From NCBI GenBank assembly GCA_002269645.1, contig NIVC01000416.1, positions 124,001 through 188,000 on the forward strand: a stretch of DNA of 64,000 bases, read 5' to 3'. The notes below the pieces were generated by a model, which worked only from the letters and a program-made list of their open reading frames with translations, had not been told where the DNA came from and ran no database searches. The DNA is from Macrostomum lignano (lineage: Eukaryota). Below, in pieces: positions 1-64,000 of this stretch. The translations under genes were made by a program, and so were the position numbers. Every line of letters starts with the position of its first letter. Position 1 is the first letter of the stretch.

Positions 1-150
1 TTGTGATGCCTATGGTTTGTGTTGTCTTTGGTTTGTGTTGTTTATGGTTTGTGATGTCTATGCTTGTGTTCTCTATGGTTTGCGATGCCTATGGTTGTGT
101 TCTCTATGGTTTGTGAAAAGGCATAGACGCCTTGGGATGTCTATGGCTTG
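1..150. repeat. Degenerate ~19-20 bp tandem repeat (tgtgatgtctatggtt-like)
   Basis: Recurrent ctatggtt(t)gtg units at the window start. Confidence 0.7.
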
Positions 151-1151
151 CAATTTTAAAGGTTTGTGATGGACTACTACCGTAAGGCTTACGTAGATCT
201 GTTAAAAGTTCAAAGCAGCTCACCTGAAATTGTCAACAGTATTTGATCAATCGTCAAAAACGTAGAGACAAGTAGACTAAGAAATAAGAAATTAGTTCAA
301 GACGCAATGCTTCACATGTTGAAAGTTATTCAAGTTAACCCGCCCAACGCTGCGACACCCACACAGTCTATAGCCCTGTAAGTTTAGCCACTGGCTTGCG
401 CCACTGTCAACCAATCATCGTGCGCCCAGTGCTACCAACCGGCACTTTTTTGGGGAATATAATCCTTTCTCTCTCCGTCCATCAGTCGCCATAGACTGAC
501 CATCCCTCCCATTGGTTTGTATGCATGGCATGCTAATGGCATCCATTCTTTAAACACTGACTGGATTCCTGAGCTCTTTCTACCTCTCTATCACTGCGGC
601 TATACCACCTCCTTTCATGGCATTCATTCTCTCATCATAGCCCTGTTAATGTTCCCATAGACTCACGAGGAAGTAGAGGCTCTTAGGACAGTCCAACTGG
701 CTGCATGGGCTCTAATTAATATGCCAAGGAAAGAGCTGAGGAAGGAAGGAAACAGGGAGAGGCAGAGGCAGAGGGCGGGAGCTGGCTCTACTTTCAATGA
801 TGGCGAGAGAAGGTAAAAGGGAGAGAGAGAACCGTGAAGTCCCGTCCTGAGCTGAGCTCAATTAGTCGGTAATGCGACACTGGCCGTGTTTAGGCAAAGA
901 AAAAAGCGCAAAAAGGAACTACAGGTGAAAAATCATGACTGAGAGAGTCAGCGGCATGGAATGAGCAAATGCAGCGTTTGAACAGATTTTTCAGCTGGGA
1001 AAAATTTTGGGACTCGCTTTTTATGAACTATTATAATGCAACCACGAGTTTCATTCGTCAAATTATTCTTGTGATTTAACTATTCAAAAAAGTTTACTTT
1101 TTCCAGCTCGAATTGTAAATAGAAAAATAGAAAAATTTCTATAAAGGATTG

Positions 1152-2340
1152 CATTAAGTACATTTCAGTGTTTTCAGTGTCTATGGCCAGGCCATGCTAT
1201 AAACTAGCATTAAGTACATTTCAGTGTTTTCAGTGTCTATGGCCAGGCCATGCTATAAACTAGCATTAAGTACATTTCAGTGTTTTCAGTGTCTATGGTC
1301 AGGCCATGCTATAAACTAGCATTAAGTACATTTCAGTGTTTTCAGTGTCTATGGTCAGGCCATGCTATAAACTAGCATTAAGTACATTTCAGTGTTTTCA
1401 GTGTCTATGGTCAGGCCATGCTATAAACTAGCATTAAGTACATTTCAGTGTTTTCAGTGTCTATGGTCAGGCCATGCTATAAACTAGCATTAAGTACATT
1501 TCAGTGTTTTCAGTGTCTATGGTAAGGCCATGCTATAAAATAGCATTAAGTACATTTCAGTGTTTTCAGTGTCTATGGCCAGGCCATGCTATTAACTAGC
1601 ATTAAGTACATTTCAGTGTTTTCAGTGTCTATGGTCAGGCCATGCTATAAACTAGCATTAAGTACATTTCCATGTCTATGGTCAGGCCATGCTATAAACT
1701 AGCATTAAGTACAGTTCAGTGTCTATGGTCAGGCCATGCTATAAACTAGCATTGTTACATTTCAGTGTCAATTTTCAGGCCATGCTATAAACTAGCATTA
1801 AGTACATTTCAGCGTCTATGGTCAGGCCATGCTATAAACTAGCATTAAGTACATTTCAGCGTCTATGGTCAGGCCATGCTATAAACTAGCATTAAGTACA
1901 TTTCAGTGTCTATGGTCAGGCCATGCTATAAACTAGCATTGTTACATTTCAGTGTCTATGGCCAGGCCATGCTATAAACTAGCATTAAGTACATTTCAGT
2001 GTTTTCAGTGTCTATGGCCAGGCCATGCTATAAACTAGCATTAAGTACATTTCAGTGTTTTCAGTGTCTATGGCCAGGCCATGCTATAAACTAGCATTAA
2101 GTACAGTTCAGTGTCTATGGTCAGGCCATGCTATAAACTAGCATTGTTACATTTCAGTGTCTATGGCCAGGCCATGCTATAAACTAGCATTAAGTACAGT
2201 TCAGTGTCTATGGCCAGGCCATGCTATAAACTAGCATTAAGTACAGTTCAGTGTCTATGGCCAGGCCATGCTATAAACTAGCATTAAGTACAGTTCAGTG
2301 TCTATGGCCAGGCCATGCTATAAACTAGCATTAAGTATAT
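1152..2340. repeat. Minisatellite, 48/58-bp units
   Basis: gcattaagtacatttcagtg(ttttcagtg)tctatggycaggccatgctataaacta. Confidence 0.95.
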
Positions 2341-2889
2341 TTCTGTGCGTACGAAAATGCTAGCTCGTAATTACGCTTGCTCAACTACTAGTGGCCCTTA
2401 AAATAAAATTGCCTGACAAAGAAGTTTTAGGTCCTAAAATACTATAGTTTTTTCTTTAATTAATATTTAATTTTGGCGATTCTGTTTAGTGTGTGGACTA
2501 GTGGTGTGACTGAGTCTGGATTTGGGAAGCAAACTCAGAAGCGAATTTTTTTGGCACTTAATTGAATGCCAGTCTATGGAGTTTAAGACCCCGTTAGTGT
2601 CCCCTGTCTACCTTTCGCTCACAGGCAAATTAGTTAAAGAGAAGCAGTGCTAGTTTCGCGGGAATTCAATCCAGTTCTTAGTTAATTAATAATTTATAAG
2701 AGCAATCACTGTTTCTGAGGCGCTGAAGTACATAGGAGCTCCGGGCTTGCAGAATTCAATCACAATGGTTCTGCACTTGTAAATTTTGCAGCAGCCAGAT
2801 GAAGGTGCAAAACATGTAGAAAAATTACCCTATACCCAAAATTTGCCATCAACAAAACACACAACACTGAAATCAACAGACACCCAAAT

Positions 2890-3765
2890 CAAGCGTCACT
2901 AAAATCAAGCGTCACCAAAATCCAGCGTCACCGAAATCAAGCGTCACCAAAATCAAGCGTCACCAAAATCCAGCGTCACCAAAATCCAGCGTCACTAATC
3001 AAGCGTCACCAAAATCCAGCGTCACTAAAATCAAGCGTCACTAAAATCAAGCGTCACCAAAATCCAGCGTCACTAAAATCAAGCGTCACCAAAATCCAGC
3101 GTCACTAAAATCAAGCGTCACCAAAATCAAGCGTCACCAAAATCCAGCGTCACCAAAATCCAGCGTCACCAAAATCCAGCGTCACCAAAATCCAGCGTCA
3201 CCAAAATCAAGCGTCACCAAAATCCAGCGTCACCAAAATCCAGCGTCACTAAAATCCAGCGTCACTAAAATCAAGCGTCACCAAAATCCATCGTCACCAA
3301 AATCCAGCGTCACCAAAATCAAGCGTCACCAAAATCCAGCGTCACCAAAATCCAGCGTCACCAAAATTCAGCGTCACCAAAATCCAGCGTCACCAAAATC
3401 CAGCGTCACCAAAATCAAGCGTCACCAAAATCCAGCGTCACTAAAATCAAGCGTCACCAAAATCCAGCGTCACAAAAATCAAGCGTCACCAAAATCAAGC
3501 GTCACCAAAATCCAGCGTCACCAAAATCCATCGTCACCAAAATCAAGCGTCACCAGAATCAAGCGTCACCAAAATCAAGCGTCACCAAAATCCAGCGTCA
3601 CCAAAATCAAGCGTCACCAAAATCCAGCGTCACTAAAATCCAGCGTCACTAAAATCAAGCGTCACCAAAATCCAGCGTCACCAAAATCAAGCGTCACCAA
3701 AATCCAGCGTCACTAAAATCAAGCGTCACCAAAATCAAGCGTCACCAAAATCAAGCGTCACCACA
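2890..3765. repeat. 16-bp minisatellite
   Basis: aaaatc(c/a)agcgtcac(c/t). Confidence 0.97.
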
Positions 3766-4130
3766 ATATTATAACGACAGTACACCCAAATAGCGTTGTG
3801 CTGGTGACGCCATTTCGGCAGGGACTTTCTGCTGAAAGAAGAATCTCTTTGAAAAAGAGATCGGGTGAAGGATAGAGCAAGATACGGGTTCAGGGAGCCC
3901 CTGGCTTTGATGCGTACTTCAGTAACTTAGTGTGTATCGATGCAAATTGAATCTGCATTCGATTAGCTGAGCTGAGGCGAGTCTCTCTGCGTAAGACTTC
4001 CCAGACATGCCGGAGCCTCAAGGCCTCGTGTGACTGCGTGTCTTTCAAAATAGTGAAGAACAAATGGACTCCGAACAGAACTTCGTCGATTTATGGGCGT
4101 GTCGTGGGCTGAGTGGGATCGCCATCACCG

Positions 4131-4990
4131 AATACTCTGACACAGAATACTCTGACACAGAATCCTCTGACACAGAATCCTCTGACACAGAATCCTCTGA
4201 CACAGAATCCTCTGACACAGAATCCTCTGACACAGAATCCTCTGACACAGAATCCTCTGACACAGAATCCTCTGACACAGAATCCTCTGACACAGAATCC
4301 TCTGACACAGAATCCTCTGACACAGAATCCTCTGACACAGAATCCTCTGACACACAATCCTCTGACACAGAATCCTCTGACACAGAATCCTCTGACACAG
4401 AATCCTCTGACACAGAATCCTCTGACACAGAATCCTCTGACACAGAATCCTCTGACACAGAATCCTCTGACACAGAATCCTCTGACACAGAATCCTCTGA
4501 CACAGAATCCTCTGACACAGAATCCTCTGACACAGAATCCTCTGACACAGAATCCTCTGATACACAATCCTCTGACACAGAATCCTCTGACACAGAATCC
4601 TCTGACACAGAATCCTCTGACACACAATCCTCTGACACAGAATCCTCTGACACAGAATCCTCTGATACACAATCCTCTGACACAGAATCCTCTGACACAG
4701 AATCCTCTGACACAGAATCCTCTGACACAGAATCCTCTGACACAGAATCCTCTGACACAGAATCCTCTGACACAGAATCCTCTGACACAGAATCCTCTGA
4801 TACACAATCCTCTGACACAGAATCCTCTGACACAGAATCCTCTGACACAGAATCCTCTGACACAGAATCCTCTGACACAGAATCCTCTGACACAGAATCC
4901 TCTGACACAGAATCCTCTGACACAAAATCCTCTGACACAGAATCCTCTGACACAGAATCCTCTGACACAGAATCCTCTGACACAGAATCC
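4131..4990. repeat. 15-bp minisatellite
   Basis: gaatcctctgacaca; source of the spurious multi-frame ORFs. Confidence 0.97.
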
Positions 4991-6142
4991 TCTACACTAT
5001 CTTCATGACGCAAACGTTTATTTTAAAGACACTTTCTGCCTCCATCTGACATACCGATATGACATGGAGAATTTCTGCCCTTTGGCTAAAAGGTCCATCT
5101 CCCCCTCTCTCCTCCCCCTTTTGTTTCTTTGACTATCAATCACTGGCAAAAATCTTTTGAGGACGAGTTTGTACACGACAAGTCGCAAGTTAGAAATCTT
5201 TCCTCGTCAAAGTCCCACACGCCATAAAATCCTCTCCGTCTTTGATCCCAAATTCTTTGTAGAAAAGAAAATTTTGGCTATAGCTATAGCTTAGACCACG
5301 TGTGGCATTTCTGACCAGAGCTTTTTCGAGCAGATAATTTCGTATTCGGGTGATGAGACGTCTTATTAGTCAGGCATAGCAACGTATTTGCATATAGGTT
5401 GGGTTAGAGTGCATCTTAGGCATCATTGATATATGCTGTAGTCAAAAAGAAACTAACTGGGTAAAATTAAAAGCCATTTTAGTTTATAGTATGGCCGATT
5501 AAACTTCAATTTAATCGCAAATTGAATCAGCTAGTTTCTTTGTGGTACAATATTTCTTAGAAAAAAAGCCACTGAAAACCCCATATATACAGATGATATT
5601 AAGAGGACATCCTAGATTTCAATTGTGCGTACTTGTAATACTTTAAAATAAGACTTTCGCTATTGCAAGTCTTTAAAAAATTCCAAATACTTTTTTCCAG
5701 ACTCAAAAACTTTCTTCACCAGAATTCCAATTGCTTAGATTCAAGCTACTAGTAGTAGACTGTAGCGATTCGAGTTGGCTTGAATTTGAAAAGTAATGAT
5801 TGGTTAGAATTGGTGAAATACCAATTGTATCAACTGCTGAGGCTAATGCTTAATTTTTGCCTAATAAATAAGTCGGAGCATTCTTGAGACAGTCTTGCAG
5901 AAACGACGCATTCACTGTACTCAAAACAATTGAGAACAGTAATTAACAGGGTTGAATTGCCCTTGATTTTATTTGCTTTATTTGCTGGCAACTGGCAACT
6001 AAACTTTTAAGAGTTGTTTCGATCCGTTTTGTGCGAGCGTACCTTTAATTAATTCAAGCCAACCGCAATTTCTGGCGTTAATAGTCGTCATCAAAATCGG
6101 CTACCGAATCTCCAGTGTGATGGCCTCGCTTTCCAATGAATC

Positions 6143-6370
6143 CGTGACGTCGTTTTCCTAGAAACGAATGGCGTCGTTTTCCTAGAAACGAATGGCGTCG
6201 TTTTCCTAGAAACGAATGGCGTCGTTTTCCTAGAAACGAATGGCGTCGTTTTCCTAGAAACGAATGGCGCCGCTTTCCCATAAAGGAGTGTCGACGCTTT
6301 CCTAGAAACGAGTGTCGACGCTTTCCTAGAAACGAGTGTCGTCGCTTTCCTAGAAACGAGTGTCGTCGCT
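6143..6370. repeat. ~23-24-bp minisatellite
   Basis: cgtcgttttcctagaaacgaatgg and variants. Confidence 0.9.
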
Positions 6371-7619
6371 TCTCAACACCTTGCTCGCCTTGCAGAAGCT
6401 TTTGCTCGACTAATTCCTCTATACCATGTTCAGAATCGGCTAAATCGATGGGCTCGAAGCTCGGTTGCTCTGAAACGGTGGGGGTTATCAGGTAAGTTAG
6501 CTACGTGGTTGTAACCTTTTACTAATAAAAGTCTTTAACTAACCAGGGCCAATACCCAAGGCACAAAGAGTGGCACCTGAAAATTAGAAATTCAGTACCG
6601 CGATGTACACCTGTGTGATGGACCATGTCGCCCAAGGCTTTGCGCCAGCTGCAGTCCAAAACCCTCATGCAGTTATTATTGTTATTATTTATTATTATTA
6701 CTATATGTTCCTTGAGTCTCAGTACTCACTGCTGTTTACCCATTCACTTCTCGTACCCTCATTCAATATATACGCCAAATAAGAACTGTCAATGAGTGTT
6801 GCAATGCCATGCGTCGTATTGCATCGGGAGTTGATTGCCTAGGATAATATTATTAATTAGTCAGTAAGAAATACCGAGGCATGGGGTTCATTAGCTCAGC
6901 GCGAGGGCGTCCGACATCCCGCGATAAAGCTTTCCCAGAGTGTGATTCTGCGTGGGCGATCACCACATCTGCTTGGGGGAAGTCAACTGACGGATTCTTA
7001 GCCAGGAGGTCATGCTCCTGAGGACCAACTGTCGCAGGACTGAACATTTACACTGTCTGACAATGAGAATAAGATATCTTAAGAGGTTTCGATCAGTTTC
7101 AAGAATTCTGATCTGGTATTGAAAATATTACTGACAACATATATTTAGACACGCACATAGTTATAGACAATGTCCTCGAACAATAACACTTTTATCGAGT
7201 GCTCTTCTCGCAAGAATTTCTTAAGCCTTCCAACACAGCTTCAAAATGCATATAAGATTTTTATTGACATTGTAGGTGTATATAATAGCTCTATCTAAAA
7301 CCCTGCAGTATTTAACACTCTCGAACTCTCACCAGGTACGTACTAATCCATGGAAAATAGTGCTATTTTTATTCCTGCTAAGCCCATTCCTAAGACTTTA
7401 GATTTGAGCCCAGAGCAACCGGTGTTCTCAGCCAGCTGGCAAACTTACGGGCTCGGCTCGGCGGCACGGCGCTGATATCGATCAGCAGGATGAGCACAGC
7501 AGCCGACCAGACTGGCAACAGCTTCATGGCTTGTCGAATAGGGCTTGTTGCTATTTGACCTGGACTTTTCCTGCGAATGGGTGTTTGTCATCTTGGTCAT
7601 TAGACTACTGAAGACACAG

Positions 7620-8440
7620 TACAGAGGACACAATAGTGAGGACACACTAGAGTAGACACACTAGAGAGGACACAAAAGAGAGGACAAACTAGAGAGGACA
7701 AACTAGAGCGGACACACTAGAGAGGACACACTAGAGAGGACACACTAGAGGACACACTAGAGCGGAAACACTAGAGAGGACACACTAGAGAGGACACACT
7801 AGAGAGGACACACTAGAGAGGACACACTAGAGAGGACACACTAGAGAGGACACGCTAGAGAGGACACACTAGAGAGGACACACTAGAGAGGACACACTAG
7901 AGAGGACACACTAGAGCGGACACACTAGAGAGGACACACTAGAGAGGACACACTAGAGAGGACACGCTAGAGAGGACACACTAGAGTGGACACACTAGAG
8001 AGGACACACTAGAGTAGACACACTAGAGATGACACAAAAGAGAGGACAAACTAGAGAGGACAAACTAGAGCAGACACACTAGAGAGGACACACTAGAGAG
8101 GACACACTAGAGAGGACACACTAGAGAGGACACACTAGAGAGGACACACTAGAGCGGACACACTAGAGAGGACACACTAGAGAGGACACACTAGAGAGGA
8201 CACACTAGAGAGGACACGCTAGAGAGAACACGCTAGAGAGGACACACTAGAGAGGACACACGAGAGAGGACACACTAGAGAGGACACACTAGAGAGGACA
8301 CACTAGAGAGGACACAAAAGAGAGGACACACTAGAAAGGACACACTAGAGAGAACACACTAGAGAGGACACACTAGAAATGACACACTAGAGCGGACACA
8401 CTAGAGAGGACACAAAAGAGAGGACACACTAGAGCGGACA
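7620..8440. repeat. 14-bp minisatellite
   Basis: ctagagaggacaca. Confidence 0.95.
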
Positions 8441-8902
8441 CAGTACCGAAGACACAGTACAAATGACTGTGTTTCTGAGTCAACCGAAGACGCGTAGTAA
8501 TAGGACTTAGAAAGTAGTCTGCAGTCACTAAGGCAGCTTCCATTAAAGCTTATTGAGATGCATTTAAATGAACAGAAATTCTGAGAACAGATGTAGATAA
8601 GGTTAAATTGACCTAAATAATGGACCATCCAAGACATTATATCCGGCTCAAGTATGGCATACAGCAAACCAAATGTAGAGACAATATCGCCTTACAGACA
8701 CAATTATTACAATTGCTAAACGAAATTCGGCGGAGACATGCTAGTCTAAAAGAAACATTTTGCATCTGATCGGTTTTGAATTTCTTTAGTTGTTAGAGTC
8801 GTTAATTTATATTTTTATAACGACTCCAATGAAATGATAAATTTCGACAAACTACGTAAGTGCAACAGAAAATGGCTAGCCTCTCTTGGTAAGAGAGAGG
8901 TA

Positions 8903-9290
8903 AGAGAGGAGAGGAGAGGAGAGGAGAGGAGAGGAGAGGAGAGGAGAGGAGAGGAGAGGAGAGGAGAGGAGAGGAGAGGAGAGGAGAGGAGAGGAGAGGA
9001 GAGGAGAGGAGAGGAGAGGAGAGGAGAGGAGAGGAGAGGAGAGGAGAGGAGAGGAGAGGAGAGGAGAGGAGAGGAGAGGAGAGGAGAGGAGAGGAGAGGA
9101 GAGGAGAGGAGAGGAGAGGAGAGGAGAGGAGAGGAGAGGAGAGGAGAGGAGAGGAGAGGAGAGGAGAGGAGAGAAGAGGAGAGAAGAGGAGAGGAGAGGA
9201 GAGGAGAGGAGAGGAGAGGAGAGGAGAGAAGAGGAGAGAAGAGGAGAGGAGAGAAGAGGAGAGGAGAGGAGAGGAGAGGAAAGGAGAGGA
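8903..9290. repeat. (GAGGA)n microsatellite
   Basis: Direct reading. Confidence 0.98.
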
Positions 9291-10100
9291 GGCTAGCCCG
9301 AACCCGGTAAGCCAGTGTTTTGGCATTGATTCTTTCACGCCTTTAGAATAGAGGCCATGGACCACAAACGGCAACATGTATACAGGCAGGTAGACAGTTG
9401 CCTGGCAAATATTTCTATCCAGAATCGATGAAGTCAAAGTTCGGTGGCGCGCCTCGGATTAGGACTCGCTCTCGCGCTAATCTTTAGGAAGAGATTGATT
9501 TCTCAATCCTCTAATACGGCTGAGCAAGAGAGGGAAAGGAGAATGAGAAGTTTCGCCATCAATTGCCAGAGTGACATAAACATCGCCCCCCCCCCCCTAC
9601 CCAAGTAATGCACCTCAGGCATCCCTCCGCGTCCTTTCTTCGACTGCTTCCGACTGTGCCCGAAGCAGCTCTGGGCTGGGCCTGACCATCATCTCTCCAT
9701 TGCTGCGAATTCGAGCAATGAAAATCTTGGGATTGACTTGACTGACTGCAGGCAGGGAGGCGGGCTGGACTCGCTCACTTGGGGCCCCGATGGCAATGAT
9801 TTATGCGCGCCCTCTCGCGAGACAGAATGGAATTCTTTTTTCGTCGCATTATCTACAGCCGATGCCTGCATGGCAGGCCGTCTTTGCTCTTGCTCAGCTT
9901 CTTCCTCCATCGTCAGCTCGATTTCGCTGCTCAATCTTCATTTTCAAAATTCCTGCTTACTTTCCGGAGACCGGAATGCGGGGCACTCCATTTCGGCTTA
10001 TGAGCATCCTGTTCTGCTAATTCGGCTTTCTGAGCTTGTGTTTGCGGTCCAGATGGTGCTCACCAGTCTGAGTCTGTCAGTCTGGGCTGCTGTGCGAGTG

Positions 10101-10673
<573 letters not shown>

Positions 10674-11149
10674 ACACAGCAGTTCTTCTTGTCACCGTAA
10701 ATCCCTGTTTGTTCAGAAGTTCTTCCCGAGTTCGAAGGGGATAAAACTCGGCAGTTTTAATTAGCATTTTTAATCCATCGAAAGTTTCGCTATACAACTG
10801 TCTTTGTCAAATTGGATTTAAGATATGCCCGATACAACTAGGCAAGAGGAGGAGCTTGGGCGAAAGTCAAATTTGTCCTGGATCTTTCCTGGATGCAAAA
10901 ATGGTTATTTCTTCTCGAATTATTGAACGGGATTAATTCAAAAAATTCAATGCTTTGTCAAACAGACAGAAGTGCCTGTTTCTTGCCAATTGTAAAAATA
11001 AATTGTTCACAAACATACGCTGTTGCAGGGAATGCAAACAAATCCGAAAAAACTGAAACGATTCATGCAAATTTTTAAGAGAAAGATAAACAAAATTTAA
11101 ACACAGTCAGAGTGAAGCAGCGAGTCAGACAGCTAGGTCCTAGACACAT

Positions 11150-11665
11150 TTAAAGTAAAGCATTATCTACCGCCAGTTAGGCCATAGACATATTCAGAGT
11201 AAATGCAGCGAGTGAGACACATTCAGAGTGAAGTAGCAAGTGAAACGCTTAGGCCATAGAAACAGAGTGAAGCATTATCTACAGCCAGTTAGGCCATAGA
11301 AACAGAGTGAAGCATTATCTACAGCCAGTTAGGCCATAGAAACAGAGTGAAGCATTATCTACAGCCAGTTAGGCCATAGAAACAGAGTGAAGCATTATCT
11401 ACAGCCAGTTAGGCCATAGAAACAGAGTGAAGCATTATCTACAGCCAGTTAGGCCATAGAAACAGAGTGAAGCATTATCTACAGCCAGTTAGGCCATAGA
11501 CACAGAGTGAAGCATTATCTACAGCCAGTTAGGCCATAGACACAGAGTGAAGCATTATCTACAGCCACTTAGGCCATAGAAATATTCAGAGTGAAGCAGC
11601 GAGTGAGACAGTTAGGCCATAGACACATTTAAAGTAAATGCAGCGAGTGAGATAGTTAGGCCATA
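11150..11665. repeat. 40-bp minisatellite with degenerate flanks
   Basis: acagccagttaggccatagaaacagagtgaagcattatct. Confidence 0.95.
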
Positions 11666-13129
11666 TACACAAACAAGTTAAAAGTCATACACATTGTAAA
11701 AAGGTCCAACTTACAGTGCAAGTTGCCTTAATTTGAACGCAGAACGCTGTCCTAGAAGAGCAGCTAACGCAGGACTCGTCAAAAGACAGTGGGCGTGTTC
11801 GCTTGTCTTCTTACTTGTTTAAAAGAAACTTTTTTCGACTTCCTCGTGGCAGTGGAAGCAATTCTGAACTCGGCCTATATAAATACTATAAATGAGTTTG
11901 GAGTTGCCACAGCCAATGAGAAGCTTTCTAAGTACAAGTAGCTAGCTTCATCTTTGCACGCATCCCCAAATCCAGGAAACAGCTGCGTTATAGGCTGCTT
12001 TTAGCATGGCTGAATGCGAAAAGAAAGAATAGCGATTGACAATGGTTGAGGAAGCAGAGACGTCTGTAGTAGGCGTTGTTTTGCTAAAAGCTACTCTGCA
12101 TAAGGCAGGACACTTTCTCTGACGATTTCTCAGGTTGAAGCATTGAGAATTGAACGACAGAAGACTTTCCTTCCAGAAGAAGTAATCTTGCGTTTTTGCA
12201 TTGTTTCATCCTGATGGTGTTTAATAGTGGCATGATGGCTCGACCGCCTACTAAAAGCAGTTTGAGTGCCTTGCATGTCGTTGCCACATATTTGTCAATC
12301 AGGTTCACTAAGCCGGCAGAACTCATGACCAATGCTCAATGCATTCAAGACTGCATAGCAACAGCAATCTCCACCCGTGCACGTATATTTCCAGAGGAAT
12401 TCAAGAAACAAATCTACATTTATGGAAAGTTTCGAATTGGGGAAGAATAAAAACGCAATTGCTCCCGTCTCAGGTCGGTCCGAAATGACGCCACTAGATT
12501 TGATGCCCACGAAGGCGCGGTCTGGTGTCTGCAAGAAGTCAGTAAATGCTTTACCAGTTAGCCCAGTCTAAATACAGCGCTAAAATATGGATTGTTATAC
12601 ATGTTAATGGAGCTAACAACTGAAGCAGCTGCTGTAAGCCAACTATCCAAAAATAGTTCCATTAAGAATGGCACACATTTTAACAGTTTGGCGCTTCTTC
12701 TCGCACAAGGCGCTCCCACGCCCACTCAGACTCCTTCAGAGACAGAATCAGTCAGCTTTTTTGTTCATCCTCGCCTCACAGTCAGTTTTAATCTACAGTG
12801 CTTGGCTTAAGTTTATTTTTTAACCTTTTAACTCCAATAAGCGACCGAGAGAGAGCGCGTTTTTAAGTACGAAAAACGGATTAGCGTAAACTTACTGTAT
12901 TATCCATGATGATCGACCGTTAGTTAGTTCAGGTTAGGAAAAATCTAAAAAAGAGATGCACTTCTATCGTGTTAACATTTTTAGGCCTTAAAGAAGTGTT
13001 TAAATTTATCGTAAATCTATTTTTGACCATAAATTGGGTTCTATTTTAAGCCTTCCCGTGGGTATCTTTCACGACGACTGAGTGGCGTCGTTTCTATATG
13101 CTAGTCTTACAGTGAGCGTCCTTCAAACT

Positions 13130-13700
13130 GATATCATCACTATCTTATGCCATCCAATGGGTGTCGTTCAAAGTGACGTCATTTCTACTTTATGTAAGTA
13201 ATCCAATCAGTGATGTTCAAAGTGACGACGTCATTTCTATTTTAAGCCACCCAATGGTTGTCGTTCAAAGTGACGTCATTTCTTTTTTAGCTAATCAATG
13301 GGAGTCGTTCAAAATTACGTCATTTCTTTTTCAGCCACCCAATGGGAGTCGTTCAAAATGACGTCATTTCTTTTTCAGCCACCCAATGGGTGTCGTTCAA
13401 AGTGACGTCATTTCTATTTTAACCACCTGATGGATGTCATTCAAAATGAGATCATTTCTTTTTTCAGCCACCCAATGGTTGTCGTTCAAAGTGACGTCAT
13501 TTCTATCTTAAGGCATCCAATGGGTGTCACCCAAACTGACGTAATTTCTATTTTTAGTCACCTAATTGGTGTCGCTCAAACCCATATCATTTATATTTTA
13601 AGCCATTCAATGGGCGTCGTTCAAGCTGATGTCCTTTCTATTTTTAGCCACCCAACGAGTGCCATTCAAAATAACGTCATTTCTATATTCGATTGCAGCA
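13130..13700. repeat. Degenerate ~45-bp array containing CCAAT and TGACGTCA motifs
   Basis: agccacccaatgggtgtcgttcaaagtgacgtcatttctatttt consensus-like units. Confidence 0.85.
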
Positions 13701-13856
13701 GATATCGATCAGATCAGATTGATATCATTTTTATTTTAGATGTTGCAACGATGCCTCCCTCGGGGACTTAAATTATATTTTTTCATAAACGTTTTTATCG
13801 TTCGCTAGGATAATTATGAAATAATTTCTATCTGATCATGCGTTTCAACACCAATT

Positions 13857-16800
13857 TCAGTCTATCTGAATATATTCATAGGATAAATATTTAGAACCTG
13901 AAAAGCCGGCTGGCTTCACTCCATTGCCGTTGGATGCCCCGGGGTCCGGTTGCAGATGCACGCCAGGTAGTGTGAAAATCGAAACGGCTGTAAAACGATG
14001 AAGAATGCGTTTTTTAGATATTGGAAACAGGATACGCTCACTTAAAACGCTTCTATTGTAAAGTTATAATCTTTAAAGGGGGCTTTAGCACCAAGGGGCT
14101 TTAGCACCAAGGGGCTTTAGCACCAAGGGGCTTTAGCACCAAGGGGCTTTAGCACCAAGGGGCTTTAGCACCAAGGGGCTTTAGCACCAAGGGGCTTTAG
14201 CACCAAGGGGCTTTAGCACCAAGGGGCTTTAGCACCAAGGGTCTTTAGCACCAAGGGTCTTTAGCACCAAGGGGCTTTAGCACCAAGGGGCGCCAGCACC
14301 AAGGGGCGCGAGCACCAAGGGGCGCCAGCACCAAGGGGCGCCAGCACCAAGGGGCGCCAGCACCAAGGGGCGCCAGCACCAAGGGGCGCCAGCACCAAGG
14401 GGCGCCAGCACCAAGGGGCGCCAGCACCAAGGGGCGCCAGCACCAAGGGGCGCCAGCACCAAGGGGCGCCAGCACCAAGGGGCGCCAGCACCAAGGGGCG
14501 CCAGCACCAAGGGGCGCCAGCACCAAGGGGCGCCAGCACCAAGGGGCGCCAGCACCAAGGGGCGCCAGCACCAAGGGGCGCCAGCACCAAGGGGCGCCAG
14601 CACCAAGGGGCGCCAGCACCAAGGGGCGCCAGCACCAAGGGGCGCCAGCACCAAGGGGCGCCAGCACCAAGGGGCGCCAGCACCAAGGGGCGCCAGCACC
14701 AAGGGGCGCCAGCACCAAGGGGCGCCAGCACCAAGGGGCGCCAGCACCAAGGGGCGCCAGCACCAAGGGGCGCCAGCACCAAGGGGCGCCAGCACCAAGG
14801 GGCACCAGCACCAAGGGGCGCCAGCACCATGGGGCACCAGCACCAAGGGGCACCAGCACCAAGGGGCGCCAGCACCAAGGGGAGCCAGCACCAAGGGGAG
14901 CCAGCACCAAGGGGCGCCAGCACCAAGGGGCGCCAGCACCAAGGGGCGCCAGCACCAAGGGGCGCCAGCACCAAGGGGCGCCAGCACCAAGGGGCGCCAG
15001 CTTTTTATTGAAGTTTTTGCAAGTTTGAAAAAATCGGTTGGATAAATTCTTTTAAAATGGATTATGTACATACATAGATCTTTTGAGGTTTAGTTACATA
15101 GATTTGTCGGAATTGTTGTCTTAGAAAGAAACTACTCTCATCCTACTACTGCAAGTAGACCTTGGCTTACGGTTCCGGCTCAGTTTGGAATCAATAAAAT
15201 TTATATTTGAAAAATTGTAAAAAGCAAAAGGAACGCGCTAAACTAGCTACTTACAATCCGGCAGGTCGTTTATCTCTGCCGGGAGATGTCGTAAAAAGTA
15301 CGGATGCACTTTAGCCCGATCGGCTGGGATTCTGGCGGTGGCTGGATAGCGCAGCAGCTGAAGCAGCAGGTCCCGTCCGGTGCCGCTCAGCCGGGGTGCC
15401 AGGGACTTCAAATCTGTCGGCAGCCAGGCATGAGCCGACCACAGGGACAGCTGGGCGTTGTGGGAACTGCCAGGCCAGTTTGACTCTGTTGGACTGCCTG
15501 CAGTGGGCATGATGGAGCTGGAATCTGTTCATATTTGGGATTCGTGGATTGTGGTACATGTAAAGCAGAATTAAGGAGATTTCTAGAATGGGGAGATTTC
15601 TAGAATGGGAGATTTCTAGAATGAGAGATTTCTAGAATGAGAGATTTCTAGAATATGGGGATTTCTAGAATGGGGAGATTTCTAGAATGGTGAGATTTCT
15701 AGAATGGGGAGATTTCTAGAATAGGGGAATTTCTAGAATGGGAGATTTCTAGAATGGGGAGATTTCTAGAATGGGGAGATTTCTAGAACAGGGAGATTTC
15801 TAGAATGGGAGATTTCTAGAATGGGGAGATTTATAGAATGGGGAGATTTCTAGAATGGGGAGATTTCTAGAATAGGGGGATTTCTAGAATGGGGAGATTT
15901 CTAGAATAGGGAGATTTCTAGAATGGGGAGATTTCTAGAATGGGGAGATTTCTAGAATGGGGAGATTTCTAGAATAGGGGAATTTCTAGAATGGGAGATT
16001 TCTAGAATGGGGAGATTTCTAGAATGGGGAGATTTCTAGAACAGGGAGATTTCTAGAATGGGAGATTTCTAGAATGGGGAGATTTATAGAATGGGGAGAT
16101 TTCTAGAATGGGGAGATTTCTAGAATAGGGGGATTTCTAGAATGGGGAGATTTCTAGAATGGGGAGATTTCTAGAATGGGGAGATTTCTAGAATGGGGAG
16201 ATTTCTAGAACAGGGAGATTTCTAGAATATGAGGATTTCTAGAAAGGGGAGATTTCTAGAATGGGGAGATTTCTAGAACAGGGAGATTTCTAGAATATGG
16301 GGATTTCTAGAATAGGGAGATTTCTAGAATGGTGAGATTTCTAGAATGGGGAGATTTCTAGAATGGGGAGATTTAGAATGGGGAGATTTCTAGAATGGGG
16401 AGATTTCTAGAATGGGGAGACTTCTAGAATAGGGGGATTTTTATAATGGGTAGATTTCTAGAATAAGAAGATTTCTAGAATAGGGAGATTTCTAGAATAG
16501 GGAGATTACAACAATAGGAAGCTTTCTAGAATGGGGATATTTTTACTATTAGGGAGATTTCTAGAATAGAAGATTTCTATAAAAAGTTTTAACAAGGCAA
16601 TTTGCAAGAAATCGAAGCGCTAACCCAGTGTCCTGAATATAAGTTCCAGCTGCTCTTCCACAGTTCCACCGGGGAACATCGGCTGTCCTGTCAGCATTTC
16701 GAAGAAGATCGCACCCACACCCCACAGGTCGATGTGAGTGCCGTACTCGATGCAACCAGTCAGCACGTCAGGAGGCCGGTACCACAAAGTGCAGACCTCG

Positions 16801-17764
16801 TTCGAGTAGGTCTTTGTTGGCACTGAGTTGGCCCTAGCCAACCCGAAGTCTGCCAGTTTGAGCTCTCCGTTACTGTTGAGAAGCAGGTTCTGTGGCTTCA
16901 GATCCCGGTGTAGGCAGCGGCGCCGATGGCAGTAGTCCAGGCCCCGCAGCAGCTGGTAGAGGTACAGGCGAATGTTCGACTCATGCAGCAGGCCATCGCA
17001 TTCTTCTAGTCTTTGTTTGAGGTCTTTGTCCTAAAACGGTAACATTGGGTTTGAAAAAAAGAGTAAGAAGGGAGTTGAATGAAATACGCACATAGGAGTG
17101 GGGTGGGTGTCAATTGAGCTACGCAGAGAGGAGTGGGTGTGTGTCAATTGAGCTAGACAGAGAGGAGTGGGGTTGGTGTCAATTAGTCTAGGCGGAGAGG
17201 AGTGGGGTTGGTGTCAATTGAGCTACGCAGAGAGGAGTGGGGGTGGGTGTCAATTAGTGTAGGCGGAGAGGAGTGGGATGGGCGTCGTATTTGAAGATCT
17301 CACTACGGCAAGGCGGTCAGTTGGCACAACAGAGTTGAATTTGAGTTAATTTGTGTTAGAAGTGACATTTAGCTTTGGCTTGAGTGTGATCTTAAAGAGA
17401 TATTGTTTTCCGTATAGCAGGCCTCAATTAAATAATTTAGCGTGCTTTTAGTGAGATAGAATTACAGTTAATAATGACAAACTCGATCGACATTAACGCT
17501 ATTGGAGCGTTATTTGTCTACTAGTGAAATTGGGTGGGGAGTGACCCTCAGTTAAAAGGACTCTTGGTTTTGAGTGACATCTGAGATACTTTGGGGTTGC
17601 AATCAGGCTTTGAGTGGCATTGGGTGAGGTGTGGAGTGGCATTGGGTGAGGTGTGCAGTGGCATTGGGTGAGGTGTGCAGTGGCATTGGGTGAGGTGTGC
17701 AGTGGCATTGGGTGAGGTGTGCAGTGGCATTGGTCTGCCTTTACTCCTTTATATTTATCTACCT

Positions 17765-17800
<36 letters not shown>

Positions 17801-17817
17801 GCTCTCTCTCTCTCTCG

Positions 17818-17848
<31 letters not shown>

Positions 17849-17865
17849 GCTCTCTCTCTCTCTCG

Positions 17866-17930
<65 letters not shown>

Positions 17931-20900
17931 TCAGTAAGGCTCACCAAACTCACCAAATATTCGAAGACCAGAGTGAGGCACTGCTCCGTGTGAATCACGT
18001 CGTGCAGTGTAACAATGTTGGCGTGTTTTAAGTCTCTCAGAAGCGACACTGTCGTTGGCAAGAGGTATAAGCATCCAATATATTTAATTAGTGGCGTTTA
18101 ATTATTAGCTAGAGCGTCGGACTCACGACTGAAAGGTCGCGGGTTCGATTCTCGACCCCACTTGAACAATTTGTGTCCTTGATAAAGAAACTTAACTCTG
18201 CATTGCTTCAGTTCACCCAGCTGTAAAATGGGTAATTGAGGGTGTGTGTGGTGACCCCCCAGTCCTTGGACTGAACAGCCGTACGCAGCCTTCAGATGCG
18301 CCGCACAATAGCTGCGTCTGAGCTGTCGGTTGCACATCTGACCATTAGTATTTTATTTTTTAGTGTCTGTTGATCTCAAATTCGAAGGTTTTTTAATTTT
18401 GATGTAATTTCCAGCGCCAATTTGTTCCTTATATTGTACCGAACTACTAACAAACAGCAATGAGTAGTCAAATGCGAATATACTTCAATCTGAATTACCC
18501 TCGCGAATGGCCGTGCAAGGCGCGCCCTCTTCGTGCTCCAATCGGATCTCTTTCAGCGCCACTGCAGATTCTGTCAGTACCGATTTTCCTCGATAAACTG
18601 TGGCGTAGGTGCCCTGTTTAGGAGAGAATGATACATTTTGTTAGAATTCTAATTTTAAATTTTAATAGCACTTGTAAAAAGCGTACTATTTTATTGATAC
18701 TTTAAATTATATCGAAATTTGTAAATGGAAAACATCAAAAGCAGTAAAAGTCAAGTTTCTCAGGCCATAAACTGTTGGGAAATTGAACTGAGAAAACTTG
18801 AAAATCGAAATGAAGCAAGAGTTACCGCAAAGAAAGCAAATTTTATGTTCTCTGATAGGGCATCTCTTTTAGAAATACAACACTTCGCTTCTAAGCCTGG
18901 GATAAAATACAAGAATTAGAAAATTTCACCAACTAAAAATTTCAGATTTCAGACAATTTTAGCAGCACTTTTGCAAGCCATTAACTTCATGAAAGAAAAA
19001 ACTCGCGAAGTGGGGTGGGTGCTGGCTGAACTGGGCAGGGCTTAGAGTCGCGGGAGATGGGATGGGTGCTGGCTGAACTGGGCAGGGCTTAGAGTCGCGG
19101 AAGATGGGGTGGGCGCTGGCTGAACTGGGCAGGGGTTAGAGTCGCGGGAGATGGGGTGGGTGCTGGCTGAACTGGGCAGGGGTTAGAGTCGCGGGAGATG
19201 GGGTGGGTGCTGGCTGAACTGGGCAGGGGTTAGAGTCGCGGGAGATGGGGTGGGCGCTGGCTGAACTGGGCAGGGGTTAGAGTCGCGGGAGATGGGGTGG
19301 GTGCTGGCTGAACTGGGCAGGGGTTAGAGTCGCGGGAGATGGGGTGGGCGCTGGCTGAACTGGGCAAAGGTTAGAGTCGCGGGAGATGGGGTGGGTGCTG
19401 GCTGAACTGGGCAGGGTTTAGAGTTGCGGGAGATGGGGTGGGTGCTGGCTGAACTGGGCAGGGATTAGAGTCGCGGAGAAGGTTGGGTGGTTGATCTTGA
19501 ATCTGTCTCACCTGTCCCAGTTTCTCAAGCTTTCTATAGGATGAAGACTTTCCAAATCCAATGTCGGCTAAGGAGCTTCTCCGGTCCCGTTTGCTGAGCG
19601 AAGTGAAGCTAATTACGGCCATCGGCTTGACCTGACTGATGCGCGGCTCAGGTGATGGATGGCGGTAGCGAAGGCTGGCCGAGGCGGGCAGTGAGAGGCG
19701 CTTGTTGTCGCTGACGGGCGCGGGCTGGCCTGGCTGTCGCCTCAGTGCCACTTTCGCCGTCTCCGTTGTAGGCACGCATGAAGCAGCCGCGCAGTCTGAG
19801 TCCTCTTTGGTAGTTTTTTTCCGCTGGGTATCATTCTCGGATGAAGCTGTATATTAAAAGAGGCTAAGACTATAACATTATAAGATCGCAGCTCGCGGAG
19901 AGAAGTGGGGTAGGAGTGGGGTGGGTGTCAATTGAGCTAGGCGAAAAGGAGTGAGGTGGGTGTCAACTGAGCTAGGCGGAGAGGAGTGAGGTGGGTTTCA
20001 ACTGAACTAGGCGGACAGGAGTGGGTGGGTGTCAACTGAGCTAGGCGGAGAGGAGTGAGGTGGGTGTCAACTGAGCTAGGCGGAGAGGAGTGAGGTGGGT
20101 GTCAACTGAGCTAGGCGGAGAGGAGTGGGGTGTGTGTCAACTGAGCTAGGCGGTGAGGAGTGGGGGTGTGTGTCAACTGAGCTAGGCGGAGAGGAGTAAG
20201 GTGGGTGTCGTATTTGAATGTCTCACTAGGCGAGGCGGGCCGCCGGCACAGCAGTATGCCAATAAAGTTGCACAGCATGTGGTATGAATATTTTTATTAC
20301 AAAATCGAGCACTAAGGACGGCTTCGATGATATCTCGGCTATCAGTTTTTCTCTCACGCTGTGGTTCGGGGCTTGGGCAATAAAATATATGCCAACATCT
20401 TCTTTTAAGCCCGAAGCGAGGGAGGGTGGGATATTTTTTATTCATTCCTAATCCCACAGCCAGCAGCCTGTTGTGCACTCGAAATTCGTCCCATTTACAG
20501 CGGTGGAAAGGAGGCAGAAGAGGCAGGGGAGCCTGTACTAGACAGTATAGTCATCAACAGCAGCAGTAATGCTCGGAGGCTCAGATGCTGCAACCGAAAT
20601 TCAAGGCGCCTTGTCCTGCTTTATGCCCCGAGGCTATTATTCAATTACAGGACGGAGAACTGTCTGGCTCTGTTAGGCCCTCCCATCTTCCTTCAACCTC
20701 CGTTGCTTGATGCTCTTCTCTTTTTTTCCATCTTTTCACCCTTTCCTTTTATCCTCTTATCCAATTAACACGGACTGTTCAATTCTGACGAATCCTCTGA
20801 CTATTTCTGCTGTCTCTGTCTCTGTCTGTCTGTCTGTCCGTCAGCTTTCTGCCTTGCTGTATTCTCCTTTGGGACATTTTGGCAACTTTTTAATACAGTA

Positions 20901-23900
20901 TCGTGTGCCAATGCGCTAGGCTCGCAAGGTAGCAGTCAATAACTCGGAAGACTTCTGTCTTCCCTTCAGTTCGATTCAGACGGCGCAGAATGCGGCTTAT
21001 TAGAAAATGCGTTAAAAAAGCTTTAAGGCTGGGTGTCAGGGCTTGATGTTTGGATTGGCATTTTTTGTTAGAAGTGCTACTATTAGTGCTAAGGATGTCA
21101 TTTCCGGGTGGCACATTTGGCACATTTCACGTGTGCCATTATTGTGGGCTAGGGGAGTGTTTAGGTGCCATTATTTGACTTAGGGCTCTATTTTTGGGTG
21201 TCAGGTGGACAGTTTTTGCTGTCAGGGGCACTAAATATAATTGCTAGAGGTGCCTGACTGAAGGCTGTTGTTTTTTTGGACCAAGCACGAGTTATAAAAG
21301 TTTTAACTGCCATTTTACTATAAGTAATGTGTTGCCAGTTTTTTGTTTTTCTTTTGCTAAAATCTTGGAGACTTGGAGACGAAATCACGAATCGCATATG
21401 TTCCCATGAGAATTATATATTATTAAAGATCTGGCAGTCGGCTTGAGACAGCGGAGAACATAGCTCGTGTAAGCATAAATACTCTCTTTTTTGCCGTCCT
21501 GTTTATCACTAAATAATTTGCAACGCATTTTGCGACATGAAGGCACATAATGGGGGCACATAAACCCCTTTTTTCGGTCCAATTCATCATGCGGTGATAT
21601 TGGCGAATGCATCAAAATAAACATGTCGATAGAATAACGCAAACTCTGCGAGAGTTAACTCACGGACTCACCAACTTGAACAAAACAAGTAAATAAGGCT
21701 CAGATTAAGTAATTTTAGCTGAATTGTTTTTTAGCCAATCAGAGAGCGTCTAGGGTAAGAGAGTAGCGACGGGGTAGAAATGAAAAGCAACTCTTGACCT
21801 CTCAACCAATCAACGAACGACTGCAAAGCAAGGTTGTGTGTGTGAGGGAGGTTAGACAGGAATTCAGTGCACGGCGCCCTGAGCGTGATAAACCTTATCA
21901 GCTTTATCAAGCAGCTGTCAGTATTCAGTGAAGACATTAGGGCCAAGTAGGTAGAAATTGTGTTGATAAAGTTCAGAGCTAATCACCGATCTTAACGAAC
22001 TTTACAGTGCAGAAACTATTGCGAAAAAATGCTTTTGAAATGTTTTCCTTCCCGTCAACACGGTGAAAATGACCTAAGTTATAATTAAAAAACACCGCGT
22101 TGCTGACAGGCGGCAAAAGCTTTCAAACTCTAAATTCTAGGCGGTGAAGTTGTTCAGCTGAAGAATGACACAGACTTGGCAGTCAATTTGTTTGCCGAAT
22201 ATGTGTATTATTCGCCTGAAAATAGTTTTAACCTTATTGACAGCACTAAATACCAATGTTCAGCTGATTCTATCGCTTAACCCTACATTTCATCCCTCCA
22301 TATCTAACCCAATTCATCCTTTCACTCCTTTTTACAGAAGCTATCTGAGGAGGTATAGAACCGGCTTCTCGTGAGCTGCATCAGTTCATCGTCAAGGAAT
22401 CAGAAGAGTCTGAGGTAACCTGATATGACGTTGAATTAAGAAAAGCAATTCAGCAAGATTGCCTGCCAAAGTATTAAGTTGCCAAATTAGAAATTCGAGA
22501 CATTTTTCTTAATCAGAATATCTAATTAGAGACATTCTGGAAATGCTGTATAGTGCGAATGTCTTAGATATTTGAGAGAAAAAAAATTAATAAGATTTGA
22601 TCCCACTTGATTTATTCTCAGAGTTTAATAGCAACAGCAAATCTTTGTTCACAAGAAGGGTTGTGGCCAGGGGAGTCGCCATGGATTTTGTACTCATTAT
22701 AGCGCCGCAGGCACTCATTTTAGCGCCACAGGCACTCATTTTAGCGTCGCAGGCACTCATTTTAGCGCCGCAGGCACTCATTTTAGCGCCGCAGGCACTC
22801 ATTTTTGCACCGCAGGCACTCATTTTAGCGTCGCAGGCACTCATTTTAGCGCCGCAGGCACTCATTTTAGCACCGCAGACACTCATTTTAGCGTCGCAGG
22901 CACTCATTTTAGCGCCGCAGGCACTCATTTTGGCGCCGCAGGCACTCATTTTAGCGTCGCAGGCACTCATTTTAGCGCCGCAGGCACTCATTTTAGCACC
23001 GCAGACACTCATTTTAGCGTCGCAGGCACTCATTTTAGCGCCGCAGGCACTCATTTTGGCGCCGCAGGCACTCATTTTAGCACCGCAGGCACTCATTTTA
23101 GCGCCGCATGCACTCATTTTAGCGCCGCAGGCACTCATTTTAGCGCCGCAGGCACTCATTTTAGCGCCGCAGGCACTCATTTTAGCGCCGCAGGCACTCA
23201 TTTTAGCGCCGCAGGCACTCATTTTAGCGCCGCATGCACTCATTTTAGCGCCGCAGGCACTCATTTTAGCGTCGCAGACACTCATTTTAGCGCCGCAGGC
23301 ACTCATTTTAGCGCTGCAGGCACTCATTTGACTCTCACACTGACTCTCTGACACCTCAGGAGAGCCTCCATTTCGAACCGATATTGAATGCTAAATTCCA
23401 CCCGATGCTTCTTAAGGACGCGTGTCCACCCACTGGAACTAACCATCATTAGTCCCAGCTGTCACTGACGTCATCGACTGCCGCTGACCGATGGCCGATT
23501 TCGATCGCAGCAGTCGGCCGAACAAACCGACGCTGCTGCCGCTGCCATCGCCGTCGCCAACGTTGCCGGTTCGGCGATTTCGTCGGCGAAAACTGATGAA
23601 GCTGATTAGCCTATGTGACCTTGATCTTGAAGATTCTGGCTGCTGCCTCTGCTGCTGTTGCTGTCGGGTTTGCTGTTGCTTCATAGCTGGCTGCGACTGC
23701 GACAACGACATCTTGTACCGGTCCCCGTCCCTTCCCACGCCACCGACTTCTTCATCGCTGGTAGCTGCTGCTGATCCAGCTTCTTCCTCGGGCAAATCGT
23801 GCAGCAGACCAAGCCGATGAGGCTGCTTTTGCTGCTTCTGGCGTCGTCGATTAGCTGAGTAGCGGCTGGCACTGTCGGGATCCTGGTAGCTGTGACACAG

Positions 23901-23939
23901 GCCAACATCGAATGACTTTGAGCTGGCGATGTTCTGCAT
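13857..23939 (-). CDS. CDK16: PCTAIRE-family cyclin-dependent kinase (CDK16/17/18-like), multi-exon
   Basis: Phase-consistent exons 23939-23444, 19846-19512, 18613-18499, 18048-17954, 17030-16625, 15497-15255, 13987-(13898 weak donor, or stop at 13857). Translation gives [71 protein letters not shown]. First and last exons are less certain; the orthologue among CDK16/17/18 cannot be resolved. Confidence 0.92.
14078..15000. repeat. 16-bp minisatellite with two variant blocks
   Basis: agcaccaaggggcttt to ~14290, then agcaccaaggggcgcc. Confidence 0.97.
15577..16575. repeat. ~16-17-bp minisatellite with TTCTAGAA palindrome
   Basis: ggggagatttctagaat. Confidence 0.95.
17095..17335. repeat. ~35-bp minisatellite plus unique tail, copy 1
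   Basis: gagctaggcggagaggagtg(g/a)ggtgggtgtcaa(c/t)t followed by gtcgtatttgaa..tctcacta. Confidence 0.8.
17605..17735. repeat. 22-bp minisatellite
   Basis: gtggcattgggtgaggtgtgca. Confidence 0.9.
17763..17927. repeat. (CT)n microsatellite
   Basis: Direct reading. Confidence 0.97.
18109..18362 (+). mobile_element. tRNA-derived SINE (Val-like head, CORE-like middle), 5'-truncated copy
   Basis: ctcacga anticodon-like loop, B-box ggttcgattc, tgtgtcctt..acttaactc..ccagctgtaaaatggg; homologous to 46662-46950. Confidence 0.7.
19008..19480. repeat. 47-bp minisatellite
   Basis: gggtgggtgctggctgaactgggcaggggttagagtcgcgggagatg. Confidence 0.95.
19905..20258. repeat. 35-bp minisatellite plus unique tail, copy 2
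   Basis: Same unit and tail as 17095-17335. Confidence 0.85.
22700..23330. repeat. 21-bp minisatellite
   Basis: gcgccgcaggcactcatttta. Confidence 0.96.
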
Positions 23940-25656
23940 TGCTGCCGCTGTGGGTTCTAAAGCGACACATTGGGGAGGGTAAAAAGGCTTTAATTCAGGC
24001 TAAGTATAGGGGGACACAGACGCACCAGCCAATGGGATTTGTCGAGAGAATGCCTCGACTCAAAGATCGTTGCCAACTTGTCCAGACGGTGCAGTCTAAC
24101 GTATTTAGTGTCAAATCTACCAACAACGTAGAGTAGTGGTAGCACACTAATGCAAAATCAGTGTACACATATAGATTAAAGTGCAATGCAAAATACCGGG
24201 AGCTGGACTTGAGTTTGTTCAAGATTCAGTCCATTTGGGCAAATATTAAAACAGATGATGTGCTCCAATCCGCCAACATCTCTCGCTCCGCCTCGTCTCT
24301 GCTCTGCTTTAATCGCTAAATTTGATCCACGCGCGCTGACCAAGCAAATGTTTATTTTCTGGGAGTTTTTCTCTAGTAAAAATACTATATCAAGCCTATA
24401 CTATCTCTTGTCAAATAGATTTTGCTCAAATCTACATTAGGCATTTAGAATGTTAGGATTTATCCAAATGTAATTTTCGAACCATCAAAGCTATAGATAT
24501 TTATAATTATGGCTGCTGACAAATGGAATGAAGCCCTGACAGTTGCTGCAGTTCATTCGACTGTTGCTATGCATGATTGAGAGAAAATCATCTAAAAAGA
24601 CAGTTAATGAGTCCCATTAGCCCTCTCAGCGAGTCTTCAGCCAGTGCACTTATCTAGTTTGCTTCACTTCCTTCTTCACCTAGTCGAGATGAGGTGAAGC
24701 AAATCAACCAATGCATTTGAGAAGACTTTTCAGCATTCGACATTCGATCTCATAACTCTTCCTGACAGATTGGGACAGCCGTTATGTAATCTCGAGAGCT
24801 GATTTCATACTTCGGATGTAGACGGTGCATTTGCAGAAGTGGCAGTTTCTGGGAAACTTGATCTGATTACCAAAATGATAATTTGGTCTTGCACCTGGTT
24901 GACCAGATGGGCAGCCAGCACAACTCAGCGCTGGACCTCGGGATTATTCGCAATTAATAAAAATCAGAATGCTAACCGCGCCCAAGTGTGCTTAACCTGA
25001 CCACTTGGCTAGCAACCCACGTAGTTATACAGTCTATTAATATTAGTAAATTTTGTTTGAATTTTTCATTTGTAATATTTTCCACTGTAGTTCGCCGTCT
25101 TTACCGGTATGACTCATCGCACCTGAGCTACCTGCGAACTGATAAATCTGACTAATAAAAGTCTCCCTTAGAAGTGTTTGAGCTGATTGATTAATCGCGA
25201 AAAAACGGTTGCAACGCGGGGCTTGGGGGCTGATAGACTGGGAAGAGAAGACTTGGGGTCTATTCCTCGTCCCTAGGAGTAAATGGGGATTTGATTTGCA
25301 CATCTGAGTGAGCTGGCCAGAGGGGAACTCCGGGTGGCCGGGGGGATCGGGAACGGAACAGGAGCGAAGACTGACGAAATTATGATGATGATGATGGAGA
25401 TTTGGGACTTTGAGGACTGCAGTGTAAGTTGGAATGGCAATAGAGATATCGTGGCGGCGAGGGGATAGAGAGGATTATTTTCCCCGAGCCCGCGAGGAGA
25501 GGCTGAAGCAGTAAATCATCAATCCCAGCTCTCATTGAGACCGCGCCACTCGAGGCGGTGTCCATTTTCATATTTTCTATTTGGCTTCATGAGCTTAGCA
25601 ACTCCATCTGTGACAAAGGTAAAGCTGCCCTGGTACTGACGTAGGTACAGGGGTGG

Positions 25657-26520
<864 letters not shown>

Positions 26521-27429
26521 TCCAAGCAACAGCAGCTGCGGACGCGGACTCTTTGAGTGTCAGGAAATGAAAGCACTCGGTTCTCTGAGCAACGGAAGCT
26601 CCAAGCCGTTTAGTTGCAGGAGTCATAAATTCAGTTGGGAAAATCTCCGATGGCTTTCAGGAGTTTACGTTCCCATTTATTGTCCATTTATGATCTACGG
26701 GACTGCGCAATTAGAAAAAATTCATGTCCGTAGAAAAAACTTTACATCGAACTGCACTACTTGTAGTAAGAATACGAGGAAATAGACGGAAGAAAAAAGT
26801 GAGTCATTAAATTTATTTGTTTCGCTGCTTATCTGATAAAACAAAATCAAAAAAGTTAAATAGTCATCGATTGCATCCCAAATAAGCTGTCAAGTAATAT
26901 TTGGCAACAAGTCTCTGAACAAGGCTGTGAACAAAATATATTAGTTCGTACTACATGTACAGTGGAAACACTTCCAGAGCAAGTCATCTGACAGACAGAC
27001 AAGAGCTCACAGCACGTACGAGGCTCATTCTGTGACACTTTCTAGGCTCTGAGTTAAAGAAGAGAGAGACAGAAAATAACAGACAATGCTTTTAAGTTTT
27101 CAGCTTTCTGCTTCAGTGGCAATATGCATCGAGAGGAAGCCGCTGCCGCGCTAAAAACTCTTCAACGCGTCTCTCAGAGCCACTCTTTCATTAAATGAAA
27201 AATGAGCGCCTTTGCCTTTGCAGTTTGTTGGCGTAGCACATTGCAGTGCTGTCTGTAGGCAATTGTCTGTCTGCTATAGCGCTGTCGCTTTGCGGAAAGC
27301 AACTTATACCCCTAGAATTTTAGCTTGTGTTGTTGAACAGTTATTTCCTCAAGCAATATAAAAGAGGTTTGCCAAATAAATTTAATTTCAATTGGACGAA
27401 TTTTTAACACCAGTTTAACCTGTACTTAC

Positions 27430-27760
27430 ACATGAAACCAGTGTCTGACATGTGAAACCAGTGTCTAACAGGTGAAACCAGTATCAAACAGGTGAAACCA
27501 GTGTCTAACAGGTGAAACTCAGTGTCTAACAGGTGAAACTCAGTGTCTAACAGGTGAAACTCAGTGTCTAACGGGTGAAACCAGTGTCTAACAGGTGAAA
27601 CCAGTGTCAAACAGGTGAAACTCAGTGTCTAACAGGTGAAACGCAGAGTCTAACAGGTGAAACCAGTGTCTAACAGGTGAGACCAGTGTCTAACAGGTGA
27701 AACCAGTGTCTAACAGGTGAGACCAGTGTCTAACAGGTGAAACCAGTGTCTAACAGGTGA
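27430..27760. repeat. 20/21-bp minisatellite
   Basis: aggtgaaac(t)cagtgtctaac. Confidence 0.93.
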
Positions 27761-28826
27761 CATTATGGCGCCATGTGACTCTTCAGGTGGTATAGACTTA
27801 ATTAGTTGTTGTAAGGTCATTAGATAAATTAAGAAATATATTACAAGCATTGACACCGGCGTTTTAGCTTTAAATGCAGTGAACCTTTTAAATTTATAAA
27901 ACTTCTACTGCTCAGGAACATATCTTGCAGATTGCTTTGTGCAGAATGAGATTGACACACAGAGCCAACGTTTTACATAGTTCCCATCAGGGCCTATAGT
28001 TAAAATCCTTCTTAAATCGTTTTTTAAGGCAGACGATTCTAGTCTAGGAACTTGAGAAGCGTATCCGGTTTGGCATAACTTCCTGTATAGAGCAGCAAGA
28101 ATCCTTGATCGGGATTTTTGCTAACAATGCACTTTATAACAATGTAACTCCCCAGCTGAAAGATGGTTTTGATGCTTAGTTACACTTTAAAATGAGGATA
28201 GAGTAAAAATAAGTCTTACTACAGTGAAGTTTTTAATAAACTTTTCAACGATTTTATTTTATGCAACAAAATATGTACATGCTTACCATAGGCAGTCGAA
28301 ATGTGGGAACTATAAACATTTTAAACAATCGAAGTAGAAGGATCCGTATCAAAACGAGAACTTTTACTTCCTTGCGGCCACCGGCTCACCTAAGAAATTC
28401 GAGTGCGGTATCCTTCTACTTCAGGTGTTCAATATGAGAAACTCCCCATAGCTGGAATGCGATATTGATCAATATTGAAGCATTAATAGACAGGCAGTGT
28501 GATAGGAAAAGTAATAAACTGATTGAGACTGGGTGAGTATCCCTGCGCGACAGATATTACTTAGTTTAAAATTAGTCAAATTTGATCAATTAGTCAAACT
28601 CGAGAGCTCAAAACTTCAACAAGCCAGCCCAGCCAATGCTCATGACTAGTCTTTATACTAAGTTAGTCAAACTTTCAGATGATAAAGTGAATGTTACTAC
28701 GAAGTAAATCTACAACAGCTTCATCGCGAACGTTATCAGTTACAAGCTTCAAACAAGGACCATTTATACGTGTGGAAGATGCAGCCTGAGTCACTTCAGT
28801 ATCTGGGCATCGTCATTCGTCATCAT

Positions 28827-30173
28827 CTAGTCTTCGTCTTCGCCGTCGTCGTCGTTTGCTTCGTCCAGCGCAGGCAGTCCGGGATCGCCGAGAGCCCGCC
28901 TGAGCCGCTGACGGGCCCGCCGCAGCCAAAAGAAGTAGCAGACCCGGCTGAAGCAGCGCTGCGCCGGCTGCTGCTGCCCGGAGCCGGCGTCCTGCTCGCC
29001 GAACACCGCCTCGCTGGTGATGCGGACCATCTTTGCCGCCAGTCGTTGCGCCAGCTGCTGCACCTCCGTCTCAGTGGTGGCTCTCGCCAAGTCTTCCCGC
29101 GCCACAGCGTCGGCCAGACGGTCGGTTTCGTCACGCAATTGTCCGACATCTTGCGGCAGGGCCAGCTCGATGTTCTTGTCAAAGCAGACCAGCACCAGAG
29201 TGAGATTGTCGCGGCTGCCAGCCTCAAGGGCGCACTGCAGCAAGTCGCGAGCGACCGTCTGCACCGAGGAGCGTCGTTTCAGCTGGTGCAGTGCGAACTC
29301 GCACACCTCCTCGGTGGTGAACACGTCCCACAGGCCGTCGCTGGCTAAAGCGGCCAGGCGCTCGTGGCCTTTGACAAAGTACGTGCCGTGGTTGATTGAC
29401 GGCTCAGCCGTGACCAGATTGTGCAGGTCGTCGCCCTTGAAGTCGTAGTCGCCGAACGCCCGAGTGACCATCAGGCCGTGGCCGAGCTTGTCGTGCGGCT
29501 TGCGCAGGCCCCGGTCGCGGTCCATCTCGTAGCGCAGGCCGTCGAACCTCTGGCGTTCGGTTCGGATCTCCACGGTGCTGAGCTCTTTATTAAGGATGTG
29601 CGCCACAGAGTGATCCACGGTGACGCGGTTGTAGTAGTTGCCGTAGTCTATGTACACAACGCCGCGACTGTCGCCGCAGTTAGCCAGCAGGAGGTGCCTT
29701 CGGCAGATGAGCAGCACGACGGCGGTGCTGCCGCACGAGTCGGCCCGGTTGCGTTGGTAGTCGATCTCGCGTCGGATCTTCCGATCGTAGCCTAGGAAAA
29801 GTCGGCGCAGGCAGTCGCGGTAGTCGCAGATGGGACTCTGCTGGGCCAGCAGGCTGGTCAGCTGCTCGTCTTCGATCAAAAAATCAAGGAAGCTGCACTT
29901 CTCCCTGACACAGAAGGTCGAAACCCAGTCGCCGCCGTGGCCATCGTAGACGGCGAAGAACGACGCCTGGCCGTAGACGGGGTGCCCGGTGCGCACGCTG
30001 GCCCGGGCGGTGTACCGGTCCTCCATATGCGGTCTGTAGCCTTGCACAGTGCAAACTCCATAGCTGAGACCGTTGCCAGAGCCGCCGGCGCGCGAAAAGT
30101 TCAGCATGGGCTGCACCAGAAGCTCATTCTGCGACTGGCGCCGCGGCCGGACCAGCTTTGCCGCACCATTCAT
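28827..30173 (-). CDS. Protein phosphatase 2C (PPM1A/B-like), single exon, divergent flap region
   Basis: 448-aa ORF with PPM motifs GNGLSYG..VQGYRPHMED, VYDGHGG, CGSTAV, ANCGDSRG, VTRAFGDYDFK, LASDGLWDV, GSRDNLT; acidic C-terminus. Confidence 0.93.
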   Translation of the reverse strand: MNGAAKLVRPRRQSQNELLVQPMLNFSRAGGSGNGLSYGVCTVQGYRPHMEDRYTARASVRTGHPVYGQASFFAVYDGHGGDWVSTFCVREKCSFLDFLIEDEQLTSLLAQQSPICDYRDCLRRLFLGYDRKIRREIDYQRNRADSCGSTAVVLLICRRHLLLANCGDSRGVVYIDYGNYYNRVTVDHSVAHILNKELSTVEIRTERQRFDGLRYEMDRDRGLRKPHDKLGHGLMVTRAFGDYDFKGDDLHNLVTAEPSINHGTYFVKGHERLAALASDGLWDVFTTEEVCEFALHQLKRRSSVQTVARDLLQCALEAGSRDNLTLVLVCFDKNIELALPQDVGQLRDETDRLADAVAREDLARATTETEVQQLAQRLAAKMVRITSEAVFGEQDAGSGQQQPAQRCFSRVCYFFWLRRARQRLRRALGDPGLPALDEANDDDGEDED

Positions 30174-31129
30174 GCCAGCCGATGTTCGTTCGTGCTTGAC
30201 TAATCTGAGTGCGTCTGCGCCACTGCTGGAAACGCACCGTCCTGTTCTCTTTTTTTGCTAGATTTCAATCTGCTGCTGCTGCTTCCGCCTTCACCGCTTT
30301 GATGGAGAATGTTTCTAATGGCTTCTTATAGAATAGGCAGGATTTGCAGTTGAAGCGTAGGTCTGTACCTACACCTAGTTCTGCGCCTTTTTTCTTTGCT
30401 GCTCAGAGAGGCGAGGAGACGGCAAGAGAACAGGGCTGTACGGTGATGAGGAGGGCTTGAGGGGCGCGGCGGTGGAGCTAACGCCTTGCACCTGGGAGTG
30501 GCACAGTGATTGTGCGCTCACTCGATGGGGGACGGGCGGGAAGAAGACACGAGGAGATGAAAAGCAGAATGGATGGCCCCGGCCTGGGTGCTGGGTTGGC
30601 GAGCGAGTCTCTCGCGGAGCGGAGCACAGAAAACAGTCTGTCAGCTGGCCTAGGAAGCTGGGCTAAGGAGACTCATATATCGCACAATGGCCGACTCGCA
30701 ATGCCAACCTAGAGAGAGAGGTAAACAAAATTTGAGGCAGAGAAAGAAGGCAATGAGCGAGCAAGCATCTGACGTATAGCTGCTTACAATTCTATCGCTC
30801 TATTTCTATTCTCGTCTACTCCGCTCTTCCGAGAATATTTCCCGTTTGACGCTGAAGAGCCGCGGCTGGTTTGAGACGCGGCAGTGTAGAGCAGTGTGGC
30901 AGGCTCTCTTATCTAGCCCTAATGCAGCGTGCAATCGTCATTCCTTCTCTCTTTCTCTCAATCTCTCTGGCTGGAAAAAAGTACGCAAATAGCTGTGGCA
31001 CAATCCGTTTGGATTGCAGGCGAGCGATCTGAGTAGATTGAGTCGGTAGGGCTCTGGAGGAGTGCGGCAGGTGAGGCAGGGTGAGTGGAGAGAAGAGGCA
31101 GAGGCAGCTCACGCGAAATTGCACTGCGG

Positions 31130-31131
<2 letters not shown>

Positions 31132-31198
<67 letters not shown>
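31132..31198. repeat. (GA)n tract between the divergently oriented PP2C and PDZ genes
   Basis: Direct reading. Confidence 0.95.
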
Positions 31199-31201
<3 letters not shown>

Positions 31202-32440
31202 TGTTGGCTGCTGTCTGACAGCGGCCTGCAAAATATAGTTGTGCAGTAAAGTGTCCAGATGTTCTCCCGCTATCGCTGCTTCCAGTTGCCTCGGGTAGGC
31301 GGCTGCCGTAAAATGATGAGTTTAAGTTGAACTTGGCTCTCAGAGTCAGTTCAGTATTTTTGCCACAGTTTCAACCCCCCCCCCACTCCTAGCTTCATTC
31401 GCGACCACACCCACATGCACACAGTTTAAGCAGATGTAGCTCGTACGCTCGTAGATGGTGTCAAGATTGACCTTGGAAAGATGGAAAACGTGTTAAAATT
31501 AGGCCACGGATGCAAATTGCAGAACCGATCGGCATTCGAGTGGTTTTTCATAGCACCGCTGGCAACTCGCTAATGCGTCTGCCTGGATTCTCCAGTCGGT
31601 CACTAACTATCTAGGCTATGGATTAGCTCTTTACTATGAGGGATGTGGATTATCATTCTCTTTCCTCCTGACACGGAGGCTGGGCATTCGTGTGGATTCA
31701 AGAGGCAGGGAGAGTCTTCACCGCCGCAATCACCGAGCGGGGTTAAAGGCGTTCGACTATTCCGCCACCAACAGCTGAAATCGATTTTCAGCGAGGAAGG
31801 AAGTGCCTGTTCAGTCCTCTCTACCCACCTTCAGCGTGCGTCTGAAATTCCTAGACGCTTTTATCCCAGTACTTGGCCTCTTTCTCTTCCTTCACCGTCC
31901 GCTGCTGTTTTGCAAAAAAAGCCATCCGCCGGTTGCTGGCCTGCCCCCATCATCAATTCATTCAGAAACTCCTTCCGATTTGGAACCCCCTTCATCCCTT
32001 CAAATCCCTATTTGGCGCAAGTTTAGTCTCCCCCTCCAATTCGGAGCTTCTCTTGTTTCTTCCCTTAGCTTTCGCCGAGAGAGACCAGCGCTTTTAGCCC
32101 TCCACCGCTGTGTCTCTCCATTCTTCCACGCTTTGGACGTGAAAATACGCAACAGACAGCCACATGCCGGCCCCCGCGACTATTGCGGCTTTGAAATTTA
32201 GTAGATTAGCGTGACACTTTGAGGTGCCCTGTTCGTAAGGTCACTTCTATCAAAGCTCGAATTTTGTATTTTAAAAAACGAATTTTAGACTATAGCTTCG
32301 GAGAAAACGCGAGATCGCAACGATTCAAACAAGCCTATACGTTTCAGTCTTATTTTCTAAATTTAAGCTTCTGCTTTCAGAATTTAGGTCAAGCGAAGTT
32401 TCACCATTTTCTGAAATTAGACCTCATTTTTCTAGCAGGC

Positions 32441-35400
32441 ATGTCCGCTTATCCAGTGAGGCTGTACCGGAACTCCACCTTGACTTCGTGGGGCTTTCGC
32501 TTGCAAGGTGGCGCGGATCTTCACACGCCGATTATCGTGCAGAGGGTGAGCAGCGAGATTTTCACAGGTTGTGACCATAGACACTTGGTACTTTAGGTTA
32601 TCCGACTAAATAAAGTTTATGGGCCATCATCGTAATGCGCTTAAATGTTTACATCAGTTTGTAACATGGATTCTATATACTCCTAGATGGACTGTAGTGT
32701 CTGTGACCCTTACCCCGGGGTAAAGACCATAGACTCTAGCGTCTGTGGCCCTAACCCCCGGGGTAAAGACCATAGATTTTAGCGTCTGTGGCCCTAACCC
32801 CGGGGTAAAAACCATATACTGTAGCGTCTGATACAGTCTGTAGCGGCCCTAACCCCGGGGTAAAGACCATAGACTGTAGCGTCTGTGGCCCTAACCCCGG
32901 AGTAAAGACCATAGACTGTAGAGTCTGTGGCCCAAACCCCGGGATTTTCGGAGACGGCCGCCAAAATACATTAGAGAATACTGGAGTGACATCTACCGGT
33001 AGGTAATATAGAATCCGTGGTTTGCAGAGCCGCGAGTCAGTTAGTTCTGTTAAATCTGGTTAGTCAAGCATGGGAAGTATTACAAAAGATAAGAAATTAT
33101 TTCAGGCTGTTATAAATTATTTTTTAAAAAGATCTGAAACAGGTCTCGGTCAACAGGCAGTCTACAAAACGCTGACGTACATAACCTTGCCGAGGGCAGT
33201 GCAACCATGCCGCCTCATGTACAATTATCGCACTCACACACTCTCAGGTCTTCGCTGGCAGCCCGGCTGAAGGTCAATTACAACGTGGTGACATTCTGAC
33301 GGGCATTGAGAACTACGATGCCACTTGTATGCTGCACAGCGAGGCCCAGGAGTTGGTGCGGAACGGTGCCAATACCATTTCGTTGAATGTTAAACGGTGA
33401 GTTTTACGCTCGGATTTGCACAGCTGGAGTTGTAAATCATCGACTATGTAAATATACCTATAAACCTCTTTGATGAAGCTCTAGAGAGATGCTCTATTAA
33501 AATATAATAATTTATCTTTTTCCCAAAAGAAATAAAAACCGCCCCTTGTTTCTTATCCAGAAAGACCTTTTATTCGCTTGCCAAACGTTGTAGACACCGT
33601 AGAACAAAACTATGACATCTGATCCGAGAAGAATGATGGAACAGGCAGAAATGTATATTTATTCAGGTTACACTCGCAGCTAAATTGCTTTTAGTTGTAT
33701 CTGTTGTACTTGTGCATTACAAAAATGTCCCCCAATAAGATTAATGCATAACTGTTGTAGGAAATTCTACACTGAAGAAGACTTCAGATGCTTTCTGTAG
33801 GCCCTGTAGGAATTCCCATCAATCGTTCTGACCTTTACTGCCTTCGTTATCGTTTTGTAGAAATCGTGCGGTCAACATCGCATCCCCCTGCTGCATATTT
33901 AGCTCCACCAGAAGCTTGCTGCCCTGTGCACTTTCTCTAGTGGACCCAGATTTTACCTGACAATTTATAGGGGCAATGTATGATAGAACGATACCATAAA
34001 TTAATCGTTGCGTCTTAAACTAAGTCATACATGCTTCACCGTCTACTTTATTAAGATTTTGCTATACATACTACTGCTTAGCATTAAATATGCTTTTTGA
34101 ATAAAATTTTAGCATTGAAAGTCTCATTCTTGCTATCAAATTACTCATATTATTTAAATACGTTTCTTGGGATTTCCTGTATCTGTTTAAGGCTGTTTTA
34201 TCATACTGTTGCATATTCCACAGACCTCAAGGCGGTTACGTGCCACGCGGTCAGAGCGTGGGACCGATGGGTCGCCAGCCCAGTTTTGTAGGATCATCCT
34301 ACCAACAGAACCAGTTCCATCACCAGCCCCAGCGCGCGTACCAGCAGCAGCCGCTAGTCAGTCAGCGTCGCCAAGATCAGTACAATGTGTACGTTGGCGG
34401 TGGCGGTAGCACAAGCCAGAGGCACAGAAGCGAGAGCGCCGCCCAATATGACGACTGGCAATATAGAAATCCACAACAGCAACAGCAGAGGAACACATTT
34501 TATGCTGCAGCCAACAGTAACTACTCCGCGAGAGATTCTGTGAGTTCCTCATGGGCCACTTGTCAGTTAATCCCCGGCATGGCCCAGCCAATAGTCTATG
34601 GCTTCTGATTAACTGGTCTGGCTTAGAAATAAATCACTTCATGGACCTACATACACATCTACATACACATACTATAACGTGACGAAACAAGAAGCACTCG
34701 ATAGTTAGCAGATTGTTTCAAACATCGCAAGAATTGTTACACAAAGCTGTCAAGGATACACGGTCCTCATCAGGTAGGTAGGTAGGTAGTAGGTAGTTCA
34801 GATTGGCTTTGCTCATTTCCTTGTAACTCTTTATCACCACAAGCCGAATTAGCAGTCTTCGTGGCCTAGTGCCATGCGGTACATGAGCTCATAGCCTAAT
34901 CGGTCTTTTTACTCGTTGTAGTAGGTGCACTTGCCAGACGCTCTTATTTAATGTCTTCATTTGTGATCATCTGGAGGCGTCACACTCCTTCGTGCTTCTC
35001 TTCGTAGAAGTCGAGCAGCCCGTCAGGAAAAAATCCGACGAATCTCTAGAGGCGCACTACGAGCTATTTTCCATGCCAATTGATTCAATTTGATTCAGTT
35101 AAACAGCCAAGTAAACTTTGTAGTTTTGGACACAGACTAGTAACTTTATAGACCTCACGGCCATAGACCTCACGGCCATAGACCTCACGGCCATAGACCT
35201 CACGGCCATAGACCTCACGGCCATAGACCTCACGGCCATAGACCTCACGGCCATAGACCTCACGGCCATAGACCTCACGGCCATAGACAACTTTCGGGAG
35301 AGTTCCAAGCCTTGCCATGACAAAGATTAACTATGATAAAACCCAAAAACCTTGTCTATGGCCACGAAGTCGGCTGAGGACTCGTTTCTTGGTCGAGTAA

Positions 35401-38400
35401 CAGTCGAAAGTTTTTGAGGGGCGTGGGTTATTATTTTATTAGGTATTCTAGGTATTAGCCACCTATCAAATCATTTGATAGGTATGATTTATGTAACTAA
35501 TAAGCCTGTATTTACCATTGAAAGTAGTTTGTTAAGCGTTAATAAATAATGCCTGTTAAAACAAGCAGTCCTATTCGTAAAAATATGTCTATGCGTTTTC
35601 CTACCCAAGAAACTTTCTAGAAAGAATTTGGAAGTATCTTTGAAAAGTCTAGAAAATCTCCTCCACAAATCCCTGGAAAAGATCTGTTGGCGTGCGAAGA
35701 AACCAAGTAAAAGCATCTCCTCCCCCCCCCCGATCCTTTGCTGCCGACAAACTGGCAGAGTGGCAAGCAATACGTTGATATTAGATGGTCTAGAAATAGA
35801 GGGATAAGAAAACACTGGCATTTTACCCAGCACTGAGGGAAGATTCTACCGAAGCTACCTTCAGGCCAGGTATCCAAACAAACACTTGGCTGACGAAGGT
35901 TGCTTGGCTGTGCAACGGATATAAACCCTAGATATCAAAAATTTGCTTCTCGAATCAGGCAATCAACCAAACAATTCTTGAAAGTAAATATATTATACTA
36001 TAAATTCAGTGCCAGCTCATAGTTGTTAAAACCATTCGTACAGTTGATCAATTCAGGCACACACGAGCGACGTACTTTTAAACAAAAATTCGTCGCTAAA
36101 ATTTGGCTAGTCGGCAGCGTTCCAAAGCTCCGCATTGTCTTGAGAAAATTCCCCACCCGTCCGAGCGGCATTTGCTGCATCGGCCCCTCGGGCTGTGGAA
36201 TTCGCCTCCTCCCGCTCTGGCCCACCGGATTGCCAAACCAATGTCTGACATTTTCGCGAAGCGCGCAGAAGGCCATGCAACGCCAGGGGGGGGGGGGTGC
36301 GCGATGCTTCCATTGGCGATAGGCGTTCCCGTTATACCCGACCGACCGATGCATAGTGCTGCCGCTGGGAAGGGACTTTGTCAACGCGCACCGATAGAGG
36401 GGCAGAGGCGCAGAGGCCTGCTGTGGTTTATGGGAATGCTCGGCGGGATGAAGCCAGGGAAGCAGACTGGACCGACTGCCTCTTCATCTCCTTGGGTTCA
36501 AACCTATTTTGTGAATGTTCACCCTCTCTGCCTCTCGGGGTGCATGATCGGGCGAACATCTCGCACTAAAAGGGCAAGTATATTTCGGTAACTAAACAAC
36601 GCCCTGTTCTAAATTGGCTCTAGCCAATGAATGAAAAGTTAAGGAATTCGCGTTGGTGTCTGGAGGGAATCGATGCCATTCGCCAACCAAATGATTGCGA
36701 TTTCCCCTTTCACTCTCTGTGTGTTTCTCTCTGGGGCACTCACGCTCTGCTCTTCTGGGCTCTCCCGCCGAGGCGACGGGGCTCCAAGTTGGCGGAAACG
36801 GCACCAGCGGACCAGACTGCGCAAAAATCAGCCAGACAGAAAACACAATTATAGAAAAATAAAAATAGATAAAAAATCTTCTACATAAAGAAAGGTGCTG
36901 ACGAAGTGACCGTGATTTTCAAATGCCGTTGAAGCTCTGAAGCCGGGAGAAACTCTTGACTAAAGCTTCTTCGCGCTGTCCCGCTGCCAATGCGCTCCTC
37001 AGTCGGCAGCGCATTTGTCGACGATGACATCTGCGCGCTGAAGTTAACCGACTTCACGGACACCAAGTCGCCATTCGAGTTCCACGTCCACACGGTGTCC
37101 CCTCTGTTCGATGCTTACACCGCCTCGCCATTATTTGGCACCTGTCCCCGCAATCAAGGGAGAGCCGACGCTCCGTTTACTTGCACTTTCCAGATGCATC
37201 ATCACCATCACGGGCATCAGGCTCCGCAGAGGCCAAGCCAGCAGCAGCAGTTTCAGCACCAGCAGCAGCATCCGGGTCCATCCCAGCAATACCAGCTGGA
37301 ATCGCAGCGGTCAATGGACGACGAAGACGTTGATTACAGTTTTTCGAAGCAGAGCGTCGCCGAGCGAATGCGCAGATTTATGCAGCAGGCCAACAGCGGC
37401 CATCAACCGGCAAATACCTATCATTCGGGTGAGCTGTTTACGCTTTGGTTTCTTGAAACTTGAAGTAACCATGCACCGAAGCCTACATTGTATGCCTTAG
37501 TTTCCAGTCGAAATGTCAGTTAACCTTCAGTGCTGCTTAAAATTCAGTGAGTGAAAATTGACAAATAGTTTGGATGTGCATTTCGCAGCCTTGCTAAAGG
37601 TGCAGATTCCTTGGGGAATGAACTGCCTGTGTTCCAAAGGCGTATGCCTCAGCTATATCGATCGTTTTCTGGCAAAACAGGCAGACATAGAGCCGTAGCA
37701 ATTCATTTTCGGCTGTCGTAGAAACTGTGAAGATGTTGGAAAGTGGGGGGGGGTAGATCCAGAGCCAGTGAAGCAAATCATGATTCATCGCACCAAAGGT
37801 TAAAATGTTCTACCTTGCAGGTCCCGGGTGTCTGTTCCATGGCTGTTTTGGCCCTCATGCCGGTTTTCTCCCCACGGATTAAAATTAGTAGTCTGTCCTG
37901 TCCCGTCTTTACATGGTTTTAGAAGTTGTTGGGTGCAAAACTTTTCGAATAGCAAAGCTCCAACGCCTGCAAGAAGTGCTGGCAACATTTTGGAATAAAC
38001 GAATTAACGAAATGCTATGTTGCTAAAGGTAGCTTAAGCTTGGAGATAATACCCAATAGGTAAATTATTCGAGTAAACAAGAATTTGGCAAGAGACAAAT
38101 TCGCGGCAAAAACAGTAATTAAAAAGCACGCATTGGATCGGGGCCAAGAAAAAAGGACAGACGACAAACGAAAATGAATGTTTCGCTTTTGGAAGTATCG
38201 ATTAGAGATGTCAAAAGGAAAACCCCTTTGTTATTTCAACAGATTAGCTATCACTACACCTCCAGTCATCTCAGGAATTTATCAAAAGAGATCCACAATT
38301 TAAAATTCAAAATGATAAACGCATAAAATCTTGTCTCCCAACCATCAATCATGCAGTTCCTCGCTCCGGCTACTCTGCTGCCCCATCAACAGCTAACCGG

Positions 38401-39310
38401 TACCGTCAGAGGCAGCCTTTCATGTCCAGCAGCGGCGCCCACCGCAACCCATTCGGCGACTTTGGCTGGTCGCCGTCGCCAGACAAATTTCACCAAACGG
38501 CCGCCAGGCCGACACCGTCACGGGCTGCATTCGAGCAGTCGTCCTACCTGCCATCGCAGGGAATCGGACGGGTCGATAGTCCAATCAGATCTCGACCTGG
38601 TGGTCGCGTTGGTGGTGGCACCGGTGGGTTGAACCAACGCCACAGCGTTTCCGGATCGTTCAACGGGCCTCGATATTCGAGTATGCTGCAAATCGGCAAC
38701 GGCGGTGGCGCCGGCGACAGCAGCGGAACCCCGGCGGAACCTTTCGCGTACAACAATCGTCAGTACAATACGCCAATTAACATGTATTCGCGTCAGAATG
38801 TGACCAACGCTTTCGAAGGACAAACTGGCATTCAGCTCCGAAATCAGCCTGGGTGAGCTCGCTAAGAATTTCGACTTACTTATAAAATACGACATATGGG
38901 TAACTACTACGAGAACAAGTAAGGTTCGGTTTTTGAGGAAACTTGGCTCATAGGGGCCGTAGGAAACTTATCCATGTCGTTTTTGCGATTGCACTTGAAA
39001 AACTAAAATCGTTGTCTCTACAGTTTTGATAGATCAATGTTTTTTATACGTACATCAGGTGCATGCAATTTTTATAGTGTGCATTATCTAATTAATAACA
39101 TAATTTCAAACGTTTCACAGACGCAGCGCCAATTCTACTCAGGAGCCGGCCTATACCCAGTCGCAGGTGTATAAGCTTGTCCACGAGCAAGATCAGCAGC
39201 AGAGCCATCAGAAACAACCAGCTCGCGTTCAAACTCAGCATCCGCACTCTTGGGCGCATATTAATCGGCAAGAGTCCGAGATGGATGAGCCTGGCGTTTC
39301 TGAGTTCTGA
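32441..39310 (+). CDS. PDZ + ZM-motif protein (Zasp/ALP/Enigma family, no LIM domain)
   Basis: Phase-consistent exons 32441-32545, 33248-33396, 34224-34539, 37194-37428, 38357-38852, 39121-39310. N-terminal PDZ (WGFRLQGG..GSPAEGQLQRGD..HSEAQELV), ZM motif (QYNTPINMYS), SQVYKLVHE, stop TGA at 39308-39310. Confidence 0.88.
32690..32945. repeat. ~42-45-bp degenerate minisatellite
   Basis: tgtagcgtctgtggccctaaccccggggtaaagaccatagac. Confidence 0.85.
35146..35288. repeat. 15-bp minisatellite
   Basis: ggccatagacctcac. Confidence 0.95.
35279..35363. mobile_element. Small MITE-like element with 12-bp TIR GGCCATAGACAA
   Basis: ggccatagacaa at 35279-35290 and ttgtctatggcc at 35352-35363; no TSD identified. 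Confidence 0.4.
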
Positions 39311-41582
39311 TCGCGTCCATGACTAGTGGCAGACGGACAGATATTGTAAATATTGAGCTGTGTTGTGCGTTGAAAGAGATAAAACCACTTCTCAAAAATG
39401 CGTTGAACAGGAAAATCGATTTTACCCTTGAGCAAGTACGGAGCATAAAAATGATGACAAGCACGACGATTTTGTTTTCGAAGTTTCGGGGAATTTTAAT
39501 AATGTGTGCCGATGCGTATCCTGCAACTGCTTATAAATTTTCACAACGTTCTGGCTGCGTTGAGAGCTTGGTACGCGAGAACGAGTTTATTTCAGCGTAT
39601 TTTAGACCCCCATGACTCGCTCATAATTTGCTCATAGTTTCCAGTTTGCGCTAGCCTTTAGGAATGAAAAATGTTCGAATATTTGTACGAACATATCACA
39701 ACTACTGTTCTAGCTTTAGTGCGAGTCAAAGTAGTCTTAACCTAATGCTTTATCGCTATAATCGCCTAATTTTATTGCAAATTTATTCTGCTTAGCCAAC
39801 TAAATCCTGCGTGTCCATGGTGTCACCCGTTGCAAACGTTACCGTGACAAGCATCACTAATTAGAGTCATTGTCAACAACTCACTGATGACTCTTGCGAC
39901 CCTTTCGACTGAGAGGCGACTGTTGAGTCACGAGCGCATCAAGTGAGTTCATCCAAGAGTTTTGTGTTAGCGCTTAACTTTCTACTGTGTAGACTCAAAA
40001 GAGTTGTTCCAATTCATTAAGTGACGCAGATGTGTTTTAGACGCAACTCAGTGACTCTAAAGCGACTCCAGCACGCCCTGGATACAACTCTACTGCCCAG
40101 AGTCATTAGAAAATGGTCCCAGAGTCGAGTCAACGACAATAAAACGCCTCTAATTGACTCTTAGGCGACTCTTTGATGACTTTTTGGCGACTTGAACCGT
40201 GACATCTCGTCGCTTTAGAGTAACTTCATTTCTATTTTACCTTTTTATCTTATAAGACTCTCTGAAACGACTCCGGGACGCTTCTTGGCTTTGGTAACGT
40301 TTTCATTGGGTCTGATATGACAACAAAGTACCCAAGAATATTTACTAGTATAGAAAATTCAGATTAAATGCCATTTGATACAGAGAATAATTTATCGAAT
40401 GCACATTGGAAATCAAAACATTGTTGTTTAGACACCAATTTATATCTTATACCAGTAAATATATTATAAGTGATTCGTCGCTTTACTTCATGTAGCATGA
40501 AACTTTCGAGAAGTGCCTTACCCTTTTTGAATTATCCGATCAAACAAAATGGTAGCAAATTAATTTTTTTGAGTCTTTTAAACAACACTTCTAGAACGCA
40601 TGGCCTCTGTTCGATGCATGTCAAAACCGATCAGAAGGTCCCATTGCACAGCTTAATGTATATTTTCTGTAAAATCGTTTAAACGGCCGATCTACCAGTA
40701 TGACTTGATTCTGAAATTGTGTACAGATGAAGCTTTACCATCGTGACAGCACAGTTGTTACACTCTTAACAGCTCTGCATAAGATTCACAGATTAAATAT
40801 GTAAATGGGCAGGCTAAATAAGTTAAGTTTATTTGACAGTTATTATAAGCAAAACAATATTAATGATTGGGGGTAAGTGGTAAAGTAAGGTCGGACACCA
40901 ACTATCTGGGCATTGGGGCCAGAGTGCAAGTTCAGTCCAGGTTATTTGAATTGGAGCGCTCCATACATAAGAGCTATGCTCGTTTAGTCTGAATAGCATC
41001 GCTTTGACGGGTCAAAGAAAGGGGGCAAGGACTACTCAAATAGACTGGACGGGAAACTACGTTTCTCGGAAAATTTTTATGTAGCAGGTTTTACAGTAGC
41101 TCGTAATCATTACATAGATAGGAGATCTTCATTTTTCAGCACAAAATTGTTATTGCTTTTGATAGGAAGCAGACTGTTCTTATAGCTTTATTGATAGTCA
41201 TACATATAAAGCTGTTCCTCTAGAAAATTAGTGCTGTAGCTATGTTAATTTTCTATCCAACGTACATGTCCTATGTCTAAAAAACATAGAAAATGGCACA
41301 GATCGACTCATTGGTTTGGCTAGAATGTCAATTCCTAATCCCAAATGAAAACCTCGTGTCTCTGTACGGCAATGTATTTTTTCTATAAAATCTGCCTCCT
41401 AAAATTTTCCCAGACACGTACGTAGTTTAGCGTCCTTCTACTTGCGTATTCCTTGCAAAGAGGCAGAAAAAAGTATGTAGTCTTAGAAGCTACTTTGGTT
41501 TGGTTTTTGCCGGTTAAGAGTTGTCGAAAATCGATACAATCAATTTGATTGCAGCAAAGGCAAAAAGCCCTTTTTCACAGAT

Positions 41583-44500
41583 TCAAACTTTGCTGTCCTT
41601 TACTTTGCTTTTGTCTTTCTTTTTCGTTGACCTGCTGGGTCCAGCCGCCTCCTGGTCACCTTCGACGTTGGTCGATTCGTCTACCAGGGCAGTTTTTAGA
41701 CTCAGCGCGGCGCTCTGCTGAGTCACCCACTGGTGCATGTTATTGTTCAGCATGTGCGTAGTCTCCTGGATCTGTTGCACAGCTCGCACAAGCGACAGCA
41801 GGGCCTTTTGATTCTCCCCGATCAGCTCGCGAAGGTGCTGGATCTCCTCCTTGATGCGAACGTTTCCGGCCGCTAGATTGAGCTGGTCGGATTGGGCCTA
41901 ACAGAGGTTGCGTGGGTCTGCTATTCTTTCTTGTGGAATATATGTGTGCATCGCTAGAAAATACAAAGATTTCTTATTTGAAAAGCTCATAGTACTGCTG
42001 TTGTATGCAAACCATACAATTTTAACTTTGAATTCGTCAACGTATGCATCCTTTCACTGGACGAATTTCACTAACTCAGACGAATTCGGAGTCACAAAAT
42101 TACCATAGACATCAATTATTTAGCCTTTGAGGGCTCGTATTTACCTGCAAGTTCTGCAGCCGCATATCGAGTATCTTCTGGGTCCGCTGTATGCCGTCTA
42201 GTTGCGGAATGGCCAGAAACTGCAGCGGCGGCGATCGAGCGTCGCTGATGCTGGGCCCGCGGCCTCGAGTCGTGGTCGACTGCCGATTGCCGGACCTGCG
42301 CTGGAAGCTGCTGCTGTCTTCGTCTGCGTCTGGGGGGCGGAAATAAAGTGCAACCGGTTTTTTGCATCTTGCAACCTAATCTTTCACTTTCTTTTTCTTT
42401 TTTAACGGATAACATCTCAGTGATATCACAATATAGTCTCGAAACTGCCAGATAAACGGAACTGTCTTTGAAACCTGGACAATTGTACAAGGTCTGTTTG
42501 TTGACTATTTTTATCAAAACTATATAGTTGATGGACACATGTGAATGTTCAACTATCAGTTCAACTTTGGCTCTAGCAGGGATGAGATGTACAGTACAAT
42601 TTACAGACACGTCTTCTTGTGGACGAAACGTCTCTGCATAGCGGAAGTGTGTTGAAGTTGCAGCGATAGTCGATGGCCATTTCTGCTATCCGTTAGGCTT
42701 TGGCGTACTCGTAAAAAGGGTTTTAATGCGTCTAAATGATTATTGGGGCCAGATTTTGTGCAAATATCAATTCAGTGTATCCATTGTGCCTTGTAAGCGT
42801 TGGTCCACAGTAAGAGATCATGCTCAGACACTCGAATACAATACAATATACATTAATGACATTGGGAAATAGCTTTAGCTGTTCGGTGTGGAGTGAAGTG
42901 CCGAAACAGTATTGAGAATTTATAAGTTCAAGCTTAAGGCAACGGACTGCTCAGGTAAATATTGCACTCATAAAAAGTTACGACATCGAGTATTGAGGCT
43001 TGTTGTGGATGGCAGCAATGGAGAAAGAAAAGCGGGTTTCCGTAATTCAAAAACGTTTTCTTTCTGAAAAGCTTTACCCAGCAATTTGCTTCGAGCGGCA
43101 GCTTTGCCAGCTATGGCGGGAGCAGCCGTTTTTGTATTGCGCTGAGAAGATGCAGCGTTTTCGTCTGCATCAGATAATTCCTCATCAATGTCTTCCGCCT
43201 CTGTGAGTTTCGCAATATGTTTTGGATCATTAGCAGTAAATGAATTTACAAGGAAAATGTAAAATAAGGGCGTACTAAAATGCTATATAAGAATTGCAAA
43301 GCAAAGAAGCGATGAAAAAACCAAACTTCGAGATTTCAATCGGTTTTTAATATTCGTTCAAAGAGTAAAAGCCTTCCGAAGTACTTGTAGGTAAATTTTT
43401 CACTGTTAACAATGTTTAATTACTCGCTCAACTGATAAATAAATCAGGTAGGTCAACGGGCGCTCACCTGCAAAATGAACCGTTTTCGAGTCGTCCTGCT
43501 GCCCGTAGGCGTCCGGACTGGCGCCAATCATCTCCTCCGGCCGGAAGCTGATGGCGTCTTTGGGATTCTTCTGAACGTCTATAAAAATTGGAAAAGCAGA
43601 AAATGAATAGAACTTTCAATCTTATCAGTTGTTTCAGACAATTTCTTTCTACCAGCTTAGCGGACTTCGGAGTTTATTACACACATCCGACAACGACATC
43701 GTTGGTGAATGGATACTTTTGCATTACACCGATGTTTGGCCGAAGCATGATTTGCTTATACATCGGTGTGATGCAAAAATAGACACTTTCCAGCAACTTC
43801 GAATCGGTGTACGGGAGATTAATAGGCTTGTGTTGATTCAAAGCTCAATTGGCAGCAGCCATCGTGAGCGAGTGGTGAAACAAGCGTAGCTCCAAAGTAG
43901 CCCTGAGCAGCGGTAAAAACTACAGCGAATGTGCAGTTGGTTGACTGCCGCACCTGGAGGTCAGGTGTGCAAGCCTGGTTTCTAGGAGACATTCTTACCT
44001 TCAATATCATTTTCTCTCTCCATTTTAAACAAGTAACGCCGGACAAGTCGCTGCATGATGTCAGCATAGGAGGTGTCCTGCGCGATGATGTCCATGCTCT
44101 TGCAAACGGCGTCTCTGCGAGTCTGCAAGGGCGAGGTAAAGACGTTATTCTTGTAGGTTTTTTGAGTTGCTATTAAGCTAGGCAAGTTTGAATTCAAACT
44201 CAAAGCATTTAAACAGAACAAGTAAGCAATACAAGATTTCCCTTTATTTTGACGTTTTAAATTTCAGCTATTGCATAAAGTAAAGTTCAATAGCAAAATA
44301 AGAGCAGAGCAAAAGCGCAGACACGTCGTGGCAGCAGAAGCTTAAACTTTCACTCGGTCGTTCAAGCGCCACAGCTGCAAACATTGCGACGGTAGATGAA
44401 GATCGACATCAGCAGTTAACACGCACTTCACAACAAATGATACCTTGTTTTTAGTTCAATTCAGGCTTTAGTTAAGCATATCTTCAATTGTATAACAGCC

Positions 44501-47500
44501 ACAGACCACAGTGGTCAAGAATTAATCCCCTACTTTATTCAGAAGGTGTCCAAACTTGCAGATATGGTGATTAAACGCGGATTGTGAGATTATGCAACGA
44601 AATAATAAAATTTTTAAAATAAGGGAGGATCCAAAACTTTGAATCTATTGATTCAAAATTCTCAGTGCGGCATGCATTGTACTTTTTTTAGTTTCAGGAG
44701 TAGGCAATGCAATAAATGAAGTCATGCAACCTCAGTGCATTAAGTTTATCTTGGTAAATTGTGCATTTTATAGTGCATTAGGATTTTTAAATAATTGGCT
44801 TTCAGATATGTTGGACCTGTCTTTTTGGTGTCCAATAAAGCTCACCATTTTAAAAGACTAAGATATAAACAGAAATAAGCTGTTTGCGCACAGACAAACC
44901 AAGGTCATACGCAGAACCTACCGGATTGGATTAATGCCAAAAGGAACTGCCGCCTATTTTCAAGGGCTATATAGCTCATGTTTCTCAAATCAAATACGTT
45001 TTTCGACAGATAAAATCAGGGTAGCAAGGGATCAAGACGTGAGAACAGCGAACAGAAGTCAATTAAAATCGTGAGCTTTTTTGGGACACCCGTTATACAA
45101 ATGTCTTCCTATACAAGTAAAAATGCGTGCGTAAAACTTATTTTTTAAGTTATATCGCAGTCTCTAGCATTCTCTTACGAAGAACCAAGATATAGACAGT
45201 GAGCCAAAAACCTCTTCATAGTTAATTACGAGCGTATTAAGGGAGAAGCTGATAATATAATTTAAATTTTTCGTAAGATTTGTGTTTTGCTTGCATGGCT
45301 GTAAAACAATGTACGTGTACACTGCGAAGCAATCACCCTGTCAGTAAACGGATTAAACACTTTAACTGGTGAAAATTTATATTTGAAGACTTCTAATTTT
45401 CGGTTTTTATTGGATCTTTTGCACTTCGATGATGGTTTAAATTGCTATTTGCATGCAGATGCTTGTTTGTAGATTGGCAAAAAAACGAAACACAAATAAA
45501 AGCTCTTCCTAATTCCTAAATGTACTTTTTATTGGATTTTTTTCTCGAGCAACTGCTTTCTTTCAAAAGTCTGTCTGTTGCAAAACCCCTATTTGATGTA
45601 ATTCTCGTATTTAACTACACAACTCTGTGCAATGCAAGGGACACTTAAATTAAATAAACCTGTAACACAACTGCAAGCTTGAAACATAAGTTCTAAGCAG
45701 TTCAACCGATTAGAATTCGTTTAGTGAAGCGAAAGTATAGGTTTCATATAATTTTTCGCAACTTTTAAAGTTTATACTCCGGCTTGCTTGGGAAGTGTTT
45801 TATAATCATCATAGTTCTTATCCAATATACTGCATCAAATTGTCTTCCTAATCTGTCTAAGTGCGCTCTGTTAGTAAATGCGCTTTAGCGCTGACAATCT
45901 ATATATTTTTTCTCTCAACGGATCAACTAACTTCTTAAAAGCGACTGTGAAAGAAATCAACTGAAAGGTAACAAAATGTATCACTGTGGAGACTCACAGC
46001 ACGGTAGTAAGGCAAATATTTTGTTATAATAAACTGAAAGACTTGCAACCGTTTGCTTAAGATAAGCAAAAGAGGACAGCTGTTTAAAACAGAAAAAATG
46101 CAACTGAACAGTCTTCGACATTTCGGCATGGAATACCTGCAGCCTGCGAGCCCGCATCCGCTGCTCTTCATCATTATTTGAGCAACAACAGCACGCCTGC
46201 TGGCGGGGAATTGGCAAATTGCAAGCGTCAGATGATTGCTAACTAATTGTCACATTCTCCTCCATGCTCTTTTGCGCAATTAACTATTCGTGTGAACAGT
46301 AGCTGACAACACGAAAATTACTTAATAGCCGTGTGAATTTTAATTAGCTAATACGCATAATAAATAATTAATCAACTAAGGCATTAATTCGGTGCATAAG
46401 AATTATAGCGCGAATATAAATTACCGCTGAAAATTGGCTGTATGAATTTTTAGTAAGCAATTACTCAAGAGGTTTAACGCATCCAGATCAGCGTTGCTTT
46501 TGTCAGCCAAGTCATGATTCGGCCATAGGCATCACCACAGAGAAGGATGCCAGGAGCAGCCTGTCTGATAGAATTCAGGCTTTACTTCGACATCGATTTT
46601 CATGCCGCAAAGATCTGCATTATAACTTGGTTGCTTTTTTATCAAGGTATCAACTTCATCCGGGGTTGTAGCCAAGTGGTTAGAGCGTCGGACTTACGAG
46701 GTCCACTCGGAAAGATTTGTGTCCTTGAGCAAGACACTTTTAACTCTGCATTGCTTCAGTTCACCCAGCTGTAAAATGGATGCCAACATTAACTGAGGTA
46801 AATGAGGGAGTGTGTGGCGACCCCCCAGTCCTTGGACTAAACAGCCGTACGCAGCCTTGAGATGCGCCTCTAAATAGCTGCGGCTGAGCTGCCAGTTGCA
46901 CATCTGGCCCAATTGGGGTAGGTGTAATTAATTATTTATTATTTATTAATATCAGTTTGAATTTTGCTTATGTCTGTGGTCAAGACCAAATCTACTGCTA
47001 CCAAATGGCAATGTCAAACTTGATTAGCGTGACCTTTCACTTGAAATATCAGCTTGGCAGACAAAAGCGATGATACAACAGCTCACCTGGATGAAAATTT
47101 TATCAATATTCGAAGTCGAAAGCCTATACAGAACAAAGACAGGTGAGGCCAGAGACAACAAGAAATTTTTTCTAATGAGAAGCTCGACTGAGAGACAAGC
47201 AAACCTAGCAACTGAACATCTGAGCTTGCAATTCATATTTTAAACCTTTTGATTTACATCAGTGCTACAAACCTGACCAGTGATAACTGAATACCAACTT
47301 CTGTTGCTATCTCCACGGTCTTGTGCAAAGTTTCTTGAATTTTTCTGGCTCTCAATCTTTTGCAAAACTGTTCCAGACTGCTTCCAGGATAGTTTGTCTG
47401 TCAGTCGAGGCTCTTAGCCACAAATTGTGTGTTGTCTCTGGCCTAACCTGTCTTTGGTCGCTAGGCTTTTAACTTTGAATGTCTGTTACCCAACTAAGCA

Positions 47501-50500
47501 CATCATTTTATTTCTGTGGTCAAACTTTTAGTTAACAGCATGGAAATGTTTCTAAAAAAATCTAAAGCATTTACAAGTCTCCATAGGCTCTTATATTGGC
47601 TCAATTTTTCAAAGCTTTATAGAATAACAAACGGCAAGAAAATAACAAAATAATTACTAGGCCAGACTGCACACTGTATTTATCCATTGTACGGGCCAAA
47701 GTGCAAATTTGGTGCAATGCACAATAAACACAAAAAAGTTAATTCGCAACAGCAACCCGTAGCCAGCCAACAAAAGAGACGGACACGCAGGTGAATGTGT
47801 TAAGCGCAGTTAGTGATTTAGCAATTTCGGCTTTGAAATCGACGTCGTTCTTGATGTTATCCATTTGAATTTGAAGTTAAAGCCCGAGAAGAAACAAACA
47901 AATCTCTATCACTTTCATATGCTCAAAACTTCCAAACCAAGCCGTTCAAGTTGTGACATTAAGCGGTGGAAGAGACTGATAAGACGTTTTTCAACGATTT
48001 AAAAATTGAGAATATGCAGCTTTGATGTGTAATTCGACGTTACATCCTTGCATTCACATTTATGACCCCAAGATCAACCTGCAGGTAAGCTGATGTCAGG
48101 TAAAAATCGGCCAAACGATTCACAACTCACCTTAATAAACGCCGTACTCCGAGAATTCTCGCTAGACGCAAACACTGATTTGTGCGAGAAGAATCGTCGC
48201 ATAAATTTGTAGCCCCTGGAAACGCTCTGCGGCGTCGGCAGCAGATTGCAGGGCACCGGCAGGGTGCTGCCGTTGTCGATGTAGTTCAGCCACAGCTTGG
48301 TGCGCGCGAACTTCCACTCGACGTCGCATTCGCTCTGGTTTGAGTATTTACGAGTATATTGTAGACTGTTAGGAGCTTGGAATAAAATAATACACAGTAT
48401 AAAACCATACTAGGAGCCTAGAAAGCCGAATTAGCCCCGATGTGTAGCAGTGTCCAAAGTCTACTGCAAACTACGAGGTAACTAATAACTATTAAGAGCA
48501 TTGTCAAGGATACAAAAGTGTCGAAATATATGTATCAATAGAGAAGGTCTTGATTATTGAGCAGCATCATCGCATTGAAATCGAAACACTGGAATACGTT
48601 TCTTAATTTTTCAGTTAGACTTCAAACTTTTCTTTTTGTAATGTTAGTTATTCGTTATTAGTTTTATCCTATTACAGTATACAAAATATTAATGCATAAA
48701 ATCACTTTCTAAATAAACTGAAATTGTTCCAAACAATAATAAATTTATTTTAGTCAATTCAAAACATATGCAATAGCTTTTTAACGATATTGCTGTCCTA
48801 CCTGAATATCTTCAAATGAATGCGACATCATAGCGATGAGCATATTGATGAGCACAATAATGATGATCACGTGATAGAATGCCATCAGCGTCATTCCAAC
48901 TGTTTCCACAACCTCTGTGGACGAGTTGGTCTTGATCATACCGTCCTTGTACTGGTACTGAGCGTCATTTGGATTGCTGGCATCGTACGGATGCTTGATG
49001 GGCAGGGAGGCCAGCTGGAAATTGTTGAACATTGCCCAGAACAGGGTGAACAATGTGTGAACAAGACCCTCGAACGGCTCCGTGGCCGGTTCCTCCACCG
49101 TGAACGTCTGATTGCCAACTTCAACGATTCGGGCGATGCGCTGCAAGCCGTAGTACCAGTACAGGTTGTGCATGCCGACCATGAAGGCAAGCAGCACCTT
49201 GATGTCCAGTTTTGATGAAGGATTTTGTTAGAAGAATAAATAGCGTATCTTTTGCACTACTCACTATAAGTAGCTTCAGCTATCTAGCTCGTACTAGTAT
49301 ATTTTTATTGTATGATGAAATGAAGCATTGGGTACTGGGTCAGAAACCATATCATCAGACTGACTAAAAACTGTGAAGTATTCAAATATTCCGGCATTAT
49401 ACAAGATACAAGATACTAAGCTACCCAAAAGCACCCCTTAAATAGCGAATTCAAGTAAAATCCTTGGTTTTCACTGCTTCTGAGCTTCCATCTATGGCCA
49501 AAATCAACAATTCTGACATCTTAAAAAAGTTAGGCTCATCAGAACCTTTTGAAGCAATTTCGGCTTCATCGAAAACAATTTAATAATTCACTTACCAACG
49601 CAAACAGCACCAAAAATCGAGCGATGTCGGTCAGCATCCGGCTAAATGAAATCTGCAGCGGGCCCAATACTTCGAAGGCCGGCATTAAGAAGATAGTTCG
49701 AGCAAAGCTGAGCACGTTGGCCACCGCAAAGAGGACGTCAGACACGATTTCAGGATCGTGAGCTACCCAGTTGAAGCGGGCTGTACCGAAAAAATCGAGG
49801 AAAAATACGAATAAATCTCCATTGCGCTACTATCCATTTTAATTCAGTAGTAAAACCAGCACATTTCTACTTGCATGCTTCCAAAAAGTACATGTATCTG
49901 CGACAAGTCTCGTTAAGCTTCATCATCTGCATGAACTGGTTGAATTTGACTTCCAGATCTTTGATTCGAGTGACGTTCGAGTAGGTGACATTGGTGAGGA
50001 ATTCGGCAGCCAGCTGGGTGGCATTGTAGCAGTTGTTCGCCTCCTTTATCTTCAGGTCCACTATGATGCGGATGGTGTAGGAGGCGATGTACAACGACAG
50101 GATGAAGAAGTTCAGCATGCTGTAGGCGTTCAACACCACCTCCTTGATGCCCTGGAAGTACACCTGCTTGATCTCGGAGACTAAGTGACCTGCGGGTACA
50201 AGTTTGTTTAGTGGGTGTTAGAAAATCAAGCAACCTCATCATTGAAAACTTTACCGTCCCTTTGATACACAACAATCACTTTGGTACGCGCTTTGATACA
50301 CGACAATCTCTTTGGTACGCGCTTTGATACACAACAATCTCTTTGGTACGCGCTTTGATACACGACAATCTCTTTGGTACGCGCTTTGATACACGACAAT
50401 CTCTTTGGTACGCGCTTTGATACACGACAATCTCTTTGGTACGCGCTTTGAAACACGACAGTCTCTTTGGTACGCGCTTTGATACACGACAATCTCTTTG

Positions 50501-52129
50501 GTACGCGCTTTGATACACGACAATCTCTTTGGTACACGCTTTGATACACGACAATCTCTTTGGTACGCGCTTTGATACACAACAATCTCTTTGGTACGCG
50601 CTTTGATACACGACAATCTCTTTGGTACGCGCTTTGATACACGACAATCTCTTTGGTACGCGCTTTGAAACACGACAGTCTCTTTGGTACGCGCTTTGAT
50701 ACACGACAATCTCTTTGGTACACGCTTTGATACACGACAGTCTCTTTGGTACGCGCTTTGATACACGACAGTCTCTTTTGTACGCGCTTTGATACACGAC
50801 AGTCTCTTTGGTACGCGCTTTGATACACGACAGTCTCTTTTGTACGCGCTTTGAAACACGACAGTCTCTTTGGTACGCGCTTTGATCCACCGAAATCCAG
50901 AATCTTTTATTTATTTGGAGGGCCACTCTGCCAGTCCCAGATAGCACTTCATGATACAAATAGCTTGACTAGCTAGCGTTTACGGCATCAGATGTTAAAA
51001 AGATTTATCAAACAATAGATATTATTTACGATCGTGCAAATACAATAGAATGATTTTGGAGAGCCTACCTGCCATGCCAGATCATGACAAAACTGGACAC
51101 TTGTGCACTAATGGTGAAGAGCTTCAGAGATCTCCCGAAAATTCTCCCGGCAATGTTTTTTTGCATAGCTATTGTTCAGTAAACACGTGAGATAATCCTT
51201 TGTTCTTTCACTTTCTACTGCTAACAAAGATCAAATTATCGTGACTATTCAATGAGCGCTCCGATCAACCCAACTTTGAATAATCCAATTATCATGATTG
51301 CAGATGCCGCAGAACAATAGTATTGGCGTGGTTAGTAAACAAAGCAATGAACTCAGTAAAGTATTTTCCAACCTAAAATAGGTTTGCGGAAAATTAATGC
51401 CTCTCTAATGAAATTTCATGAGCTGTTTAAGCCAACTCTATTCCGAAATAGCTTTGCAACCCCAGGCGACACCCACCCCATTCTATGCCCCGGTCAGCTA
51501 TCTCGTTCGGAATTAACTTTCTACCCCAGACCCCAGACGACACCCACCTCACGCCATGCCCAAGCTCTCTCTCTCCTCTGGAATTACCCCAGACTACACC
51601 CACCTCACGCCACGACCAAGCTCCCTCTCCACTGAAATAACTTTCTACCCCAGACGACACCCACCTCACGCCATGCACAAGCTCTTATCTCTCCTCTGGA
51701 ATAACTTTCTACCACGCGCATCATCCTTGCGCCCTGCCCCAGATAACTATCTCGCCCAGACTAACATTTCTCGCCCACCCACTCCATATCTGACATGACT
51801 CATAGCTGTTCAATTTTTTAGAAACGCACAAGCTTAAGTTTTAAACAAACCTCAAACCATAACCACCCACCTGCAGTCCACAATATTATCAATATCTGCA
51901 CCGGCGTTATCACTGTACTCTCCGGTCGCAGCATTTTCTTTAGAAATGTCTTTCTCTCCTCAATGGTGTTGTTAAACCTCTCTCTGGCCATCTCGTTAGC
52001 GACAGGCGCGTGCGTTACCGAAGTGTCGTCGACGCGAAAAGTGGCAGCGGCCAGTAGGACAAGAAACAGGAAATGAGACACGGTGTGCGTGGCAAACTTG
52101 GCTGCCGGGCAGCGCAGGCCCTTGGATAC
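41583..52129 (-). CDS. TRPC: TRPC-like transient receptor potential channel, 3' part (N-terminal ankyrin exons not seen; presumably beyond the window)
   Basis: Exons 52129-51871, 50189-49875, 49780-49596, 49197-48802, 48334-48131, probable 46199-46137, ~44170-43999, 43578-43468, 42329-42145, 41897-41583. Motifs KF..HT.S..FL, LGPLQISFSRMLTDI, LFWAMF pore helix, LINMLIAMMSHSF, TRP box EWKFARTKLW, C-terminal coiled coil. Exons between 46.1 and 42.4 kb are incompletely resolved. Confidence 0.9.
46662..46950 (+). mobile_element. tRNA-derived SINE, second copy (A-box present, B-box region deleted)
   Basis: ggggttgtagccaagtggttagagcgtcggacttacga head; shared body with the 18.1-kb copy; (ttat)n-like tail. 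Confidence 0.7.
50260..50884. repeat. 31-bp minisatellite
   Basis: ctttgatacacgacaatctctttggtacgcg. Confidence 0.96.
51440..51710. repeat. Degenerate ~60-70-bp repeat in TRPC intron
   Basis: Recurrent ccccagacgacacccacctcacgcca...ctctcctctggaat. Confidence 0.7.
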
Positions 52130-52254
52130 CTGGATTGTTCGGAAGGTTAATAATATAATAAGGACATCACTGTATGAGTAAGGCGAATTGCATTGTAACA
52201 GTACAACTGCAGCAAGTTTCTAGTCAAGCTATCAAGCTATAATAGTTAATATTT

Positions 52255-53552
<1,298 letters not shown>

Positions 53553-53947
53553 CTCTTACGACTGTCTGTGTGTTTAGCGGGACCTGAGTTATGTTAATGC
53601 GTTACGTGGACCACGCAATTCCGGTTAAAAAATAGAGTCTGTTTTGACAACGCGAAAGGCTAGCTAGGGTTATCTTTTTGTTAACTTGACGGAATAGCCA
53701 GTTCGTGGAAACTGTGGCGGTTCACTAACTACGTTTTGGGGACCGGGTTAGGTGGACCGCAAAAAAACAGTTGGTTTAGTTAGACCTCTTTCTTTGTAGA
53801 AAATTTATGAGTTTCAAACTGTTATTTTGGGCTAATTAAAACAGAAATTCTCAAGAAACAGAAGATAAAAAAGGTTTACGATTCCATTTTATTAAAAAAA
53901 CCCTGGTTCAAACGAATTTATTTAGCTTTACTAAACTATGGGTTAAA

Positions 53948-54326
53948 CTGCATTAGTTACGAAAGAAAAACAACGCACACTCAGGGATACAAGAAGTTGA
54001 AGCATTTTTAAAACGGCAACAGTTATTAAAATGGAAATTGTATCAAACAGATATAAGAAATTGAAGCATTTTGAAAATAAATACCGAATCATTTCGCTTG
54101 CCTTAACGCAAAAGATTTAAACCTAATTAAACTAACTGCAAAGTCATTGAAACTAATTTAAGTCCGGAAGTACATTCTTAAACTACACGTTTAACAAACT
54201 TAGGATTGCATTAGTTAAAAAAGTCATAGGGAGTACAAGAAGTTGAAGCATTTTTAAAAGGGCAACAGTTATTAAAATGGAAATTGTATCAAACAGATAC
54301 AAGAAATTGAAGCATTTTTAAAACGG
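53948..54326. repeat. Pair of ~120-bp imperfect direct repeats 3' of the YR gene
   Basis: gcattagtta...aggga(g)tacaagaagttgaagcatttttaaaa...gttattaaaatggaaattgtatcaaacagat at ~53948-54072 and ~54207-54326. Confidence 0.8.
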
Positions 54327-54524
54327 CGACTCGCATTCCCCCCCCCTACACGTTTTTTGCACCCCCAGCTTAAAAATTGGCGCCCCTCATACTCATTTTG
54401 GCGTCCCAAACTTGGACCGGCCCCAAAAGCCATCGCTATGCTATCGATAGTGAACAGGTATTTCTTGTCAGCTAAACTAATAGATGCTTTTTAATCTTAG
54501 TGTTAGCAATCATAAAGCGTTTAG

Positions 54525-57466
54525 TCACAAAATGCCGCGTTTTTTCATTTCATTGAAAAACTTCGTTTTTATTTTATGGATCGATCGTGACTGGAGTGCA
54601 GGTTCGCGTGCTTTTAGCTCTCCAAGGGCTGCAAAACCAGGTACTTTGCCGTCTTCGATCTTTTCTATCGCGCGGTTAATTGCCTCATTTTCGTCTTTGT
54701 TCCACGCAATGTGCTCCTGAATTAGTTTTTTCTTGACTTCTGAAATGGATTGAAGTAACTGAAATCAACTTTGGTTTTTTTCTTCCCCCCAGTTCCCATT
54801 TTGTCCTTACCTTCCGAACTAGGAGCGCTTTTGTCCTTCTGTGGGTCCTCTTGTCCGGGTCCTGGCTCGCTTTTGTCCTTCTGTGGGTCCTCTTGTCCGG
54901 GTCCTGGCTCGCTTTTGTCCTTCTGTGGGTCCTCTTGTCCGGGTCCTGGCTCGCTTTTGTCGTTCTGTGGGTCCTCTTGTCCATGTCCTGGCTCGCTTTT
55001 GTTATTAGTCGTTGTTGCTGTCGCACCCTTTGGCTTAGTCGTCCTTCGAATCCGCCTTTCGTTTGCTCTAGCTTTCTGCACTTTTCTGGTTTTTTTCGTC
55101 GGTTGGTAGTCTGAATCGTCTTTGTCTACTTCGCTTTCATATTCATCTGAGTCGAGCACAGCTAATCGATTCTTCTTTTTTTCGACTTGCTTGATGGACA
55201 GGGGGCTCCGCGAAAGTCGACAGAACCTTCGTGATAAATTGACTCGTCCTCAAATTCCTTAGCTTGGATACGAGCTCCATTATTCTCAGGAGGTGCTTGA
55301 CTCTTTTGGTCACCACGTTTTAATTCTCGAGCCTGTGAGCCTATTGAGGCTTCCACATCACCGGATTCGTTCAAATCATCTTTTTTTGCATCTGACTTAT
55401 CGTCAATGTCATAGTCAATTTCGATGTCGTTAACATCAATCTCTTCGATAGTTTTGCCTTTAAGCTGGTCGAATCTACCGGCCTCGATAGCCAGAAGTAG
55501 CTTGCCTACTTTAGCAAGCTCAATAGTGTTTTCATGCAATCGATAGAAATTATGGTGAACATTAAGGCTATGTCCAAGATGGTTGGAGAGCCATCCGAGC
55601 TCATTTTCTCTCATTTCAAGGATCTGAGAGACAGTGGCAATGTATTTTCGAAGGTTGGTCGAAGATAGACGAGCAGGGAACTGGAGCCCTTGACAACTGG
55701 AGACAACATTTGTGCGCGCAACGAATGGGGATATATATCCCAAACTTCCACTACTGCAGAATACGTAAGGACTTGAAGCGTGGTGTCTTGTGCGAATGAG
55801 CTCATCGATAATTTCAGCAATCTCATTCGAAACTAGCAGAGGAACCGGTCGCTGTGCTCTCTTACCTCGAACATTAACGATAGTCAACCGGTAAAGCATT
55901 TGCTTTTCTAATTCACTTAGCGCAGATAATGTTGTATCATCAACATCTTTGCATGATCTTGCTTTCTGCCACGCCGAAACTCGCAGCTTGAAGGGCTCAG
56001 ACGCCCGGCGCTTGTTGAAAATAGACAAACGAATCGCAACATATTCGGCCACCTCTTTCCAGTAAGAAGGGCTGCTTTTTAGCTTTTCCGTGTCGATGTG
56101 GCTTAAATATTCGTTAATGTGCTTCGTGATTAACTGAATGTCGCTAGTTAACGGCAATGTCTGACCCTTGTCAATTTTTCTTTCTTTCAAGGACAAAAGT
56201 GCAATCGAAGATATTTTACGGCTCCATGATGTTTCATACAGAGTGATGAAGTTGCGTCGCTCCTGAGCTACTTCGGGCATTTCGCATTTCAGGGCACGTA
56301 CTAACGACAGTTCAGCAGCCAGCTTCAGAGAAAACCCGCACTTAAGTGCCATCGAAGGAATAGAAAAAGAATCGCAAATCTGAGCATCTTCTTGGGCCGT
56401 AAATTTCGCTACATTTCGAGTCGCCTCAACAACTAAATCAAATGATGATGGCTTCAGCAAATCGTCAAGACAAGCGCTGGGATCGCCCATAATTTCACGA
56501 GCTGACATAAGTAATCTCGACATTTCACGCATTTTCGCAGTTACAATTTTCTTTCCTGTCTTTCCGGATGTAAAACCTTCATAGGCGTAGTAGCCAAGTT
56601 CCATTATAAGCTTGTCTGATTGAGCTACTTTGCTACATGAGTCTACCTTCATTTTATTAATAAGTTCAATAAATTTGGACGGATATTTCGCCGGAAAGCA
56701 TGATGCAAGGAGAAGGCAGCGTCCTGCACTGACAGCTTCTGTGCGCCTGTTCAAATCGCTGACATTTACGACAAAGCGGCAGCGCTGAACATGCCTGCTT
56801 AACTCAGTTTTACGATAAAATCCAAAACAGTGAATGCACGGCAAATACGAAACTTCATTATCTTTCATGTCCGAAGAACTTCTTTCGCGACACACAATGA
56901 TTCCTCCCTCCTTCTCCTGGGTCATAACTTTTATGTTATGTTCGTAATCTCCTCGAAAGCGCAAGCGATCAAATTCCTGGTCATATTCTGAAAAAAATAT
57001 GAACAGATAATTATTTTCAGACAAACTAAATACTACTATGAGGACCTACATAAAAAACTTATTTCAAAAACTTACTATCAGACTTAGGATTAAATGCGAG
57101 GGCGCGCTGTACACACATTTCCTTCGAGTGTGCCCGAATAAGATGCCTTCTGATCTTCGAAAACATTTCTCCGCAAAAGAGGCAGCAATGCCTCTTCTTC
57201 TCATGCTTAAGTTTCGCTTGGGACGGAACTAAATCATCAGACCAGACTTCCTCCAAATAATAATCTTCATCACCATCTTCTTCCTCGAGTTCAGCGTCCT
57301 CAGGTAGTATACTCGTATTTGCAATGTCCCTTAAAGCTGAGTGCAACCTTCCACCAAGAATATCGTCTACTACCGTAAGATTTTTGTCCACAAACGAATC
57401 ATCATCTACTAAATCGAAAGCAACGTCTATCCTTGCTTTGGTAGCATCGCCGTCTCTATCGCAAAC
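54525..57466 (-). mobile_element. Crypton-type tyrosine recombinase (YR) transposon gene, spliced
   Basis: Exons 57466-57076 and 56987-~55162 (88-nt GT-AG intron), ~55190-54811 (reached by a frame change), and 54739-54525 (71-nt intron). YR motifs FNKRRASE (R), RGKR (K), STNLRK (R), HLGH (H), HHNFYR (Y). N-terminal C-x2-C..H segments (CLFC..RHL..H; PCIHC..RH..C); C-terminal W..E..A..VPG..EPAL..R..IK helical domain. Confidence 0.85.
54830..54995 (-). repeat. 42-bp coding repeat (KSEPGPGQEDPQKD) in the YR C-terminal linker
   Basis: Four in-frame copies in ORF 54722-55159. Confidence 0.85.
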
Positions 57467-58292
57467 CTGAAAAATAAACAGCAAGTTACATAGCTTAGAT
57501 ATACTCATTAGCTCATTTTTCCTGAAAAGTCAATAAGTCAATTCTCTGAAGCACTACAACGCGATAATCTAAGTCAAAACGTTTAGACACCCTTCATTTA
57601 GACAGTGCAGACGTTCTGATCTCATGGTGGACCAGCTCGCTTTCTAAGAATCTGTTCTGATTGCATTCCAAGAAACGGAAACATTCCCGCACTAAACTTT
57701 CAAGACAGCTCTGAGAGCCAAAGCCCCAAACAGACTGAGAGAGCTGCTTCAGTTGTGTCTGTAGGTTAGGTGGACCACCTTCCAAGAGTCAAAGCCCCAA
57801 ACAGACTGAGAGAGCTGCTTCAGTTGTGTCTGTAGGTTAGGTGGACCACCTTCTCTACAGCACTACTAGGCGATAATCTGAGTCGGAATGCCTTGAGACC
57901 ATTCATTTACACAGTGCAGACGTTCTGATCTCATGGTGGACCAGCTCGCTTTCTAAGAATCTGTTCTGATTGCATTCCAAGAAACGGAAACATTCCCGCA
58001 CTAAACTTTCAAGACAGCTCTGAGAGCCAAAGCCCCAAACAGACTGAGAGAGCTGCTTTAGTTGTGTCTGTAGGTTAGGTGGACCACCTTCCAAGAGTCA
58101 AAGCCCCAAACAGACTGAGAGAGCTGCTTCAGTTGTGTCTGTAGGTTAGGTGGACCACCTTTTAAGAGTCAAAGCCCCAAACAGACTGAGAGAGCTGCTT
58201 CAGTTGTGTCTGTTCTGTAGGTTAGGTGGACCAGCTTCTCTACAGCAATTGAGTTGCAGCTAGCTACTTTGAGATCATCAAGCGAAACTCAC

Positions 58293-58517
58293 TTTTCTGG
58301 ACTCGGTGTCGACGGATTTGCCAGTAGACCGACGATTTTCACCAGGCGATGCGGCCTTCTTCGAGGCTGGAGTAGCGCCTGCATCCGCGGTAGCGTTGTG
58401 CGACTGAGCGCCTTCATCAAGGCGTGATGCAGAGCGCGAACGGCTTCGCGATTTCCGCCCTCTTTTTGAGGCACCAATGCGTTCGATTTGGCGGGAACGA
58501 AATTCGACCTCAGGCTC
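58293..58517 (-). CDS. Repeated symmetric exon copy 1 (75 codons, EPEVEFRSRQ...VDTESRK)
   Basis: Acceptor tttttattctctaacttcctag|GAG, donor AAA|gtgagt, open frame, phase 0/0; expression unverified. Confidence 0.55.
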
Positions 58518-59802
58518 CTAGGAAGTTAGAGAATAAAAAGACAAGTCAAAGTCGGAAGCTTAAATTCAAAACCGCTGCCGTGTATCCGTGTGACCCTCAA
58601 ACAGACTGAGAGAGCTGCTTCAGTTGTGTCTGTAGGTTAGGTGGACCACCTTATAAAAGTCAAAGCCCCAAACAGACTGAGAGAGCTGCTTCAGTTGTGT
58701 CTGTAGGTTAGGTGGACCACCTTCCAAGAGTCAAAGCCCCAAACAGACTGAGAGAGCTGCTTCAGTTGTGTCTGTAGGTTAGGTGGACCACCTTTTAAGA
58801 GTCAAAGCCCCAAACAGACTGAGAGAGCTGCTTCAGTTGATGTCTGTAGGTTAGGTGGACCACCTTTTAAGAGTCAAAGCCCCAAACAGACTGAGAGAGC
58901 TGCTTCAGTTGTGTCTGTAGGTTAGGTGGACCACCTTCTCTACAGCACTACTAGGCGATAATCTGAGTCGGAATGCCTTGAGACCATTCATTTACACAGT
59001 GCAGACGTTCTGATCTCATGGTGGACCAGCTCGCTTTCTAAGAATCTGTTCTGATTGCATTCCAAGAAACGGAAACATTCCCGCACTAAACTTTCAAGAC
59101 AGCTCTGAGAGCCAAAGCCCCAAACAGACTGAGAGAGCTGCTTCAGTTGTGTCTGTAGGTTAGGTGGACCACCTTATAAAAGTCAAAGCCCCAAACAGAC
59201 TGAGAGAGCTGCTTCAGTTGTGTCTGTAGGTTAGGTGGACCACTTTTAAAAGTCAAAGCCCCAAACAGACTGAGAGAGCTGCTTCAGTTGTGTCTGTAGG
59301 TTAGGTGGACCACCTTATAAAAGTCAAAGCCCCAAACAGACTGAGAGAGCTGCTTCAGTTGTGTCTGTAGGTTAGGTGGACCACCTTATAAAAGTCAAAG
59401 CCCCAAACAGACTGAGAGAGCTGCTTCAGTTGTGTCTGTAGGTTAGGTGGACCACCTTATAAAAGTCAAAGCCCCAAACAGACTGAGAGAGCTGCTTCAG
59501 TTGTGTCTGTAGGTTAGGTGGACCACCTTATAAAAGTCAAAGCCCCAAACAGACTGAGAAAGCTGCTTCAGTTGTGTCTGTAGGTTAGGTTGACCACCTT
59601 TTAAGAGTTAAAGCCCCAAACAGACTGAGAGAGCTGCTTCAGTTGTGTCTGTAGGTTAGGTGGACCACCTTCCAAGAGTCAAAGCCCCAAACAGACTGAG
59701 AGAGCTGCTTCAGTTGCGTCTGTTCTGTAGGTTAGGTGGACCAGCTTCTCTACAGCAATTGAGTTGCAGCTAGCTACTTTGAGATCATCAAGCGAAACTC
59801 AC

Positions 59803-60027
59803 TTTTCTGGACTCGGTGTCGACGTATTTGCGAGTAGACCGACGATTTTCACCAGGCGATGCGGCCTTCTTCGAGGCTGGAGTAGCGCCTGCATCCGCGG
59901 TAGCGTTGTGCGACTGAGCGCCTTCATCAAGGCGTGATGCAGAGCGCGAACGGCTTCGCGATTTCCGCCCTCTTTTTGAGGCACCAGTGCGTTCGATTTG
60001 GCGGGAACGAAATTCGACCTCAGGCTC
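59803..60027 (-). CDS. Repeated symmetric exon copy 2 (75 codons)
   Basis: Near-identical to copy 1; same acceptor and donor; phase 0/0. Confidence 0.55.
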
Positions 60028-60358
60028 CTAGGAAATTAGAGAATAAAAAGACAAGTCAAAGTCGGAAGCTTAAATTCAAAACCGCTGCCGTGTATCCGTG
60101 TGACCCTCAAACAGACTGAGAGAGCTGCTTCAGTTGTGTCTGTAGGTTAGGTGGACCACCTTTTAAGAGTCAAAGCCCCAAACAGACTGAGAAAGCTGCT
60201 TCAGTTGTTTCTGTAGGTTAGGTGGACCACCTTATAAAAGTCAAAGCCCCAAACAGACTGAGAGAGCTGCTTCAGTTGTGTCTGTAGTTTAGGTGGACCA
60301 CCTTTTAAGAACTTCTCTACAGCAATTGAGTTGCATGCAGCTAGCTATTTTGAGATCA

Positions 60359-61402
60359 TTAAACGAAACTCACTTTTTTGGACTCGGTGTCGACGTATTT
60401 GCGAGCAGACTGACGATTTTCGCCAAGCGATGCGGCTTGGCGTCTATCACCGTCATTTTGCTGAAATATGTTAGGTAGTGCTTTCGAATCCGGTTTTTTC
60501 GTGTCATGATGTGTCATAGGAGCGGTAGCCTTTTGAGTCGCTTCATTTAGGGCGCTGTCTAGCGTCGGAAGAGTTGAAATGATTTGGTCGATTTCAGTAA
60601 AATTTTTTTTATTCGAAACGAAATCTTGGTGCTTTTGGCTTAATGTTATGTGCTGATTAAAGTCGTCGTAGGCTTCGCGACAGTTTTCACACCGACCTTT
60701 CCGTTTTTCTTTGCCGTCAGGCTTTTGACGATTTTTTTCATCGTTATTATTAGCCCTTGGGTTTGCAAAAATGTCGACGACATCAATGTTATCTTTGAAG
60801 ATTGGTCTCAGCAAATGCTGGGCATCCGTAACAACAACGGCCGGTGGGGTCAAATTCCGATCTTCTTCGGCAAACCTCCCTGAAGAAATAGTTTTCTGGC
60901 ACAGCTCGTGTTGAGAAACTTGATCGCGAATTCGATCTCGAAATATTGCCGGAGTGTAGACAGGTATTTGCAGCAAGCGAGCTTTCGTCAAAATATCTTC
61001 GAATGTTTTGACAATTCTGCATTGCGAACTCGAAGTTTGCGTAACGGCTCTCTGCTGCATGGTGAAACCCCTAGAAAACTCCGAAAAAGATTGTTTAGCT
61101 TCAATGGAGACAGCGGAATCGTCAGCGATGATTAAATCAACCTGGAAAAGCAAAAAATACGAGCCCATAGCTACAAAAAATCTATCAACGTCTCTAATCT
61201 GCCCTATTAACAAGCAACAAACAAAAACAACGAATGCATTGCAAAAACTACACACCTCATTTGAAAAAAACGAAGCAACGCTTCCGCCATAATAGACGAC
61301 GGCAGATTCCAGCTTCTTTTGTCGCTTTTGACTTTCGCCGTACAGAAAAAAAACTCGCTTCCCTCGAAGAGAATCCAATGTAAACTGCTCGACCAAACAG
61401 CC
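60359..61402 (-). CDS. DBF4: Dbf4/ASK-like Cdc7 kinase activator cassette (2 exons), embedded in repeat array
   Basis: Exons 61402-61256 and 61141-60374 (114-nt in-frame intron). Motif N/BRCT (LRGKRVFF..VYYGGSVASFFSNEVDLII), motif M (LTPPAVVVTDAQHLLRPIF), motif C zinc finger (KGRCENCREAYDDFNQHITLSQKH). Starts at an acceptor (ttttttttattttagtttctacag) and ends at AAA|gtgagt, or at stop 60359 if that donor is unused. Confidence 0.85.
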   Translation of the reverse strand, partial: GCLVEQFTLDSLRGKRVFFLYGESQKRQKKLESAVVYYGGSVASFFSNEVCSFCNAFVVFVCCLLIGQIRDVDRFFVAMGSYFLLFQVDLIIADDSAVSIEAKQSFSEFSRGFTMQQRAVTQTSSSQCRIVKTFEDILTKARLLQIPVYTPAIFRDRIRDQVSQHELCQKTISSGRFAEEDRNLTPPAVVVTDAQHLLRPIFKDNIDVVDIFANPRANNNDEKNRQKPDGKEKRKGRCENCREAYDDFNQHITLSQKHQDFVSNKKNFTEIDQIISTLPTLDSALNEATQKATAPMTHHDTKKPDSKALPNIFQQNDGDRRQAASLGENRQSARKYVDTESKKVSFV

Positions 61403-61911
61403 CTGTAGAAACTAAAATAAAAAAAATTTCTCACATATTACTCCATTACGGAAACGCCTAAACAGTACATAAGTTTTGACTGTAGGTTAGGTGGACCACC
61501 TTCTAAGAGTCAAAGCCCCAAACAGACTGAGAGAGCTGCTTCAGTTGTGTCTGTAGGTTAGGTGGACACCTTATAAGAGTCAAAGCCCCAAACAGACTGA
61601 GAGAGCTGCTTCAGTTGTGTCTGTAGGTTAGGTGGACCACCTTATAAAAGTCAAAGCCCCAAACAGACTGAGAGAGCTGCTTCAGTTGTATCTGTAGGTT
61701 AGGTGGACCACCTTCCAAGAGTCAAAGCCCCAAACAGACTGAGAAAGCTGCTTCAGATGTGTCTGTAGGTTAGGTGGACCACCTTCCAAGATTCAAAGCC
61801 CCAAACAGACTGAGAGAGCTGCTTCAGTTGTGTCTGTAGGTTAGGTGGACCAGCTTCTCTACAGCAATTGAGTTGCAGCTAGCTACTTTGAGATCATCAA
61901 GCGAAACTCAC

Positions 61912-62127
61912 TTTTCTGGACTCGGTGTCGACGGATTTGCCAGTAGACCGACGATTTTCACCAGGCGATGCGGCCTTCTTCGAGGCTGGAGTAGCGCCTG
62001 CATCCGCGGTAGCGTTGTGCGACTGAGCGCCTTCATCAAGGCGTGATGCAGACGCAGAGCGCGATTTCAACTTTTTCGAAGCCTCAGACTGGTCGAGCTC
62101 AGGAGAACGAAATTCGACCTCGGGCTC
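61912..62127 (-). CDS. Repeated symmetric exon copy 3 (72 codons, EPEVEFRSPE...VDTESRK)
   Basis: Variant 5' part, 9 nt shorter, frame preserved; tag|GAG ... AAA|gtgagt. Confidence 0.55.
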
Positions 62128-62565
62128 CTAGGAAGTTAGAGAATAAAAAGACAAGTCAACGTCGGAAGCTTAAATTCAAAACCGCTGCAGTGTATCCGTG
62201 TGACCCTCAAACAGACTGAGAGAGCTGCTTCAGTTGTGTCTGTAGGTTAGGTGGACCACCTTCTCTACAGCACTACTAGGCGATAATCTGAGTCGGAATG
62301 CCTAGAGACCATTCATTTACACAGTGCAGACATTCTGATCTCATGATGGACCAGCTCGCTTTCTAAGAATCTGTTCTGATTGCATTCCAAGAAACGGAAA
62401 CATTCCCGCACTAAACTTTCAAGACAGCTCTGACAGCCAAGGCCCCAAACAGACTGAGAGAGCTGCTTCAGTTGTGTCTGTAGGTTAGGTGGACCACCTT
62501 TTAAGAGCTTCTCTACAGCAATTGAGTTGCAGCTAGCTACTTTGAGATCATCAAGCGAAACTCAC

Positions 62566-62781
62566 TTTTCTGGACTCGGTGTCGACGTATTTGCGAGTAG
62601 ACCGACGATTTTCACCAGGCGATGCGGCCTTCTTCGAGGCTGGAGTAGCGCCTGCATCCGCGGTAGCGTTGTGCAACTGAGAGCCTTCATCAAGGCGTGA
62701 TGCAGACGCAGAGCGCGATTTCAACTTTTTCGAAGCCTCAGACTGGTCGAGCTCAGGAGAACGAAATTCGACCTCGGGCTC
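62566..62781 (-). CDS. Repeated symmetric exon copy 4 (72 codons)
   Basis: As copy 3; phase 0/0. Confidence 0.55.
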
Positions 62782-63407
62782 CTAGGAAGTTAGAGAATAA
62801 AAAGACAAGTCAACGTCGGAAGCTTAAATTCAAAACCGCTGCCGTGTATCCGTGTGACCCTCAAACAGACTGAGAGAGCTGCTTCAGTTGTGTCTGTAGG
62901 TTAGGTGGACCACCTTCCAAGAGTCAAAGCCCCAAACAGACTGAGAGAGCTGCTTCAGTTGTGTCTGTAGGTTAGGTGGACCACCTTCCAAGAGTCAAAG
63001 CCCCAAACAGACTGAGAGAGCTGCTTTAGTTGTGTCTGTAGGTTAGGTGGACCACCTTTTAAGAGTCAAAGCCCCAAACAGACTGAGAGAGCTGCTTCAG
63101 TTGTGTCTGTAGGTTAGGTGGACCACCGTATAAAAGTCAAAGCCCCAAACAGACTGAGAAAGCTGCTTCAGTTGTGTCTGTAGGTTAGGTGGACCACCTT
63201 CCAAGAGTCAAAGCCCCAAACAGACTGAGAAAGCTGCTTCAGTTGTGTCTGTAGGTTAGGTGGACCACCTTATAAGAGTCAAAGCCCCAAACAGACTGAG
63301 AGAGCTGCTTCAGTTGTGTCTGTAGGTTAGGTGGACCACCTTTTAAGAGCTTCTCTACAGCAATTGAGTTGCAGCTAGCTACTTTGAGATCATCAAGCGA
63401 AACTCAC

Positions 63408-63623
63408 TTTTCTGGACTCGGTGTCGACGTATTTGCGAGTAGACCGACGATTTTCACCAGGCGATGCGGCCTTCTTCGAGGCTGGAGTAGCGCCTGCATC
63501 CGCGGTAGCGTTGTGCAACTGAGAGCCTTCATCAAGGCGTGATGCAGACGCAGAGCGCGATTTCGACTTTTTCGAAGCGTCAGACTGGTCGAGCTCAGGA
63601 GAATGAAATTCGAACTCAGGCTC
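63408..63623 (-). CDS. Repeated symmetric exon copy 5 (72 codons)
   Basis: As copy 3 with several substitutions, no stop; phase 0/0. Confidence 0.55.
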
Positions 63624-63700
63624 CTAGGATGTTAGAGAATAAAAAGACAAGTCAACGTCGGAAGCTTAAATTCAAAACCGCTGCCGTGTATCCGTGTGAC

Positions 63701-64000
63701 TAGGGATGTCGATTCCCCGGGGAATATTCTTATCGGGGACCCGGGGAATTTACTGTCATTCCCGGGGACCCCGGGGAAAATTAAAAATAAGTTAAAAACG
63801 GCGAATAACTTTGGCTTAGATCTTAAATGGCATTTTAAACTTTGATTTTAGCTTTAGACTACATGTTCAAGGCGCAAGGGTAAAAACTAAACAATCTCTA
63901 CCTATAAAAATGAAAACTCTGTCTGCGTGTGTGTCTGTGTACAAATTACTTTGCTATGGACTCCCAAGTCCCAAACCGCTCAACCAAATTACGATAACTT
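63701..64000 (+). mobile_element. Probable hAT-like DNA transposon terminus interrupting the array
   Basis: The repeat context ...tatccgtgtgac breaks abruptly into TAGGGATGTC (Ac/hAT-like TIR start YAGGGATG), followed by subterminal ccggggga/cccgggg repeats; the other end is not in the window. Confidence 0.45.

Follow-up and report, generated by a model that had tools for sequence, protein, structure and literature searches.

DBF4B (DRF1), the second Cdc7 activator of vertebrates, is a lineage-specific paralogue of DBF4 that keeps motifs N, M, and C and forms a complete, independent gene. Host-transposase fusion genes, in which host exons are spliced to a transposon open reading frame (ORF), were reportedly described by Cosby et al. 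in Science in 2021, and in these fusions the transposase is said to donate a DNA-binding domain to the host gene. Fusion genes derived from Cryptons include ZMYM2-4, QRICH1, KCTD1, and KIAA1958, and recombinase sequence is also found in an intron of bird ATF7IP (PMC3212892).

The 64-kb stretch of Macrostomum lignano DNA analyzed here (the window; positions are counted from its first letter) carries a two-exon DBF4-like cassette within a tandem array of repeat exons, upstream of a Crypton-like tyrosine-recombinase gene (Table 1). The cassette is probably a truncated DBF4 paralogue that was duplicated at the DNA level and welded to a repeat exon, and it is now predicted to serve as an alternative module of a unit composed of repeat exons, Dbf4, and recombinase. 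Similar to host-transposase fusions, splice-phase compatibility lets exons at this locus be read together with a mobile-element ORF; unlike in those fusions, it is a host regulatory module that has apparently been placed, within a tandem array of exons, upstream of a recombinase that looks complete. Cryptons and Crypton-derived genes likewise have a tyrosine-recombinase fold only, contain introns, and are combined with host-type domains, and bird ATF7IP offers a parallel, a recombinase ORF that lies within a host intron and is predicted to be spliced to host exons (PMC3212892). In the literature searched, a Dbf4 partner for Crypton-derived fusions was not found, and nothing relevant was found on DBF4 in connection with Macrostomum, Crypton, or gene capture. 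We rate the cassette locus as belonging with phenomena that are already known, namely exon shuffling and, as predicted here, host-TE gene fusion.

The DBF4-like Cassette

Both cassette exons are multiples of three in length with canonical AG/GT sites, and the spliced product of 305 aa is read from an intact ORF (915 nt) in which the zinc ligands and motifs are kept. Exon 1 starts at a strong acceptor (a T-rich tract followed by CTACAG/G) and contains no in-frame ATG; its product is identical to residues 1-49 of the UniProt models A0A1I8HXN8 and A0A1I8FWK5. Unlike DBF4B, the cassette has no start codon, C-terminal tail (∼300 aa), or stop of its own, and its ORF ends in a foreign exon tail and exits exon 2 via the splice donor.

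The Dbf4 identity proposed in a preliminary description of this DNA is borne out by the match of the 305-aa product to Pfam zf-DBF (E=4.4e-16; 59.1 bits against a cutoff of 24.8; full profile, positions 1-45), and by motif C (CENC..H..H, in which C-x2-C...H...H is kept), which aligns with yeast (7pt6) and human (4f99) DBF4 in DDK structures. Motif M, PPAVVVTDAQHLLRPIF, aligns with PPFIKVED.S..YRP of 18 DBF4 proteins in a trimmed alignment, a comparison of sequences rather than of structures. Motif N scores just below the Pfam BRCT cutoff (20.1 bits against 21.3; E=7.7e-4), and its block GKRVFF..GG.V..FFS.EVD.II aligns well with the resident DBF4 of M. lignano and with other DBF4s. By these sequence comparisons the cassette is shown to be DBF4-like, that is, related to the activators of the Cdc7 kinase, and it is predicted to bind and activate Cdc7.

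Table 1. Features of the cassette locus and their positions in the window.
Feature	Position	Strand	Details
Whole array	57543..63700	-	Five exon modules (∼350 bp), 37 71-bp units in nine blocks, four 184-bp units, Dbf4 cassette
184-bp non-coding unit, four copies	57543, 57852, 58937, 62262		
Repeat exon, 216-nt type	63408..63623	-	Phase 0/0; TAG/G acceptor, AAG/GTGAGT donor
Repeat exon, 216-nt type	62566..62781	-	
Repeat exon, 216-nt type	61912..62127	-	Nearest upstream of cassette
Single-copy segment	60437..61471	-	69 nt 5' flank, exon 1, intron, and 705 nt of exon 2; self-BLAST
Dbf4 cassette exon 1	61256..61402	-	147 nt, phase 0/0; GCLVEQ...FFSNE, first half of putative motif N (BRCT-like)
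Cassette intron	61142..61255	-	114 nt, GT..AG, phase 0
Dbf4 cassette exon 2	60374..61141	-	768 nt, phase 0/0; remaining putative motif N, motif M, motif C, short linker; last 63 nt (60374-60436) are repeat-exon sequence
Junction module	60311..60436	-	63 nt exon tail AASLGENRQSARKYVDTESKK, GT donor 60373-60372, ∼63 nt intron
Repeat exon, 225-nt type	59803..60027	-	Nearest downstream of cassette; spliced to cassette in P0001, P0191
Repeat exon, 225-nt type	58293..58517	-	
Crypton-like tyrosine-recombinase gene	54525..57466	-	Array leads into gene on same strand
Recombinase exon 1	57466-57076	-	Phase-0 acceptor TTTCAG/G
Recombinase exon 2	starts 56987	-	Recombinase core; then K-rich tail, last exon, stop 54527-54525

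Relation to the Resident DBF4

The preliminary description had considered that the cassette might be a resident DBF4 gene invaded by repeats. The resident DBF4 of M. lignano, Mlig017237 (g1/g2; PAA77783.1, PAA74425.1, PAA75346.1), is instead located elsewhere, in three syntenic ferlin-DBF4-Ariadne loci. Like the cassette, in which motif N is putative, it has motifs N, M, and C in that order and two coding exons; unlike the cassette, it is 594-597 aa long and has a ∼300-aa Ala/Ser-rich tail and its own stop. Among 1.8 billion representatives it is the best non-self match of the cassette (E=1.2e-17; BLASTP E=2e-24), and in a neighbor-joining (NJ) tree the two form a sister clade in 199 of the 200 bootstraps, on long branches where long-branch attraction could mislead the tree.

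The cassette intron (FFSNE/VDLII) and the sole CDS intron of the resident DBF4 (FFSKQ/VDCLI) share the same position and the same phase 0; at that site the DBF4 of the monogenean Cichlidogyrus has no intron and the reading continues straight through. Because the cassette keeps the resident intron at an identical position and phase, an origin by DNA-level duplication is supported, in agreement with the earlier preference for DNA-level capture over retroposition. A processed retrocopy was rejected on the same retained intron, together with the lack of an A-tract at the 3' junction. These comparisons show the cassette to be a truncated paralogue of the Macrostomum DBF4 in which the ancestral coding exons, the intron, motifs M and C, and probably motif N are kept.

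The amino-acid identity between the cassette and the resident DBF4 is ∼30% over conserved columns, nucleotide similarity sought between the cassette and the three resident loci was absent, and GC3 is 0.41-0.45 in the cassette vs. 0.64 in the resident DBF4 and 0.60-0.82 in neighboring host genes. A recent copy of the host DBF4 is ruled out by this low identity, the lack of nucleotide similarity, and the very different composition. We infer that the cassette is an old paralogue that was kept under coding constraint: although its DNA similarity to the resident gene has been erased, neither the ORF of 305 codons nor the zinc ligands and motifs have been disrupted, which is a sign of past constraint.

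Junction With the Repeat Exon

In a self-BLAST of positions 60250-61600 against the window, a segment of 1,035 bp has no second copy there, and the homology to repeat modules ends at 60436, with a match of 92.5% over 187 nt to 62446-62628 and 63288-63470 (E=4e-75); in the module core alone, 60314-60436 match at 90%. After codon 284, cassette exon 2 continues in frame into the final 21 codons of a repeat exon, followed by the donor and downstream intron of that exon. Self-BLAST and alignment agree that the reported junction is genuine, with unique Dbf4 sequence on one side and a repeat-exon module on the other, that homology stops where it had been placed (∼60437), and that the tail of exon 2, its donor, and its intron are homologous to the repeat exon, over 63 nt of exon (∼65 nt had been claimed), the GT, and ∼63 nt of intron. 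The former reading of the cassette as a ∼1-kb unique insert needs amendment: the segment is single-copy in the window, but the cassette is strictly a replacement, standing in for the initial ∼153-162 nt of a repeat exon together with its acceptor flank. On its other side the 71-bp units do resume, but at 61472 rather than ∼61479, the intervening 7 nt being a mismatched unit edge. The 69-nt 5' flank of the cassette has no extended homology above shuffles to either the 71-bp unit or a normal acceptor flank. Judged from the DNA, the locus clearly exemplifies exon shuffling at the DNA level, and expression of the cassette is predicted.

The five modules are almost identical to one another across the stretch that they share with the cassette, whereas the cassette alone carries five substitutions in the exon part of that stretch and, in its intron part, a further four together with an indel of 4 nt. 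Within the cassette, only its junction with the repeat exon looks young, and we infer that the weld either is recent or has been kept similar by gene conversion.

The direction of the exchange could also have been the reverse, with the repeat exon built from the native 3' end of the Dbf4 paralogue (tail, donor, and intron) plus another 5' piece, and then amplified. That all nine substitutions and the indel are private to the cassette would be expected of an outgroup or source copy, but private differences also arise if the modules were homogenized after the weld. A module variant with cassette-like states (..ENRQSARK..) and an apparent hybrid exon (a 225-type 5' part, CCAA, and a cassette-type tail; encoded where A0A1I8JFG5 comes from), both at another locus, also fit this direction. 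The 216-type exon weakly matches the resident DBF4 tail (BLASTP E=0.017), although this match is not significant against shuffles, of which 92/2000 score as well for the 216-nt type and 603/2000 for the 225-nt type, and it was discarded as evidence. Furthermore, acceptor flank, exon, and donor flank together make up the module as a coherent unit, and just the 3' third of it is present in the cassette. On this evidence the reverse direction is possible, if rather doubtful. It concerns origin only and is compatible with any functional reading.

The Repeat-Exon Array and Its Predicted Transcripts

Phase 0 holds throughout, at all exon boundaries of the array, for the two exons of the cassette, and for recombinase exon 1, and therefore any combination of these exons stays in frame. 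The cassette is located at a type boundary, with 216-nt exons upstream and 225-nt exons downstream. As an overall interpretation, the preliminary description holds for the junction and the DNA-level origin, but the array is more than a repeat, since it consists of phase-0 exons leading into a recombinase gene. Where the repeat-exon copies differ, the changes are nearly all nonsynonymous (up to 8:1), and conservation in the flanks equals or exceeds that in the exons; purifying selection on the repeat exons is thus not apparent. A homologue search with two concatenated repeat exons returned no matches, and it also missed P0001 and P0192, both of which contain the exon. The array is set in a repeat-rich neopolyploid genome. 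Downstream of it, on the same strand, a TRP-like channel is represented in the window by transmembrane exons only, and the TRPC-intronic setting named in the preliminary description is therefore putative.

UniProt gene models splice together a repeat exon, Dbf4, a repeat exon, and the recombinase. In P0001 and P0191, Dbf4 is followed by a 225-nt exon, while P0192 comprises three repeat exons, Dbf4 exon 1, further exons, and the recombinase; the Dbf4 copy in P0192 reads as frameshifted, and the part after ...EDGK has no counterpart within the window and no Pfam match, as would follow from either another genomic context or a chimeric model. These models may be predictor output on the error-prone assembly ML2, the base accuracy of which has been criticized (PMC5730564). 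The transcript-based GenBank annotation of Mlig_3_7 includes no protein that contains the cassette. Outside coding sequence, the stretch from the cassette donor to recombinase exon 1 is free of AATAAA and ATTAAA, and such signals first appear at the recombinase stop, in line with a single transcription unit.

In M. lignano, 30-39% of genes are trans-spliced, many from multi-gene precursors, and the spliced leader (SL) ends in ATG and is added at the trans-acceptor motif [T/C]TNCAG, which the cassette acceptor CTACAG fits. The resident DBF4 is also 5'-partial: it starts right after a TTGCAG acceptor without a genomic ATG, and an SL-donated ATG would be in frame. To judge from these sequences, the ancestral gene would have been trans-spliced, as the resident DBF4 appears to be today, with its start codon donated by the leader. 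The cassette may open at a 3' splice site without an ATG because its ancestor was trans-spliced to a leader ending in ATG. Given a donor upstream, an exon beginning at a phase-0 acceptor would then be ready for use as an internal exon.

The same features would suit an independent small DBF4 paralogue that is SL trans-spliced and uses one or two 225-nt repeat exons as its 3' exons, with a separate recombinase gene, itself SL trans-spliced, either simply downstream or in the same operon, and no fusion protein. P0001, P0002, and P0191 start exactly at the exon-1 acceptor, as expected of SL-trimmed transcripts, but breaks of contigs or transcripts within the 71-bp arrays would explain these starts equally well, and in P0192 Dbf4 exon 1 is joined in cis to a repeat exon upstream of it. 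The ATG at the end of the leader and the prevalence of trans-splicing favor a separate gene, as do the acceptor of recombinase exon 1, which likewise opens in phase 0 (TTTCAG/G), the stand-alone protein P0003, and the compact N-M-C Dbf4 proteins of 240-320 aa known from other eukaryotic contigs. However, there is no in-frame stop before the donor, so that the models end open at ...TESRK, and the canonical poly(A) signal is absent between the cassette and the recombinase gene. We regard a separate gene of this kind as unlikely.

It is similarly improbable that the cassette is a dead relic, a leftover piece of a gene within an intron or satellite-rich region, with an open frame owed to recent loss of function and spliced models that are artefacts. 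The lack of its own start, stop, and tail, its absence from the GenBank core-gene annotation, and the lack of visible purifying selection on the repeat exons agree with such a fate in a genome of which 15% is simple and tandem repeats. The recombinase is also frameshifted in the window, its frame being broken at the C5 run 55200-55204 relative to P0003 and P0192, as is the Dbf4 copy of P0192, although frameshifts in ML2-derived models may be assembly errors (PMC5730564). Against decay, the 915-nt ORF, its splice sites, zinc ligands, and motifs have stayed intact despite the loss of DNA similarity and a GC3 shift from 0.64 to 0.42. The junction region alone has nine substitutions and one indel in 126 nt; at such a rate, several frameshifts are to be expected in a 915-nt ORF that evolves neutrally, yet none is present. 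Additionally, the same intact protein is encoded at at least two loci (P0001, P0191).

Under the reading that we prefer, a paralogue welded to a repeat exon, the two cassette exons would serve, with less certainty than their origin, as an alternative module in a single transcription unit that runs from repeat exons through Dbf4 and further repeat exons to the recombinase. The product would be a recombinase isoform with a module for binding and activating Cdc7, and through this module the recombinase could become coupled to DDK or to origins of replication. A separate, SL-capped small Dbf4 could also be made from this pre-mRNA.

The Neighboring Tyrosine Recombinase

Sequence searches of Pfam and PDB gave no identification of the recombinase, and it is the fold search alone that identifies it: for the AF2 model (pLDDT 72), the eight best PDB fold matches are all XerH, XerA, or IntI4 (probability 0.99-1.0, E 7e-4 to 2e-2), with a sharp drop afterwards. 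As modeled, the neighboring gene product has the two-domain tyrosine recombinase fold. Domesticated DUF3504 genes lack catalytic residues, whereas in the M. lignano recombinase family R340, K388, R459, H485, and Y494 are invariant across 20 homologues, with the Cre/lambda-like spacing R-26-H-9-Y; a Thr takes the place of the His three residues before the second Arg (STNLRKY), in a putative catalytic R-H-R-Y tetrad (plus K and H/W) that was assigned by eye. The GC3 of the recombinase (0.41) matches that of the cassette, which argues for a long co-residence of the two.

The recombinase was also considered as a mobile Crypton transposon, and this was not supported, given its few copies, the lack of terminal repeats, and the lack of a DUF3504 or Phage_integrase match past threshold. 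Near-identical M. lignano models number ∼3 only and multiple dispersed copies were not found, no terminal repeats link 53.5-54.7 kb and 63.6-64.0 kb, and no termini or target-site duplication were found. Across the 14 family members searched there was no Pfam DUF3504 match and a single weak Phage_integrase match, none of them past threshold. Relatives of the recombinase have a patchy, multi-copy spread in bivalves and beetles that is TE-like.

A bolder reading is that a DBF4 paralogue was recruited as in-frame internal exons into a catalytically competent Crypton-like recombinase, which would thereby carry its own Cdc7 activator and origin-targeting module. As part of this reading, start codons donated by the SL would mean that trans-spliced genes begin with a phase-0 acceptor and are thus pre-adapted to be swallowed whole. 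We consider such a recruitment tentative and, on present sequence evidence, improbable; if true, it would establish a direct link between a eukaryotic tyrosine-recombinase element and the machinery of replication licensing. Were the fusion expressed, a mobile-element recombinase would here be found naturally combined with an activator of a replication kinase, which would point to recombination or targeting coupled to replication, and it would illustrate a general route of gene fusion for organisms in which the AUG comes from the spliced leader. Were it not expressed, the locus would still be a clean, datable instance of DNA-level exon shuffling and concerted evolution in a tandem exon array.

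Gene predictors fuse this recombinase family with host exons elsewhere too, as in Sinanodonta, where PRMT_C is joined to the recombinase. As a caution for annotation, partial UniProt proteins named for a 'DBF4-type domain' and a 'C2H2-type domain' stem from the cassette locus.

Coding content of the DBF4-like cassette

Two exons on the minus strand, set within an array of repeat exons, make up the DBF4-like segment (hereafter the cassette). The repeat exons belong to modules of ~350 bp, each with an acceptor flank, a 216- or 225-nt exon and a donor flank. The spliced product of the cassette (305 aa) matches UniProt A0A1I8HXN8 of Macrostomum lignano with 100% identity, which assigns the window to this flatworm. 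It has a zinc finger of the DBF4 type (Pfam E=4.4e-16), which aligns with the yeast and human DBF4 of the solved Cdc7-Dbf4 structures, as well as a weak Pfam match to the BRCT-like N motif and, in an alignment of N-M-C proteins, the proline-rich Cdc7-binding M motif. On reading both exons, there is no in-frame ATG, C-terminal tail, or stop codon: exon 1 starts right at a strong acceptor (a T-tract and CTACAG/G), and exon 2 exits via a donor borrowed from the repeat module. None of the GenBank Mlig_3_7 proteins contains the cassette.

Coordinates of the cassette, the array, and neighboring features
Feature	Position	Strand	Description
Cassette exon 1	61402-61256	-	147 nt, multiple of three
Cassette intron	between exons 1 and 2	-	114 nt, GT..AG
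Cassette exon 2	61141-60374	-	768 nt, multiple of three
Repeat-exon array	57543-63700		minus-strand order: three 216-nt exons, Dbf4 cassette, two 225-nt exons
Recombinase gene	54525-57466	-	multi-exon; directly downstream of array, same strand
TRP-like cation channel	48162-52081	-	transmembrane and pore exons
PP2C phosphatase gene	28827-30173	-	single exon, 448 aa, Pfam E=2e-41
(GACA)324	52257-53552		microsatellite
(ATAG)216	25659-26520		microsatellite
(TCTA)143	10101-10673		microsatellite

Origin of the cassette

Of 1.8 billion representatives searched exhaustively with HMMER, the closest non-self relative of the cassette is M. lignano Mlig017237 (594-597 aa; E=2e-24 by BLASTP). This gene is found at three loci in the Mlig_3_7 assembly, each time with a ferlin gene on one side and an Ariadne-type E3 gene on the other, which identifies it as the resident DBF4. 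Its coding sequence is split over two exons, and its sole CDS intron (phase 0, between FFSKQ and VDCLI) is in exactly the same place as that of the cassette (between FFSNE and VDLII); the DBF4 of a monogenean (Cichlidogyrus) lacks an intron here and reads straight through this site. Neighbor-joining of 19 N-M-C proteins recovers a clade of cassette and resident DBF4 in 199/200 bootstraps. Together, intron position, intron phase, and this grouping speak for an origin at DNA level, as the preliminary description had proposed from the retained intron, by duplication within the Macrostomum DBF4 lineage, and exclude a processed retrocopy, given that the parental intron is kept at the identical place. 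A 36-nt "intron" annotated in Cichlidogyrus casuarinus DBF4 B (KAL3313207.1; L002, 3193-3228) deletes the conserved VNYVITTKHHSQ, which matches a DBF4 motif-N strand, and is probably a mis-annotation.

The Dbf4 copy is not a fresh capture: with about 30% identity across conserved columns, no nucleotide similarity to the resident DBF4, and a shift in GC3 (0.42 in the cassette vs 0.64 in the resident gene), the duplicate is old, an ancient paralogue. Since its ORF, zinc ligands, and motifs have outlasted this large divergence, coding constraint presumably acted on the cassette through most of its past.

The resident DBF4 is annotated as 5'-partial, with a CDS that starts 9 nt past a TTGCAG acceptor (L001, 9985-10001; likewise at L003 and L004). 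The genome supplies no start codon for it, and the closest ATG upstream lies in another frame. The spliced leader (SL) of M. lignano ends in ...TTGCATG, trans-splice acceptors have the motif [T/C]TNCAG, and an SL-supplied ATG would be in frame both for the resident DBF4 and for the cassette (CTACAG/GGC TGT...). Judging from these sequences, the ancestral DBF4 gene may have received its start codon from the SL, which would account for the phase-0 acceptor at the start of the cassette. The resident DBF4 intron (L001, ~10177-11054) is filled with a ~25-bp tandem repeat.

The junction with the repeat modules

The boundary between Dbf4 and repeat exon, described previously as a possible capture junction, is real, and self-BLAST and alignment place it almost to the base where it had been drawn. 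Coming from the low-coordinate side, module homology stops at 60436, and the 71-bp units start again at 61472; the 1,035 bp between have no second copy within the window. The stretch common to cassette and modules comprises the final 63 exon nucleotides (AASLGENRQSARKYVDTESKK vs AASPGENRRSTRKYVDTESRK), the GT donor, and ~63 nt of intron. Across it the five modules are nearly identical among themselves, and the changes private to the cassette number five substitutions in the exon part and, in the intron part, four more along with a 4-nt indel. Because the segment occupies the place of the module's acceptor flank and the first ~155 nt of its exon, it is a replacement, not a simple insertion.

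At the junction, divergence from the modules is ~8-10%, far below that between the cassette and its parent gene; the weld is either recent or has been held similar by gene conversion. As for direction (Dbf4 recombined into a repeat exon, or the repeat exon built from the Dbf4 tail), the private differences in the cassette tail fit both, and no significant similarity was found between the repeat exon and the resident DBF4 tail. A0A1I8JFG5, a 1,855-aa UniProt model from another M. lignano locus, includes a hybrid exon that could be rebuilt exactly in silico as a 225-type 5' part, CCAA, and a cassette-type tail; it also holds a module variant with cassette-like residues (..ENRQSARK..). As read from this protein model rather than from DNA, cassette tail and repeat exons would have swapped sequence at that locus. 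In the same model, Dbf4 exon 2 is frameshifted and shortened, five 225-type exons are read out of frame, and nothing in the window corresponds to the last ~290 aa.

Repeat exons and the neighboring recombinase

All five repeat exons are open in frame 0, with TAG/G acceptors, AAG/GTGAGT donors, and phase 0/0; frame 1 is likewise open in 3/5 copies. No sign of purifying selection was seen on these exons (58293-63623): their flanks are as conserved or more so, and nearly all changes among copies are nonsynonymous, with ratios to synonymous changes as high as 8:1. The spacers are made up of 71-bp units in blocks and of a 184-bp non-coding unit present four times. Right at the array's outer edge is a CCCCGGGG/CCCGGGG palindrome cluster (63701-63790) with no match elsewhere in the window.

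The preliminary description omitted the context of the cassette, a phase-0 exon array leading into a Crypton-like recombinase gene, which is opened by a phase-0 acceptor (TTTCAG/G at 57466). The recombinase core ORF spans 620 codons, and homologues (28-34% identical) are found in bivalves and beetles, each genome having several copies. Its protein has two C2H2-like zinc fingers and a predicted tyrosine-recombinase fold, for which there is evidence from the AlphaFold model (pLDDT 72; top PDB fold matches solely XerH, XerA, and IntI4) and from R340, K388, R459, H485, and Y494, which do not vary among 20 homologues and are spaced as usual. Sequence searches (Pfam, PDB) give the family no name, and it has no Pfam model. 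The family appears to be Crypton-like and either undescribed or unnamed, "Crypton-like" being used here by analogy (PMC3212892); membership in the Cryptons beyond this analogy is putative: no element termini were found around the gene, copy number in M. lignano is low, and no DUF3504 or integrase match exceeded threshold. Relative to A0A1I8J1L2 and A0A1I8JFG5, the frame shifts one base at a C5 run (55200-55204), removing the K-rich tail and conserved C-terminal domain, through either a real frameshift or a homopolymer/assembly error.

One transcription unit or two

Cassette, repeat-exon, and recombinase boundaries are all phase 0, so every exon combination is in frame. Among UniProt models (transcript-based or predicted), A0A1I8HXN8 and A0A1I8FWK5 have Dbf4 spliced to the next 225-nt exon, and in A0A1I8JFG5 the chain runs from three repeat exons through Dbf4 exon 1 and additional exons to the recombinase. 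From the cassette to recombinase exon 1, the non-coding sequence has no canonical poly(A) signal; the first such signals downstream of the cassette are at the recombinase stop. Cassette and recombinase have a common GC3 of ~0.41, vs 0.60-0.82 in host genes in the window. At both loci with models, the cassette has 216-type exons on one side and 225-type exons on the other; this arrangement is thus older than the divergence of those loci, and their differing exon numbers are consistent with unequal crossing-over.

Gene predictors join this recombinase family to host exons elsewhere too, which calls for caution with fusion models; base accuracy is poor in the older ML2 assembly (PMC5730564). In a Sinanodonta woodiana model (P0014), an arginine methyltransferase fragment (PRMT_C, E=1e-26) precedes the recombinase homologue, which points to a further host-TE fusion or else to an artefact of prediction. 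The structural account of cassette, junction, and array is well supported; functionally, the cassette may be part of a fusion isoform or may be expressed separately as a small, SL-capped Dbf4. The locus adds a new case of processes already known, namely exon shuffling through segmental duplication, amplification of exons in tandem, and fusion of host and TE genes.

Genomic setting

Repeats account for over half of this free-living flatworm's genome, with simple and tandem repeats at 15% (PMC5730564), and the 48 tandem-repeat rows in the window have the same texture. They include very long pure microsatellites (three are tabulated, among many others) and >20 minisatellite arrays with 14-72-bp units, typical for this genome. 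The PP2C gene has a very high GC3 (0.82) vs the AT-rich cassette and recombinase. The transmembrane and pore exons of the TRP-like channel lie 2.4 kb downstream of the recombinase stop on the same strand; the N-terminal exons of the channel are outside the window, and its introns may or may not include the unit of array and recombinase.
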